Assembly: GCA_034670305.1 (NCBI GenBank)
Contig: JAXMNT010000001.1
Location: 128,001 to 192,000 of the forward strand
Reading direction: 5' to 3'
Origin: Deltaproteobacteria bacterium
GTDB taxonomy: Bacteria > Myxococcota_A > Polyangia > Polyangiales > Houyiibacteriaceae
Length of the DNA: 64,000 nucleotides
The notes below the pieces were generated by a model. The model saw only the letters and a program-made list of their open reading frames with translations. It did no database searches and was not told where the DNA came from. Of this stretch, positions 1-64,000 are shown piece by piece; within the stretch, counting starts at the first letter, position 1, and each line of letters opens with the position of its first letter. The position numbers were made by a program, and so were the translations under genes.

Positions 1-2
1 GG

Positions 3-776
3 GACGCGGGCGGCGACGAAGAACTGAAACTCTGGCTCGGCGGACAGCCCGAGCTGACCGCGGCGATCAACGCGTGTTCCGGCAAGTGGAAGGCGAACGG
101 CGGGGGCATGTCGCTCGACTGCAAAGCGCAGTTGACGAGCCTTGGCGACGGTCGCGCGCACCTCGTGCAACACGCGGGTCACCACGGCGGCTTGCTCGGG
201 ACCCAGATCGGCGTGCGCGAGTTCCTGGGTCTGGGCGCGACGCTCGCGGGTCTGCTCCCGCGCGAACGGCAGCCGGCGCAATCGCCCCTTCGCGGCGTTG
301 CGTACACCGAAGTGTTCCAGCGGTGTCTGCTCTCGCTCGATGGCCAGCCCCCAGCGACCACGCAGGCGCGCTCCTACCTGGACGTCGTGCGCGCGGCGGG
401 ACACGCGCACGAGTCCGAGACGTTCTTCGTGCACGACTGGCCACCGGAGATCGATGGCAACGTGCGCTCGCTGGTCCTGCCCGGCCACGAACGCGGCGCT
501 CCGATCGCAGCAGTCTTGGATCTGACCGCCCTCGGTTCCGGCAAGGACGCGGTCGTGCTCACGGCCACGTCCCTCTACATGCGTTCGGTGGGCGACACCC
601 TCGGCTTTGCGCTCGAGGAGCTGCACGCGGTCGAGCCTCCGAAGGGGCTGCTCATCAAGACGGTGAAGGTCACCCTCAAGAGCGGCCGGTCGATGAAGGT
701 CCAGGCCGGCAGCGACGCCTCCGCGCTCTACGCGGTGCTCGGCGCGGTGTCCGCGCAGAACCAACACGGACGTTGA
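3..776 (+). CDS. Hypothetical protein, 5'-truncated at the window edge
   Basis: The frame of ORF 108-776 is open back to position 3 (DAGGDEELKLWLGGQPELT...) with GC3-rich codons; no motif recognised. Confidence 0.7.
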   Translation, partial: DAGGDEELKLWLGGQPELTAAINACSGKWKANGGGMSLDCKAQLTSLGDGRAHLVQHAGHHGGLLGTQIGVREFLGLGATLAGLLPRERQPAQSPLRGVAYTEVFQRCLLSLDGQPPATTQARSYLDVVRAAGHAHESETFFVHDWPPEIDGNVRSLVLPGHERGAPIAAVLDLTALGSGKDAVVLTATSLYMRSVGDTLGFALEELHAVEPPKGLLIKTVKVTLKSGRSMKVQAGSDASALYAVLGAVSAQNQHGR

Positions 777-885
777 GGCTCAGTCGCTGGGCGTGGGCTC
801 AGGCGGCAGCAATCGGTAGCCGGCCACCATGCGGTTGCCGTGACCCGGGTTCGCAGCCTGTGACCTCCACATGTTGCGCTCGTAC

Positions 886-3105
886 TCAAGGTGCCTCCGA
901 GTTCGGCGTTGTGATCGACCGCAGGGTGATCTCGGGGATCGGCTGCCGGTCTCGGTCGCACTCCGGTACGTCGCGCTGGCAGGCCCGCAGGAGCTGCGGT
1001 TGCTGGTCGGGCACGCGGTAGCGGAGGAAGATCTGACGCAGCCGTTCGACGTCCGGTCCTTCGGTCACGGCGAGGCTCTGCGAGCGCAAGAGATCCGGGT
1101 TTCGGGGCCCGAGTCCGAGGCCGTGCGCGGCGGCATCCACCGTCGCGATGGGGTCGACGGTGTCCACGCTGCCGCGGGCGCGCGCCAGGTCGCGCCACGC
1201 GAACACGTCGCCCGGCGCCATCGCGGCGACCGCGCCGTAGGCCCGCGCGGCTTGTTCCCACTGCCAGACCTGCGCGTAGGCGTGGCCGACCGCGCGCTGG
1301 GTGGGTGGGGCGCCGGGGAGCGCTTCTTCGGCGAGCGCGGCTTCGGCGAGCGCTTCTTCCAGTCGGCCTTGCCGGGCCGCCACCCGCGCGCGCAGGACGT
1401 GGGTCGCCGCGCGGGCTCGGTCGCCGGGTGCGATCTCGAGCGCGCGCGCGAGCACCGGACGGGCTTCATCCAGCCGCTCCTGCACCCCATGCAGCAGACC
1501 GATCGCGTACTGGTTGAGGCGTGGCCAAAGGACTTCGGCCGTGGGCAAAGCATGCCCCAGGGTGATCTGCGCACCCGAGATCTCCGTGATCGGCGCTTCG
1601 GCGCATCCGTCGATCGGGGTGCCGCCGAATCGACGCGTCGCGCGGGCGAAGGCGCGGCCGCGGGCGTCGCGGGTGGCGCGGCAGGCGAGGGTGCGCATGG
1701 CGGCGGGGTGCCGGCGGTGGCGCAGGTGCGCGCGGATGGTGAGGCCGGTGAGATCGACGTCGTCTGGAAGGTCGCCGCTGTAGCGCACGACGAGTGCGTC
1801 GCGTGCCTCGAGGCTGCGATCGAAGGCGAGGGCGCGGAACCGGTGCACCATGTGGGTGAGGTCCGGGCGGCCGTCTTCGTCGAGCAACACGGCGCGCAAC
1901 GTGAACGCGGTGGGATCGGGGGTGTCGGCGTGTTCGGTGCCCGCCGATGCGAGCACCTGTTCGCCATTCGAGACCTCGACCTCGAGCCAGAGGTCCTGCA
2001 GATCTCGGGTGCCGCCGGGGAACCGGTGGCCGGTGTCCCGGTTGAAGACGACCACGTCGAACGCGAACGCGCCGGGCACCGCAACCGCCGACTCCGCTGG
2101 GAGACGCCACTCGTTGCCGAAGCGCACCGCGGCGACATCCACGGTCGCGGAGCCGCGCAGTCGGTCTTGGGCGCGGGCGAACGCCGCCGGGTCGGTCTGG
2201 GCGAGGAGGCTGGTCTGGGCGGCCGCGACCCGATGCGACCGAACGCGTCCGGTGTCGTCGCGCGCGAGATCCGTGAGCGCATCTTCAGGCGCCATGTGGC
2301 AGTCCTGGCAGATCTGTTCGACCGGCGGTTCGACCTCGATGCGCTCCGCGTGCGCGTTGGCGTATACGCTGCGGCGCCATGCACCGATGTCGTCGATGCC
2401 GCCGAGGTGGTGTGGGCTGCCCATGTCTTCGTTCACGAACGAGCGGTGACAACTGCCGCACAGGCCCGCGGTGCGAAGTGGTCTCGGGGTCATGCGCGCG
2501 ACGTGGGCCGCGACCTCCGCCGCGCTGTTCGGATCGGGCAGAAACGCGGGGGCCACGTCGAGGGTGAAGCTGGCGTTGCCATCGGGCCGGACCTCGGTGA
2601 CCGAATGGCAGACGAGGCAGGTGATGCCCGCGTGGGCCGCGGGATCGTCGGGGCGCACGACGGCGGCATCCATCGCACCGCTGACCAGCAGTACCGGATC
2701 GTGGCACCCGGCGCAGAACCGGCTCGCCTCGGGGCCGCGCACGCGGCGGAACTCGTCGACGGTGGGCCGGTACCAGGGGTTGTCGAACGATGCGTGGGCG
2801 TGCGCGCTCGACTGCCAGTGCGCGACGACGTCTGCATGGCACGGGGCGCACTGCGCGACGTTCGCGAGGTCCTCCTGCGGGGTCCCGGCGAGTTCCATCT
2901 GAGATGGTGCGAACGCGCCGGGTTCGTGGGGGAAGCGGGGGCCGAGCGGATCGGTGTGCAGCGGCTCCGGAGGAGGTTCGATGTCTGGCTCGAGGTCGAT
3001 CGGGGGCGCGACCACCGGCGGATCGGGTGGCGGCGCGTCCCCGCCGCACCCGAGCGCGACGAACGCTGCACCGGCGATCGCACACCAGCGGAACCAACCT
3101 GGCAT
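886..3105 (-). CDS. Multiheme cytochrome c lipoprotein with C-terminal TPR region
   Basis: Lipobox-like ALGC; five CxxCH motifs (CAPCH, CAGCH, CLVCH, CGSCH, CQDCH); GHRFPGG motif; Ala-rich TPR-like helices. Confidence 0.85.
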   Translation of the reverse strand: MPGWFRWCAIAGAAFVALGCGGDAPPPDPPVVAPPIDLEPDIEPPPEPLHTDPLGPRFPHEPGAFAPSQMELAGTPQEDLANVAQCAPCHADVVAHWQSSAHAHASFDNPWYRPTVDEFRRVRGPEASRFCAGCHDPVLLVSGAMDAAVVRPDDPAAHAGITCLVCHSVTEVRPDGNASFTLDVAPAFLPDPNSAAEVAAHVARMTPRPLRTAGLCGSCHRSFVNEDMGSPHHLGGIDDIGAWRRSVYANAHAERIEVEPPVEQICQDCHMAPEDALTDLARDDTGRVRSHRVAAAQTSLLAQTDPAAFARAQDRLRGSATVDVAAVRFGNEWRLPAESAVAVPGAFAFDVVVFNRDTGHRFPGGTRDLQDLWLEVEVSNGEQVLASAGTEHADTPDPTAFTLRAVLLDEDGRPDLTHMVHRFRALAFDRSLEARDALVVRYSGDLPDDVDLTGLTIRAHLRHRRHPAAMRTLACRATRDARGRAFARATRRFGGTPIDGCAEAPITEISGAQITLGHALPTAEVLWPRLNQYAIGLLHGVQERLDEARPVLARALEIAPGDRARAATHVLRARVAARQGRLEEALAEAALAEEALPGAPPTQRAVGHAYAQVWQWEQAARAYGAVAAMAPGDVFAWRDLARARGSVDTVDPIATVDAAAHGLGLGPRNPDLLRSQSLAVTEGPDVERLRQIFLRYRVPDQQPQLLRACQRDVPECDRDRQPIPEITLRSITTPNSEAP

Positions 3106-3112
3106 CAAGCGC

Positions 3113-3214
3113 CGCCGCCGGCGTTCATCGGGCGAGCCGCTGTTCGACCTCGCGTCGGTGCCGCGCCGCCGGCGTTCATCGGGCGAGCCGCTCTTCGACC
3201 TCGCGTCGGTGCCG
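3113..3214. repeat. 51-bp tandem duplication including the upstream gene's stop codon
   Basis: 3113-3163 and 3164-3214 are identical except ctgttc/ctcttc. Confidence 0.9.
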
Positions 3215-4216
3215 CTCCGCCAGCGCGCGCCAGGGGTCTCCGTCTTCGCTCAGCGCGAGGTAGTCGGTCCACGCCCGCAGGGCCTGTTGCCAGTGCGGCC
3301 GGGCGTCTTCCCTCGGCGCGGCCTCGGCGTACGCCATGTGACCGAGCGCGACGTAGTAGTGCACTTCCGACTCCGGCTCGAAGAACACGTTCGGGTCATC
3401 GGTCAGCCCCTCCATCCCGCCGCCGAACACGCTCCGGGCGCGTGCGGCGTGGTCGAGTGCGCTGTGGTGTTCTCCGAGTCGATCGAGCGCCACGGCCAAT
3501 CCGAAGTGCGCGAGGAAGAGCGACCGTTCGTCCGTCGCCTCTTCGGCGTAGTCGATGGCGAGCTCGTAGTACGAGACCGCGTCGGTGAGCTGTCCATCCA
3601 TCATCAACGTCTCGGCGAGGTTGCTCGATGTGGTCGACGCGCTCTGCGCGGACATCGTGGCGGCATGTTCGAGCGCGCGTTTGTATTCGACGATCGCGAC
3701 CGCGGTCTCGCCTTCGCGGGAGTGCAGGAGCGCGAGTTCGAACGCGACGACCTCCGGCAGGTACGCCGGGTCGAGGGCTCGGACCTGGTGGTAGAGCGCG
3801 ATGGCTTCGGCCACCCGTCGCTCGGGCGCTTCTCCGGGACGGGGACGTTCGTACATGGCGGTGCGGACCGCGAGCTCGATCAGTGGTTCCGGGTCTTCCG
3901 GCACCAGCGCGTGCGCGCGGCGGAACCGTTCGATCGCGCCTTCCAGCCACGCTGCGTAGAGGTGCGGGCGCCGGTTGTTCCGCTCCTGAAGGGCGCGCGC
4001 CACGAGCACCCGGCCATGCCGCATGAGCACCGCGACGCGCCGGTGGCCGGGTTGCCGAAGCTCCCGCCAGAAGTCGGAGGTCTGCTCGACCGGACGTGTC
4101 ACCGCGGCCGAGCCAGGCGGGGCGGAGGTTTGCGCGGCGGTCGGCACAGATGGGCCGATCGAGGCCGCGAGGACCAGCCCGCACAGCGCATGCCGGGTGC
4201 CGCGTCGAAGACTCAT
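3176..4216 (-). CDS. Exported TPR protein
   Basis: ATG 4216 overlaps the upstream stop; signal-peptide-like N-terminus; TPR-like helices (NLAETLMMDGQLTDAVSYYELAI). Confidence 0.8.
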   Translation of the reverse strand: MSLRRGTRHALCGLVLAASIGPSVPTAAQTSAPPGSAAVTRPVEQTSDFWRELRQPGHRRVAVLMRHGRVLVARALQERNNRRPHLYAAWLEGAIERFRRAHALVPEDPEPLIELAVRTAMYERPRPGEAPERRVAEAIALYHQVRALDPAYLPEVVAFELALLHSREGETAVAIVEYKRALEHAATMSAQSASTTSSNLAETLMMDGQLTDAVSYYELAIDYAEEATDERSLFLAHFGLAVALDRLGEHHSALDHAARARSVFGGGMEGLTDDPNVFFEPESEVHYYVALGHMAYAEAAPREDARPHWQQALRAWTDYLALSEDGDPWRALAERHRREVEERLAR

Positions 4217-5091
4217 CGCGGCCGCCGGCGGCGGGTTCGTTCGCGCACGGGTGGCGCCGCCGCGGCCTGCGCGTGTTCGAGCCACGGGCCGTCGGTGATC
4301 GCCTGCCACGCTGCCCGGGCGCCGCCGTCGTCCGTCGCCATCAGCACCAGCGCGCGCCGGGCGTCGCGTTCGGTGGGCGGCACGAACAAACTCGCGAGCA
4401 GTGCGTCGAGCCGCCCCCGCGCCGCGACGCGCCGCGCGTGGTCGCGCCATTCGACCGCTTCACCGGTGCGATGCAGCGCGAGCGCGATGCCGAGTGACGC
4501 GCGGGGGTCTGCGCCGCCCGATCGCAACGCCTCTCGGTAGGCACGGATTGCGGCGTCCGCGTGCGCAGGTCCCTGTGCGAGCAAGACGTCGCCGTACAGA
4601 CCGTAGAGCGACTGCCGCTGCGGCCCGGGCCGCATCCGCCCCAGCACTCGGGCCAGCACCTGCGCCGCGAGCGCGTGGTCTCCGCTCCGTGCCATGAGTT
4701 CTCCGGCGCGGGCCCCGTCCTGCGGATCGTCGAGCGCCGCGGGGTCGAGTTCCAGCGCGCGGCGCACGTCGGCCTGCGCCGAAGCCAGGTCGCCCAGTTC
4801 CCCGGCTGCGAGCGCCCGGACGACGAACGCTTCTCCGCGCTGGGGCAATCGGCGGGCGGCGGCGTCCGCCGAGGTGCGCGCTTGGTCGAGACGACGTGCC
4901 CGCAGGGCCGCACGCGCCCGCGTGACGTCGGCGCGCCAGGCACCGAGGCCTGGGGTGCGGACTTCGTCCCAGAAGTCCGAGGCGTGCGCTTGGCTCGGAG
5001 GGAAGGTCGACAGCCCCAGGAGTGCGACGAACCCCAAGAAGAGAGGTGCCAGGGCCAAAGCACGGCGGATCGCAGGGGCACAACGCATCAC
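4213..5091 (-). CDS. Exported TPR protein
   Basis: Signal peptide ending AHA-S; TPR-like repeats; FWxE motif shared with the downstream TPR protein. Confidence 0.8.
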   Translation of the reverse strand: MMRCAPAIRRALALAPLFLGFVALLGLSTFPPSQAHASDFWDEVRTPGLGAWRADVTRARAALRARRLDQARTSADAAARRLPQRGEAFVVRALAAGELGDLASAQADVRRALELDPAALDDPQDGARAGELMARSGDHALAAQVLARVLGRMRPGPQRQSLYGLYGDVLLAQGPAHADAAIRAYREALRSGGADPRASLGIALALHRTGEAVEWRDHARRVAARGRLDALLASLFVPPTERDARRALVLMATDDGGARAAWQAITDGPWLEHAQAAAAPPVRERTRRRRPR

Positions 5092-5163
5092 AGGCGCAGG
5101 GTACGATCGCTCTGGGCGAGGAGCGAGCTTGTCGAACGGGGTCATTGGCGACAGGTTCTTCGA

Positions 5164-6189
5164 GTGGAGTCCCTCCTCAGACCTTGGCTGCTGGCTCGAT
5201 TTCTCAGCGGCCTGACCGCGGCCGCCTTGTGTGTGGTGGCGGTGCTGGTCGCCATCCGGGTTCTGAAACACTGGCGGGTCGGCTCCACCAGCGAAGGGCA
5301 GCTGGTCCTCGAGCGGCGCGCAGAGCTCGTCGCGACCCTGGTGCAAGCGGGGCTGCTGCTGGCGCTTCTCGGTCTGGTGTTGCTGGTCCTCGCCGCCGAT
5401 CGCAGCGCGGACTCGATCCGCGGCGCCATGTGTGCGTACGGCGTCTTCGACGCGACCCCGGTCGGCATGTGGCCGCTCGCGACCGGCAGCCTCGCCGCGC
5501 TCGCGTGTGCGGGCTGGTTGGCCTTGCACCGACTGGATCTGCGCGTGGCGCAACCGGTGCTGACCCGGCGCAAGTTCACCGCGCTCTTCGTGGTGGCGCC
5601 GCTGGTGTGGCTCGACCTCGGCACGTTCGTGGCGTTCTCCTCCGGCCTCGACTTCGACGTCGTCGCGTCCTGCTGCAGCGTCGGCCTCGACGGCGGTGCG
5701 ATCGGCCAGTGGGGCGCCGAGGCCTCCGCGGGCGTACGCGGCCTGACGTTCTTCGTGGCGGCGCTCGGCCTCGCGGTCGCTGCTGCGGTGAGCTTCGTGT
5801 GGGTGTGGCGCCGGCCGGGCCGATTCGCGGCCATGGTGGGCGCGGTGCTCTCGCTGCTCGCCGCGATGGCGATGGTCCCCGCCGTGCTCTACTTCATCGC
5901 GCCTCACGCCTACGAAACGCCCCGCCACCTCTGTCCATTCTGTCTGCTTCACGCGGACGTCGGTGGCATCGGGTGGCCGCTCTTTGCCAGCGTGTTCGCC
6001 GGGACCGCGCTCGGCGTCGGCATGGGTGTGGTCGCGTGGCAGCGGGGCGCCGGCGTGACAGCACCGGCGCGCGAAGTGCTGCGTGGGCTTGGCCGAGTGG
6101 GCGCGCTTCTGTGGGTGAGTGGGGCGCTGCTGGCGGCGTTCCCCGTGGTTCGATACTGGTGGATGACTGGAACAGGTTTGTTCGGATGA
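5164..6189 (+). CDS. Polytopic membrane protein with Cys motifs (GAMCA, SCCS, HLCPFCLLH)
   Basis: About 8-9 hydrophobic segments; stop overlaps the ATG of the NosL-like gene. Confidence 0.8.
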   Translation: MESLLRPWLLARFLSGLTAAALCVVAVLVAIRVLKHWRVGSTSEGQLVLERRAELVATLVQAGLLLALLGLVLLVLAADRSADSIRGAMCAYGVFDATPVGMWPLATGSLAALACAGWLALHRLDLRVAQPVLTRRKFTALFVVAPLVWLDLGTFVAFSSGLDFDVVASCCSVGLDGGAIGQWGAEASAGVRGLTFFVAALGLAVAAAVSFVWVWRRPGRFAAMVGAVLSLLAAMAMVPAVLYFIAPHAYETPRHLCPFCLLHADVGGIGWPLFASVFAGTALGVGMGVVAWQRGAGVTAPAREVLRGLGRVGALLWVSGALLAAFPVVRYWWMTGTGLFG

Positions 6190-6629
6190 GACGATGGCGC
6201 TGGGCTCTGGGTGCAATGGTGTGTGCGGCTCTGGCGTGCGGCGGCGACGGAACGTCGACCGAGGGCGCCCCTGCAGAAGTCGCCGAAGCCCCGAGATGTG
6301 CGGAGTGCGGCATGCGCACCGACACCGCGCCGCGCTGGGTCGCGGGGCTGGGCGACGACCGCTTCGACGCTCCGAAGTGCCTCTTTCGGTACGCGGCCGA
6401 CCAAGGCACCGATCCCATCGGTGGCTGGGTCACCGACTACTACGGCGGCACCCGGCGCCAGATCGGCGAAGTGACGTTCGTCGCGGGCAGCGATGTCCAG
6501 AGCCCGATGGGCGACGACCTCGTTCCGCTGCTTGGCCACAGCCAGGCCGAACGCTTCATCGCGGACCACGGCGGCCGTGCGCTCGCTCCGGACGCAGTGG
6601 ACGCGACGGTGCTCGAAGCGCTGCACTGA
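6186..6629 (+). CDS. nosL: NosL-family copper-chaperone-like lipoprotein
   Basis: Lipobox LAC-G; CAECGM; FDAPKCLF; WVTDYY; GSDVQSPMGDDLVP; F..DHGG. Confidence 0.8.
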   Translation: MRRWRWALGAMVCAALACGGDGTSTEGAPAEVAEAPRCAECGMRTDTAPRWVAGLGDDRFDAPKCLFRYAADQGTDPIGGWVTDYYGGTRRQIGEVTFVAGSDVQSPMGDDLVPLLGHSQAERFIADHGGRALAPDAVDATVLEALH

Positions 6630-6649
6630 CCTCGCCGCTGCTGTGGTGG

Positions 6650-7459
6650 TCAGCCGGACACCAGGCGGCCGTCGTCGATCCGAACCGTGCGGTCCACGCT
6701 GGGCGCTTCGGCGAGGCGCGGGTCGTGGGTGCAGGCCAGGATGCTCTTGCCCTGGTCGCGCACGCCCGAGAGCAACTCAATGATCTGCGTGGCGTTGTCC
6801 GCGTCGACGTGGGCCGTCGGTTCGTCGAGGAGCAGCACGCCCGGGTCGGTGATCATCGCGCGCGCGAGTGAGCCGCGCTGACGTTCTCCGCCGCTCAGCT
6901 TCTCGATGCGGGTGTCCGCCTTCGCGCCGATGCCGAACTGCTCGAGCAGCATGTGCGCGCGTTCGGTGTCGGCGCGCGTCGGCCCGCCGGTGGGAACGAG
7001 CGGCAACAGGACGTTCTCGCGCAGCGTCATGCCGTCGATCAGTCGATGGTCCTGCAGCACGATGCCGATGTGGCGCCGGCGGGCGCGGGTGCGGTGGTGG
7101 TCGCGCATCTTGGTGAGGCTCTCGCCCTGCAAGCACACCTCACCCTTGGTCGGCTGCACGAGCCCGCCGAGCAGATGCAGCAGCGTGGTCTTGCCGCTGC
7201 CGCTCGGGCCGAGCAGCACCACGAACTCGCCGCCGGACAGGCGCAACGAGACCTCGCGCACGGCGAAGACTCTCTGGCCGCCATCGAAGAAGCGTTTGGT
7301 GACGTTCACGGCTTCGAGCGCCGTCTGCTCCGCGGTGCCTTTCGGCGCGGTGCTGCCCTCGAGAATCGCAGCGGTGTCTTCCGGCGCGGCGGTGTCTTCC
7401 GGCGCAGCGCCGTCTTTCGGCGCGCGCTCCTCCGAGACGCTCTCGTCTTCATCCCTCAC
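6650..7459 (-). CDS. ABC transporter ATP-binding protein (LolD/MacB-like)
   Basis: Walker A GPSGSGKT, signature LSGGE, Walker B LLLDEPT, H-loop CTHD; GTG overlaps the permease stop. Confidence 0.9.
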   Translation of the reverse strand: MRDEDESVSEERAPKDGAAPEDTAAPEDTAAILEGSTAPKGTAEQTALEAVNVTKRFFDGGQRVFAVREVSLRLSGGEFVVLLGPSGSGKTTLLHLLGGLVQPTKGEVCLQGESLTKMRDHHRTRARRRHIGIVLQDHRLIDGMTLRENVLLPLVPTGGPTRADTERAHMLLEQFGIGAKADTRIEKLSGGERQRGSLARAMITDPGVLLLDEPTAHVDADNATQIIELLSGVRDQGKSILACTHDPRLAEAPSVDRTVRIDDGRLVSG

Positions 7460-8619
7460 CGCATCGCCTCGCTGGGATCGAGCGTCGCCGCGCGCCACGC
7501 GGGCACGATCGAGAGCCCGAGGAAGGGCACCACCACGATCCCGAAGAGCATCACGAGCGCGGACGGATCCAACGTCGGTCGCAGGTCGAGCGGCGGATGC
7601 AGTGTGCTCCATCCGAAGAGCGCGCCGGACAGCCCAGGTGCGCTCAGGACGAACACATACACGTACGCCAGCACCACCCCGAACCAGGTCGCACCCAGGC
7701 ACAGCAGGAGGCTCTCCCACAACCGCGCCGCCAGCACGTCGCGCGTCTCCCACCCGATGGTCTTCAGGACCCCGATCTCGCGCCGCTCGGCTGGGCTCAG
7801 CCCGGTGAAACGCTCCCAGCCGATGAGCAAGAGCGCGAGCAGCACCGGCAGCAACATCGCGCCCAGCAGTCCTCCGCGTCCGTCGAAGGTCAGCTCGTAG
7901 GTCCGCACGAGCGCGGTGCGTTCGAGCACCCGGGCACCGGGCAGCCGCTCCTGGATCTGCGCGGCCACGACGGCGGCCTCCTCGGGGCGGGCGAGCTCGA
8001 TCGCGAGATCGGTGGCCTGGCCCTCCGGCATGCCGAGCAGGCGGCGCGCCACCGCATCCGTCGTGTAGAGCACGTCGTTGCTCTGCAGCGCACTCTCGGT
8101 CCGGAAGATGCCGACGACCTCCAGCACGACCACTTCGTGCTGCGGATCGGGCAACGCGATCCGGTCCCCGACGTGCACCGCGAAGCGCTCCGCCAGGCCC
8201 GCGCCGAGCAGTGCTTGCGGCACCCCGGTGGGTTCCGCCGAGAGGTCCTGCCCTTCCAAGAGCGTGGGCGGCACCGCGCGCCAAGTCGTGCCCACCACGG
8301 TGGCGTTCGCGGCGATCGCTTCCACGAAGACGTAACCCCAGACCCGCGGGCGCACCGATCGCACCCCAGGACCGGTGGGCACCACGTCCGCATCGGCGTC
8401 GATCAACGCCGGGCGCCCGGCCACGAGCCGCTGCACCACCAGATCGGGCGTGCCTTCAATCGCCGCCCGCCATTCCGCGCGCAGTCCATCGGTGAGCCAG
8501 AGCACGCTCGCGTAGGCACCGACCACGAGGCCGAGCGCCAACCCGAGCGCGAGTTGGCGACCGAGGCGGCGCCGGAGCGATCCAAGCGCGAACACCAGCA
8601 AGGCCCGTTGCCGTTTCAT
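7456..8619 (-). CDS. ABC transporter permease (FtsX/LolE-like)
   Basis: N-terminal TM helix, periplasmic domain, ERREIGVLKTIGW motif, C-terminal PAWRAATLDP. Confidence 0.88.
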   Translation of the reverse strand: MKRQRALLVFALGSLRRRLGRQLALGLALGLVVGAYASVLWLTDGLRAEWRAAIEGTPDLVVQRLVAGRPALIDADADVVPTGPGVRSVRPRVWGYVFVEAIAANATVVGTTWRAVPPTLLEGQDLSAEPTGVPQALLGAGLAERFAVHVGDRIALPDPQHEVVVLEVVGIFRTESALQSNDVLYTTDAVARRLLGMPEGQATDLAIELARPEEAAVVAAQIQERLPGARVLERTALVRTYELTFDGRGGLLGAMLLPVLLALLLIGWERFTGLSPAERREIGVLKTIGWETRDVLAARLWESLLLCLGATWFGVVLAYVYVFVLSAPGLSGALFGWSTLHPPLDLRPTLDPSALVMLFGIVVVPFLGLSIVPAWRAATLDPSEAMR

Positions 8620-9008
8620 CGGGACGGTTCGCTCTCGGTGTCGCCGCGCGGCGGGACCGGGGGACCGAGCCACGCGCCGGCGGGATCGGTGTCGAAGCTG
8701 GCCGGAAGATCACTCATCGGCGCCATCGGCTCGACCTGGCTCGGGTGCCGGATCCACCGAGCGCTGGAAGACAGCGCGAGATCGGCGAATCCGAGACTCC
8801 GTGCGAGCTCGGCCCGCGCCTGGTCGCGCTGGGTGTGCGTGTTGCGTTCGGTCCATGCGTGCACGCCGAGGCCTCCCCCGATCAGCGACATGGCCGCGAA
8901 GACGAGTCCGAGAAAACGAAGCCGGCGGCGGACGAACGCGGGAGGTCCGTTCCGGTCGGCCGTGGTCGGTCCGGAGACTTCGCCGGCGCTCGTGACTTCC
9001 TCGGCCAC
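8616..9008 (-). CDS. Small single-TM protein of the NosL/ABC cassette
   Basis: One TM helix; LGFADLALSSSARWIRHPS motif; stop overlaps the permease start. Confidence 0.7.
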   Translation of the reverse strand: MAEEVTSAGEVSGPTTADRNGPPAFVRRRLRFLGLVFAAMSLIGGGLGVHAWTERNTHTQRDQARAELARSLGFADLALSSSARWIRHPSQVEPMAPMSDLPASFDTDPAGAWLGPPVPPRGDTESEPSR

Positions 9009-9009
9009 G

Positions 9010-9777
9010 TCAGAACGAGACGAAGAGCTGCGTCAGCAGGGCGTCGGCGATCAAGATGGCGATCGAGACGGCCACGACCGAACGGGTGGTGGAACGGCCC
9101 ACACCTTCGGTGCCGCCGCGGGTGCTCATGCCGAAGTGGCAGCCGAGCACGGCCACGAGGAACCCGAAGAACGGCGCCTTGCTCAGACCACTGAGATAGT
9201 CCTGCATCGTGACGCCATCGAGCGCGGAGCTGATGTACTGCGATGCAGGGATGCCATACGAGGTCGTGCCGATGAAGAGCGAGGCGGACATGCCGAGCAG
9301 CAGCGCGATGCACGCGATGAGCGGCATGATGAGGACGCTCGCGAGCACCCGCGGGACGACCAGCTTGTGCACTGGGTCGGCACCGAGCGCACGGATCGCG
9401 TCGATCTGTTCGGTCACCGCCATCGAACCGAGCTCGGCCGCCATCCCCGCGGCGACCCGCATGCCCACCACGAGAGAGGTCAAGGCGGGCGCGAGTTCGC
9501 GCGCCATGCTGAGGGCGATGACTTTGCCGAGTGCTTCTTTCGCGCCGTACTTCTCCATGAAGAAGCCGAACTGAATGGTCATGACCATGCCGACGAAGAG
9601 CGCTGTCGCGCTGGCGAGGGCCATGCTCTTCACCCCGAGCAGGTAGATCTGGGAGATGAACGCTTTGCCTTCGAACCGGGTGCTGAAGAGCGTCCGAAAG
9701 AACCGAACGCCGAGCAGCGCGGCTCCGCCGATCTCGGAGACCCCTTCGCGGAACCCACTGCGGTGTTGTTGGCTCAC
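9010..9777 (-). CDS. mlaE: MlaE-family ABC permease
   Basis: RELAPALT, AELGSMAVTEQIDAIRALGADP, GGTEGVGRSTTRSVV. Confidence 0.9.
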   Translation of the reverse strand: MSQQHRSGFREGVSEIGGAALLGVRFFRTLFSTRFEGKAFISQIYLLGVKSMALASATALFVGMVMTIQFGFFMEKYGAKEALGKVIALSMARELAPALTSLVVGMRVAAGMAAELGSMAVTEQIDAIRALGADPVHKLVVPRVLASVLIMPLIACIALLLGMSASLFIGTTSYGIPASQYISSALDGVTMQDYLSGLSKAPFFGFLVAVLGCHFGMSTRGGTEGVGRSTTRSVVAVSIAILIADALLTQLFVSF

Positions 9778-9805
9778 GGACGGTCCACAGATGCGGCGAC
9801 CGCGT

Positions 9806-10312
9806 TCATCGGGTGGAGAAACTCTCGAGCATGGTGGCGAAGATCGGACGGGCGCGCTGGAATGGCGCACCCGGTGGGGCGACGAGCGCGAAGTCGTAGG
9901 TGCAGTTGTCCTTCTTGAGAACCACGAAGTAGAGCTCCCGCACGACCCCGTCGAGTTTCGCGCGGGCGTGGGTGTGCAGCGCCTCCCGGCCATCCATGGG
10001 CTGCAGTTCCTGCGACTCGATCTCCCGTTCGGTGAACCCCACGAAGAGATGGTTCGTCAGCGCGGTCAGTGGCACGTCGTACTCGACGCTGCACGTCGAG
10101 TTGGCTTGCACCACGGCACCGATCGACGCGCTCCGCCACGCGAGGTCGTTCTGGCGATCGACGTCGATCGATTGCCAGCCCTCGCCCGGGGCGCGCAGCG
10201 CGTAGCGGGTCTCCCCGTTGGCGTACTCTCCTTGGACGTAGGTGCCGCCGCCACTGCAGGCCGCAGTGAAGAAGCAAGAGGCCAGGAGGAGGCGTGACCA
10301 CAGAACCGTCAT
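9806..10312 (-). CDS. Lipoprotein of unknown function
   Basis: Signal peptide with lipobox TAAC-S; 168 aa. Confidence 0.75.
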   Translation of the reverse strand: MTVLWSRLLLASCFFTAACSGGGTYVQGEYANGETRYALRAPGEGWQSIDVDRQNDLAWRSASIGAVVQANSTCSVEYDVPLTALTNHLFVGFTEREIESQELQPMDGREALHTHARAKLDGVVRELYFVVLKKDNCTYDFALVAPPGAPFQRARPIFATMLESFSTR

Positions 10313-10384
10313 TCGGCGGCGAGCGTAGCAGTTCTGCGGAGGATGGCCGCTGGTGTTGGAGCCCCGACGGGGGTAGATCGCAGC

Positions 10385-10747
10385 ATGATCGTCGTCACCA
10401 ACCGCATCCCCGTCGCCGAGGGCCATGAGATCGACTTCGAAGACCGATTTCGCAAGCGAGTGCACCTCGTGGATCGGTCCCCCGGCTTCATTCGCAACGA
10501 GGTCCATCGTCCCCGGCCGATGAAGCTGGACCACGCCAGCGGGACCTGGACCGAGGACCCGGACAAGAAGGGCTACTACGAGGTCAAGACCTGGTGGCGT
10601 TCGTTCGAAGACTTCGTCGCGTGGACCAAGAGCGACTCGTTTCGTGAAGCCCATTCGAACCGGCCGCCGAAGGAGATGTTCCGCGGTCCGAACGAGCTGA
10701 CGATCCACGAGTGCTTTCTGAGCACGGACGAGGACGACGGAGTGTGA
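10385..10747 (+). CDS. ABM-family monooxygenase (IsdG/HmoA-like)
   Basis: MIVVTNRI...FEDRF..R...PGF...W.S.EDF.AWTKSDSFREAH; Asn/Trp/His positions typical of IsdG-like enzymes. Confidence 0.85.
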   Translation: MIVVTNRIPVAEGHEIDFEDRFRKRVHLVDRSPGFIRNEVHRPRPMKLDHASGTWTEDPDKKGYYEVKTWWRSFEDFVAWTKSDSFREAHSNRPPKEMFRGPNELTIHECFLSTDEDDGV

Positions 10748-11559
10748 GCCACCGCCGACTTCTCGGCGAGGGGCGCAGCGCCCGCGTCTGGGAGATGCCG
10801 CATCCGACGTGGAAGTCCGTGGCATGCAAAGAAGGGCCGCCGGTGGAGGCCCTGCGGCGTGAACACGAGGCGCTGACCCGGTGCGCGCATGGTGGGGTCG
10901 TCCGTTCGTATGGACTCGCCGGCGAGGCCCTGCTGCTCGAGATCATCGAGGCGTCCGACGCGCACGGGACCGATGCGTTCGAGTGGGTGCGCGGCCGGCC
11001 GCCGGTCGTCGAGGAGAACGTGCCGCGGCGGAACTTGCCGGTCGCGTTCGGCTACGACCAGCAGGAGGAAGGCGAGAGCGCGTACGTTTCCTGCGGCCCG
11101 GTCGGGTACGCGCGGCTTCGCGTCATGATCGACGCGCTCGCGGCCTCGCTGCGCGCGGTCCATGCCGCGGGGTACGTTCACCTCGACGTCTGCGGCGACA
11201 ACGTCCTCGTCGAACAGCCGAGCGAGCGGGTGGTGCTGATCGACTTCGACCTCGCCCGCCCGTTGGCGGACGGCGCCCAATCCGGGATGTCGTTTGCGGG
11301 GCGCGCCGCGCACATCGCGCCTGAGCTCGGTCGTGGCGAGGTGTCTCCGGCCAACGATTGGTATGGGCTCGGCGTGTTGGCGTTCGAAGCCGCCAGTGGA
11401 CAGCTGCCCTTCATCGGGGGCGGCGGGGAAGTGCTCGTGCGCAAGCAGAGCCTCGAAGCGCCCAGACTCTCCACCGTGCTCGAGGACGTGCCGCCCGACC
11501 TCGACGAGTTGGTCGCCGGTTTGCTGAAGCGCTCCCCCCAGACGCGGTTGCGGCTCTGA
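10744..11559 (+). CDS. Short atypical Ser/Thr protein kinase
   Basis: LGEGRSARVW, VACK, HLDVCGDNVL, DFDLA, IAPE, DWYGLG. Confidence 0.8.
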   Translation: MSHRRLLGEGRSARVWEMPHPTWKSVACKEGPPVEALRREHEALTRCAHGGVVRSYGLAGEALLLEIIEASDAHGTDAFEWVRGRPPVVEENVPRRNLPVAFGYDQQEEGESAYVSCGPVGYARLRVMIDALAASLRAVHAAGYVHLDVCGDNVLVEQPSERVVLIDFDLARPLADGAQSGMSFAGRAAHIAPELGRGEVSPANDWYGLGVLAFEAASGQLPFIGGGGEVLVRKQSLEAPRLSTVLEDVPPDLDELVAGLLKRSPQTRLRL

Positions 11560-11632
11560 GGGCCGCTCGCGGTCGGTGGCTCGGGCACGCCCGCGCGTGG
11601 ACGCAGAGGGCCGTCCGTGCTTCCTTCCGCGC

Positions 11633-12544
11633 ATGCGTTTGCGGTTTGCCTCGAAGGTCTGTCTGGTGGTGGTGCTCGCGGGCTGTGCGTCGCGGCAAGA
11701 ACAGGGGCCCGAGACGCCCGACCAGTTCGTGCGCGAGATGCCGCCGGCCTCGGAGATCCGCAACCTGCGCACCGGGGAGACCGTCTCCGAACAGGAGCTG
11801 CTCAGCGATCTGCTGAGCGCGCGCGTCGTCTACCTCGGGGAGTCGCACGACGAGACGATGGATCACGCCATGCAGTACCGGCTCCTCCGGTTGCTCTACG
11901 CACAGGACCCCGCCCTCGCAGTTGGCATGGAGATGTTTCAGGAGCCGTTTCAGCCGGCGCTCGATCTCTGGTCTCGCGGCGAACTCGACGAAGTGGCGCT
12001 CCGCACCCGCACCGAATGGGACGACCGCTGGGGTTTCGACATCCGCCACTACCGGCCGCTCCTCGAGATGGTGCGGGCGCACGGCATTCCGTTCTGGGCG
12101 CTCAACGCGCCGCGCGAGCTGACCCGAGCGGTCGCGCGGGGTGGCTTCGAGGGGCTCACCGACGAACAGCGCGCGCAGCTGCCCGAGCACCTGGGCATCG
12201 ACGACGCGGCCCACCGCGCCATGTTCAACGAAGCGATGGCCGATCATCCGCATGCGCACGACGCGGCGGCGCTCGATCGGCTCTACCACGCGCAGGTCGT
12301 CTGGGACGCCACGATGGCGCGCAACGTCGGACGCGGACTCGCGGCCGGCGCGTCCCGGATGGTCGTCCTGGCCGGTTCGATGCACGTCCGGGCCGGGCTC
12401 GGCATCCCCAAGCGCGCCGAGTCTTCTGGCGGTCGCCCGTACCGCGTCGTGTTGCCGGTCGACGCCGACGACGCCGACGCGATCGAAGCACTCGAAGAAG
12501 CCGACCCGCGGCCCGCGGACTACCTCTGGATCTGGTCCGACTGA
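11633..12544 (+). CDS. ChaN-family lipoprotein
   Basis: Lipobox LAGC; VVYLGESHD, GMEMF, ALNAPR, AQVVWDATMA, LAGSMH. Confidence 0.85.
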   Translation: MRLRFASKVCLVVVLAGCASRQEQGPETPDQFVREMPPASEIRNLRTGETVSEQELLSDLLSARVVYLGESHDETMDHAMQYRLLRLLYAQDPALAVGMEMFQEPFQPALDLWSRGELDEVALRTRTEWDDRWGFDIRHYRPLLEMVRAHGIPFWALNAPRELTRAVARGGFEGLTDEQRAQLPEHLGIDDAAHRAMFNEAMADHPHAHDAAALDRLYHAQVVWDATMARNVGRGLAAGASRMVVLAGSMHVRAGLGIPKRAESSGGRPYRVVLPVDADDADAIEALEEADPRPADYLWIWSD

Positions 12545-12626
12545 ATTCTTGGGGCTTTGCCCCGCAAGGAGATGCGCGCATCCCCCTCGGACAACAAACA
12601 ACGCTCGCTTCGCGAGACGGGCGGAC

Positions 12627-14120
12627 CTAGCGTTCGCTGCGGATCCAGTGGAGGAGTTCGCGTTGGTCGAGCGGGTCGTCGCTCATCGCGGCGAGCAGAC
12701 CCGAGGCGTCGCCCCCGCCGGACAAGAACTCGGTTGCCCGCACAAGGGCATCGGGTTCCCGGGCGAGCACCGCGGCCACCATCGCGTAGCTCTGGTGGTA
12801 GGCGAACCGGGCGCTCTGCGCATCTTCGATGACGACGAAGCTGCCTTCGATCGAAGGGAAGGGGATCAGCGATCCTTCCCGCGCCACGAGCGCGAGCCAA
12901 CGTTGCAGGTCGGGTGGCGGCCGCTGGTGAAACCGCTGCGCCACGCCTTCGTGAAACCACAGCGGCGCACTCGGTGCGGCGAACCGCAGCTGCGCGTGGA
13001 GACTCTCGTGCCGCAAGACATCCCGCTCGCTCGGCGCGCCGATGGTCGGGCGGGCGATGCGCAACGACCCGTCGAACATCGCGGCCGTCCAACTGGAACC
13101 GCAGGTGGCCTGTCGGAACGCCGACCGGGACCCGTACACGAAGACGTTCAGCGCGGGTCGGCGTGGTCCGCCGAGCAGCTCCGAAGCCTCGTCGAGTGCG
13201 CCGATGACCGTGTGATGGATGCGCAGCACCTCCGCGGGTTCCATGTCGGGCGGATGGTGGAGATCGACCCCGTCGCGCTGCACCGGATCGAGTGCGTTCT
13301 CGATGCGGGCGCGCCGCTCGACGAGGGGCCGGATGGCATCGGCCCAGGCACACTCCGGAACCTCGCGGCGGTACGCGTCGAGTGCGTTCAGCGCGTCGCG
13401 CCCATGGCCCTGCCGAACCTCCAAGATGGCGAGTGAGAGCGCGACGCCCGGCCATTCCGCATCGCGCGACACCGCCCTGCGCAGCGCGTCGCGTTGGGCG
13501 ACGTCGTCTCGCTTGCGACCGGCCCAGACCGCACGGGCCAGCGCACCGAGGGCACTCGTGGACGCTTCGATGCGCTCGAGCCGCTCCAGACGCGCCTCGG
13601 CCTCTGGTTCGTCGTCGCGCACCATCGCGTGCACCATGCTCCAGAACGCACCTGCCGCGGCGTGGTCGTAGCCCGCCGCATCGGTGCGGTCCGGGGCACG
13701 CTCCAGCGCCGCCAGTCCGGCGTCCACGTCTTGGCCCGAGAGCACCGAGCGCACCCCCTGCCTCAGCGTGTCGCTGGCGTCCTCCGGCAGCGCGTACGCC
13801 CGGTCGCGCAGCTCTTCTTGGACGAGGGTCACGGCGTGACCGAGGTTCTCGCCCGAGGGCCGCACCCCTTCTCCGCACCCGGGCAACTCCAATCCGGGCA
13901 GTCGCAAGGTGCCGCCCGACGCGCCCGACTCCGCCTGAGGTTCAGGCGCTTGCTCCAGCGCACCCGACGCGGATGCTTCGGCTTCCGCGGTCGGCCGCGG
14001 CACCGGCGGTTCCGGCGCACGTGGATCCCAGTGGGGGCTGGAACGCAGGATCCCGAACACGGCCACCCCCACGAGCACGAAGGCGAGCGCGAACAGACCC
14101 TTCGCCGTCCTCGGAGTCAC
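12627..14120 (-). CDS. Membrane-anchored TPR + gluzincin (peptidase MA-like) protein
   Basis: N-terminal TM helix; HESLH (HExxH) followed by PLWFHEGVAQ; AYHQSY. Confidence 0.8.
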   Translation of the reverse strand: MTPRTAKGLFALAFVLVGVAVFGILRSSPHWDPRAPEPPVPRPTAEAEASASGALEQAPEPQAESGASGGTLRLPGLELPGCGEGVRPSGENLGHAVTLVQEELRDRAYALPEDASDTLRQGVRSVLSGQDVDAGLAALERAPDRTDAAGYDHAAAGAFWSMVHAMVRDDEPEAEARLERLERIEASTSALGALARAVWAGRKRDDVAQRDALRRAVSRDAEWPGVALSLAILEVRQGHGRDALNALDAYRREVPECAWADAIRPLVERRARIENALDPVQRDGVDLHHPPDMEPAEVLRIHHTVIGALDEASELLGGPRRPALNVFVYGSRSAFRQATCGSSWTAAMFDGSLRIARPTIGAPSERDVLRHESLHAQLRFAAPSAPLWFHEGVAQRFHQRPPPDLQRWLALVAREGSLIPFPSIEGSFVVIEDAQSARFAYHQSYAMVAAVLAREPDALVRATEFLSGGGDASGLLAAMSDDPLDQRELLHWIRSER

Positions 14121-14130
14121 CGGTCGAAGA

Positions 14131-14733
14131 TCAGCGCGCTTCGAGCACGGACAACGAGACCCGCACCGCCCGGCGCAGGTCGTCCATCGGCACACCGGCG
14201 CGGCGCATCATGCCGAGCCCATGCAGCGTCCCGGTGAGGTGCACGGCGACGTCGCGCGCTTCCAGATCGGCGACCTCGCCCTTCTCGAGTGCGTTGGTGA
14301 GCGCGTGTTCGAAGGCCGCGTTGGTGCGGGCGAAGAACTGTTGCACGGCGAGGGCGACGTCGTCGTCCTGGCCGCCGAGTTCCATGCAGATGCGGCCGAC
14401 CATGCAGCAGCGCTTCGGCTCGGAGTCTGCGCTCGGCTCGCCGCCCAGGCCTGCGAAGAACTGGTAGATGGCCGGCAGACTCGCGTCTTCTTCTTCGAGC
14501 ACCGCGAGCTTCTCGCTCGCGCGCTCCATGTAGCGGGTCAGGGCTGCGAGAAAGAGCGACCGCTTGTCCCCGAACGTGTTGTAGAGGCTCTGCCGGCTGA
14601 TCCCCATGTGGCACAGGAGTGCCTGCAACGAGGTGGAGCCGTACCCATCGCGCCAGAACAGGTCGAGCGCCCTTTCGAGCACCGCGTCCGTATCGAAGTT
14701 GCGAGGTCGTCCGCCCATGCGTTCAGTCATCAT
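14131..14733 (-). CDS. TetR/AcrR-family transcriptional regulator
   Basis: GRPRNFD...ALDLFWRDGYGSTS...MGISRQSLYNTFGDKRSLF. Confidence 0.92.
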   Translation of the reverse strand: MMTERMGGRPRNFDTDAVLERALDLFWRDGYGSTSLQALLCHMGISRQSLYNTFGDKRSLFLAALTRYMERASEKLAVLEEEDASLPAIYQFFAGLGGEPSADSEPKRCCMVGRICMELGGQDDDVALAVQQFFARTNAAFEHALTNALEKGEVADLEARDVAVHLTGTLHGLGMMRRAGVPMDDLRRAVRVSLSVLEAR

Positions 14734-14801
14734 GAAGAACCCGCCGGGGTCGGTCAATTCCAGCCCGGCACATGGATGAGACGCGATGGGCGTCCCGACC
14801 G

Positions 14802-15386
14802 TTACTCCGACTCGTCGGTTCGACCGATCGAGATCGCCTGTTCAGTGTCGTCGCTGCGTCCCGCAGGCACCGGTTGGTCGACGCCCTCATCGGCAGGCGA
14901 CCCACCGCTCGGTTCGACAAGCGATGCATCGGGTGTGGACGCTGTGACGGGCGAAGCATCGGAGGACGCGTCGGCTTCGGGAGCGGGTTCGCTCGGGGAA
15001 CCCTTGGCGGTCTCCAGCGGGTGTTGCTCGGACGCCGCACCGTTCTTCATCTGACACCGGCCCTCGAAGTGCACGCCTTCGCCGATGAAGATGCGCTCGG
15101 TCTCGATGTCGCCGAGCACCGAACAGGGCGCATGCAACTCCACCAACTCGCGGGCGCGGATCGCGCCGCGCACGACGCCACCGAGCACGATGAGGGTGCC
15201 GACGTCGATGGTCGCGTCGATCGATGCGCCCTCGCCGACGATGAGGATGCCTTCGCTGAACACTTCGCCTTCGAAGCGGCCGTCGACGCGTACCCGTCCC
15301 TCGAAGGTCAGCTTGCCCTTGTACTCGGTGCCGCGACCGAGGAGGGCGCTGATCTCGCCGACGTGGGGTGTGAGATCGTTGCTCAT
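14802..15386 (-). CDS. Bactofilin (polymer-forming cytoskeletal protein)
   Basis: LLGRGTEYKGKLTFEGRVRVDGRFEGEV...GDIETERIFIGEGVHFEGRCQM, followed by an acidic tail. Confidence 0.88.
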   Translation of the reverse strand: MSNDLTPHVGEISALLGRGTEYKGKLTFEGRVRVDGRFEGEVFSEGILIVGEGASIDATIDVGTLIVLGGVVRGAIRARELVELHAPCSVLGDIETERIFIGEGVHFEGRCQMKNGAASEQHPLETAKGSPSEPAPEADASSDASPVTASTPDASLVEPSGGSPADEGVDQPVPAGRSDDTEQAISIGRTDESE

Positions 15387-15440
15387 GACAGGTTCAAGTG
15401 CGCGACGTGCGGCGGTGGAAAACGAACCGCACGCAGTCGT

Positions 15441-16784
15441 CTATTGCAGGGCGTAGCCAACCTGCACGCCGAAGTTGAGCGCCTTGTCGGTCATGGAGTC
15501 GCCGTCCGCGCCCGCGGGGCGGTCCGCCGGGCTCGCGCCCGCGCCGGTGAACGAGACGCCGTAGCGCGTGAAGCCGAACCGCGCACCGACCACGATGCCC
15601 ATCTCGAGCGTGGCCAAGAGCGACAGGCCGATGTCGAACCCATTCGCGGAAGCGTCCTCCCCGAAGGTCGGCGTGAGGTCGCCGACGCCGAACGTCAGCC
15701 GGTAGCCGACGTCGACGCGCGCCCGCAGCAACTCTTCGTACACACGCACGTCGCCGGCCAAGCCGATGCGGAGGAAAGTGTACTTGGAAGAACTCATCGA
15801 CGAGTTGTCCCCGAGGGAGAACGAGTCCAATCCGAACCCGAGCATCGCGCCGATGCGCGCGTCGTCGTCGCCGATTGGGTAGAGGTAGCCGACGTGCAGC
15901 AGAAACTGCATCGCGGTGGTGCTGAGCACGGGGCCGAAGCTCCCGTCCGAGAGTTGCTCTTGGCTCTTGAGGCCCAGGCTCACCCCGAAATCGACCTGGG
16001 CGTAGATGCCGCGGATCGCGCCGGCGCGATCACCCATCGGGTACGACGAGAGCTGCAGCGTGAGCACCCCGAAGGTGCCGGAGTCGTAGTCGCGGCCCCC
16101 CCCACCCAGCAGATCGAGCGCTGCATCTCGGGTGCGGCCGTCGAACCCGAGCAGTCCGACGAAGCGCGGCAGGCCACCTTCGGTGGCTTCCTCGTCCTCT
16201 TCTTCTGCCTCTTCGGCTTCCCAGGTCTGTCGCTGCGCGGCGGCGGCGGCGGCGGCGGCGGCATCGGCCTCTTCGCGCTCCCGCTGTTCCTGGGCTTCGC
16301 GGGCGGAGATCGCCTCGAGCGCCTGGTCGAGCGCTTCCGAAGCGGCGCGACCGATGCGCCCGAGTCGGGCGCGGCCGATCGGCGCGGGCCCTTCGCGCAT
16401 GGCGACTTCGTTGCCGATCGCGTCGTGGATCCGGATCTCGGTTCGGCCGCGGCTGCCGCGTCCGCGCACCCTGCCGCTCACGAAGAGCGAGAGTCCCATC
16501 TCCCGTGCCACCGAGGCCATGCCCGGCGCTTCGTCGAGGGTCGCGCCGGTGTTGCGCGCGTTGTCCTCCACCTCGGCACGCCCCATGAGGTTGATGCGCT
16601 CATCGATGGCGCGAATCACCGCGCTTCGGGCGGCAGACCCACGCGAGCCGCTGAACCGCAGCACGACGCCCGTGCGGTCCGACTGGGCTTGCACGGGCTG
16701 TGGGAGGGCGAGGACCACGGCGCACGCCACCAGGGCGGACGACGCCAACGGAAGGCGTCTTGCGAACGAAACGAAGGACGGCAT
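15441..16784 (-). CDS. Exported protein with probable C-terminal outer-membrane beta-barrel
   Basis: Signal peptide (VQA-Q); Ala/Glu linker; amphipathic beta-strands ending FGVQVGYALQ. Confidence 0.7.
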   Translation of the reverse strand: MPSFVSFARRLPLASSALVACAVVLALPQPVQAQSDRTGVVLRFSGSRGSAARSAVIRAIDERINLMGRAEVEDNARNTGATLDEAPGMASVAREMGLSLFVSGRVRGRGSRGRTEIRIHDAIGNEVAMREGPAPIGRARLGRIGRAASEALDQALEAISAREAQEQREREEADAAAAAAAAAQRQTWEAEEAEEEDEEATEGGLPRFVGLLGFDGRTRDAALDLLGGGGRDYDSGTFGVLTLQLSSYPMGDRAGAIRGIYAQVDFGVSLGLKSQEQLSDGSFGPVLSTTAMQFLLHVGYLYPIGDDDARIGAMLGFGLDSFSLGDNSSMSSSKYTFLRIGLAGDVRVYEELLRARVDVGYRLTFGVGDLTPTFGEDASANGFDIGLSLLATLEMGIVVGARFGFTRYGVSFTGAGASPADRPAGADGDSMTDKALNFGVQVGYALQ

Positions 16785-16871
16785 GCCGCGTTGTAGCGCG
16801 AGGACGGCCTTCGGTTCCAGTTGGAGTTCGAAGGGCGCTCGGCTTCGCTCCGCTCCGCGCGGCGAAGTCTT

Positions 16872-16924
16872 CGAGCGAAGCAGCACGCCCTGTCACGGAC
16901 GGGGTTTGGGGGCTGCCCCCAAGA
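16872..16924. repeat. REP-like repeat, inverted relative to the copy at 18056-18115
   Basis: cgagcgaagcagcacgccctgtcacggacggggtttgggggctgcccccaaga. Confidence 0.75.
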
Positions 16925-16927
16925 ATC

Positions 16928-17932
16928 TCACCGCACCAGGCCCTTGACCGCCGTGGTGCCGTCGAAGACGAGGCCGATCGAGACGCTTCGGCAGCGCCCA
17001 TCGATGCGATCGAGGTCCGCCGAACCATTCAGGATGATCTCGAGGGTGGCGGCGTCGAACTCGGTCACCTCGGCCAAGCGCATCGCGGTCTCCTCGACGT
17101 CGAGGCTTCCTCCGATGACCCCGCGGGCCAGGCCGGTTTCGGAGATGTCGAATCGCGAGCGGACCCGCTTGAGGTCGAGCTCCACGGTGTCCATCTCGAA
17201 CGGCACCGTGAGGGTCAACGACCCGGGTCCGGCGTCGAGGCGTCCGTCCACGATGCGACCGGCGAGGCTCACTCGAATGGTGGTGCCGTCGTCGAGGAAG
17301 GAGCGGGGGTCGAGGTCGAAGGTCTGTCCGGGCACGTAGCGGAAGTCGGCCATCAACATGGGCATCTCGACGCCTTCGGGCAGCAGACCGAAGAGCACGT
17401 CCACTTCGACTCGGTCGTCGTTGACGAAATCGTCGACGCCCCGCACCTCGAGCAGCACCAGCACGTTGCCGAGCCGCACGTTGCCGATGAGGTTCGAGCG
17501 GACGTGCAGCATCTCTTCTTGGCTCGCGAGCGTCGGTCCGAGGCGGTTGTCCACGCCGGGCTCGTTGTCCGGCGCCGGCGAGGTGAAGTCCTCGCGGCGG
17601 CAGGTCTCGAGGTCGTCGGCCGCGCTGACCCGATCGTCCAGGTCGAACCCGGGAACGATCGCCGGGTCGCCGCCTTCTTCGGCGGCGGCCACGTCCATGA
17701 AGTCGAGCACGTAGACGTAGGTCTCGCCGGTCAGCGGTCCGGCATCCGTGCCCGCGTCGGTTCCGCCATCGGTTCCTGCGTCGTCCGCCAGGACATCGTC
17801 GCCCGACGGGGCATCGACGGCGGCCGCGTCCAGCTGGCCCGCGTCCTCGTCCGGCGGGGGCTCCCGATCGGAGCACGCGCTGAGGACAACCAAGGAGCAG
17901 AGCAGAAGGCGAATCGAGTTCACGGAGGACAT
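16928..17932 (-). CDS. Lipoprotein with DAG-rich linker
   Basis: Lipobox LSAC-S; DAGTDGGTDAGTDAG linker; GFDLD and GVDN motifs. Confidence 0.8.
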   Translation of the reverse strand: MSSVNSIRLLLCSLVVLSACSDREPPPDEDAGQLDAAAVDAPSGDDVLADDAGTDGGTDAGTDAGPLTGETYVYVLDFMDVAAAEEGGDPAIVPGFDLDDRVSAADDLETCRREDFTSPAPDNEPGVDNRLGPTLASQEEMLHVRSNLIGNVRLGNVLVLLEVRGVDDFVNDDRVEVDVLFGLLPEGVEMPMLMADFRYVPGQTFDLDPRSFLDDGTTIRVSLAGRIVDGRLDAGPGSLTLTVPFEMDTVELDLKRVRSRFDISETGLARGVIGGSLDVEETAMRLAEVTEFDAATLEIILNGSADLDRIDGRCRSVSIGLVFDGTTAVKGLVR

Positions 17933-18007
17933 GGCAAACCGTACCCCGCGAACCGCCCCCTTCGCAGCCCCCAGCGAGCGCCACCTCACGTGCAACCCAC
18001 GTACACC

Positions 18008-18357
18008 TTGTTTCCCAAGACGGGCCTGGCTCGCTTCGCGAGACTGGCGGCCCTTTCTCTTGGGGGCACGGCCCCCAAACCCCGTCCCGGTGACACGGCT
18101 TGCTCGCTTCGCTCGGCTGCACCGTGTCGGTCTCGCGCCCGTCGCACCTGCACGTGCTCGCCGCCTCCTGCACTTGATGGGATGAAGAAGCATCTGTGGC
18201 GATTGGCGGCTGCGCGCGTCCAGGCGCTCCTATCGGCGCTCTCGGGGCGCGATTGGGGAGTGCACCAGTTGCTCGGCCTGCGGCCTGCGCAGGTGCACGT
18301 GTCGGTAAGCCTTTGTTTCCCAAGACGGGCCTGGCTCGCTTCGCGAGACTGGCGGCC
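18008..18357. repeat. 45-bp identical direct repeat (18008-18052, 18313-18357) with an embedded REP-like copy
   Basis: ttgtttcccaagacgggcctggctcgcttcgcgagactggcggcc occurs twice. Confidence 0.9.
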
Positions 18358-18387
18358 TTCGGCCTCCTCCTCGGTTTCGTGCCTTGA

Positions 18388-18437
18388 GGGCAAGGGCAGG
18401 GGCAGGGGCAGGGGCAAGGGCAGGGGCAGGGGCAAGG
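18388..18437 (+). repeat. (GGGCAR)n hexamer tract
   Basis: About 8 units of gggcaa/gggcag. Confidence 0.85.
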
Positions 18438-18546
18438 AGCGACGGCACGTGCTCCTTTTCAGGAATGGGGACGGGCGGCGGGACGTAGGTTGGGTACCCT
18501 GGATGCGGCGGCTGAATGTCCGTCGAGCCCACCCGTCGGAACTGTG

Positions 18547-19125
18547 ATGCGTTTTTTCACCCTCTTGCTCACCGCCTCGTGTTCGCTGTGCTTTGCGCCC
18601 CGCGCCGATGCGCAGGAGAGGGCGACCGACGAACATGGGGTGACCACGCAGCTCTTCGAGCACCCGGGTGCCGGCGTGCGGGGCGGAGAAGCGTGGGGCG
18701 AGGTCGATGCGCCCCTGACCGAGGTCCTGGCCGTGGTTCACGACTACGCCAACTACGCGGAATTCCTCCCACATTTCCAGACGTCGCGCGTCCTCGCCCA
18801 ACGCGGTCACCGGGCGCGGGTCTACATGGAAGTGAGCATTCTGCGCGGGAGCGCCACGCTTTGGGGGCAGTTGATGATCAACTCCCGAGAAGCCGGCGGC
18901 GCCCATGTGATCGAAGCCAGTCTCACCGAAGGAAACATGGACCACTTCGTGGCTCGCTGGGAACTCCGCCCGCTGGACGGCGGTTCCCGCACCCAGGTGA
19001 AGTTCCGCATCCTCGTCGAGCCCGATCTGCCGGTTCCAGCGCTCCTCGTGGGGGTGGAGAACTACAAATCCGCCCGCCGCACGATCCGCGTGCTGCGCGA
19101 GCGCATCCTCGCGATTCGTCCCTGA
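18547..19125 (+). CDS. Exported SRPBCC/START (polyketide cyclase-like) protein
   Basis: Signal peptide; VDAPLTEVLAVVHDYANYAEFLP; EGNMDHFVARWEL. Confidence 0.8.
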   Translation: MRFFTLLLTASCSLCFAPRADAQERATDEHGVTTQLFEHPGAGVRGGEAWGEVDAPLTEVLAVVHDYANYAEFLPHFQTSRVLAQRGHRARVYMEVSILRGSATLWGQLMINSREAGGAHVIEASLTEGNMDHFVARWELRPLDGGSRTQVKFRILVEPDLPVPALLVGVENYKSARRTIRVLRERILAIRP

Positions 19126-19156
19126 GCCAAGGGGCAGTGGCGGCAGGAAGAGACGT

Positions 19157-19185
19157 TTGACCCACTCGGGGGTGGGTGCTAGTTC
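19157..19185 (+). promoter_or_regulatory. Sigma70-type promoter of the atpF'FHAG segment
   Basis: TTGACC-17 nt-TAGTTC with TGn extended -10. Confidence 0.6.
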
Positions 19186-19301
19186 GCGCGCGCTTGGTGC
19201 TTCGGCCCGCTGCGACCGCGCGATTCCCTTGTTGGGTGCGGTCAATGGCCCCAGCACTGCCGTGACGCCTCCCGCACACGCTTCCCCCGACCTCCACGAC
19301 C

Positions 19302-19766
19302 ATGATCTTCCTCCAATCCATGCTCTCCTCGGGCTCGATCATCGACCTGGATGGAACGTTCTTCCTCCAGCTCGGCATCTTCGTCGTCGCGTTCTTCGTT
19401 CTTCGAGCGCTCATCTTCAAACCCGTCGTCGCGGTGCTCGAAGCACGCGAAGAGGCGATCGAAGGCGCCGCCCGCGACGCCCTCCAGTTCGAGCGAGAGG
19501 CCGAAGAGAAGGAGACCGCGTTCTCCGACGAGATGCGCCAGGTCCGCGCCAAAGGCACCGCCCTTCGGGAGGAACTCCGGGCCAAGGCCAAGGAGACCGA
19601 AGCGCAACTGCTCGCCGACGTGCGCGCCACCACCCAGGCGGAGTTCGACGAGGCCGACGCGTTGCTCAGGGCCGAGGCCGACAAAGCCCGCGCCGAGATC
19701 GCCACCGGTACGCCGGCGCTCGCCGCTCAGATCGCCGCCAAGCTCCTCGATCGAGAGGTCGTCTGA
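19302..19766 (+). CDS. atpF: ATP synthase F0 subunit b'
   Basis: DLDGTFFLQLGIF...LIFKPVVAVLEAREEAI coiled coil; first gene of the atp cluster. Confidence 0.9.
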   Translation: MIFLQSMLSSGSIIDLDGTFFLQLGIFVVAFFVLRALIFKPVVAVLEAREEAIEGAARDALQFEREAEEKETAFSDEMRQVRAKGTALREELRAKAKETEAQLLADVRATTQAEFDEADALLRAEADKARAEIATGTPALAAQIAAKLLDREVV

Positions 19767-20626
19767 TGATTCGCCTGCAACGCACGCTGCTCGCTTTGGC
19801 CCTCTGCGGCTGGCCGATGATGTCGGCCGCGCAGGAGCCAGAGCTTCCGCCCGGTCACGAACACGAGACCGCGGAAGAACACGCCGCCCACGCGCACGAC
19901 GACGACCACGACCACGACGAAGACCACGATCACGACGAGCGTCCGGCCGGTCACGAACACGAGACCGCGGAAGAACACGCCGCCCACGCGCACGACGACG
20001 ACCACGACCACGAGCGTCCGCCCGGTCACGAACACGAGACCGCGGAAGAGCACGCCGCACACGCGCACGGCGACCACGACCACGGCGAGCACGCCCACGA
20101 AGGGCACGGCGAAGTCACGCTCTCGATGATCCTCGCGGACGGCAAGTTCCGCGCGTCGGTGCTCTGCTTCTTGATCCTCGGGTTCATCCTCATCTACGCC
20201 GGTCGCCGCAAGGTCCGCGCGTCGCTCGAAGCCCGGCGCCGCGAGATCGAAGACGCCGTCGCTGAAGCGCAGCGCAAGAAGGCCGCCGCGGAAGCGAAGC
20301 GAGAAGAGTTCGAAGCCCGTCTCGCCCAGCTCGACGACGAGGTCGAACGCATCCGCACCGAGGCCAAGCAGACGGCCGAAGAAGAGCGCGACCGCATCGT
20401 GGCCGAGGCCAAAGCGAAGGCCGAATCCGTGCGGCGCGACACGAAGTTCCAGATCGAGCAGCGCTTCAAGCAGATGAAAGAAGACCTCACGGGCGAAGCG
20501 ATCACCGCCGCCGTGGCGGCCGCCGAAGCCATGCTCAAGGACAAGACCACCGCATCGGACCAGCAGCGCCTGGCCGACGCCTACCTGAGCGAACTCGAAG
20601 TCGCAGCCCGCGAGGTGACCTCATGA
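19766..20626 (+). CDS. atpF: ATP synthase F0 subunit b with signal peptide and His-rich repeat extension
   Basis: TGATG overlap with b'; TM helix followed by the b-type coiled coil ending DQQRLADAYL; lies directly before atpH. Confidence 0.88.
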   Translation: MIRLQRTLLALALCGWPMMSAAQEPELPPGHEHETAEEHAAHAHDDDHDHDEDHDHDERPAGHEHETAEEHAAHAHDDDHDHERPPGHEHETAEEHAAHAHGDHDHGEHAHEGHGEVTLSMILADGKFRASVLCFLILGFILIYAGRRKVRASLEARRREIEDAVAEAQRKKAAAEAKREEFEARLAQLDDEVERIRTEAKQTAEEERDRIVAEAKAKAESVRRDTKFQIEQRFKQMKEDLTGEAITAAVAAAEAMLKDKTTASDQQRLADAYLSELEVAAREVTS

Positions 20627-21159
20627 GCGGTTCCGCATTCGGCCATCGCTACGCTACGGCGTTGCTCGAGTTGGCCGCCGAGACGAGTCAGACCGCCAAG
20701 ATCCAGCGCGACCTCGCGTCGGTCCTGGAGACCTGGCAGGAGAGCCGCGAGCTCCGCGACGTGTTCGAGAACCCCGCGTTCTCGACCGAAGTGCGCGCTG
20801 GCGTCCTCGAAGGCGTGTCGAAGCGCCTCGGCCTGAGCCCGCTTCTCACCAACACCCTTCGGCTCCTCTCGGACCGGGGCCGCTTGCGGCAGCTTCCGGA
20901 ACTCGTCGAGTCGTTCAACACGCTCGCCCAAGACGAGGGCGGCGTCGTCGCCGAGGTCACCTCCGCGACCGAGCTCTCCGCGTCCTACTACACGAAGCTC
21001 CAGATGAGCCTCGAGAAGTCCCTCGGCAAGAAGGTGACGGTGGTCAAGAAGACCGATCCGTCCCTCATCGCCGGCGTCGTCACCCGCGTGGGCGACAAAG
21101 TGTTCGATGGGACCGTCGCGTCCCGCCTCCGCCACCTCCGCGAGGGTCTGCTCCCGTAA
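20623..21159 (+). CDS. atpH: ATP synthase F1 subunit delta
   Basis: RYATALLELA...DPSLIAGVVTRVGDKVFDGTVASRL. Confidence 0.95.
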   Translation: MSGSAFGHRYATALLELAAETSQTAKIQRDLASVLETWQESRELRDVFENPAFSTEVRAGVLEGVSKRLGLSPLLTNTLRLLSDRGRLRQLPELVESFNTLAQDEGGVVAEVTSATELSASYYTKLQMSLEKSLGKKVTVVKKTDPSLIAGVVTRVGDKVFDGTVASRLRHLREGLLP

Positions 21160-21242
21160 CCGGGGCCGCCTCGATCTCGTCTTCACCGCTCCCGTTTCCC
21201 CGACTCCGTGCACGCCTGAGTGCACCAACCCACCTGGATTGA

Positions 21243-22913
<1,671 letters not shown>

Positions 22914-22919
22914 GCCGAA

Positions 22920-23801
22920 GTGGCCAACCTCAAAGCCATTCGCAAGCGCATCGGCAGCGTCAAGAACACGCAGAAGATCACGCGTGCGATGAAGCTCGTG
23001 GCCGCGGCGCGGTTGCGGCGGGCCCAGGAGGAGATCCTGCAGCTTCGTCCGTACGCGCTCAAGACCCTCGACGTGCTCAGCGCGGTCGCTGCCCGGACCG
23101 CGGACGAGACCGACGACCAGCACCGTCTGCTCGACGTGCGCAAAGTCGACCACGTCATGCTCGTCGTGCTCACGTCCGACCGCGGGCTCGCTGGCGCGTT
23201 CAACTCGAAGATCTGCGCCGCCGCGTACCAGAAGTGGAAGGCGCACGAGGCGGAGGGCCACAGGGTCAGCTTCACGGTGATCGGCCGCAAGGGCCGCGAG
23301 TACCTCAAGCGTCGCGACGCGCACATCAAGCACGACTTCACGGGCGTGTTCGAGGATCTCTCGATGGACCGCGCGGGTGAGATCGGCCGCACGATCGTAC
23401 ATGAGTACGAGCGCGCCGAGTCGCCCGACATGGACGCGTGTTACCTCGTCTACAACGAGTTCAAGAGCGCGATTGCCCAAGAGGTCGTGGTCGAGCAGCT
23501 CTTGCCCATCGTTCCGAAGGAACTCCCCGAAGACCAGGTCGGCGATTTCATCTACGAGCCCACCAAGAAGGCGCTGCTGGACCGGCTTTTGCCGATGTAC
23601 GTGGACGTCGAGGTCTACCGCGCGCTGCTCGAGTCGGTCGCTTCCGAACACGGCGCGCGCATGACCGCGATGGACGCCGCGACCACCAACGCGAGCGAGA
23701 TGATTCACAAGCTCACGCTCAAGTACAACCGAGCGCGACAGGCCGCGATCACCACCGAGTTGATGGAGATCATCGGTGGCGCGGAAGCCCTCAAGGGCTG
23801 A
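22920..23801 (+). CDS. atpG: ATP synthase F1 subunit gamma
   Basis: IGSVKNTQKITRAMKLVAAA, SDRGLAG, NRARQAAITTELMEIIGGAEAL. Confidence 0.98.
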   Translation: MANLKAIRKRIGSVKNTQKITRAMKLVAAARLRRAQEEILQLRPYALKTLDVLSAVAARTADETDDQHRLLDVRKVDHVMLVVLTSDRGLAGAFNSKICAAAYQKWKAHEAEGHRVSFTVIGRKGREYLKRRDAHIKHDFTGVFEDLSMDRAGEIGRTIVHEYERAESPDMDACYLVYNEFKSAIAQEVVVEQLLPIVPKELPEDQVGDFIYEPTKKALLDRLLPMYVDVEVYRALLESVASEHGARMTAMDAATTNASEMIHKLTLKYNRARQAAITTELMEIIGGAEALKG

Positions 23802-24866
23802 TTGCCAACTCTGCTTCCATTGATCGCACCCTCGCCGGGGACACCGGCGGAGGTGCGTCGTCGTTTTCGGGACCTGCTGCGCGGCGGTTTCGAGGTCAAA
23901 CCTGCGGGGGAGGCCAAAGACGATCCGGCGCGGCTCGTCCGGCGCCACCCGGCGGCGTTCGAGCTGGATGTGTTCGGCCGAAAGATCTTCTTGAGCGAAG
24001 CGCGCCAGAACCCAGCCATCCGATTCTTCGTGGCCTACGTCGAAGACGTGGACGCGCGCACGCGCACGTTCCGCCCACGCATCTTCTACAAGGACATCTC
24101 GCTCGTGTGGCGCGTGGCGTCCCACATGATCGCGCAGGGCGACGAGTTCTGGATCGGCAAGGGCGACGTCGAGACGGTGGTGGAAGACGGCTACGAGGTG
24201 ACCCACTCGTTGGAGCACACGACCGACCTGCCGTTCGAGATCCAGGACGTGCTGGAGCAGTGCAACCGCGCGTCCAACGTGCGTGAGGACGAACCGGTGC
24301 TCTGGGATGTACTTCGCAACGCCCCCAGCGGCCGAGTGCAGCCGTACCAGGACTTCGTCGCACCGCGTCTTCGCGACGCGGGTCTGTCGCCCAACCGCGG
24401 CCGTCCGGTCGCCAAGTTCACCCGCGCCGGCGACCCGAGTTCGCTCCAGTTTCGTCCCGGGTTCGGGCCGAACTTCGACACGGCCGAGTTCACGTACTCC
24501 AAGAGCGTGACCTATGGCGGCCAGCTGCGCCGCGCCCGGATCCTCTCCGGCAACGGCAAGATCCAGTACCTGTTCTTCCAGGGCGAACAGCACGTCTGGA
24601 TCGCGCCGCCGCAGACCTTGCGGACCGAACTCTCCTCGTACGGCGTGCGCACCGCGTCGGTGAACGCCCCCGATGATCTCTTCCTGCCCGGGTTCGAGTA
24701 CCACTACGTCGACGAAGACAGCGGTGAGTTGGTCTCGCAGATCCCGAAAGGCTACGCGGGTCCGCAGAGCGAACACGACGACGGCCGAGCGTGCGCGCGC
24801 CCTTGGCTCGACGCCCTCCCGGTCGTACAAGACTTCCGCGCGGCGTTCGGCGACTGGTCCGGCTGA
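23802..24866 (+). CDS. Hypothetical protein abutting atpG
   Basis: 354-aa ORF with natural composition and GC3 bias; TTG immediately follows the atpG stop (start uncertain). Confidence 0.75.
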   Translation: MPTLLPLIAPSPGTPAEVRRRFRDLLRGGFEVKPAGEAKDDPARLVRRHPAAFELDVFGRKIFLSEARQNPAIRFFVAYVEDVDARTRTFRPRIFYKDISLVWRVASHMIAQGDEFWIGKGDVETVVEDGYEVTHSLEHTTDLPFEIQDVLEQCNRASNVREDEPVLWDVLRNAPSGRVQPYQDFVAPRLRDAGLSPNRGRPVAKFTRAGDPSSLQFRPGFGPNFDTAEFTYSKSVTYGGQLRRARILSGNGKIQYLFFQGEQHVWIAPPQTLRTELSSYGVRTASVNAPDDLFLPGFEYHYVDEDSGELVSQIPKGYAGPQSEHDDGRACARPWLDALPVVQDFRAAFGDWSG

Positions 24867-24899
24867 GGCGTCGCCGAACCATCGCTTCGCCGCACCCGC

Positions 24900-26558
24900 T
24901 CAGTACGGGTTGTCGCGGTAGTTCTCGTCGACGACGACCGAGTCCCCGGTCATCGAGCCGGCGGCCATCATCGAGCTCGACATCGTCTGGCGCATCCACA
25001 TGCGTCCGGTCGGTCGCACGCGCTCCGTCTCGGGCAGGGTGCCTTCGACGGTGAGGGTGGCGCCCGCGATCGTGCGGGTGACGGTCGTCGTGTCGTGGCC
25101 GTCGAGTTCGAAACGGAAACTGACTTCCCGGCCCTCTGCGGCGGCGTCTCCGACCCAGACCACCGATGCCGGCGTCGCGCCGTAGCTCCGATCGCCGACG
25201 AACACTTCTGCACCGGGCGGGTCGGATTGCAGGGTGACCTCGACGCGCGCCAGCGGCGCGGCTTCGCCGCCCATGCCGGTGGCATTCATGTTCGTGCCTG
25301 TGACCGGCACCGCGCTCATCGCCGTCGCTTCGGTCTCGGTCTCGGTCTCGGTCGTGTCGACGATGGGGTCTGCGTCCGAAGTGCCGCTGGTGACGAAGTG
25401 GTACCCAGCGCCCGATCCGATCGCGATCGCGGCTGCGAAGAAGATCAGTTTGCCTTTGCCTCCGGACGGCTGCTCTTCCGGCAGCGGAGGAAGCTCGATG
25501 CCCGAGCCACTCGCACTGGAGGTGCTGAGCGAACCACCCACCACTTCGGGCGGCGGCGTCGAAACCGTGATGCCGATGCCGAGCCCGCCGCTCGGCGTGT
25601 GGCTCGTGCGCGCCGAGGACAGCTCGTACTCACCGGAGACGGAGATCGAATGGCTCGAACTCAGCGGTGCACCGAGCACGCCGCTCGCCTGCTTGAGCGC
25701 CAGGATGAGGTCGTTCATCGAGCCGAAACGTTCCTCCTGGTTCTTGCGGAGACACTTCAGCACGACCTGCTCGAGCTCTTCCGAGATCGCGACGCCATCG
25801 GCGCGCGTCATCCGCGGCACGTCGTCCTTGATGTGGGCCATCAAGGTCTGCACCTGGGTGCTCTTTTCGAACGGAACCGCGCCGGTGAGCATGTAGTAGA
25901 GGATGACGCCGAGCGAGTAGACGTCGGTCCGTGCGTCCACGTCGTCGCCCTGGATCTGCTCCGGCGACATGTACTTCGGAGACCCCATGAACAAACCCTG
26001 CTGGGTGAGCTCCTGGTTCTCTTCGACGTTCTTCACGAGCCCGAAGTCGAGCACCTTCACGAACGAGTCTTCGTCGGCGTGGGTGGTGACCAGCACGTTG
26101 GCCGGTTTCAGGTCGCGGTGGATGACACCGAGCCCGTGGGCTTCGCGGACCGAGCGTGCGATCTGGATCGCGATGTGGATCGCGCGAAGCGCTTCCATCG
26201 GTCCATGCATCTTGAGGAGTTGCGAGAGGGTGAACCCCTCCACGAACTCCATGACGATGAAGTAGATGTCGTCGCTCGTCTTGCCGTAGTCGAAGACGGT
26301 GACGGTGTTCGGGTGCGAGAGCTTCGCGGCGGTGGACGCTTCGAGGAAAAAGCGCGCCTGGAACTCCGGGTCCTCTTCACCCTTGTAGCGGGGGTCGAGC
26401 ACCTTCAACGCGACCTCGCGACCAAGGGGCGACTGCCGCGCCTTGTACACGCGCCCCATGCCACCGCGCGCGATCATCTCGAGGATCTCAAAACGATCGT
26501 TGATGACACGACCGATGAGGGGGTCGGGTTCTTTCTCGGGGGCGGAGGCTTCAGTCAT
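24900..26558 (-). CDS. Membrane Ser/Thr kinase with PEGA-like domain
   Basis: [30 protein letters not shown] helix; QSDPPGAEVFV; C-terminal NPY. Confidence 0.93.
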   Translation of the reverse strand: MTEASAPEKEPDPLIGRVINDRFEILEMIARGGMGRVYKARQSPLGREVALKVLDPRYKGEEDPEFQARFFLEASTAAKLSHPNTVTVFDYGKTSDDIYFIVMEFVEGFTLSQLLKMHGPMEALRAIHIAIQIARSVREAHGLGVIHRDLKPANVLVTTHADEDSFVKVLDFGLVKNVEENQELTQQGLFMGSPKYMSPEQIQGDDVDARTDVYSLGVILYYMLTGAVPFEKSTQVQTLMAHIKDDVPRMTRADGVAISEELEQVVLKCLRKNQEERFGSMNDLILALKQASGVLGAPLSSSHSISVSGEYELSSARTSHTPSGGLGIGITVSTPPPEVVGGSLSTSSASGSGIELPPLPEEQPSGGKGKLIFFAAAIAIGSGAGYHFVTSGTSDADPIVDTTETETETEATAMSAVPVTGTNMNATGMGGEAAPLARVEVTLQSDPPGAEVFVGDRSYGATPASVVWVGDAAAEGREVSFRFELDGHDTTTVTRTIAGATLTVEGTLPETERVRPTGRMWMRQTMSSSMMAAGSMTGDSVVVDENYRDNPY

Positions 26559-26867
26559 GGGTGTGTTCGTGTCTCGCAGGGCGCGCAGCACGAAATGGGG
26601 GAGTGGGTCCGACCCATTCCCCACCGCCAGTGTCGACGGGACCGCGTCTGCTGGCAAGTCCGACCCCATCGATCGCTCAGTCCTTGTCCCCGTTTGGGGG
26701 ATTCGTCGCCCACCGCTGGAGCGACGCACCTCTTGACCGCAGCCCGACCGCCCCCAGAACTGGGATTGCGGACCCCAGACCGATCGGTCGCGCCCGCCGC
26801 CCACAAGCGCTCCAGAACCAGAATTGCTTCATGGTTTCAACCGCTTGAGCCTCGCACACACCCTCCG

Positions 26868-28405
<1,538 letters not shown>

Positions 28406-28411
28406 TCCACC

Positions 28412-28834
28412 ATGGCGACGAAGCTCCTCACCCTCGAAGTCACGACCCCACTCGGCCTCGCGCTCCGCACGGAGTGCGAGTTCGTCGAGGCGCCGAGCGT
28501 CAAGGGTGAGTTCGGCGTGTTCCCGGGTCACCTTCCGGTGCTCGCGGCGCTTCGCTCTGGGCTTCTCAAGTACAAGTCCTCGGGCAAGGTGCACGTGGCC
28601 GCACTCGGACCGGGTTTCGTCGAAGCGGAACCGGGCCACGTCAACGTCCTCTCCGATCTGTTCGCGACCGCGAAAGACATCGATCGCAAAGAGACAGAAG
28701 CAGAGCTGACCGCAGCGTCTGCGGCGCTCGCCGACTACAAAGAAGCGTACGTCGGTGCGGACTACGAAGAGTTGCAGCGCAGCGTCGACTGGGCGCGCGC
28801 CAAGCTGCTCTGCCTGGATCGCGCCAAAGCCTGA
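28412..28834 (+). CDS. atpC: ATP synthase F1 subunit epsilon
   Basis: LEVTTP...GEFGVFPGHLP...GFVE; follows atpD. Confidence 0.95.
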   Translation: MATKLLTLEVTTPLGLALRTECEFVEAPSVKGEFGVFPGHLPVLAALRSGLLKYKSSGKVHVAALGPGFVEAEPGHVNVLSDLFATAKDIDRKETEAELTAASAALADYKEAYVGADYEELQRSVDWARAKLLCLDRAKA

Positions 28835-28859
28835 CGATTTCTGAGCGCCACGCGTTCGT

Positions 28860-30956
28860 TCAGAACAGCGCGTCGAGCGCCGCGAAATCTTGTTCCGGCG
28901 CGACGGGCGCGGGCGCCAACGGCAGAAGCAGAACGGCACGTCCAGCGGCGACCACGACGTTGCTCGCTCGGATGTCGCCGTGCGTGACGCCGCGTGCGTG
29001 GAGGATCTTGAGGGCCTCGCCCACCTGAGCGCGGGCGACCCCGCGCATCCCCTCGTCGAGCAGCGCGCGGGTCATCGGTTCGCCCTTCGGGTGTTCGAGC
29101 ACGATCCGTTCGAGCTCTGGGTCGATGTCGAAGATCGCCTGCAGGAACGGGCCGTCCGCGGACGAGAGCGCTTGGAAGAACGCCACCTCGTCGGGCGCGA
29201 GCCCACGCAAGCGCACCATTCGCCCGAGCACGCCATCGGTGGCGAGCTGCGTCCCGTCGTCCAGCGTCTCGGTCACCGCGAATCGGTCGCCGGCCGGTGG
29301 TGGGATGCTCGGGGGCAGCGACTCGCGCGCCGGCTCGGCCGCCGGCGACTTGAGGCCCGCGTCTTGGACCAGCTGCTCCAGCACGTTCTCGTCCGGGTCG
29401 GTCCAGTCGAGTGCGTCGAGCATCTGGCGCACCTCTTCGACCGACTGGGGCCGATCGACGATCTGCTTCTCGAGCAAGGCGGCGATCAGATCGTCGAAGC
29501 CGCGATCGAGGTGCGTGCGAATGCGGGTGGGCCGGCGCGGGGTGTCCTGCAAATGCTGGGTGACGAAGTCCGGGCCAGGGAAGGGCAGTTGTCCGGTCAG
29601 GAGCTGGTAGAGGATCACACCGAACGCGTAGAGGTCGGTCGGCGCCTTGGGACGTTCGGAGCCGGTGATCTGTTCGGGCGCCATGTACGCGAGCGTGCCG
29701 AGCATGGCGCCCGTGAGGGTCGCGCCGAGATCCTGCAAGTGCGCGACCCCGAAGTCGCCGATCTTCACGTCGCCGGTCGCGCCGAAGAAGACGTTGGCGG
29801 GTTTGAGGTCTCGGTGAATGACGCCGCGGCGGTGCACCGCCTCGAGCCCGCGCAAGATGGAGGTCGTGACGTGCCGAACAATCGCGAGTGGCAACGCATG
29901 CGCGGCGTCCTCGATGCGATCGCCGAGCGTGCCCCCGGGCATGTACTCCATCACCAAGAACGGCCCGTCCGGGTTGAACTCGAACACGCGGACGACGTTG
30001 GCGTGGTCGAGCCCCGCGGCGACGCGCGCTTCCTTGGCGAACCGCACGTACGCATCGCGGCCTTGTGCGCCTCGACCGACGGTCAGGACTTTGACGGCGA
30101 CCTCACGGTCGTAGAACCCGTCGTGTGCAAGCAGCACCCGCCCGGTCCCGCCTGCGCCGAGGGACCGGAGGATCCGGTAGCGCGCGGCCAGGAGCTGTGA
30201 CTTCTTCTCTCCCTTCGCGAGCCCGGCGATGCCCCGGGGGTTGCCAAAGGTCTCTTGAAGAAAGTCGGGCACGCGGATGGGCAACGACCGGTCTTGCGCG
30301 CGCAGCCGGTCGAGACATCCGGCGGCCGCTTCGTTCATCTTGAGCGCGTCGAAACACGCGACGAGCAGCTCGAGCGCCGCGACCTTGCGCTCCGGGTCGT
30401 CTTCCGCTTTTTGGAGCGCGCGCGCCGCGTGATCGAAGCGGCCGAAGTGCGCGAGGATGCGTCCGAGGCGCAACGCGGCTTCGCCATCGGTCGGATCTTC
30501 ACGCACGCGCCGTTCGTAGAGGATGCCGGCCTTGCGGTAGTCGCCGCTGTTCTCGAGGCACCGCGCCGCTTCGAAGAGTTCGCCGGCCCGTTCGAAGAGT
30601 GCGGCGGCTTCTTCGACTTCCCCGGCGGCTTCGCGCAGACGCGCCGCGTCGATCACGCGGCCCTTGCCCTCCGCGACGCTGGCGGCCCGCAGCGCTTGCT
30701 CCGGGTGGTTCGGAAGCACCGAGAGCAGCCGGAACATCGCGTCGCGATCGTTGCCGGCGAGTGCGTACTCGTACGCGAGCGCGAACATCTCCGCCTCTTC
30801 CGCGATGCGCACCGCATTGGGCCAGTCCCACACCGCGGCGTAGAGCTCCGCCGCCCGCGCCGCGTCCCCATCCTGGAGGCACAACATCGCCGCCTCCGCA
30901 TACCGCCCCGCCGCCCTCAGCGCGTCCACCTGTGCGTCGAGATCGTGATCCGCCAT
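28860..30956 (-). CDS. TPR-containing Ser/Thr kinase with a degenerate second kinase-like segment
   Basis: N-terminal helical repeats; [26 protein letters not shown]-terminal HGDIRASNV. Confidence 0.9.
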
Positions 30957-31007
30957 CGCCCCCGCACTGTAGCGCGGCCAGCCACCACATCGGGGTCCGG
31001 ATCCGGA

Positions 31008-31244
31008 TCGGCTTCGGCTTCGGCGTCGGCGTCGGCATCGGCTTCGGCATCGGCTTCGGCGTCGGGTTCGGCGTCGGCATCGGCGTCGGCATCGGCTTCG
31101 GCTTCGGCATCGGCTTCGGCATCGGCTTCGGCGTCGGGTTCGGCGTCGGCATCGGCGTCGGCATCGGCTTCGGCATCGGCTTCGGCATCGGCTTCGGATT
31201 CGGCTTCGGATTCGGCTTCGGGATCGGGATCGGATTCGGCTTCG
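31008..31244. repeat. Intergenic (TCGGCN)n hexamer array, about 39 units
   Basis: Units tcggct/tcggca/tcggcg with variants; followed by a (cacggg)n tract at 31255-31287. Confidence 0.92.
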
Positions 31245-31352
31245 CCCGACAAACCACGGGCACGGGCACGGGCACGGGCACGGGCAACGACAATCCTCGG
31301 TGTCGGCCTTCGAAGTGGCGGCGGGGGTTCGCTCGTCGCTACCCTCTCGCGC

Positions 31353-32066
31353 ATGTCGCCTCGCCTCCGCCGACTCGCCGCGCCCGCCTTCGTGCACGCG
31401 TTCTGTTTCGTCTTCTTCGCGACGGCGGCGGCGGGTCAAGACGGAGTGTCGTTCGAACAAGCCGCGCCTCCCGGCGACGAGCCCCCGTCGGTGGACAGCG
31501 ACGACGACGCAGGGGAACGCGCCGCGTCCGCGGATGCGAACCGCGAGGATTCAGAATCCGAAGACGCCGAGGAGGACGAGGAAGGCGGCGTTCAATCGAT
31601 CCTGCCCGTCTTTCGCCTGGCGTTTGGGAGCGCGCTCGGGTTCGAGCCGAGTGGTCAGCGTGGGTTCACCTTCGACTTGGCGGGTGGGGTTCGTCTTCTC
31701 CTGCGCGAGGGCAAGCACCATCCAACGCTGATCTTCGAGACCGGCTACTCACGTCGCGGCGGCGACTTCGGCACCCACGACATGCTCTTCGCGGCGGGCG
31801 CGGGGTGGACGGGCAAAGCGGTGGGGATCCAGTTGGTGGAGACGATCACGTTCGCCACCCAGGTCGGTCGACACGAGTCCGGGATACGCACCGGTCTGCG
31901 CCTCGAGTTGCTCATGGGGATCGTCGGGGTCGAGATGGCGCACCAGGTCACCTTCCGAGACCCGGACAACGCCCACGAGTTTCGGGTCCAGGCCTACCTC
32001 GACGTCGGGCTCATCATCGGCGTCGTCTCGGTCTTGCGTGCGCTCAAGGGGATCACCCGCCGCTGA
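31353..32066 (+). CDS. Exported hypothetical protein, possible beta-barrel
   Basis: Signal peptide (TAAAG-Q), acidic linker, beta-strand-rich C-terminus. Confidence 0.7.
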
Positions 32067-32125
32067 GCGGGCTGGGTCCTTCGGAGCGTTTCGCGGGCCA
32101 TCGACGAGCGGCCCGTTGACCCGCC

Positions 32126-33610
32126 TCAGCCCTCGATGAGGATGGTGCCCGCAGTCGGGGCCGGCGAGGTCTGTGGTGTGCCGGTGACCGTGCCAGAGGA
32201 CGTATGCCAGCGGATGCGACCGGCGGCCCCGCCGCCACCGCCGCCATGATCGCCCTGGCCGCCGTTCTCACCCGCCAAGTCGTCGAACGCGCCGCCGCTG
32301 CCTCCCCGCGCGTCGCCGGATCCGCCGGCCGCCCGCCGCACGTCCCGCACCGCGTGTTCGCCGGGTCCGGAGCTGCCGAAGTTCTCGTGACCGCCGCCGC
32401 CGCCGCCGCCGTTCGCGACCACCCAGCCCATCACGCTGACACTCGGCGATTCGAGCAGCACCGAACCGCCTGCGCCGCCCCCGCCCCCGCTGTCGTCGTC
32501 CCCGTCGCCGCCTGCGCCGCCGACATCGATCACCCCGGTCGGCCCGACGGTGATGAACCCGCTCGTGGTGATCTGGAGACCGCCGCCACCGCCGCCGCCG
32601 TGTCCGCCTCCATCGGCGGGCGCGCCGGATCCGCCGCCGCCGCCGCCGACCAGTGGCACCGCGAGCGCGTCGTCGATCGCAGCGCCGCCCGTGCCGCCGC
32701 TGCCGCGCCCGCCGCAGCAGTCGCGTTCGTCGCCGCCGTTGCCTCCAGCCGCGCCATGTCCACCGCCGCCGCCGCCGCCGCCAAGTCCGTCGAACGCGCC
32801 GCCGAGGTGTCCTCGCTCGCCCGCGCCCAAACCGAACCCGTCGCTTCGGTCCACGCCGCCAAGGCCGCCACCTGGACCGGGCGAACGTCCCGAAGCGCTC
32901 AGATCGATCGTGCCGTTGATGATCGCCTGGGTCGCGAGCAAGACGACTGCGGCTCCCCCGACCGCGACCAGCCGCCCGCCGTCTTCCACCAAGATCTGAT
33001 CGAACGCGAAGATCGCCAGTTTGGGCGCGTCGCCTTGTTCTTCGGAGCCGAAGTGCATGCCGTCGATCAACCCATCGCCCGGCGCTCGAATCACGGTGCC
33101 GGTGCCCGTCTCCCGGATCCCGCCGTCGCTGCTGTTGAGCTCCACCGATTCGCCGGCCCTCACGGTCAAGGAGGCCGTGCCGCGAAAGAGCGCGGCGTCG
33201 TCGTCGACATTGCTCACGTCGAGTCGGCGGCACGTCTCTCCGGTCGTGGCGCAGCCGAGCGGGCACTCGGCCACCACCACGAGCCCGCCTTCCGTGCACT
33301 CCAGGATCGTAGGCTCCGCGCAGTAGCGGTCACCGATGCGGCAGCCTCCATCCCTCGGCGGGGCGTCCACGCCGGTGTCGAGCGCGTCGACCGCGCTGTC
33401 GACCGGTGGCGCATCCATCGGGGGCGCGTCCATCGGGGGCGCGTCCATGCCGGGCGCGTCGAGTCCGGGCGCGTCGAGGTGCGCGTCGAGGTGCGCATCG
33501 AGCCCGTTCGCATCGAGCCCGCCTGCATCGGCGCCGAGGTTCAGACCGGTGCGGTCGACGGCGCACGCCGCGACCAAGGCCACGACGCAGATCAGCGTGC
33601 TGTGTTTCAC
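32126..33610 (-). CDS. Gly-rich lipoprotein
   Basis: Lipobox VAAC-A; DAPxM repeats; Cys-rich module; GGGGGAGGSVLL-type repeats; GTG overlaps the rnc stop. Confidence 0.8.
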   Translation of the reverse strand: MKHSTLICVVALVAACAVDRTGLNLGADAGGLDANGLDAHLDAHLDAPGLDAPGMDAPPMDAPPMDAPPVDSAVDALDTGVDAPPRDGGCRIGDRYCAEPTILECTEGGLVVVAECPLGCATTGETCRRLDVSNVDDDAALFRGTASLTVRAGESVELNSSDGGIRETGTGTVIRAPGDGLIDGMHFGSEEQGDAPKLAIFAFDQILVEDGGRLVAVGGAAVVLLATQAIINGTIDLSASGRSPGPGGGLGGVDRSDGFGLGAGERGHLGGAFDGLGGGGGGGGHGAAGGNGGDERDCCGGRGSGGTGGAAIDDALAVPLVGGGGGGSGAPADGGGHGGGGGGGLQITTSGFITVGPTGVIDVGGAGGDGDDDSGGGGGAGGSVLLESPSVSVMGWVVANGGGGGGGHENFGSSGPGEHAVRDVRRAAGGSGDARGGSGGAFDDLAGENGGQGDHGGGGGGAAGRIRWHTSSGTVTGTPQTSPAPTAGTILIEG

Positions 33611-34311
33611 GCGCCGACCTCCAGCTTCACGAGCGCGGACTCTGCGGCGATCTGCTCCGCTTCGGCTTTCGACCGGCCGGTGCCTTCGGCCACCACCTCG
33701 CCATCCAGTTCGATCGCCACCGTGAAGCGGCGGTCGTGGTCCGGTCCTTCTTCCACGAGCACCCGATAGCTGGGGGTGCCGCGGCCTCGGGCTTGGGTGA
33801 ACTCTTGGACCTGCGACTTGTGATCGCGGGCACCGGTGGCTGCTTCCAAGAGCGCTTCGAACTGACGCCGCACGGCACCCCAGGCCGCTTCGTGTCCGCC
33901 GTCTCGGTACACCGCCCCGACACAGGCCTCGAGCGCGGACGCGAGCAGCCGCGGTTTGTCGCGTCCGCCGGTCTTCTCTTCGCCCTTGCCAAGACGCAGC
34001 GCTTCGCCGAGCGCGAGCCGGCGGGCGACCTCCGCCAACTGCTTCTCGCAGACCAACTCCGCCCGGCGCCGGGTGAGTTGGCCCTCGCGCAGATCGGGGT
34101 ACCGCTCGAACAGCATCTCGGCCACGCAGACCCCGAGCACCGCGTCGCCGAGGAACTCCAGCCGCTCGTTGTCCCGTTTCACGAACTTCGAGTGTTCGTG
34201 TCGGTACGAGCGGTGGGTGAGCGCTGTCGCGAGCCATCCGAGGTCGTCGAACGAATGGCCCAAAGCTTCGGCGATGCCGAGAAGGGTCTGTTCTTCATCC
34301 GCGCGCCCCAC
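33607..34311 (-). CDS. rnc: Ribonuclease III
   Basis: ALTHRSY, NERLEFLGDAVL, dsRBD DHKSQVQE...GPDH...GRSKAEAEQIAA. Confidence 0.96.
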   Translation of the reverse strand: MGRADEEQTLLGIAEALGHSFDDLGWLATALTHRSYRHEHSKFVKRDNERLEFLGDAVLGVCVAEMLFERYPDLREGQLTRRRAELVCEKQLAEVARRLALGEALRLGKGEEKTGGRDKPRLLASALEACVGAVYRDGGHEAAWGAVRRQFEALLEAATGARDHKSQVQEFTQARGRGTPSYRVLVEEGPDHDRRFTVAIELDGEVVAEGTGRSKAEAEQIAAESALVKLEVGA

Positions 34312-34384
34312 CCTGATTCTGTACCCTTCTCGGGACTCCGGAGCAATGACACCTGGTGCCATTTGCGGAAATCCGCCCGGTCTT

Positions 34385-34412
34385 GGAACCTTTGGGTGTG
34401 TTCGCACGTCAC
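34385..34412 (+). promoter_or_regulatory. Putative ECF-sigma promoter
   Basis: GGAACC-16 nt-CGTCAC, ending 9 nt before ATG 34422. Confidence 0.45.
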
Positions 34413-34421
34413 ACCCTTTCC

Positions 34422-35258
34422 ATGCACCCAAGGCCCGACTCCGTCCGCTCCCCCATCGTTCGCCGCCCCGTCGCAGGCCGGCTCATCCTGGTTTCGGGAG
34501 GATTGGCGGCGGTCACCGCCATCGGCTTCGGGTTCTGGTTGCCGGCGAATGTCGAGGCGAGCCCCAACAAAGAGCGCATGGCCCAGCAAGAAGACCACCC
34601 GCAGGCGCCGCCGCCAACCCAGCCGTTTCTGCAGCCGCCCAGGGATCTGCAACCGGGCGGGGCCGGCGGAGAGCGGGTGCTCTCGGTGCTCGACGGCGTG
34701 CGGGAGAACCTGCGCGAGACCCGGTACCAACATCGAACCGTCGTGAACGAACGCCGAGGTCGTTACCTCTGGGACTGCAGCGGCATGGCGGATTGGGTGC
34801 TGGAGAAGGCGCGTCTGCGCCGGGCACGCCGGGCGCTCAACCGGAGCCGGCCGGTCGCCCGAAGTTTCTTCCGCACGATCGATCGCGCACCCACCGAACG
34901 GGCCCGCCGCGGTTGGCAAAAGATGGATCACATCGAGAACGTTCGACCCGGCGACGTCTTCGCATGGCTCCGCCCACCCGACTGGCCGAACCGCAACACC
35001 GGCCATGTGGGGTTCGTGCTGGCGGCGCCGCGCCGGGTGAACCGCTGGCCGGGCATGTACATCGTGCGCATCGCGGACGCGACCTCGGTGCCGCATCAGG
35101 ACGACACCCGAACCTGGCCCGGGGACGGCGGATACGGCGAAGGCACGATCCTCTGGACGAGCGACGGACTCGGACAGGCGCTCGCCTACGGCTGGCACGG
35201 CGTGCGCAGCCGCGGCGTCGTCGAGACCCGCGCCGTCTTCGGCCGCCTCAGCCGCTGA
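34422..35258 (+). CDS. Membrane-anchored NlpC/P60-like (papain-fold) protein
   Basis: TM helix; DCSG, RPGDV and TGHVGF motifs. Confidence 0.7.
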   Translation: MHPRPDSVRSPIVRRPVAGRLILVSGGLAAVTAIGFGFWLPANVEASPNKERMAQQEDHPQAPPPTQPFLQPPRDLQPGGAGGERVLSVLDGVRENLRETRYQHRTVVNERRGRYLWDCSGMADWVLEKARLRRARRALNRSRPVARSFFRTIDRAPTERARRGWQKMDHIENVRPGDVFAWLRPPDWPNRNTGHVGFVLAAPRRVNRWPGMYIVRIADATSVPHQDDTRTWPGDGGYGEGTILWTSDGLGQALAYGWHGVRSRGVVETRAVFGRLSR

Positions 35259-36615
35259 GTGTCTTGGACGCGAGCGGGCCTTCGAGCACGACTTCGAGTC
35301 CACCCTCCGCCGGGTGTTCGAAACGCATCGTCCAGCCGTGCCGTTCCGCGACTTCCCTGGCGATCGCGAGGCCGAGTCCGCTGCCGGCCGGTTGTCGGGT
35401 GCGGGCTCGTTCGCCGCGGAAGCGTCGCTGGGTGAGCCGGGCCCGTTCCGCTTCCGGCACACCGGGGCCGTCGTCGAGCACGCGCAGGCGAAGGCGGTCT
35501 TCTTCGAGCTCCAGAATCAGCGCCACGTGCCCACCGGCTTCGCCGTAGCGCACGGCGTTGTGGACCAGGTTGCCGATCGCGCGCTCGAGCAGCGTCACGT
35601 CGCCGGTGATCGGCACCGGACCATCCGGGATCGCGAACTCCAGTTCCACCTTTCGTTCCCGGGCGACCGGCCGGTGCCTTGCGACCACGCGCGGCACCAG
35701 CTCTGCCAGGTCCAGGGGATCCTGGCGCAGGGGTACGTCGCGGGAGTCGAGCTGCGCGGCGGCGGCCAGGTTGCGCAACAGCGAGGCCAAGTGGTGCGAT
35801 TCCTCGAGCGACGCCTTGAGTCGCGCATCGTCCGGCCGCTCCTGCAGCAAGGTGGAGATGTGCCCCTGCAGGACCGTCAACGGAATCATCACGTCGTGGG
35901 TGGTGTTGGCGACGAACCCGGCCAGCGCTTCGTCCCGCTTTTGCACTTCTTCGAGTGCTTGTTGCTGGCGTTCGCGGCTCGCCAGAAACGCGCGGGCGAG
36001 CCCGCCGAGTTCGTCGTCCGCATCGATCTCCGGCAGCGGCGCGTCCCCGCGTTCATCGACTGCAGCGGTGAGCCGGACCACGCGTCGAACGAGTGGCCCC
36101 GCGGCCAGCAGCGCGATCATCATCACGGCGAGCGTCAATGTGAGCGCGGGCACGACGGTCAGCCAGAGGGGCGGAGACGGGGTCGGCCGGCGCACGGCCA
36201 CGATGGCGCACGGCCCGCTGTCGGCTGCGCGAACGGCGACGAGGTGGTGTCCGTTGGGAAGTTCGAACGAGGCCCGGTCGGCGCCCGCCGACAGCACCGC
36301 CACGACCTCGGGAGGGAGTGTGCGGCTGCGTGGATCGGTGGGTTCGAACGTTGCGTTGTAGCTGTTCAGCCGGCCGAGTCCGCGCCGCCCTCGACCGCGC
36401 CCATGGCGTCCGGCGTGGGCTTCGCACTGTTCGAGGCCGCCGTCCTGCATCCGGTCCTGGAGCGCGTCCGCGGTGGCTTCGATCGCTTGCCACTGGATGA
36501 GCGCGCGGGTCGAGATGCCGGTTGCGATGCCGAGCGGAACGACGGTCAACAGAAGCGTTGCCGCGAGACGGACCCGCAGGCTGCGCCCGGTGCGGGCTCT
36601 GGTCTTGTCGCTCAC
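35248..36615 (-). CDS. Sensor histidine kinase
   Basis: Two TM helices, HAMP (DELGGLA), H-box THDVMIPL, NLVHNAVRY, DDGPG, GSGLGL. Confidence 0.93.
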   Translation of the reverse strand: MSDKTRARTGRSLRVRLAATLLLTVVPLGIATGISTRALIQWQAIEATADALQDRMQDGGLEQCEAHAGRHGRGRGRRGLGRLNSYNATFEPTDPRSRTLPPEVVAVLSAGADRASFELPNGHHLVAVRAADSGPCAIVAVRRPTPSPPLWLTVVPALTLTLAVMMIALLAAGPLVRRVVRLTAAVDERGDAPLPEIDADDELGGLARAFLASRERQQQALEEVQKRDEALAGFVANTTHDVMIPLTVLQGHISTLLQERPDDARLKASLEESHHLASLLRNLAAAAQLDSRDVPLRQDPLDLAELVPRVVARHRPVARERKVELEFAIPDGPVPITGDVTLLERAIGNLVHNAVRYGEAGGHVALILELEEDRLRLRVLDDGPGVPEAERARLTQRRFRGERARTRQPAGSGLGLAIAREVAERHGWTMRFEHPAEGGLEVVLEGPLASKTLSG

Positions 36616-37283
36616 GGCACCTCGGAGACCAGCTTGTAGCCGATGCCCCAGACGGTGGTGATCTGGGCACCGGCCGATCCGAGCTTCTTGCGAAGCCGGG
36701 AGATGTGCACGTCGAGGGTCCGTTCGGTGCCGCGTTCGGGATCGAGGGCTTCGTTCACCAGCGCCGCCCGGGTGACAGCGCTGCCCGCGCGTCGGGCGAG
36801 CGCTTCGAGCACATCGAGTTCGGCTTTGGTCAGTTCGATGATGGTGCCATCCACCCGGACTTCTCGTTTGCCTGCGTCGATCACGATCGCCCCGACGACC
36901 CGCGTGGTGCCGTCGCCGCGCACCAGATCCGGACGCCGCAGCCGTGCCCGCACCCGCGCCAGCAACTCCTCCGGCCAGAAGGGTTTGGTGACGTAGTCGT
37001 CCGCACCGAGCTTCAGTGCACGCACTTTGTCGCTCGCGTCCTGGCGCGCACTCAGCACGAGCACGGGCACGTCGCTGGTCTTGCGCCAGAGCGCGAGCAG
37101 GTCGAGTCCGTAGACGCCGGGCAACATCAAATCGAGGATCACCAAGCCGAAACGGTCCACTTCTGCCCGTTTGGCAACTTCCCCGTCGCGCAGCCACTCC
37201 ACGTCGAAGCCGGCGCCGCGCAGGCTCTCTGCGACCTGGGCGCCAAGCGCGTCGTCGTCTTCGATGAGCAGGATCCGATCCAT
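36612..37283 (-). CDS. OmpR-family response regulator
   Basis: LIEDD, LDLMLPG, GADDYVTKPF, RTLDVHISRLRKK, TVWGIGY. Confidence 0.96.
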   Translation of the reverse strand: MDRILLIEDDDALGAQVAESLRGAGFDVEWLRDGEVAKRAEVDRFGLVILDLMLPGVYGLDLLALWRKTSDVPVLVLSARQDASDKVRALKLGADDYVTKPFWPEELLARVRARLRRPDLVRGDGTTRVVGAIVIDAGKREVRVDGTIIELTKAELDVLEALARRAGSAVTRAALVNEALDPERGTERTLDVHISRLRKKLGSAGAQITTVWGIGYKLVSEVP

Positions 37284-37376
37284 GTCCCAAGATAGAACGC
37301 GGAAGTCTGAAGCTGGTCTAAAGAGATCGGTAAATCACCTGTCGCGCCCCGCCAACGCAGATAAGATGCATGGTTC

Positions 37377-39476
37377 ATGGCGGAGACGGACAACCCTGGG
37401 GCCACGGCTCCGAAGTCAGACGCGCCAAAGCCAACGGACTCGCCCACTGCACCCAGCGTGACGACGGGTGTGCGCAGGCCCGGGCAGGCGCCTGCGGTGA
37501 GACGACCGGGCGCTTTCGCGGAGCCTGTGCGTCGGCCCGGGCAGTTCGCGCCCCCGGCCGCCGAGCCCGAAGCGCCGTCGGACGATCTCTACCCCGTGGT
37601 CCCGATCAGTGGCGCGGAGCTTCGCGAGCGGGCCACCGACCTGCCGGCGCTCGGCAGCTTCGGTCCCTACGACATCCTCGGCCGCATCGCCCTCGGTGGC
37701 ATGGCGGAGATCCTCTTGGCCCGGCGCTCGGATGACCCGCGGCCGATCGTCGTGAAGAAGATCCTCGCGCAGTACGCGCGCGATGATGAGTTCAGCGAGA
37801 TGTTCCTGGACGAAGCCCGCATCTGCAGTGTGCTCGACCACAAGAACATCTGCCGCTTCCTCGACAGCGGGGAGATCGACGGTCAGCTCTTCATCTCGAT
37901 GGAATGGGTCCACGGCCCGACGCTCGGCCGCATGATTCGGCGCGCCCGCAAGTCCGGTGGACTGACGATGCCGATGGTGGCCGCGCTCGTCGCGCGGGTG
38001 GCCGACGCGTTGCACTACGCACACACCGCCCGGGACGCGCAGGGCACGGTCATGGGGCTCGTGCACCGGGACGTCTCTCCACACAACATCATGGTCGCGT
38101 ACGACGGCCAAGTGAAGTTGCTCGACTTCGGTATCGCCAAAGCGGAAGTGCAATCGCACCGGACCCAGGCGGGTGTCGTGAAGGGCAAGTTCGCCTACAT
38201 GGCACCCGAGCAGTGTCGTGGCCGCGACGTCGATTTCCGGATCGACATCTTTGCGCTCGGCGTCGTGTTCTACGAAGCGCTCACGGGCAAGAGTCTGTAC
38301 CGCCGGCAGAGCGAGATGGAGACGATGCGCGCGATCGTCACCGGCCCGGTGCCTTCGTTGTTCGAGAAACTCGAGTCGGCGCCGCGCGAACTCGAAGCGA
38401 TCGTGAAGACCGCGCTGGCGAAGGATCCCGCCGACCGGTTCCCGACCGCGGCTTCGATGCGCGATGTGCTTCGCAGCTACGTCAAACGCAGCGGTGAGAA
38501 TACCGACGACGATCACATCGCGTCGGTGGTCCAGCACCTGTTCGCCGACGAGCTGCAGCGCGGCCCGAGCGTGGACTCCACGCCGTTCGGGAGTTCGTTC
38601 AACATCTCGTCCGAATCGGGTGCGCGGCCCACCGCGGTGCCGCCCGCGCAGCGCGCCGCCGCGAAGCGTGTCGACCTCGAGACCGGTGCGCCCGAACTCG
38701 AATCGCTCGGAGCGTCCCTGCCGGTCCCGGATGAGGACGTCCCCACGGCGATCGGTGCACCCCTGGCCGACGATGCATCGGCGGCCCTCGGAGATTCGCT
38801 CGCGGAGTCCCTTGCCTCGCTCGAGGCGGACGACGCGGCGGACGAAGCCGGGATCGACGTCTTGGTGGGCGCGCCCGACGAGGCGACCGCGGCGGTGTCC
38901 CCAGACCGGCTGCTCGAGAGTCTCGCGAAGAGCCGCGCCGACGAGCCGACCGCCGGCGGACCGACCAGCACGCCCAGCGAACCCGGGCCGACCAAGCGGC
39001 CACCCGCGCCCGCACCGAGTCCGGCACCTGCGCCGCGTCCAGCGCCCGCCCCGGCGGCGGCGGGTCCGCTGCTGCCGCTTCCCCCGACCGCCGCCGTGGC
39101 GTCCGTGCCGAACCTCGAGGATGTGCCCGTCGCCGCCAAGCGGTCCACGATGTCCACGATCGCGATGGGCATGGCCGTGCTCGTCGCGGTGCTGGCCGGG
39201 GTGGCCCTCGGCATGTGGGCGCTCCAGAACGACCAGACACCGGTCGCGGTGGAAGACGCGCGGGCGAGCGTCGTGGTCCGGAGCACGCCGCCTGGCGCGT
39301 CCGTGGTGGTGGGCGAACGCCCCGCGCAACCGTCGCCCGCGGTGTTCGATCGACTCATGCCAGGCACCCACGACGTCCGGGTCGAACTCACGGGACATCA
39401 GGTGTGGCGCGGCCGCGTCATGATCGAAGCCGGCCAGAGTGGGGTCGTCGACGTGAACTTGGTGCCGAACCCCTAA
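37377..39476 (+). CDS. Membrane Ser/Thr kinase with PEGA domain
   Basis: GGMAEI, HRDVSPHN, DFG, GKFAYMAPE; TM helix; RSTPPGASV. Confidence 0.93.
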   Translation: MAETDNPGATAPKSDAPKPTDSPTAPSVTTGVRRPGQAPAVRRPGAFAEPVRRPGQFAPPAAEPEAPSDDLYPVVPISGAELRERATDLPALGSFGPYDILGRIALGGMAEILLARRSDDPRPIVVKKILAQYARDDEFSEMFLDEARICSVLDHKNICRFLDSGEIDGQLFISMEWVHGPTLGRMIRRARKSGGLTMPMVAALVARVADALHYAHTARDAQGTVMGLVHRDVSPHNIMVAYDGQVKLLDFGIAKAEVQSHRTQAGVVKGKFAYMAPEQCRGRDVDFRIDIFALGVVFYEALTGKSLYRRQSEMETMRAIVTGPVPSLFEKLESAPRELEAIVKTALAKDPADRFPTAASMRDVLRSYVKRSGENTDDDHIASVVQHLFADELQRGPSVDSTPFGSSFNISSESGARPTAVPPAQRAAAKRVDLETGAPELESLGASLPVPDEDVPTAIGAPLADDASAALGDSLAESLASLEADDAADEAGIDVLVGAPDEATAAVSPDRLLESLAKSRADEPTAGGPTSTPSEPGPTKRPPAPAPSPAPAPRPAPAPAAAGPLLPLPPTAAVASVPNLEDVPVAAKRSTMSTIAMGMAVLVAVLAGVALGMWALQNDQTPVAVEDARASVVVRSTPPGASVVVGERPAQPSPAVFDRLMPGTHDVRVELTGHQVWRGRVMIEAGQSGVVDVNLVPNP

Positions 39477-40840
39477 CGCCTGACGAGTTTGGCGAGCAGC
39501 TCGACGTGGGCCGTTTGGGGCAGCGTGTCCCAAGCCCGGAGCGACACCAGTTCGTATTCGGAGCCGAGCCGTTCGAGATCGCGGGCCAGTCCCGCAGGAC
39601 CACAGCTCATGATGTGGATGCGCGGCGGCTTTCTGGCGAGGAGCGCGTCGCACACCTGTTGGCCGAGGCCCTTGCGTGGCGGGTTGGCGACCACGACCTC
39701 AGGGGTGGATGCTTCGGCGCGAAGAAACGCTTCGACGCGCGTCGGTTCGACGCCGAGTGCGGCCGCGCTCTCGGGGTGGGCCTCCACCGGGGTGACGTCC
39801 GAGAAGAGCGCCCGCGCCGCCCGCGTGATCACGCCGGCGCCTGCGTAGAGGTCCCACAGGTGGGCGCCACCGAGGGCGGCCCCGTGTTCGTCTTGCAGCA
39901 GGGCATCGTAGAGCGCGTTGGCGACCACGGGGTTGGGCTGCAGAAACGCGAGCGCCCCTTGGTCAGAGCCGCCCACGTCCTCGAACGAGCCGCGGCCACG
40001 GAGGAGGGTCGCGGACGCGCCCCGAAGTGCGTTGCCGCCGGAAGCCGCCCAGGAGACGCCCACAGGGACGGTCAGTGCGTCCGCCACCTGTTGTGCGAGT
40101 TCGAGCGGGTCGACCTGCGCCGCGCCCCCGACCGAACCCGAGTCTTCGTCCTGCGTCGCATCCGCCGATTCGTCTGCCTCGGTACCGGATGCATCGAGGG
40201 TTTGTGCGGCGAGGATCAAAGTGACCAAGACATCGTCGCCGTTGGTCTTGAACCACACGCCCCGGAGCACGCCGCGGCCGGCGGACTCTTGCCATGCCGG
40301 GATGCCGACCTCCCGCGCAACCAGTTCGAGTTCGTCCGCGGCGGCTTGGATCCGCGGGTGGTCGACCAGACATCCCTGCATCCAGGCCGGACGGTGACTG
40401 CCGCGCACGAAGCTGCCGAGCCGCAGGCGTCCCGGGCCACCAAATGCGATCCGCTTGGCGGCGAATCGGTAGCCGAGCGCGGGGCCGGTGTGTTCGATCG
40501 TGTCGACCTTCAAGCCGAGGCTCGCCAGCATGGCGCGCTTCTGAACGCGCTGGGCGTCCTCGCCGAGCTGCATGAGCGGACAGCCAGAACACTTTCCTTC
40601 TGTGCTCGAATCGTGCCGTGCGCACGCCGCCTCGCGCCGCGCCGCATCTGGCTCCGTCACGGTGCGCACGATCGCATGGGCCACCGGCCCGCCGCGCGAC
40701 ACGTGCACGACTTCGACCTCGACGCGTTCGCCGCCGAACCCGCCTGCGACCCGCAGCTCTCGGCCCTCGACCTGTGCGACCCCGCGGCCTTCCAGATCGA
40801 TGTGGGTGAGGCCGACGACGAAACGGTCCGAGACTCTCAC
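39473..40840 (-). CDS. rlmD: RlmD/TrmA-family RNA m5U methyltransferase
   Basis: TRAM-like N-terminus; C...CSGC; FLQPN, DLYAGAG, NPPRKG, SCGP, PQTAHVE. Confidence 0.85.
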   Translation of the reverse strand: MRVSDRFVVGLTHIDLEGRGVAQVEGRELRVAGGFGGERVEVEVVHVSRGGPVAHAIVRTVTEPDAARREAACARHDSSTEGKCSGCPLMQLGEDAQRVQKRAMLASLGLKVDTIEHTGPALGYRFAAKRIAFGGPGRLRLGSFVRGSHRPAWMQGCLVDHPRIQAAADELELVAREVGIPAWQESAGRGVLRGVWFKTNGDDVLVTLILAAQTLDASGTEADESADATQDEDSGSVGGAAQVDPLELAQQVADALTVPVGVSWAASGGNALRGASATLLRGRGSFEDVGGSDQGALAFLQPNPVVANALYDALLQDEHGAALGGAHLWDLYAGAGVITRAARALFSDVTPVEAHPESAAALGVEPTRVEAFLRAEASTPEVVVANPPRKGLGQQVCDALLARKPPRIHIMSCGPAGLARDLERLGSEYELVSLRAWDTLPQTAHVELLAKLVRR

Positions 40841-42180
40841 GCGCTGGGCTCCGCCGGTTGCCCGTCGTCCGACGCGCCGGCCCCTTCGGATGCGCCGGGA
40901 GCCTCCGGTGTCTCCGTCGAGTCGGACGCCGCCTCGGATGGGTCGGGACCAGGCGTCCCGTCGTCGCCGAGCTCGAGTCCCGGCAGTTCGAACACCGCCT
41001 GTCCGGTCTCGAAATCGAGATGGAACTTGAAGTCGTAGCGCTGTCCGTCGCGCAGGTCTTCGAGTTCGAACCCTTCCAGGAGCGCGTGCGAATGCGCCAC
41101 GCGCGGCGGCAGCGAGGGCAAGAGTTCGTCGAGCGCAGGACCCGCCTGGAAGATGCCCACCCCGACTCCGGGCGGCCGCAGGTGTGCCTGTCGGATGTAG
41201 CCGAGCACCGACTCCACCGCGCCGACCGAACGCACGATGCGCCAGTCCGGAGACACCGTGAGTGGCGGGGTCACTTCTTCCGCCGCCGGGCCGAGCCAGC
41301 GTTTGCGGTCCTTGGTCACCCGCCAGATCCCGTAGACGCATCCGCCCGCGATGAGCCAGCCCACCGGAAGGCTCCAGAGCGGCAGGTGCTCGGCCGCGGT
41401 GATGTTGGCTTCGGGACCCGCGAGCTTCGACGCGAGCAGTGCGGTCGAGTTGTTGGCCACGTGCGCGACGATCGGCACGAGGGTGGTGCCGGTGCGGGCG
41501 CCGAGCCACGCGAGGTAGAACCCGAGCGGCAGCACGCCCGCGACGTGGTGCGGGTCCATGTGAAAACACGAGAAGCTGACCGCGCTGAGGATGATCGCGA
41601 AACGTCCGAACCCGGCCGCGCGTTGCACGAGCCCCCGGAAGAACACTTCTTCGGAGATGCCCGGGGCGAGCGCGATGATCGGCCAGAGCATCCACGCGGG
41701 GTGGGCGGTGACGAACGCTTCGATCGAGCCGAGCGCGTTCATCGTCCAGTTCGGAAAGTACTCCTGCATCCACATCACGAGCCGGTCCGAGGTCGGCCCG
41801 AGTGCGAGGATCCCAATCGGCGCCAGCACGAACGTCAGCGGCGGTGCACCGCGGAAGCCGAGTGCTTCTTTGATCGAGACCTTGGAGAGCTTCGCCGTGA
41901 GCATCGGCACGACCACCAGGAAGAACCCGGTCGCGACGACGCTGGACGCGACGATCGGGTAGTTCGACATCACCCGCTCCATGAACGCGGGGTCCTGGAG
42001 CGCCTCGGGGGTCAGCGCCGAGGCCGGCAGCACCAGGAACGCCACGCCGATCGAGACCACGCCGCTCCCGACGATGGCGAGGAGGCCGCCGATGACCGCG
42101 CCAGCGAATGCCGGAATCGGCCGGATGCGGAAGCGGGGGGGCGCGGAGGAGGCAGGGACCAGCAGAGGGGTGCGCGGCAC
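40837..42180 (-). CDS. CPBP (CAAX/Abi) intramembrane protease with extra C-terminal soluble domain
   Basis: EEVFFRG, FSCFH, AHVANN; about 150-aa soluble tail. Confidence 0.85.
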   Translation of the reverse strand: MPRTPLLVPASSAPPRFRIRPIPAFAGAVIGGLLAIVGSGVVSIGVAFLVLPASALTPEALQDPAFMERVMSNYPIVASSVVATGFFLVVVPMLTAKLSKVSIKEALGFRGAPPLTFVLAPIGILALGPTSDRLVMWMQEYFPNWTMNALGSIEAFVTAHPAWMLWPIIALAPGISEEVFFRGLVQRAAGFGRFAIILSAVSFSCFHMDPHHVAGVLPLGFYLAWLGARTGTTLVPIVAHVANNSTALLASKLAGPEANITAAEHLPLWSLPVGWLIAGGCVYGIWRVTKDRKRWLGPAAEEVTPPLTVSPDWRIVRSVGAVESVLGYIRQAHLRPPGVGVGIFQAGPALDELLPSLPPRVAHSHALLEGFELEDLRDGQRYDFKFHLDFETGQAVFELPGLELGDDGTPGPDPSEAASDSTETPEAPGASEGAGASDDGQPAEPSA

Positions 42181-42288
42181 CGAGACGCCATATCACGTAT
42201 CTGGCCGCCTTCGACCCGGGTCGCTGGGCGCGTCTCGCTGGCACAGGTCGGCGGTTGACGCGGGGAGGGCCGTGCGCACCCTCCGGCC

Positions 42289-42867
42289 ATGTCTGGAAGC
42301 AAGAAACTGTCGTGGCTCCTCCGCCACGGCGCGACCGAAGCCGGTCTCCCGATGGACCCGGCCGGCTGGGTCGACATCGCCGCGTTGCTCGCGATGCTCG
42401 ACATGAAGCGCGCCGTGCTCGATCAGATCGTCGCGGACAACACCAAGAGCCGACTTCAGGTGGAGGGCGACCGCATCCGCGCGTGCCAGGGCCACTCGTT
42501 CGGGGTGCCGGTCCAGGTCGAGGCGCTCGAGGCGAGCTGGCATCGCTACGAAGGCGCGGATCGCGTCTGGCATGGCACCTCGGTGGAGGCCGCCGAGAAG
42601 ATCGCTGCCAGCGGAGAGATCGCGCGGGGCGCCCGCACCCACGTACACCTGGCGCCGGGGCTCGAGAGTGTCGTCGGCAAACGCGCCGGCGTGCACGTCA
42701 TGCTCGGCGTGTCGGTTGCGCGGGTCCGCGCCCAGGGCCTCGAGGTGTTCGAGTCACCGAACGGCGTCGTGCTCTGCCGCGCTGTGCCGACCGGCTGCAT
42801 CGACCAAGTCGAGCCGCAGACCAAGCGCGCCAAGAAGTCGAACCTCGCCGACCTGTTTCTGCTCTGA
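42289..42867 (+). CDS. kptA: RNA 2'-phosphotransferase (Tpt1/KptA)
   Basis: SKKLSWLLRH, KSR, IRACQGHS, WHGT, RTHVHL, NGVVL. Confidence 0.92.
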   Translation: MSGSKKLSWLLRHGATEAGLPMDPAGWVDIAALLAMLDMKRAVLDQIVADNTKSRLQVEGDRIRACQGHSFGVPVQVEALEASWHRYEGADRVWHGTSVEAAEKIAASGEIARGARTHVHLAPGLESVVGKRAGVHVMLGVSVARVRAQGLEVFESPNGVVLCRAVPTGCIDQVEPQTKRAKKSNLADLFLL

Positions 42868-42887
42868 GAAGACGCCGGCAGGGCGTT

Positions 42888-43044
42888 GACTCAGACCCTT
42901 GCCCTTGCCCGTGCCCGTGCCCTTGCCCGTCGGTTCCGCCCGCGTTTGCGGTCCACTTCAAGTGGATCCCCGAGCGCACCTGGAGGAGCCAAGTGCCCGA
43001 CCCGGGCAAGGGCAAGGGCAAGGGCAAGGGCAAGGGGAGTAGTC
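42888..43044. repeat. REPIN-like inverted (CCCTTG)n/(CAAGGG)n arms around a short hairpin
   Basis: Arms at 42896-42929 and 43003-43037; inner tccacttcaagtgga; lies between convergent genes. Confidence 0.85.
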
Positions 43045-43056
43045 CGCTGTCGCGGA

Positions 43057-43830
43057 CTACTCTTCGGCCGGCATCGGGGAGAACTGGACCGGAACGGGCA
43101 GCTCCCACGCTTCTTCGATTGGCACGATCTTGTCGTTCTCGTCGCGGACGCGGACCGTCAGCTCGAGCACCACGTTGCCGGGGCTCGTCGATCGCAGACC
43201 CGCGCGCAGGCCAGTGAGCGCAGGAATGACGCGCGGGATGTAGCGCATCGACCGTTCGTCGTGGGCCGACTGGTTCTGGAAGTAGACGATTTGGTTCGCG
43301 TTGGGCGCACCGTTGACGACGGTGGCCAGGTCGACAGCGATCTCGTCGAACTCTTCCTCGCGGATGGTTCCGAACCGGCGCTCGAGCGGCTCCACCCGGT
43401 AGGTGCGTTCCCAGCCCGCGTAGTCCGCGACGAGTTCTTCGTCGACGATCGCGAAGAGCGGCACGTACTCATGGAACTCACTGATCCCGTTCATCGTGAT
43501 CGTGATGTTGTGCGGCGCATCGTCCAGGTTGATGAGCACCCAGTCCACCACGATCTCGTAGTCGTGTCGCAGCACCCAGGGGTTGCGCTCCCAGGGAAGG
43601 TCTTCGCTGCCCTCGAAGAGGCCGGCCATGGCTTCTTCGCTCGGTTCCGCGATGGGCAATTCGATCCGCTGCTCGACGAGGAAGATCGCAGTGTCTTCCT
43701 CCTCGATCGCGGCCGGCGTGTCCTCCGTGATCGCGAATGTGAAGAGTCCTCCCTCACCGACGAACACCTGATCGGAACACGCGGCTCCGAACAGAAGAGC
43801 GCCGACCACCAACCAGCGTGCTTCCGACAT
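43057..43830 (-). CDS. Acidic lipoprotein of unknown function
   Basis: Lipobox GAAC-S; 257 aa. Confidence 0.8.
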   Translation of the reverse strand: MSEARWLVVGALLFGAACSDQVFVGEGGLFTFAITEDTPAAIEEEDTAIFLVEQRIELPIAEPSEEAMAGLFEGSEDLPWERNPWVLRHDYEIVVDWVLINLDDAPHNITITMNGISEFHEYVPLFAIVDEELVADYAGWERTYRVEPLERRFGTIREEEFDEIAVDLATVVNGAPNANQIVYFQNQSAHDERSMRYIPRVIPALTGLRAGLRSTSPGNVVLELTVRVRDENDKIVPIEEAWELPVPVQFSPMPAEE

Positions 43831-43879
43831 GGCCCCAGCATAGCAGTCTTGGGAGCCGGCGTCGCCGGGGGCGGTTCGG

Positions 43880-44254
43880 TCAGTGGGCGGTGAAATCGAT
43901 GTCGCCGATTTCCATGTCGAGTGCCGGCTCCGGCTCGGGTTCCATCATCATCGAACCGACCCAGATGCCGAGCACCGTCGCGAGCACGGCCACGACCGCA
44001 CCGACCACGTAGAGCAGGGGGTTCTTCTTCGCGGGCGGCGGCGCCGTGGAACCCGCGGGGGGTGCGGTCGACGGCGCGACGGAGGGGGGCGCGGAGCTGC
44101 CCCGCGGCGGCAGCGGTGGAGGAAGGCTCAGGCCGCCCTCGGCGTCTTCGTCGGCCTCGCCAGCCGCCTCGCCGTCCATGAACAGATCGGCGGACAACGC
44201 ATCCAGCTGGATCGTCTGACCTCCCCGCAGCTTCTTCGAGTCGTCGTCTGCCAT
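43880..44254 (-). CDS. Small membrane protein
   Basis: GGAG Shine-Dalgarno; Pro-rich segment; single TM helix. Confidence 0.7.
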   Translation of the reverse strand: MADDDSKKLRGGQTIQLDALSADLFMDGEAAGEADEDAEGGLSLPPPLPPRGSSAPPSVAPSTAPPAGSTAPPPAKKNPLLYVVGAVVAVLATVLGIWVGSMMMEPEPEPALDMEIGDIDFTAH

Positions 44255-44422
44255 CGTCTCCGCGGCCTATCGCACCACGCTCCTGAAACTCAAGCGTACC
44301 AGCGGCGCTCCACCGCGTCAGCAGATGCACACCTTCGGCTGTTTGCTCGGGCGGGACCGAACCGCGAGCGTGGTCGATTCCATGCAGATGACCCCGGCCG
44401 GCCCATGATACCGTCGGCCCGC

Positions 44423-45133
44423 ATGGAGCCAGTCGCTCGAGCGAGACGAAGGCCGATGGCGGAAGGGGGTGCAGGACTTCTTCTTCTGGCCGCCCTTCTC
44501 CTCCCCACGTTCGCCCACTCGACGGCGCACGCGCAGACCGCGGCGCCCGTCGAAGAAGAGGTCGACACCACCCGTCTGGATGTCGAGCGGCTCCCGCCGG
44601 AGGCGATTGAACTCACCCGCGATCTCTACGCCCACGGCGTGTTCATCGAGGCCTTCATGGGCGTTCGAGGGTTCATCGGCGGGGCAGGGCGCTTGTCCCG
44701 ACCGGGACCCTTCCTGCACATCGGCGCTGGCTACGAAGTCGCACGCTGGCTCTGGGTGTCGGTCGCGGCAGAGGGATCGCTCCACAAGACCGAAGCGCCG
44801 AGGCCCCCGGGTCCCGCCGTCTTCGAGGTCCTGTCGTTTCTGGCCGAGGTTCGCCTGCAAGCCAACATCGGCGCACGGGCCGCACTCTGGCTCGGCGGGG
44901 AGTTCGGAATCACCTTCGTGACCTCCGACGTGCTCACGACGTACGGACTGCAGGAAGCCAGCGAGATCGGCATCGTGTACGGCGGCCAGGTCGGCCTGGA
45001 CTGGCATCTGCGCAACCGGCACCACAGCATCGGTCTGTCGGGCGGCGCCCGCGTCCATCCCGGACTCGAAGGGCTCGATGGCGAAATCGCGATCGGCGTG
45101 CACGGCACGCTCTACCTTCGCTACGTGTTCTGA
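44423..45133 (+). CDS. Outer-membrane beta-barrel-like exported protein
   Basis: Signal peptide AHA-Q; amphipathic strands; C-terminal YLRYVF. Confidence 0.75.
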   Translation: MEPVARARRRPMAEGGAGLLLLAALLLPTFAHSTAHAQTAAPVEEEVDTTRLDVERLPPEAIELTRDLYAHGVFIEAFMGVRGFIGGAGRLSRPGPFLHIGAGYEVARWLWVSVAAEGSLHKTEAPRPPGPAVFEVLSFLAEVRLQANIGARAALWLGGEFGITFVTSDVLTTYGLQEASEIGIVYGGQVGLDWHLRNRHHSIGLSGGARVHPGLEGLDGEIAIGVHGTLYLRYVF

Positions 45134-45248
45134 ACCTGCGTTCGAAGCTGTGATCTGAACCCGCGTTCTGAACCTGCGTTCTGAACCCGCGTTCTGAAAC
45201 CTGCGATTTGAACCGTGCGTTCTGAACGTGCGCTGAAGTCCGCGTTGA
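45127..45248. repeat. Tandem array of about 9 degenerate 13-bp units (GTTCTGAACCYGC)
   Basis: Units start at 45127, 45140, 45152, 45165, 45178, 45191, 45205, 45219 and 45232. Confidence 0.9.
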
Positions 45249-45285
45249 GGCGCCCCCAGCGCGCGCACCCTGCTAACCTCCAGAC

Positions 45286-46449
45286 TTGGCCAACATCGGC
45301 TACCTCCAAGTCGTCCGGCACTGCAACCACCTGTGTGGGTTCTGCAGCAACCCGACCACGCCGTACGAACACGACTTCGACTCCATGAAGGTGCTCGTCG
45401 ACGATTTCGTCGCGCGCGACTACTTCGGCATCATTCTCACCGGCGGCGAACCCACGCTGCACGCAGACCTGCCGCGGATCGCGGAGTACGCGCGCGGTCG
45501 CGGCCTGCACGTTCGGATGATCACGAACGGCAGCCGCCTCGCCGACCCGAAGTTCGCGCGCTCCATGGCGGACGCTGGGCTGCAGCTGGTTCACATCAGC
45601 GTGTACAGCGTGCGGCCCGAGGTCGAAGCCGAGCTGCGCGGCACACCGGACACGTTGCCGAAGGCGTTCGCGGCGGCGGATGCGGCGCACGACGCCGGCA
45701 TCGAGGTGAACATCAACTGCGTCATCAACGCGATGAACGCGGATCACCTCGACGAAGGGGTGCGGCACTGGATGCGCCACCATCCCTACATCCGCCACTT
45801 CGTGTGGAACAACCTCGATCCATCGATGGGCCGGGCGGAGGTGAACCAAGACAAGTTCACGCCGAAGCTCGCCGACTTCGAGGTCAGCCTGCACCGCGCG
45901 CTGCGGCTGCTCCACAAGAGCGGGCGCACCTTCCGGGTGGAGAAGGTGCCGCTCTGTTTCATGACCGACTTCGCGTGGGCGAGTACCGAGACGCGCAAGA
46001 TCATCAAGGGCGAGGAGCGCATCGTGTTCTTCCTCGATCAGAAACAAGCGGTGAGGCAGACCGACTGGGAACACGTCTACGCCGAGGGCTGCGGCGTCTG
46101 TTCGCTGCGGACCATCTGCGGCGGCTTGTTCGATCGAGGCAACGGCTACGACCCGGCGGAGCTCGAACCGGTGTTCGTCGATCGCGATCAGATCGCGCGG
46201 TTGGTGATCGAAGACCCGTCGGACCCGTCCTACGGGCTGCGCAACTTGGATGCCTGGCGGGCGGACTTCGAGCAGCGGATCGCACGCGCGCAAAAGACGC
46301 GCTCGTTGCCGGTGCTTCCCGATGCACCCCAGGTCGGAAAACGCACCGAACGCGCCGAACGGCGCTTTGAAGCCAAACGCGCGTCGGAGAGCCGCAAGGC
46401 GGTCTCGCAGGGCATCGAGATGGAAAAGGTCGACGAACCCGAGGTCTAG
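45286..46449 (+). CDS. Radical SAM protein with C-terminal Cys cluster
   Basis: CNHLCGFC, TGGEPT, ITNG, PLC, CGVCSLRTICGG. Confidence 0.92.
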   Translation: MANIGYLQVVRHCNHLCGFCSNPTTPYEHDFDSMKVLVDDFVARDYFGIILTGGEPTLHADLPRIAEYARGRGLHVRMITNGSRLADPKFARSMADAGLQLVHISVYSVRPEVEAELRGTPDTLPKAFAAADAAHDAGIEVNINCVINAMNADHLDEGVRHWMRHHPYIRHFVWNNLDPSMGRAEVNQDKFTPKLADFEVSLHRALRLLHKSGRTFRVEKVPLCFMTDFAWASTETRKIIKGEERIVFFLDQKQAVRQTDWEHVYAEGCGVCSLRTICGGLFDRGNGYDPAELEPVFVDRDQIARLVIEDPSDPSYGLRNLDAWRADFEQRIARAQKTRSLPVLPDAPQVGKRTERAERRFEAKRASESRKAVSQGIEMEKVDEPEV

Positions 46450-46860
46450 CAGGCTGCTGAAGAACGCCCGTAGGGCGTTCTCGCAGCCTGCCCCTTGCCC
46501 CTGCCCTTGCCTTTGCCCTTGCCCGCGGATCAGCGGTCAGATCGCTTGATCAGCGCGACGAGCATCGCGACGACCTGCTCGAGGTGCGGGGTTTGGGGGC
46601 TGTGCCCCCAAGAAATATCGAGGCAGACGCAAGACACAGTTCGCCGCCTACCTGGCCGGCGCCGCATACAACCTCCTACGCGTCGCGCGGCTACGGAGCT
46701 GCGCCGCGTAGCACCGACCGATGCCCGGCGGCTTCGTCCGCTGGGCATCGGGCTCCGATTCGCGGCCTCGCCGTCGCGAAACACACGGCGTCCGCGACGC
46801 GGGCAAGGGCACGGGCAAGGGCAACGGCAAGGGAGCAGGTCGCTTTTCAGCGACCTGCTA
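46447..46860. mobile_element. Putative MITE-like non-autonomous element
   Basis: Terminal inverted repeats tagcaggctgctgaa / ttcagcgacctgcta; subterminal inverted GGGCAA tracts; internal REP-like motif. Confidence 0.6.
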
Positions 46861-47105
46861 CGAATGGCTTACAGCCGTCCTTTGGCGGGGTGCAAAACCA
46901 CCTTCGACCCTGGTCCACGCAATCACAGACGATCCAAACCGGTCGGCGCTGGGCTGTGACGCGGCGCGTTGGAGTGGTGCGTCATTGTTCTTGACGCGAT
47001 GCGTCACTGGCGGTATCTCTTCGGAGTCAGGCATCGACCCTCCACAGATTGGTGCCTGGCGGAGCTCGTCTCCAAAACACCCCAAAACCCCCAGCTGACA
47101 CCCCG

Positions 47106-47141
47106 GCCCTGCAGGGGAACACCCGTGTTCCTCTGCAGGGC
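47106..47141. terminator. Strong hairpin immediately downstream of rsgA
   Basis: gccctgcaggggaacac-cc-gtgttcctctgcagggc; no clear U-tract. Confidence 0.5.
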
Positions 47142-47142
47142 G

Positions 47143-48084
47143 TCAGCGCTCTTCGTCGTCGAAGATGCGGCAGTAGGACTCGTAGCGGTCGGGGTGGATC
47201 TCGCCCCGCTCCAGTGCTTCTTTGATCGCGCAGCGGGGCTCTTTGCGGTGCGCGCAATCCCGGTACCCGCACTGCCCGAGGTGGGCGCGGAACTCTGGGA
47301 AACAGTCGTCGAGGGCCGCGTCCGGCAACTTCCAGGCGCCCAGCTCTCGAATCCCTGGGGTGTCCGCGAGCCAACCGTCTGCCACCCGGTGCAAGGTCGC
47401 GACACGCGTGGTGTGTCGGCCCTTGCCATGCGCCGCGCTGATCTCCGCCACCCGAATGTCGAGTGAGGCATCGAGCGCGTTGGCCAGGCTGCTCTTGCCG
47501 GCCCCGCTCGGCCCGGCCAGCGCGGAGATCTTTCCGTCGAGGAGAGACCGCAACGGTCCGAGGCCTTCGCCTTTGGTCGCGCAGGTCGGCAACACCGGGT
47601 AGCCGATGGTGGTGTAGCGTGCGAAGAGCGCTTCGCTCTCGGGGGTGCGCACATCGGTCTTGTTCGCCACGACGATCGCATCGAGTTCGTTGTGCTCGGC
47701 GATCACCAAGAACCGGTCGAGCATCTTGGGATGGAACGGTGGATCGCTGTGTCCGAAGACCACGACCAACTGGTCGAGGTTCGCCACCAGCACGTCCTCG
47801 CGGTACCGGCCGCCGCGTCCCGGGTGACGGCGCGAGAACACGCTCCGCCGGTCCAAGACCTTGACGATCACCGCCTCGAATCCTTCGTTCGCATCGCCGA
47901 GTTCCTCGGGCCGCTCGATGCGCACCTGGTCGCCGATCACACAGAGGTCGGTCTTCTTCTCCACCCGCTTGAGTCGGCCGCGCATCTTGCACCGCACGAC
48001 GGCGCCATCGGCGAGGGACACGTCGAAGAAGCCGCCCGTCGCGAGCACGACGATGCCTTCTTCTGGGGTGGCGTCTTTGGACAC
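47143..48084 (-). CDS. rsgA: Ribosome small subunit-dependent GTPase A
   Basis: OB-fold N-terminus, ANLDQ, NKTD, GPSGAGKSSL, GRHTT, DTPG, CGYRDCAHRKEPRC. Confidence 0.96.
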   Translation of the reverse strand: MSKDATPEEGIVVLATGGFFDVSLADGAVVRCKMRGRLKRVEKKTDLCVIGDQVRIERPEELGDANEGFEAVIVKVLDRRSVFSRRHPGRGGRYREDVLVANLDQLVVVFGHSDPPFHPKMLDRFLVIAEHNELDAIVVANKTDVRTPESEALFARYTTIGYPVLPTCATKGEGLGPLRSLLDGKISALAGPSGAGKSSLANALDASLDIRVAEISAAHGKGRHTTRVATLHRVADGWLADTPGIRELGAWKLPDAALDDCFPEFRAHLGQCGYRDCAHRKEPRCAIKEALERGEIHPDRYESYCRIFDDEER

Positions 48085-48134
48085 GCGCGGAGGGTGGGTC
48101 TGCGCCGAGCCATGCGCAACCTCGCCACGGCTTC

Positions 48135-49532
48135 TTACTCGCTGCTGGCGCTCGGTGTATTGCGCGGGAGCACCGGCTGGTCGTTCGCGGGTTTGCTGCG
48201 CAGCGCGAAGTACAAGAGCACGGCGGCCGCGAGCCACGCGAAGATGCCGATCCCGATCACCACGTACGCCCGACCGCGGGCCCGCTTGTCGGCGGGCGCG
48301 GGCAGATCGGTGCGGCCAGGAGAAGGCTCGGGGTCCACCGGCTTCCCGATCACCGCGGTCGAGAGGTCGCGTTGCGGCTTCTTCTCTTTCTTGTCGGGCA
48401 ACGTCTCGCGCTTCTCGTCCGAGCGCGACGGCGGCGGCACGGTCGAGGTCGGCGCCCCCGAGGTCGGCAACCCGAGCACCCGGGAGCGTTCGTCGGTCGG
48501 GCGGTGCAGCGGAATGAGCCGCGAGCTCGATCTCGAGGGCTGCACCATGAGGGCACGGTCCTTGGCCTGGGCCCGCTTCAGCTCTTCCTGAATCTTGCGG
48601 AGCGAGGGGCCGCCGTGCTGCTGCACGAACGCCGCCATCTTGCGCGGGCTCGGACGGTCCGGGACCGCGTCGCGCAGCGCCCGCGCATAACGCGCGGCGG
48701 TCGGACACCGTTTGTCGGGATCCCGCTCAAGTGCCCACATCACGATCCGCTCGAGTTCTTTCGGCACGTCGGGCCGCAACTCGCGCGGCGACGGAATCGG
48801 CAAGTCGCGCACGCGCTGCACGGTCTCGAGTGGGTCGCCGGTGTTGAACAAGCTCCGCCCGGTGAGCGCCTCCCAGGTCACGACGCCGGCGGCAAAGACA
48901 TCGGACCGCCGATCGAGCGGCTGACCGCGCGACTGCTCTGGGCTCAGGTACGCCACCTTGCCCTTGAGCTGTCCGACCTGTGTCTTGGTGCTTCGCATGA
49001 CCGCGCGCGCGATCCCGAAATCGGTGACCCGCACCCGGCCGTCCGCGCCAACGAGCAAGTTCTGCGGCGACACATCGCGGTGCACGACCTGAAGTGCCTG
49101 ACCGGTCGGGGTCGTCGCGTTGTGGGCGTCGTCCAGCCCGCGCGCCGCTTGGGCGAGGGCCTCCGCCACGAACGGAACCGGCAGCGCACCGAGCGTGCTG
49201 TCGAGCACCGCCACGCAGATCTCGTAGAGCGTCACGCCCACGACCAGCTCCATCACGATGTAGAGCGCGCCGTCGTCCTCGTGCCGTCCGAGCTCGAGCG
49301 TCTGCACGACGTGTGGGCTGGTGATGTTCGCCGCGAGCCGCGCTTCGTCCTGGAACATCGTGACGAACTGTTCGTCGGCGAGGTCCGGCAGCAGCCGTTT
49401 GATCGCCACGAGCTTTTCGAAGCCGTGCGGTCCGCGGAGCCGGGCTGCGAACACTTCGGCCATGCCGCCGCTCGCGATGTGAAAGAGCGCCTCGTATCGC
49501 CCGAATGTGAGAGGAGCTTCGGCGGACGCCAC
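48135..49532 (-). CDS. Membrane Ser/Thr kinase
   Basis: GGMAEV, VAIK, HRDVSPQN, DFG, GKVAYLSPE; C-terminal TM helix. Confidence 0.93.
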   Translation of the reverse strand: MASAEAPLTFGRYEALFHIASGGMAEVFAARLRGPHGFEKLVAIKRLLPDLADEQFVTMFQDEARLAANITSPHVVQTLELGRHEDDGALYIVMELVVGVTLYEICVAVLDSTLGALPVPFVAEALAQAARGLDDAHNATTPTGQALQVVHRDVSPQNLLVGADGRVRVTDFGIARAVMRSTKTQVGQLKGKVAYLSPEQSRGQPLDRRSDVFAAGVVTWEALTGRSLFNTGDPLETVQRVRDLPIPSPRELRPDVPKELERIVMWALERDPDKRCPTAARYARALRDAVPDRPSPRKMAAFVQQHGGPSLRKIQEELKRAQAKDRALMVQPSRSSSRLIPLHRPTDERSRVLGLPTSGAPTSTVPPPSRSDEKRETLPDKKEKKPQRDLSTAVIGKPVDPEPSPGRTDLPAPADKRARGRAYVVIGIGIFAWLAAAVLLYFALRSKPANDQPVLPRNTPSASSE

Positions 49533-49654
49533 GCGCGCATCCTACTCGCTTTTCTCTCGCGTCCTAGGTCGAACCGCGCCCGTCCGACCATCGCGTGCCA
49601 CTTCGAGGTGGGGCAAAACCATCCGCAACCGGTGGAACCACGTATACTCCGGCC

Positions 49655-50434
49655 ATGTTCGTTTTGCTTGGCACTCGACCATTCTCGAGCTGTGCTCTCT
49701 TGTTGACCCTCGGGGTCGTGCTCTGCGCCTACCAGCCGCGCGCAGAGGCCCAGAGCGACACGCCTCCGTTCGAGGGTCCGGTCGGGGAGGCGAGCCGCGA
49801 AGGGCTGTCGCAAGCCCGCGATCTGTTCGTCCAGGGCACCAACGACGCGGAGGCCGGCCGTTGGGCGGATGCCTTGCATGCGTTCGCCGAGGCGTACCGA
49901 CTCAGCGGCATTGCCGCCGCGCTCTACAACGCGGCCACCACCCTGCGTTCCATCGGGCGCTACCGGCACGCCCGCGATGCGTTCGACCAGCTGCTCGAAT
50001 CTCATCCGGACCTCGCAGACGAAATGCGTGAGTCCGCGCGCTCGCTCCGAAGAGAGGTGGCGCGCCGCGTGGCCATCCTGACCGTGGACGATCTGCCGGA
50101 GGATCCGGAGTTGCGGTTGCGGCTCGATGGAACCCCTCGTCCGGACACTGGTGCCCGCCCCTTGGACCTCGAGACCGATGGTGGGCAACACAGCCTCCGG
50201 GTCGAACGGGAAGGGTTCGAGCCCTTCCTCTGGGAGGGCCGCATCAACGACGGCGACCGGGTCCGCGTGCCCGCCGTGTTCGTCGAGCTTCCCGAACTCG
50301 AGGGATCCAACGTCGGACGGATCATCATCTTCATCGCGGTGGGCCTGGCCCTCGTGGCGGGCGGCGTGACCCTGGGATTGCTCCTGCGGGAAGAAGGTCT
50401 CTCCCCGAACTCGATGAACGTGGTGGAGCTGTGA
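49655..50434 (+). CDS. Exported TPR + PEGA-like protein with C-terminal TM helix
   Basis: Signal peptide; ARDLF.QG...AF.EAY...LYNAA; GQHSLRVEREGFEPF. Confidence 0.8.
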   Translation: MFVLLGTRPFSSCALLLTLGVVLCAYQPRAEAQSDTPPFEGPVGEASREGLSQARDLFVQGTNDAEAGRWADALHAFAEAYRLSGIAAALYNAATTLRSIGRYRHARDAFDQLLESHPDLADEMRESARSLRREVARRVAILTVDDLPEDPELRLRLDGTPRPDTGARPLDLETDGGQHSLRVEREGFEPFLWEGRINDGDRVRVPAVFVELPELEGSNVGRIIIFIAVGLALVAGGVTLGLLLREEGLSPNSMNVVEL

Positions 50435-50994
50435 GGCGCTTCATCACGACGACGCGCTTTGCGATGCGCTCTGCCTGGCTCTCGCTGGCGGCGCTCTTGG
50501 CCTTCGGTTCCCTTGGTTCGGGATGCACCGACAACGCGGTGCTCGAGCTCGAGGTCGACCTGCCGGCGAACACGACCGGCGCGGACCTCTACGCGTTCAT
50601 CCAGGTCCGCACAGATGAACTCGGCTTCGATGTGCCGTGGTCCGGCGCGGACCCTGTCGATGGGTTTCTGCTCTCGCCGACCGAACGCACCACCCAGCCG
50701 ATCAGCATCGTCGCGGACGCGGCGGACTTCGAACGCGATGTGAGGGTGCGTGCGACGTTCTGCAGCGCGCCGCGCTGCGACGGCTTCGGCGACGACCGCG
50801 CCGCCGAGAGCCGCCTCGAGATCGAACACCCGTTCTACTCGCTCAGCCGGACGAATGTGGTCTGGCGCATCGAGTCCGTGCCGGCGATGACGGACCCGGC
50901 GCCGGTGTTCGTGGAGCGCTGTTCGGTCGCGGGTTGCCGCGATGGCACGACGAGCGATCACTGCCGGATGGACGGCACCCACTTCTGCGAGTGA
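50431..50994 (+). CDS. Cys-containing lipoprotein
   Basis: Lipobox GSGC-T; CSAPRC and C-terminal C...C...C...HFCE. Confidence 0.75.
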   Translation: MRRFITTTRFAMRSAWLSLAALLAFGSLGSGCTDNAVLELEVDLPANTTGADLYAFIQVRTDELGFDVPWSGADPVDGFLLSPTERTTQPISIVADAADFERDVRVRATFCSAPRCDGFGDDRAAESRLEIEHPFYSLSRTNVVWRIESVPAMTDPAPVFVERCSVAGCRDGTTSDHCRMDGTHFCE

Positions 50995-51010
50995 GTTCGT
51001 GAGCGAAGCA

Positions 51011-51475
51011 ATGCCCAAGAGCCCGCGCCTCTCGTTGACGGAGTCGACGGAGATCGTCTTGCCGCAGCACACCAACGCGATCGGCACGGCGTTCGGTGGA
51101 ACCATCATGTCGTGGATCGACATCTGCGCGGCCGTGAGCGCGCAGCGTCACTGTGGTCGGGTGGCGGTCACCGCGAGCGTCGACGCGCTCGAGTTCACGG
51201 CGCCGATCCGCCTCGGCGACGTCGTGATCCTCCACGCCCGCATCAACGCCGTGTTCCGCACTTCCATGGAGGTCGCGTGCAGCGTGCATCGGGAAATCAC
51301 CGAGACCGGCGAACGCATCCTCTGCGCCGAAGCATTGCTGACCTTCGTGAACATCGGACCCGACGGGCGACCGGCCGGCATCGTCCCGCTCGCGGTCGAG
51401 ACCGAAGACGACGCCGCCCGCGCCAAAGCCGCCGTCGAACGTCGGGCCTTCCGGCTGTCCCAGAAACACCGCTGA
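51011..51475 (+). CDS. Hotdog-fold acyl-CoA thioesterase (YciA-like)
   Basis: PQHTNAIGTAFGGTIMSWID, VTASVD, TSMEV. Confidence 0.92.
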   Translation: MPKSPRLSLTESTEIVLPQHTNAIGTAFGGTIMSWIDICAAVSAQRHCGRVAVTASVDALEFTAPIRLGDVVILHARINAVFRTSMEVACSVHREITETGERILCAEALLTFVNIGPDGRPAGIVPLAVETEDDAARAKAAVERRAFRLSQKHR

Positions 51476-51586
51476 GGGGCCTCGCGGCTGCGCCTCGCCA
51501 ACGACTGCGGACCGTGCGGTCTCGACCCAGGGCGTCTCCGCCGCGTAGTGCACGCCAACCCGGTCCTGACCGAAGCAAGCGAGCGC

Positions 51587-51794
51587 CACCTGCTGCGGGG
51601 ACGGAGGGCGCCGGAGTTTCGGTGTAGCCAATAGGGCGGCGGGGTTCCGGCAGGGAAGGGTTCCGTCGACAGAGTCGGCCGCGCGGCGCGACGGTGGGGC
51701 TTGTTTGCCAATGCAGCATGCTGCTGCACCGGATTGAACTGCCGTGTTCGGGGTTCCGCCGTTCGCTGCCCGGCGGGCGGCACAAAGCGCAGCG
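51587..51794. repeat. Left arm of a ~210-bp imperfect inverted repeat flanking the Y1 transposase
   Basis: Reverse-complement match to 52636-52842, including identical blocks tcggtgtagccaatagggcggcggggttccggc and tttgccaatgcagcatgctgctgcacc. Confidence 0.92.
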
Positions 51795-51846
51795 TCCGAC
51801 CCGCGTCGCCGGTGCTCAGAAAGTGGCTGCGCAAGCGACAAAGTAC

Positions 51847-51874
51847 TTGAAACGATGGCCGAATCTGATATGTT
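51847..51874 (+). promoter_or_regulatory. Putative sigma70 promoter of the transposase
   Basis: TTGAAA-16 nt-TATGTT with TGn extension in an AT-rich patch, 11 nt before the ATG. Confidence 0.55.
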
Positions 51875-51885
51875 AGCCCAATCAA

Positions 51886-52584
51886 ATGGCGCGTCGCACT
51901 CGAAAATTGAAACAGTTGGACCTGCAGTTTCGGCAGTGGGGTGGGCGACGGGTGGGCGCGGGTCGCAAGCCGAAGGGAGAACGGGCAGGCGTGGCCCATC
52001 GCCGGAGGCCGGCCATTCAGAACCGGCACCCTGTGCACGTGACCATCAAGGTCGCGAAGGACCTGCCAAACCTGCGCCGCCGCGACCTCCGGGCGGTCTG
52101 CTTTGCGGTCTTGGAAGAAGCGGCCGAGCGCCACGGCATGCGGATCGTTCACTTCTCGATTCAGAGCAATCACGTGCATCTCATCGTCGAGTGCAAAGGC
52201 ACGACGGCGCTGCAACGCGGCATGAAGGGTTTGCTCGTTCGGCTGGCCAAGCGGCTCAACAAACACCTCGGCCGGCGCGGACAAGTGTTCCCCGACCGCT
52301 ACCACGTCGAGCCGCTGAAGACGCCGACCCAGGTCCGCCACGCGCTCCGCTACGTGTTGAACAACGCCCGCAAACACGCGGGGGCCCGCAAGAAGATCGA
52401 CGCCCACTGGGTGGATCCATGCTCCACCGCGCACACCTTCGATGGTTGGAAGTCGACGCCCAAGTGCCCCGCGAACTGTGATCGAGCCCCGAGGATGCCA
52501 AGAGCGGGCACCTGGTTGCTCCGCGTCGGGTGGAGGAAGCGCGGGAGGATCCCCATCGACGACATCCCGGGTCCGCGCCGCTGA
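51886..52584 (+). CDS. HUH/Y1 transposase (IS200-like / RAYT-like)
   Basis: HVT strand, HUH motif NHVHLIVE, VFPDRYH, putative catalytic Tyr in YVLNN; basic N-terminal WGGRRVGAGRK. Confidence 0.9.
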   Translation: MARRTRKLKQLDLQFRQWGGRRVGAGRKPKGERAGVAHRRRPAIQNRHPVHVTIKVAKDLPNLRRRDLRAVCFAVLEEAAERHGMRIVHFSIQSNHVHLIVECKGTTALQRGMKGLLVRLAKRLNKHLGRRGQVFPDRYHVEPLKTPTQVRHALRYVLNNARKHAGARKKIDAHWVDPCSTAHTFDGWKSTPKCPANCDRAPRMPRAGTWLLRVGWRKRGRIPIDDIPGPRR

Positions 52585-52635
52585 CCCAGACCCCAAAGCG
52601 CAGCCACCTCTCGACTACGCGGAGCGGAGCCTTGG

Positions 52636-52842
52636 CGCTGCGCCTCACGACAGAGCCGGGCAACGAACGGCGCCGCCTCGAACACGGCAGTTCAAGGCGG
52701 TGCAGCAGCATGCTGCATTGGCAAAGAAGCACCCTCCACGCTCCGCTCTTTCTGTCCGTTGGACAGAGCGCCTTCGCGCCGGAACCCCGCCGCCCTATTG
52801 GCTACACCGAGACCCCGGCGCCCTCTGTCCCCGCATCAGGTG
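52636..52842. repeat. Right arm of the inverted repeat flanking the Y1 transposase
   Basis: Reverse complement of 51587-51794 with a divergent central hairpin. Confidence 0.92.
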
Positions 52843-52924
52843 ACGCGGTCGAACCTCCAGAAGGTCGAGGCCATCCAACCCGCAACAGGTGACGCGCCAC
52901 CCAACGAAGCGGATCGTCGGCCCG

Positions 52925-55039
52925 TCAGCCGGTCCAGACGAGTTTGCCGGGACCACCGCGCTGGGCGACGCGGAGTCGGCCCTCCGCCACGAGGGTGAGA
53001 TCGCCCAAGGACTCGGCGTCTTCGGGTGCCGAGGCGACGCCGATGCTGAGCGTGGTGTGCACGCGTCCTTTGCGGCCCTGGAAGCCCAGGCCTTTGACCT
53101 CTTGCTGGACGCGCTGGAGGGTGGTCGCGATCTCGGTCGCCGTGGCGTCGGCGAACGCGGCCACCAACATGCCGTGGCGCCATCGCCCGCGCACGTCTTC
53201 CACCCGCAAGCGCGCAGCCAGCAGTCGCGCGACGCCGTTGGTCACCCGCTCGGTGAACGCAGAGCCCTCGCGGGTACGCATCCCGTCGTGGTCGTCGACT
53301 TCGAGCACCGCGAGCGAGAACGCGTGGGCGCGGCGCCGAGTCTCGGAGAGCCGGGCGGCGAGGGCGCGGAGCAGTTCGCCGCGCGAGGGGAGCCCTGTCA
53401 CCGGATCGGGCGCGCGTCGTCGTCGCGCGAGCACGTGGTCGGCGTGTTGCCGGATGCGGGCGGCCCATTCGCTCGGCTCTCCGAGCATGCCGTCTGCGTC
53501 GAGGTTGTTCTGGGTCTGTACGAGCAGCGCGACCTGGTCGCCGCCGTCCGCCATGCGGACCACCTTGGCGAACGCCTCGGCGCCCCCGCCGAGCACGACC
53601 ACATGCGGCTGCTGTCGTTTCATCACCGAGAGCAACGACTCCGGTCCGTTCAACTGCACGACGTCGAGCCCCGAGGACGCGAGCGCATCGGCCACCGGTG
53701 GTGCGTTCACGACCACGACGCGGCGCGCATCGGGGCGCAGCGCATCCAGCCGCAGGACCGCGCGGGCCAACCCCTGTTCGTCGAGCGGGTGCGACAGAAA
53801 AAGCTGCGCGCCGCTCTCCGCCGCGCCGAGGCGCACGAGGAGTGAATCCTCCATCGCGAGCAGTGCGGTCGGGATGCCTGGGAAGCGGCTTCGCAAGGCG
53901 GCGATCGTGTCGGTACTTCGATCGGGCGAGCCGAAGGGCATGCCGATGATCGCTACGTCGACCCCCTTGAGCGTCTCGATCGCGGCGAACGAACTGCACG
54001 GGACAAAGGTGGCGAGCGAGTCCGCCAGGACCCCTTCGACATACTCGAGCAGTGCCGGGTCGTCGTCGATGATCGCCATGCGCGGTCCCAGAAAAACCGA
54101 GTCCGCAGGGTCGAGCGCAGAAACGGGCAGCTCGCGTTGGGAACTCCGAGGCAACGTGATCTCGGGCGAGGTCCGTGCCGAGGGCGGGACGGGTGGCGGT
54201 GCACTGGGCTGAAAGAGCGACGACGGCGGTTCGATCTTGGTCTTCTTGCGGATCGGCAGCGCCCGCACGGCAGCGACCGCCCGATCGAAACCGTCCCAGT
54301 CGACCGCGTCGCGGTTCTGGAGCGCACGCAGTTGCGACTCCACGACACTCGCGCAGTGCCCGATCTCCGCGTACCCAAACGAGCCTGCGGTGCCCGCGAT
54401 GTCGTGGGACTGTCGGATCGCTTCTTCGACGGAGGATGCATTGTCGGGACGCCGCCGCGCTCGGTCCACCGCGCGCAGGAAGAGATCCAGAATGTGCGGA
54501 AGCACGTCGCTGTAGGACTCGCGAAGCTTCTCTTCCGACGCCGGCTCGTCCACATCGGGCACGACGACGAAGTCGTCCATCTGCGCGTCGCCGCCCTCGT
54601 CCTCAAGCAGCTCCTCGATCTCTGCGAAGTCGAGCTCGAGGGTGGAGCTCTTGCGTTCCCGCCGCTTTCGAACCCGCCGTGCGTGCTGGGTGACCCGCAC
54701 CGCGAAGCTCGCGGGTTCCACCGGCTTGTGCACCACGTCGGCGACCTTCAACTCGTCCTTGAGCTTCTTGTAGGTCGCCAGGTCTCGGTAGAACGCGGAG
54801 ACGAACACGATGGGCGCGTCCGCCCCTTCGGCGCGGATCTTCTCGATCCAGCGGATGCCGTTGGTGTCCGGGAGCAGGCCATCCACGATCAAGAGATCGA
54901 AGTCGTGCTCCGTCAGTTTCTCGAGCGCCTCCCGGCCCTTGGCCGCTTCGACCACCTCGAACCCTTGGGTCCGGAGTGCCGGCGCCACGAGCGCGCGAAA
55001 CATCGCGTCGTCATCCAACAAGAGCAGCCAGCGCGACAC
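52925..55039 (-). CDS. REC-Hpt-REC-degenerate GGDEF signalling protein
   Basis: LLDDD...DGLLPD REC; HDIAGTAGSFG Hpt; DPVTGL; RVED followed by WRHGM in place of GGDEF. Confidence 0.85.
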   Translation of the reverse strand: MSRWLLLLDDDAMFRALVAPALRTQGFEVVEAAKGREALEKLTEHDFDLLIVDGLLPDTNGIRWIEKIRAEGADAPIVFVSAFYRDLATYKKLKDELKVADVVHKPVEPASFAVRVTQHARRVRKRRERKSSTLELDFAEIEELLEDEGGDAQMDDFVVVPDVDEPASEEKLRESYSDVLPHILDLFLRAVDRARRRPDNASSVEEAIRQSHDIAGTAGSFGYAEIGHCASVVESQLRALQNRDAVDWDGFDRAVAAVRALPIRKKTKIEPPSSLFQPSAPPPVPPSARTSPEITLPRSSQRELPVSALDPADSVFLGPRMAIIDDDPALLEYVEGVLADSLATFVPCSSFAAIETLKGVDVAIIGMPFGSPDRSTDTIAALRSRFPGIPTALLAMEDSLLVRLGAAESGAQLFLSHPLDEQGLARAVLRLDALRPDARRVVVVNAPPVADALASSGLDVVQLNGPESLLSVMKRQQPHVVVLGGGAEAFAKVVRMADGGDQVALLVQTQNNLDADGMLGEPSEWAARIRQHADHVLARRRRAPDPVTGLPSRGELLRALAARLSETRRRAHAFSLAVLEVDDHDGMRTREGSAFTERVTNGVARLLAARLRVEDVRGRWRHGMLVAAFADATATEIATTLQRVQQEVKGLGFQGRKGRVHTTLSIGVASAPEDAESLGDLTLVAEGRLRVAQRGGPGKLVWTG

Positions 55040-55448
55040 GTGCGGATGATGGGTGCCGCCACCCTTGGCCGCAACCGTTTGTTGTCGGAGGGGAGACGCG
55101 CGTCCGACCAGCGGCAACGCTGTTCCGGCCTCCCCAACCTCCAGGGCTCCGCGCTGTGACCACCCCTGTGTCCACCCGGGCCCGCTTGCACACCCGGCGA
55201 CCCAGAAGCCGCACCTCGGCCCGCCATCCGTGCGATCTCTCACCGCGGTGGGTGGGGGGCCCAGCCCGCCGGTCCCCCGCACCCTTGCGATCCAAGCACA
55301 TTGCGTCACACCGGGATGCGCGGGATGGCTTCTCGACGGAAACCCATCCTCTTCTACCGAACCCGCCCGTGAATTCGGTACCATCCGCGCCCTTCCGCCC
55401 GGTGCCCGAGCGCGGTGGCCTGGCAGCACTTTTCCCCCCGGAATCCTG

Positions 55449-58400
55449 ATGAGCGAGACGAACGACCTATTGCGCGGCGAACTCGAACGACTGTTCGAGC
55501 CGGATGAGATGACCACCCTCGCGTTGGAGCTGATGGGCTACACGGCCACGGAGCTCGGCGATCCGGACGGCAAGGGCGCGTTCGCGCGTGCCCTGGTGGA
55601 TCGCTGCGAGGCGGACGACGCCCTCGAGGCCCTCGCCGACGGGATGACCCTCTTCGGCAAGGCAGCACGCACGGCGAAGATCTTCGAGTCGCGCGCCGGA
55701 CGAGGCCTCGAGCCGGGCGAGGAGCTCGGGGGGTTCAAGGTACGCAAGTCGGTGGGCGGGGGTGGCCTCGGCGACGTGTACTTGGCGGAGCGGGGCGATG
55801 GGGACGAGAAGGTCCGCGTCGCACTCAAAGTCATTCGTTCGAGCCTCTCGCGAGACCCGAGCGCCGTTGCGCGGTTCCTGACGGGGCAGCGCGGTTTCAA
55901 GCGCGCCAAGATCGCGGGCGTCGCACCCGTGCATGGGTGTGGCCGCCTCGCCGATGGCCGGCCCTGGGTCGCCACGGAGTACGTGGACGGGCAGACGCTC
56001 GCCTCCCGCATCGAGCGGGTCGGACCGATGCACTTCAACGAAGCACGGCCCGTCTTCCGAGGTGTGCTCAGCGCGCTGCAAGCGCTCCACGACGGCGGGC
56101 TCGTCCACGCGGACGTGAAGTCCGCGAACGTGTTCGTGGTGCGCCCGACGGCCAAGGACGGCAGCCGCGGTGAACCCACCGGCGTGCTCGTCGATGGCGG
56201 CGCGCACCGGCTCTTGGCCGCGGGCGCGACGCGTCCGGACGCCATCGGCGCGCTTCGCGTCTTCGGCAACGCACAGGCGATCGCACCGGAGATGGCGCTC
56301 GGTGGATCGATCGATGCCGCGAGCGACATCTACGCGGTCGGCGTGATGTTGTACGAGGTGCTCACCGGCAAGGTTCCGTTCACCGGCGACAGCGCGTTCG
56401 AGGTCATCGCCAAACACATCGACACCATCCCGGCGGCGCCGAGTGAGATCGCCCCGAAGGGCTGGGTCCACAAAGACGTCGACGCGCTCGTGCTCAAGGC
56501 GCTGGCGAAGGACCCCGCCGACCGGTTCGGTTCCGCCCGCGAGCTGCTCTCGGCACTCGACGCGCTCGCGAAACCGAAGAAAGAAAAGGACCTCGATCCC
56601 AAGGCGCTCGAGAAGGCCGCCGCCGCGCTCGAGAAGGATCTGAAGAGCGCGGAGAAGGCGAACGCCGTCGACGAGATCATCGCGCCCTCGCTCGCGTGGG
56701 ACGAGGGCATCGCCGTTTTCCAGAAGTGCGTCGACAAAGCCAAGGACGCCGCGGTCAAGAAGGCGCTGCTCTTCCGCATCGCGCGGATCGAAGCGGTCGA
56801 GAAGGGCGACAAAACCGCCGCCGAGAAGACCTACCGAGCGATCCTCGAAGCAGACGCCCAAGACGCGATCGCGCGCAGCGGACTCGAGGAGCTCAAGCGG
56901 GAATCCGGCGACGACGAGGGGCTCGCGGAGCTCCTGCTCGAACGCGCGGAGACCATCTCCGATCCGATCGAACGCGCCGAGGTACTGCGGGAGATCGCGC
57001 GTCTGTACGAGACCCGGATCAAAGATCCGGAGAACGCCCTCGTGGCCTGGACCCAAGCGGTCGCCGACGATCCTTCCGACGCCCGTTCGGCCCGCGCGGT
57101 GGAGCGGCTCGCGGAGCACGACCAGGACCGCTGGAACGAGGTCATGGCCACGCTCGCCGAGACCGTTCAGGAGACCGGCGACGTGCCCGAAGCCGTGCCG
57201 CTCTACTGTTTGATGGGCCGCTGGTACGGAGACGCACTCAAGCGACCCGACTTCGCGCTGCCGTGCTTCGCCAAGGCGATCGAGATCGATCCCAACTGCG
57301 ACGCCGCGTACGAAGGTTCCCTCACGCTCTACCGAGGCGCGCAGTCTTGGCCCGAGGTCGTACAGGTGCTCGAAGCCCGCGCCTCCGCGAGCTCGAACCC
57401 GGCGGCCGCGCGCGACCACCGCGCCGCCGCGGCCGACGTCGTGCTCCGCAAGGTCGGCGACCAAGCCCGCGCGGTCGGCATGCTCGAAGCGATCCTCGAA
57501 CAGGACCCTGGGCATCCCGGTGCGATCGATTCACTGATCTCGATCCACGAAGAGAAGAAGGAGTGGAAGCCGCTCGCGAAGTTGCTCTCGCGTCAGCTCT
57601 CGCACACGGCCGCAGGCGCGAAGGTGTCCGGCACGCTTCGACTGGCCGAGCTCTACGAAGACCGCCTGAACGACTTCGAACAAGCGATCGTCCACTACGA
57701 AGCCGCCTTCGCGCAGGACGCGGGTTCGCTTGCGGCGCTCAAGGGGCTCGAGCGCGTCTACGCACGCGGCAACGACTACCCGAAGTTGCTCTCGACCCTC
57801 CAGCGCCAGCTCGCCTTGATCGTCACCCCGCGACAGAAGATCGCGGTGCTCGAACACATCGGCGCGATTCAAGAAGAAGAGTTCGTCGACCAAGACGCCG
57901 CGATCGAAGCGTACGAGCAGGTCGTCGAGATCGACCCGGGCAACGAGAACGCCAACCCGGCCCTCGCGCGCCTGTACCGCCAGAAGGGTCGATTCGATGA
58001 ACTCGTCTCGACGCTCGAGCGGCACGCCCAGGCCACCGAAGACGTCCAGCGAAAGACGGACCTGCTGCTTTCCGCGGCGCGCACGTTGATGCTCGACGTG
58101 GGTGCCCCGGAACGCGCGCTCGGATTCACGGAGCGGGTGCTCGTCGCGGATCCGAAACACTCGGACGCACTCACCCTGCTCGCGCGCCTGAAGGCGCAGT
58201 CCGGCGACGCGAACGCGGCGGTCGCGGCCGTCGATCAGCTTGCGGACGGCGAGAGCGATCCGAAGAAGAAGGCGGAGCATCTGGTCGAAGCGGGCAAGAT
58301 GCTCGAAGGCGCCGGCGACAAGGACCAGGCGATCGACCGGTTCAAGAAGGCGCTCGACCTCGACGAGAAGAACGCCGCGGCCGCCGAAGCACTCCGGCGA

Positions 58401-60752
58401 CTCTACGCCTCGCGCGGCGACGCCCACGGGGCCGCCGAGTTGCTCGTGCGCGAGATCGCAGCCACCGACGGCAAGAGCCGCCAGGCCGAACTCCAGGCCG
58501 AACTCGGAGTGCTCTACCGAGATCGACTGGAAGACGCCGAGAAGGCGCACGCTGCGTTCCGCAAAGCGCTCGAACTCGACGCCACCTGCACGCCGGCGGC
58601 CTTCGGGCTCGGTGTGATGGCCTTCGGTGCGAAAGACTGGGAAGCCGCGACCGCGCACCTCGAGCCGCTGCTCGCCCGCACCTCCGAGATGGACGCCGAA
58701 CAGGCCCGCGACCTCAGCATGATGTGCGGCGACGCGTTCCGAGAGAAGGGCGACTTCCCCAAAGCGCAGCGCGCGTACCTCAACGCGAAAGCCTACGCGC
58801 CCGAGGACCGAGAGGTGCTGCAGCGCGTGGCGGACGTCACGTTCGAGTCCGGCGAAGCCGACGAAGCCGCCGAGCTCTACCGAGAGATGCTCGAGAAGCT
58901 CGGGTCCTCGCTCGACGCGGATCTGCGTGGACGCATTCTCGTGCGCCGCGGTGAGTCCCTCCGCCGGGCCGGCAACCTCGACGAAGCCGCGAAGATCCTC
59001 GAGCAGTCGGTCGAACTGCGGCCCGAAGATCCCGAGCCGCTCACCTCGCTCCGCAAAGTGTACGAAGCGCAGTCCAAATGGGACGAGGTGGTGCGCACCT
59101 TGCGCCGCCGGATGGAGCACGCACCGGATGCGGAGCGTTTCGATCTGCTCGTCGAAGTCGGCGATGTGCTCGCCGGCAAACTGAGCGACCGCGACAAGGC
59201 CGCCAAGAGCTACGTCGCCGCGCTCGAGATCACACCCGACGATCGCAACCTGCTCACGAAGCTCATGGGCGTGTACTCGGAGACGAAAGACTGGTCGCGT
59301 CTGGTCGAGGTCATCCTCCGGATCGCCGAGCTCGTCGACGACCACAAGCAGCTCGCCAAGTACTACCTGACCGCGGCGTCGATCGCGCAGTCCGAACTCG
59401 GCCGTCACGAAGAGGCCGCGGACTACTACGAACAGGCCCTCGAGAACGACGGCACCATCGGCCGCGCGTTCGAGGGGCTCAAGTCCTGCCTCGAGAAGTC
59501 CGACGACTGGGCCGGACTCGCGAAGGCCTACCGTGCGCAACTCGACCGCCTCAAGTCCGCACCCGCGGAGAAGCGCGCGGAGATCTGGGACGCGCTCGGC
59601 GCCCTCTACCAGGACAAACTCGACGACCTCACCCGCGCGATCGAAGCGTTCGAGGCCGCGCAGGATCTCGACCCGGATGGCCGACGCCGCCTCGAGATGC
59701 TCGCCGGCATCTACGAAGCGGAGCCGAAACGCTACTTCCGCAAGGCGGTCGAGGCGCACACCCAGCTCCTTCGCAAGAGCCCCTACCGGATCGAGTCGTA
59801 CCAAGCGCTGCGCCAGCTCTACACCGACGTGAAGAAGCCCGACCAGTCCTGGTGCATCTGCCAGGCGCTGCGGGTCCTCAGCATGGCCGGTCCCGACGAG
59901 CAGAGCTTCTTCGACAAACACCGGTCCCGGCATCCGGCCGCGGCGCAGGAGTACTTCGACGAGGACATCTGGTTCAACCACGTCATCCACCCCGAGCAGG
60001 GCCCGCTCCTGACCGGCATCTTCGCGGCCATCACGCCCGCGGTCGTGGCCTCGAAGGCCCAGGAGCTCTCGAGCTACAAGGTCGAGGCCAAGGACGCGCG
60101 GGACCCGGAGGCCGATGAGTCGGTCATGGTGCAGACGCTTCACTACGTGTCCGGGGTCACCCAGATCCAGCTGCCGAGCGTCTACTATCAGAAGCACGAC
60201 CCGGGTGGGCTCAGCATGCTCTACGCCGATCCCCCTTCGATCGGTGTCGGCAAGGCGGCGCTCGCCGGCGGACCGGCCCAGGCACTCGCGTTCCTCGCGG
60301 CGCGCCACCTGAGTTACTTCCGCCCCGGCCACTACCTGCGGCACTTCGTTCCGTCGGGCAGTGGGCTTCGCGCTTGGTTGCTCGCGGCGATCAAACTCGG
60401 CACGCCTCAGTTCCCGGTGCCGGGCAACCTCGGCGCCAAGGTCGACAAGAGCCTCGCGGCCCTCAAGAAGCACTTGGACGCGTCGCAGGCGAAGAAGGTC
60501 GCGGAGCTCGTCCAGAAGCTCCTGGCCGCGGCGCCCGAGCTCGACATGAAGCGCTGGGTGGCGGCGGTGGACTTCACCGCGGACCGCGTTGGGTTCGTGA
60601 TGGCCAACGATCTGGAGCTCGCGGCGGCCGTCGTGAAGGCTTCGCCCGACGACGGCATGCAGAAGGAGCGCCTCAAGGAACTCTATCTCTACAGCGTCTC
60701 CGAGTCGTACATGCAACTTCGGCAGAAGCTCGGGATCGCGATAGACTCCTAG
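55449..60752 (+). CDS. Giant kinase-like + TPR protein (about 1770 aa)
   Basis: GGGGLGDVY, VALK, HADVKSAN, DGG, APE, DIYAVG, then more than 1300 aa of TPR-like helices. Confidence 0.9.
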   Translation: MSETNDLLRGELERLFEPDEMTTLALELMGYTATELGDPDGKGAFARALVDRCEADDALEALADGMTLFGKAARTAKIFESRAGRGLEPGEELGGFKVRKSVGGGGLGDVYLAERGDGDEKVRVALKVIRSSLSRDPSAVARFLTGQRGFKRAKIAGVAPVHGCGRLADGRPWVATEYVDGQTLASRIERVGPMHFNEARPVFRGVLSALQALHDGGLVHADVKSANVFVVRPTAKDGSRGEPTGVLVDGGAHRLLAAGATRPDAIGALRVFGNAQAIAPEMALGGSIDAASDIYAVGVMLYEVLTGKVPFTGDSAFEVIAKHIDTIPAAPSEIAPKGWVHKDVDALVLKALAKDPADRFGSARELLSALDALAKPKKEKDLDPKALEKAAAALEKDLKSAEKANAVDEIIAPSLAWDEGIAVFQKCVDKAKDAAVKKALLFRIARIEAVEKGDKTAAEKTYRAILEADAQDAIARSGLEELKRESGDDEGLAELLLERAETISDPIERAEVLREIARLYETRIKDPENALVAWTQAVADDPSDARSARAVERLAEHDQDRWNEVMATLAETVQETGDVPEAVPLYCLMGRWYGDALKRPDFALPCFAKAIEIDPNCDAAYEGSLTLYRGAQSWPEVVQVLEARASASSNPAAARDHRAAAADVVLRKVGDQARAVGMLEAILEQDPGHPGAIDSLISIHEEKKEWKPLAKLLSRQLSHTAAGAKVSGTLRLAELYEDRLNDFEQAIVHYEAAFAQDAGSLAALKGLERVYARGNDYPKLLSTLQRQLALIVTPRQKIAVLEHIGAIQEEEFVDQDAAIEAYEQVVEIDPGNENANPALARLYRQKGRFDELVSTLERHAQATEDVQRKTDLLLSAARTLMLDVGAPERALGFTERVLVADPKHSDALTLLARLKAQSGDANAAVAAVDQLADGESDPKKKAEHLVEAGKMLEGAGDKDQAIDRFKKALDLDEKNAAAAEALRRLYASRGDAHGAAELLVREIAATDGKSRQAELQAELGVLYRDRLEDAEKAHAAFRKALELDATCTPAAFGLGVMAFGAKDWEAATAHLEPLLARTSEMDAEQARDLSMMCGDAFREKGDFPKAQRAYLNAKAYAPEDREVLQRVADVTFESGEADEAAELYREMLEKLGSSLDADLRGRILVRRGESLRRAGNLDEAAKILEQSVELRPEDPEPLTSLRKVYEAQSKWDEVVRTLRRRMEHAPDAERFDLLVEVGDVLAGKLSDRDKAAKSYVAALEITPDDRNLLTKLMGVYSETKDWSRLVEVILRIAELVDDHKQLAKYYLTAASIAQSELGRHEEAADYYEQALENDGTIGRAFEGLKSCLEKSDDWAGLAKAYRAQLDRLKSAPAEKRAEIWDALGALYQDKLDDLTRAIEAFEAAQDLDPDGRRRLEMLAGIYEAEPKRYFRKAVEAHTQLLRKSPYRIESYQALRQLYTDVKKPDQSWCICQALRVLSMAGPDEQSFFDKHRSRHPAAAQEYFDEDIWFNHVIHPEQGPLLTGIFAAITPAVVASKAQELSSYKVEAKDARDPEADESVMVQTLHYVSGVTQIQLPSVYYQKHDPGGLSMLYADPPSIGVGKAALAGGPAQALAFLAARHLSYFRPGHYLRHFVPSGSGLRAWLLAAIKLGTPQFPVPGNLGAKVDKSLAALKKHLDASQAKKVAELVQKLLAAAPELDMKRWVAAVDFTADRVGFVMANDLELAAAVVKASPDDGMQKERLKELYLYSVSESYMQLRQKLGIAIDS

Positions 60753-60771
60753 TTCGCTGAGCTTCGCCTTC

Positions 60772-62607
60772 ATGCACCTTTGTTCGAATCGAGTCGCCTT
60801 GCTCTCCGTGGCGGCGACCGCGGCTTGCCTGGCATTCACGGGCTGCGCGGTCGATCGCAGCGGCCTCGGTGTGACGTTGGACGGCGGGTTCGACGCGCCG
60901 ATGCCCGACGTGGGCACGGACGTCGGCGAAGACGCGTCCTTCGACGCCGGGAGCGACGGTGGCCTTTGCCCGAGGCCCGGTCCCCTCGAGGAGCTGACCG
61001 CGGTGCCGAGCAGCGGCACCATCGGTGACCCGAACCTCCACCGCGTGACCGATGGTCTGGAGCTGCTCGTCCAGCCGTTCCGACTCGGGGCCCTTCGGGT
61101 GAAGGCGTTCCGACGCGCGCTGATCGACGAGGACGCACCGTCCACCGTGGTGACCGAGACGCCAACCGGCGTGGCCTACCGAGCACTCGAGGTCCCGTCG
61201 GCGGAAGGGGTGATCGAAGGACTCGGCCTCACCGCCGACGACGACGAGTTCACGATGACCTTCGTCGGCGAGATCTTCCTCGAAGCGGGCACGCACCGGT
61301 TGGTCGTCGACGCGGACGACTTCGCCGTACTCGAGATCGGCACGCTCTCACCGGTTCAGATCGTGGCGCGTCTCTCGGAGACAACCACCCACGACGTGAC
61401 GGTCGGCACCGAAGGCTGGTTCGAGTTTCGGGCGGCGCTCCACGACCGCGGTGGACCTGCCGAACTGTCGGTAGAACACACGCCACCCGGCGGTGCCTCC
61501 GGCCCGATCTCGCCCAGCCGGTTCCGCATCGAGCCGCGGCTCGCCGGCCGTGAAGTGTGGTCGTGGGACGATACGAACGGACGCGGAGAACCGCTCGCCC
61601 GCCGCCTCGACTTCGACACCACCAACCGAGACTACGGCGCAGGCAATCCGGGCGACCTCGGCCTCGCCGACGACGGCTGGACGGCCCGCTGGGTCGGACG
61701 CGTCCAGCTCGGCGCCAACCCTTCCCTCTTTCTCCGCTCCGACGACCGCCATCGGGTCTGGTTGGACGGCGTGTTCCTCGGAGGCGCCGAAGCGCTCGTG
61801 CCGTCCGAAGCCACGTACCCGACCGGCGCCCCGGCCGGGTGGCACGACCTGGTGCTCGAGCTCACCGACGCGACCGACGACGCAGAACTTCGATGCACCA
61901 TCGACGGTGCGACGCTGACGGCCGATCGGTTCGAACCGAGGACCCGCTTCGGAGGCGAGGTCTACGCCGTGGGCAGCGTCTCGTCGCTCACGGTCGGGGT
62001 GGGCGAAGCCGCGTCGGAGATGGTCGCGCTCGTCGCACCGGACGGCCGCGCGACCGTCGAGACCACGGCCATCTTCTCGGCCGCGGACCTGTCTGCGCTG
62101 CGGGTCGTCATCACCGGACCGGACGGGGTCGTGGCCAACCACTCCGCCGACGAAGCGGCCATGCCCTGGGGCGCGGGACGGTGGGCGATCCGCCACGTTC
62201 GCACCACCGACGAGCCGAACGGGAACTGGCGCTTCGAGGTGCGCAATGCGTCGTCGGCTTCGGTGTCGGTCGAGACCCTGGGCGTCGTGGCACATGTGGG
62301 CGCCGACCCCGCACCGCACGCGTTGTCGGGTGTCTTCACCTCGGGGGTCGTCGACCTCGGGGGCGTGCGACTGATCGAAACGGCGGCGCTCGACGGCGAC
62401 GTGCTGCCCGACACCGAAGTCGTGGTTGCGGTGCGTGCGGCGGCGTCCATGGCGGAGCTGGCCTCAGCCGGCTTCCGAACCGCGACCGAAGGAGCGCTCG
62501 ATGGCGTGCTCGGCCGGTTCGTCCAGGTCCGCTGGACCTTGCGAGGCCCCGGCCACACCACGCCTCGGGTGCGCGGCGCGATGTTGTCCGGCCGCTCCTG
62601 CTTCTGA
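60772..62607 (+). CDS. Lipoprotein with PA14-like domains
   Basis: Lipobox FTGC-A; two modules with DADD/RSDD motifs (FTMTFVGEI, WTARWVG, GWHDLVLE). Confidence 0.75.
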   Translation: MHLCSNRVALLSVAATAACLAFTGCAVDRSGLGVTLDGGFDAPMPDVGTDVGEDASFDAGSDGGLCPRPGPLEELTAVPSSGTIGDPNLHRVTDGLELLVQPFRLGALRVKAFRRALIDEDAPSTVVTETPTGVAYRALEVPSAEGVIEGLGLTADDDEFTMTFVGEIFLEAGTHRLVVDADDFAVLEIGTLSPVQIVARLSETTTHDVTVGTEGWFEFRAALHDRGGPAELSVEHTPPGGASGPISPSRFRIEPRLAGREVWSWDDTNGRGEPLARRLDFDTTNRDYGAGNPGDLGLADDGWTARWVGRVQLGANPSLFLRSDDRHRVWLDGVFLGGAEALVPSEATYPTGAPAGWHDLVLELTDATDDAELRCTIDGATLTADRFEPRTRFGGEVYAVGSVSSLTVGVGEAASEMVALVAPDGRATVETTAIFSAADLSALRVVITGPDGVVANHSADEAAMPWGAGRWAIRHVRTTDEPNGNWRFEVRNASSASVSVETLGVVAHVGADPAPHALSGVFTSGVVDLGGVRLIETAALDGDVLPDTEVVVAVRAAASMAELASAGFRTATEGALDGVLGRFVQVRWTLRGPGHTTPRVRGAMLSGRSCF

Positions 62608-62675
62608 GCGGCGGGAGCGGCGGACCAACGACGCCTGAGCTTCGGACCAACGAGCAGCAGCGACGCGGGCTGGTT

Positions 62676-62747
62676 CTGCTGCTGCGTCTGTCGCTGCGTC
62701 TGTCGCTGCCACTGCCGCTGCGCCTGCCGCTGCGGCAGTCGCTGCCC
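62676..62747. repeat. Six degenerate 12-bp tandem units (CTGYCGCTGCNN)
   Basis: Intergenic between convergent genes. Confidence 0.75.
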
Positions 62748-62757
62748 ATGGCGCTGG

Positions 62758-63321
62758 TCAGGCGCGCGGGTCGTCGGGGCCGATCAGCGCGCCGTCCAGC
62801 GTGATGCCGTTCTGCACCACCGCGAGGTAGATCACCGGGATGTCCGAGATGGCGGTGAGCGCGTGCACGTCGTCGACGCCGCTCACGACCCGGTCGCCCC
62901 GGCCGTGCCGCTTCTTGGTCGCCTCGTCGAGGAGTTCGCCCTGCAGCACCACCACGATCTCGGTGCCGGCGTGGCCGTGTTCCGCGAAGCTGCCGCCGAC
63001 TTCGATTTGCACGAATCCGGTGATCGCATTCGTCGTCGAGGGACCCCCTTCGAAGTGCAGCAGCTGCACGCCGGCCAAGGGCCCCGGCTCCCACGAAGAA
63101 GGGTGGTCGATGCTCAGCAGCAGCGCCTCGGTGGCGTCCTCATCGAGGTCGCAATCGCCCGCGATCTGGCCGAGCAGGTCTTCCCATCGGTGGGTCTTGG
63201 ACACGTTCGCGAAGAGCCGTGCCCGCAAGCTGGCCGGAAGCGGCAACCGCCCGGTGACAACGGCGCTGAGTGCCTCGAGCGTTTCGGGTGTCTCGAGGTC
63301 GTCGGGGTCATCGGGTGTCAT
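62758..63321 (-). CDS. Cupin-domain (ChrR-like) anti-sigma factor
   Basis: PASLRARL; HGHAGTEIVVVLQG...H; start overlaps the sigma factor stop. Confidence 0.8.
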   Translation of the reverse strand: MTPDDPDDLETPETLEALSAVVTGRLPLPASLRARLFANVSKTHRWEDLLGQIAGDCDLDEDATEALLLSIDHPSSWEPGPLAGVQLLHFEGGPSTTNAITGFVQIEVGGSFAEHGHAGTEIVVVLQGELLDEATKKRHGRGDRVVSGVDDVHALTAISDIPVIYLAVVQNGITLDGALIGPDDPRA

Positions 63322-63935
63322 GGCGCACCGTCTTTCTCCCCCGGTCTGCGGGCCGGTCTTGCGGGCGCCGATTCAGCGTCCGATTCGGCGTCCGATTCGT
63401 TCACATCGGCGCGCAGTTTGCGCAGCCCCGCCGCGATGCGCGACTTCACCGTGCCGATCGGGATCGCCAACGCCTCGGCGATCTCCCGACTGGACATGCC
63501 GCCGAAGTACCCGAGCACCAGCACCTGCCGCTGTTCGGTGGGCAGCTGTTCGAGCAAGGGCGCGACCTTGGCGGCGTCTGCGTCCCGCTCCGGATCCGCG
63601 TCGGAGGTCCGGCCGTCGATGTCGATGGTGCGGCGCCGCGAGACCGCGGCAGACTTGATGTAGTCGAGGCAGCGCGACCGCATCCGGAGCACGAGCCAGC
63701 CGCGGACGCTGGACCGGCCGGGATCGTAGGTGTGTGCCTTGCGCCAGACCTCGAGGAAGACGTCGTGCAGCACATCTTCGGCCTTGGCGCGGTCACCGAC
63801 GATCCGCGTGCCGATCGCCAGCAGCAACCCCCCGAATTCGTCGTAGAGGCCGCCAAGCGCGTTCCGATCTCCTCCAGCGACGGCCCGCACGAGCTTCGTC
63901 GCGGCCGATCGGTCCATCGGGAGGCGTTCGGTCAT
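63318..63935 (-). CDS. ECF RNA polymerase sigma factor
   Basis: AEDVLHDVFLEVW, GWL..RSRCLD, LPTEQRQVL, EIAEALAIPIGTVKSRI. Confidence 0.95.
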   Translation of the reverse strand: MTERLPMDRSAATKLVRAVAGGDRNALGGLYDEFGGLLLAIGTRIVGDRAKAEDVLHDVFLEVWRKAHTYDPGRSSVRGWLVLRMRSRCLDYIKSAAVSRRRTIDIDGRTSDADPERDADAAKVAPLLEQLPTEQRQVLVLGYFGGMSSREIAEALAIPIGTVKSRIAAGLRKLRADVNESDAESDAESAPARPARRPGEKDGAP

Positions 63936-64000
63936 TCGGAGGGAGCATAGCGTCATCTGGGGGCTCGTGAAGCAGTACGGCCGACCGGGCGTTCGAGATC

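Follow-up and report, generated by a model that had tools for sequence, protein, structure and literature searches.

A probable TIRtron-type unit with long bipartite inverted arms, one of a family of diverged Y1 nuclease copies in a genome of the Polyangiales

RAYT or TnpA-REP enzymes accompanied by REP, BIME or REPIN repeats constitute the REPtrons (Nunvar 2010; Bertels & Rainey 2011). A related arrangement, in which long terminal inverted repeats (TIRs) replace the REPs around a RAYT-like Y1 gene, has been described as the TIRtrons, whose TIR-associated tyrosine transposases are termed TIRYTs (Di Nocera et al. 2013, PMC3733652) and have been equated with TnpA-Y1 subclass 2.1 (Quentin et al. 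2018, PMC6006769). The parts of PMC3733652 and PMC6006769 that were consulted report no bench test of a TIRtron or TIRYT. An earlier note on this DNA took known Y1 genes to be without long terminal inverted repeats, a premise that leaves out of account the TIRtrons described in PMC3733652.

At 51587..52842 of the window (the whole stretch of DNA analysed, 64,000 nucleotides), a Y1/HUH gene lies between long inverted arms, confirming the observation made in that note. The locus belongs to a set of at least 13 copies, old and diverged, of a unit that resembles a small mobile element, defined as the arms plus the gene and measuring ∼1.27 kb. It is probably a copy of a TIRtron-type element, comprising a RAYT-like Y1 (HUH) single-stranded DNA nuclease/transposase gene with its own promoter and bipartite TIRs of 210–260 bp. 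The suggestion of a poorly described RAYT-like class was borne out: among known kinds the element comes nearest to the TIRtron/TIRYT class and is taken as a new member of it, placed by the published descriptions (PMC3733652, PMC6006769); its copy number and the persistence of its copies are unusual.

The Y1 gene and its protein

The gene (51886-52584, + strand) encodes a protein of 232 aa matching Pfam Y1_Tnp (PF01797; E 3.3e-9, 37.3 bits, cut-off 23) with the NHVH and YVLNN motifs present, as had been claimed; the claimed lack of tnpB also holds, the 1.27-kb unit being too short to fit one. Both motifs are conserved in 16 of 16 aligned homologues, and the HUH motif and tyrosine are invariant across 46; a HUH motif with a single catalytic tyrosine on a Y1 fold is also shared with the IS200/IS605 family (IS608, ISDra2). 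The protein starts with a disordered basic N-terminus (residues 1-45), followed by the HUH/Tyr core and, at the C-terminus, a conserved extension of ∼65 aa; it was modelled by AlphaFold2 with a mean pLDDT of 86.6. Foldseek ranks first 4er8_A, the structure of a RAYT in complex with a REP hairpin (E 1.7e-5), followed by the IS200-family TnpA structures 2f4f, 2ec2, 2vjv and 2xm3 (E 1e-4 to 4e-4); the closest solved fold, that of the E. coli RAYT, is a likeness to the REPtrons. The C-terminal 65 aa are confidently folded in the AlphaFold2 model and have no PDB match, Foldseek alignments spanning at most 134 core columns.

Profile scores and motifs set the protein apart from its nearest kinds. NCBIfam REP_Tyr_transpos (NF047646) scores 38.8 bits, below its cut-off of 80, and transpos_IS200 (NF033573) 23.8 bits, below a cut-off of 55; PADLOC matched no family, and PHROGs returned a generic transposase family alone (E 4.9e-5). 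N160 is invariant and is followed here by alanine, with no conserved proline, so that the tyrosine motif departs from the Y-x3-NP given for TIRYTs and used as a criterion for REPtrons. In length the protein resembles subclass 2.1 (232 aa against a median of 238 aa). For the C-terminal helix-turn-helix (HTH) described for that subclass, a Pfam search at E up to 0.01 returned no DnaA_C, HTH_23 or HTH_28-like family. The consensus DPxSSA may equal the ‘SS’ tail motif of PMC6006769 Table 1, although this is a lead only.

The promoter-like sequence ascribed to the gene was recovered as TTGAAA-16-TATGTT (51847-51874, + strand), the sole such site in 51400-53000 (one found against 0.1 expected from shuffles). 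It ends 11 nt upstream of the ATG at 51886, a position that would imply a nearly leaderless mRNA, and, since it lies downstream of the left arm, at the inner edge of the latter, the left arm is predicted to fall outside the mRNA. The neighbouring genes encode a 4HBT thioesterase and a receiver-Hpt-GGDEF protein.

Architecture of the arms

The inverted arms claimed at 51587-51794 and 52636-52842 were recovered by repeat search as an 85-nt pair (51583-51667 / 52762-52846, 86% complementary) and a 92-nt pair (51683-51774 / 52655-52746, 85% complementary), with a 12-nt palindrome at 51713-51724 and at 52705-52716. They are far beyond chance, given that an identical arm type flanks every paralogue in the genome. 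The proposed modular plan of an outer box with GTAG, a variable spacer and an inner box with a palindrome was upheld, and is extended by a terminal module. Conservation among 11 aligned copies starts at the left terminal module (51580-51629), which starts with CGAGCG, ends with GGTGTAGCC and is weakly conserved between copies; at other genomic sites this ∼50-nt module stands alone or is repeated in tandem. The left outer box (51623-51651) begins at GTAG, outer boxes being 75–88% identical between arms of different copies and having a mean left–right identity of 0.87 within one element. The left-type variable spacer (51652-51695) has no consensus fold, and spacers are 0.52–0.60 identical between left arms but just 0.42–0.46 between left and right. 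The left inner box (51696-51751) carries the hairpin TGCAGCA-TGC-TGCTGCA at 51712-51728, a motif found in 25 of the 26 arm sequences examined; the 7-bp hairpin has a mismatch in 7 of 12 left arms of full elements and in no right arm. Identity of the inner box across all arms is 0.85–0.94, and this degree of conservation, between copies with saturated synonymous sites, marks the long arms as the real, selected features they were taken to be. As judged from comparison of the copies, both arm boxes, the 7-bp hairpin and the gene are shown to be under purifying selection.

Inward of the left inner box, an inner tail (51752-51800) is partly complementary to that of the right arm (52630-52678), the latter delimited by repeat search and arm alignments. 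The right arm continues with its inner box (52679-52734, hairpin at 52701-52717), a right-type variable spacer (52735-52777), again with no consensus fold, and an outer box (52778-52805) ending CTAC on the + strand. The right end is compound, consisting of an extra, inverted left-type terminal module specific to this copy (52804-52847), followed by the relic of the original, older right-type terminus (52848-52896), which is similar to the right ends of copies C36 and C38 and contains one unit of direct repeat D4 (52830-52847 / 52879-52896, 94% identity). Terminal left–right identity is 0.87 in this copy against 0.51–0.81 in eight other elements, and the paralogue form without the extra module appears in public DNA-run contigs as the joint 52803>52863.

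According to the description of TIRtrons, their repeats are sometimes partly self-complementary, and sometimes also single, paired or clustered, both of which are likenesses to the present arms (PMC3733652); differences are that GGGGWSAS, typical of the main TIRYT repeats, occurs on either strand in just 1 of 26 arms here, and that the arms are bipartite with side-specific spacers. With REPtrons the element has in common a gene flanked by inverted repeat units with GTAG, but its arms are 5–10 times longer than REPs. A small conserved hairpin near each end recalls the IS200/IS605 family, from which the element differs in having inverted repeats as its ends, in its signature motifs, and in lacking both a target tetranucleotide and an asymmetric left/right hairpin pair.

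Copies in this genome and in related organisms

Eleven intact paralogues (70–100% amino acid identity) and fragments were assembled, and at least two further copies are collapsed in the assembly, at contig ends with common exact 127-mers, for a total of at least 13 copies. All 11 PF01797 matches in the genome belong to the Y1 family of the element. Searching the genome with the arms gave 28 arm matches, arms flank each gene copy, and homology between copies begins and ends at the arm termini; the multiplied entity is shown to be the whole unit, arms plus gene. The search for dispersed arms thus uncovered further copies, but these lie around gene paralogues and rarely alone: arms without a gene comprise a single doublet (contig C29), which looks REPIN-like, and a few solo, short terminal-module remnants. 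The proposed long REP-like unit was not sustained, the arms not being dispersed alone and their commonest 16-mers occurring 18–23 times in the genome, or about two per element, in contrast to the 57–140 occurrences given for RAYT groups 2 and 3 (PMC5581495) and to the high-copy dispersal of 20–40-bp REPs that characterises REPtrons. The possibility of several distinct genes per genome is a likeness to TIRtrons, although at least 13 copies stand here against a reported mean of 1.9 per genome for TIRtrons and 1.3–1.8 per replicon for REPtrons.

Ratios of dN/dS fall between 0.049 and 0.233 in 55 of 55 pairs, with a lowest dS of 0.153, values that indicate old copies, each of them subject to purifying selection. 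Slow divergence under such selection is also a trait of REPtrons, for which low copy number and vertical inheritance are further criteria; here orthologous retention is seen for one copy, and the copy number is not low. In DNA sequence the two most similar assembled copies are 92% identical. The collapsed copies have near-identical interiors but clearly different outer arms, which points to gene conversion over recent transposition. The notion of a domesticated nuclease was right in spirit, with 11 of 11 assembled copies intact, dN/dS of 0.05–0.23 and one copy kept at an orthologous locus.

That copy, C59, is held with the same right flank by metagenome contig L122, at 88% nucleotide identity over 2990 nt; dS between the two open reading frames is 0.31 and dN/dS 0.09, and the flanking host genes have dS of 0.13–0.86. 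Copies apparently persist long, one being shown at the orthologous position in a related organism known from metagenomic contigs, although these contigs are of limited length and chimeric joins at repeats are possible. Relatives occur in other Myxococcota and in Planctomycetota, a subset with long inverted repeats: of 80 homologue loci, six had too little flank for the inverted-repeat test, and inverted repeats scoring 40 bits or more flank 18 of the 74 testable loci and are absent at 56, direct repeats being found at 3 of 74. Arms of 150–340 bp are present at homologue loci L045, L046, L051, L118 and L037, and among these the pairing of the arm hairpin is kept through two double changes between two genomes.

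Searches for movement were negative within their scope. No transposition event was seen among the assembled copies, none of which form a pair above 92% DNA identity; no target-site duplication was evident at the element ends inspected, these ends being fuzzy; and no clean empty site was found in relatives, at C68:3222 or in public DNA runs. The empty site envisaged between the thioesterase and GGDEF genes was not found, since there is no synteny for the comparison: thioesterase orthologues occur in 14 of 20 same-family genomes, and a GGDEF homologue lies within 1.5 kb at none of the 14. Metagenome contigs L123 and L126 carry a copy next to the C68:3222 orthologue; it is absent there in this genome, where microsatellites replace the intergenic DNA and the other flank is not syntenic. 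In four DNA runs from one study, contigs enter the element from both flanks and none spans it; the two joints found in public DNA-run contigs are paralogue forms.

A separate observation concerns contig L121, in which a left-type arm adjoins the orthologue of the right flank of C11, a possible inversion of the C11 copy. The inversion is not claimed, as L121 and L126 have 1139 nt in common at 97.9% and then diverge, and a chimera is possible.

Competing readings, proposed mechanism and significance

The Y1 paralogues might instead be domesticated RAYT-like enzymes whose true substrates are small hairpin repeats dispersed in the genome, one family of 80 nt and a double-hairpin family of 50 nt, the arms serving as docking or autoregulatory sites, a reading we consider doubtful. 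The genome contains no other PF01797 genes, all copies are under purifying selection, and neither repeat was found in any of 30 relatives searched. The 80-nt repeat (94 BLAST hits in the genome) occurs within ∼150 nt of four element-related loci (C15, C55, C20 and the C3 fragment); however, these repeats cluster in intergenic islands anyway, so that nearness to elements is weak evidence. The 50-nt repeat (23 BLAST hits; 18 pattern matches against 0 for a reversed control) lies in the inner box of the left arm of C11 and of the right arm of C15, in the same orientation and at the same position, equal to 51739/51740 here, although its other insertion sites lack the target sequence of the arm. 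Co-occurrence of repeats and Y1 genes comes, moreover, from one lineage, and 13 enzymes for two repeat families would be without precedent.

If the element were a typical IS200/IS605 insertion sequence, active at present, this would account for the Y1 fold, the weak NCBIfam IS200 match, the multiple copies, and the copy that two metagenome contigs carry beside the C68:3222 orthologue and this genome lacks. That reading is nevertheless very unlikely, and is largely refuted by score, motifs, ends and the absence of near-identical assembled copies: the transpos_IS200 match falls short of its cut-off, NHVH and Y-x3-N replace the DH[VI]H and Y-x3-Q listed for the subclass (PMC6006769 Table 1), the ends are long inverted repeats and not asymmetric subterminal hairpins, and the copies, with dS of at least 0.15, are far from the 99.4% intragenomic identity given for subclass 1.1 (PMC6006769).

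The spacers bear on a further proposal, that structure is kept while sequence diverges. Spacer hairpins are present in this copy, as had been noted, but are no better than chance and are not conserved in the paralogues. RNAalifold yielded no consensus structure for 13 left-type (−1.12 kcal/mol, ∼4 pairs) or 13 right-type spacers (0.0), and single-arm folds were no better than those of shuffles (z +0.06 to −2.0 over six arm segments); a conserved spacer structure was therefore rejected, and the spacers are simply left-type or right-type and free to drift. Co-evolution of the two arms of an element was likewise rejected, same-element left–right identity being about equal to between-element identity (subgroup means of 0.61 and 0.58, 0.83 and 0.82, 0.45 and 0.43, and 0.88 and 0.89); C63 was dropped from this comparison as its two arms come from different copies. 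That the arms encode a structured ncRNA or regulate at the RNA level, for instance through base pairing between the 5′ and 3′ transcript ends, can scarcely be entertained, for, although the right arm lies within the 3′ untranslated region and the palindrome could fold as an RNA hairpin, an Rfam search at E up to 1 gave no match, the spacers show neither consensus structure nor covariation, fold z-scores are unremarkable, and the sole promoter-like site, being 3′ of the left arm, does not transcribe it. No RNA run is among the listed public runs that carry the element.

For the preferred TIRtron-type element, the steps of a mechanism can be proposed with the TnpA of IS608/ISDra2 and the TnpA-REP of E. 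coli as models; we know of no mechanism established for a Y1 enzyme working on inverted ends. The protein would act on single-stranded DNA, binding the hairpin of the inner box as well as the outer box; its tyrosine would nick nearby, and the strands would then be rejoined. The inverted arrangement of the arms would place the same recognition strand on one DNA strand at the left end and on the other at the right. One candidate nick site is the GTAGCC/AAT boundary, at which four independent rearrangements have their junctions, all inside GTAGCCAAT: the C75 solo module, the C52 tandem modules, the extra module of this copy and the C3 fragment. A second candidate lies 9–11 nt 3′ of the hairpin, a hairpin-to-nick spacing that resembles that of the IS608 right end. 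Movement would be rare: the family behaves like a group of long-lived resident genes, unlike a fast-moving insertion sequence. A selfish insertion sequence would not typically show purifying selection on all of its resident copies, a pattern that a role for the host explains at least equally well.

This genome provides a natural series, from at least 13 diverged intact copies through an arm-only doublet and solo or tandem terminal modules to orthologous copies in sister organisms, which shows the parts of the arms that are constrained (the two boxes and the 7-bp hairpin) and where rearrangements cluster. Concrete substrates and predicted nick sites are thereby provided for a first biochemistry of a Y1 enzyme on inverted ends. 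A more speculative proposal, which we regard as improbable, is that the paralogues, at least 13 in number, are a selected resident battery of single-stranded DNA nucleases that shapes the intergenic repeats of this lineage, and not decaying transposons, nicking at the GTAGCC boundary and beside the hairpin, shuffling the 50-nt terminal modules and mobilising the 50-nt and 80-nt hairpin repeats peculiar to the lineage. If true, the family would combine TIRtron and REPtron as a multi-gene hybrid and supply a missing link from transposon-like RAYT systems to domesticated ones. The series makes a case for asking whether selection, and not transposition, can maintain high-copy Y1 genes.

Architecture of the element

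The earlier note's observation of a Y1 gene inside long inverted arms is confirmed by a 232-aa open reading frame (51886–52584, + strand) matching Pfam Y1_Tnp (E 3.3e-9; 37.3 bits, cut-off 23), and by a repeat search that returned an outer inverted pair (51583–51667/52762–52846; 85 nt, 86%), an inner inverted pair (51683–51774/52655–52746; 92 nt, 85%) and a 12-nt palindrome in both the left and the right arm. A promoter-like site, TTGAAA-16-TATGTT (51847–51874), stands downstream of the left arm and ahead of the ATG, with one found against 0.1 expected from shuffles; because its -10 hexamer stops 11 nt short of the start codon and a Shine–Dalgarno sequence is not visible, the mRNA is probably nearly leaderless. 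The neighbouring genes, for a 4HBT thioesterase and a receiver–Hpt–GGDEF protein, both have their 3′ ends towards the Y1 gene, whose product scores under the cut-offs of the NCBIfam equivalogs REP_Tyr_transpos (38.8, cut-off 80) and transpos_IS200 (23.8, cut-off 55). An AlphaFold2 model built from 46 sequences (mean pLDDT 86.6) is confident for the core and for an extension of ~65 aa at the C-terminus, residues 1–45 being disordered and basic, yet with invariant Gly and Arg positions in the alignment. Among the Foldseek matches of the model, the E. coli RAYT in complex with a REP hairpin ranks first (4er8_A; E 1.7e-5, 134 columns) and IS200-family TnpA structures come next; a sequence-profile search reaches only two archaeal IS200 transposases (E 0.003–0.005).

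Alignment of 26 arms (12 from each side of full elements, together with both halves of a gene-less doublet on contig C29) resolves a terminal module of ~50 nt, beginning CGAGCG and ending GGTGTAGCC in left arms, with a between-copy identity of only 0.45–0.66; an outer box of ~29 nt (0.75–0.88); a side-specific spacer of ~45 nt; an inner box of ~56 nt (0.85–0.94) containing the hairpin TGCAGCA-TGC-TGCTGCA; and, innermost in each arm, a shorter conserved tail. Spacer identity is 0.52–0.60 between left arms and 0.47–0.58 between right arms, and 0.42–0.46 between left and right whether or not the two belong to the same element, the arms therefore being without element-specific co-evolution (the C63 copy, whose two arms derive from different copies, was excluded from this comparison). 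The hairpin motif is present in 25/26 arms, with a stem mismatch (C replacing G) confined to left arms, seven of which carry it; IS200/IS605 ends likewise carry imperfect hairpins, which this left/right asymmetry resembles. What is conserved in the arms is the sequence of two boxes, and a small hairpin. The earlier note's further claim, that the spacer keeps its structure while its sequence diverges, did not survive: RNAalifold with DNA parameters, on either strand, gave essentially no consensus structure for 13 left-type spacers (-1.12 kcal/mol) and none for 13 right-type spacers, six arm segments folded as single-stranded DNA had z-scores of +0.06 to -2.0 against dinucleotide shuffles, both spacer hairpins quoted in its favour are private to the window copy, and the arms have no Rfam match at E up to 1.

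Small dispersed repeats also occur in and near the elements. Two different arms, the C11 left arm (L022:1449–1500, C11:64874–64925) and the C15 right arm (L024:1606–1656, C15:125530–125580), have a 50-nt double-hairpin repeat inserted into the inner box, with position and orientation identical in both; this repeat gives 23 BLAST hits in the genome, with 12 of 18 pattern matches exact. An ~80-nt palindrome-ended repeat, often tandem, gives 94 BLAST hits (for example window positions 16858–16926 and 18058–18129, and also L020:2869–2954), and some copies lie near the elements on C15, C55 and C20 and a Y1 fragment on C3, at distances of no more than ~150 nt. Neither repeat was found among 30 relatives searched. 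The right arm of the C20 copy (L003, C20:45081–45376) is truncated just before the hairpin and followed by unrelated sequence and two tandem 80-nt repeats, its Y1 gene being intact despite the cut.

Copy number, selection and persistence

The window is C1:128001–192000 of an assembly of 7.93 Mb and 105 contigs, in which the left arm matches 28 places, mostly as inverted pairs spaced 1.0–1.2 kb. Eleven full-length, stop-free Y1 copies were found, with 70–100% amino acid identity (on C1, C68, C38, C20, C63, C31, C59, C14, C15, C11 and C55), and these account for 11/11 PF01797 matches in the genome; partial matches comprise a 53-aa fragment on C3 and two 32-aa pieces at contig ends. A weak protein match at C6:10438–10731 (29% identity, E 2.5e-4) lies in a 334-aa open frame that stayed below the Pfam Y1_Tnp threshold when the whole genome was scanned. 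When the 11 copies were aligned with 700-nt flanks, similarity began at ~51580 and stopped at ~52847–52850, so that arms and gene were multiplied together as one unit.

Four contig ends break off inside elements (C63:1–255, C105:1811–2063, C36:78137–78450 and C52:1–327; loci L005, L007, L014 and L010). An exact 127-nt suffix is common to the C63 start and the C105 end, and an exact 127-nt prefix to the C36 end and the C52 start, the signature of a collapsed repeat, so that at least two further copies exist. In these collapsed copies, near-identical interiors combined with clearly different outer arms suggest that gene conversion between paralogues has acted on the interior that carries the gene; recent transposition is the poorer fit.

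Across all 55 pairs of the 11 copies, Nei–Gojobori dN/dS is 0.049–0.233, with a lowest dS of 0.153. Branch ratios are ~0.04–0.16 in the two youngest triplets (three-taxon decomposition, by arithmetic on pairwise values), and selection has therefore acted on resident copies, beyond any active master copy. A 21-nt inner-box pattern recovered seven metagenome contigs from organisms whose flanks are 84–92% identical to this genome, and all five complete Y1 ORFs on them are intact. One contig (L122) carries the C59 copy with its right flank, another (L125) the left flank of C59 with the left arm, and a third (L127) a copy whose right flank matches the C36 end. The orthologous pair C59/L122 has dS 0.31, dN 0.029 and dN/dS 0.09, its dS falling inside the range of flanking host genes (0.13–0.86 for in-frame ORFs, four rows with dN/dS above 2 being left out as wrong-frame). 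Copies have also been gained or lost on this time scale, since a C55-type copy stands next to the C68:3222 orthologue in L123 and L126, with no copy there in this genome; hexanucleotide microsatellite arrays occupy that C68 intergenic DNA at about 3230–3400. The flank that meets the right arm of the C11 copy in this genome has its orthologue in L121 (1–2227, compared with C11:62469–65111) next to a left-type arm, which would mean that the whole C11 element is inverted between its arms in the sister organism, a chimeric metagenome assembly being an alternative.

Rearranged relatives and junctions at GTAGCC

The right end of the window copy carries an extra, inverted left-type terminal module (52804–52847), which accounts for its terminal left–right identity of 0.87, followed by a surviving older right-type terminus (52848–52896); the paralogue form without the extra module was seen as a joint in contigs of public sequencing runs. 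The module was gained at the same boundary as three other junctions: C75 holds a solo left terminal module ending at the equivalent of GTAGCC, where a sister organism carries a full element near the orthologous gene end; C52 has two extra tandem terminal modules beyond its right arm; and on C3 a right terminal module is followed by the last 53 codons of the Y1 gene, with the joint directly after GTAGCCAAT. Four independent junctions inside one 9-nt stretch of a ~230-nt arm suggest that cleavage or joining is favoured at GTAGCC, or that modules meet there. The C29 doublet (~317 bp) is a C55-type left and right arm fused inside the hairpin palindrome with a 7-nt overlap. A decayed solo remnant at C18:23509–23583 consists of terminal module and outer box, followed by an unrelated hairpin with a 9-bp stem. 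By analogy, the Y1 protein would nick and rejoin single strands, guided by the boxes and hairpin.

Wider family and class assignment

Homologues at E up to 1e-10 are present in only 5 of 30 related genomes of other genera, and in only 1 of the 18 that belong to the same family. Proteins matching at E up to 1e-5 number at least 1752 and are annotated at source as ‘transposase’ or ‘REP element-mobilizing transposase RayT’. Of 595 pattern hits in genomes of species representatives, 580 encode relatives; the 80 best come from Myxococcota and Planctomycetota assemblies, in which the gene is often multi-copy. Among the 74 homologue loci with enough flank for the test, 18 have the gene enclosed by an inverted repeat scoring 40 bits or more, and three by a direct repeat of that score. 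Arms of 150–340 bp occur at L045, L046, L051, L118 and L037; the first three keep a 12–13-bp hairpin in which two pairs are changed on both sides between two genomes, modest evidence for a maintained stem from two lineages only.

The name ‘TIRtrons’, for RAYT-like genes with long terminal inverted repeats on either side, and the name ‘TIRYTs’, for the encoded proteins, come from Di Nocera et al. (2013, PMC3733652); by their account GGGGWSAS is common to some of the repeats, some are self-complementary and some make up small repeat families. TIRYTs were mainly assigned to subclass 2.1 (Quentin et al. 2018, PMC6006769), described with NHVH and Y-x3-NP-type motifs, a median of 238 aa, an average of 1.9 genomic copies and a helix-turn-helix at the C-terminus; in the literature searched, the terms TIRYT or TIRtron are used only in these two papers. 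The window element has the defining architecture and is classed here as a member of this already described kind, although GGGGWSAS occurs in only 1/26 arms of its family, the Tyr-motif proline is absent and no helix-turn-helix is detectable by Pfam. RAYT groups are reported at 1.3–1.8 copies per replicon, with flanking 16-mers occurring 12–140 times (Bertels et al. 2017, PMC5581495), compared with 18–23 genomic occurrences for the best arm 16-mers here. The element is real and of interest to specialists: unusual for the TIRtron class are the number of its diverged copies (at least 13), with purifying selection on all of them, its bipartite arms with side-specific spacers, and the junction hot spot at GTAGCC.
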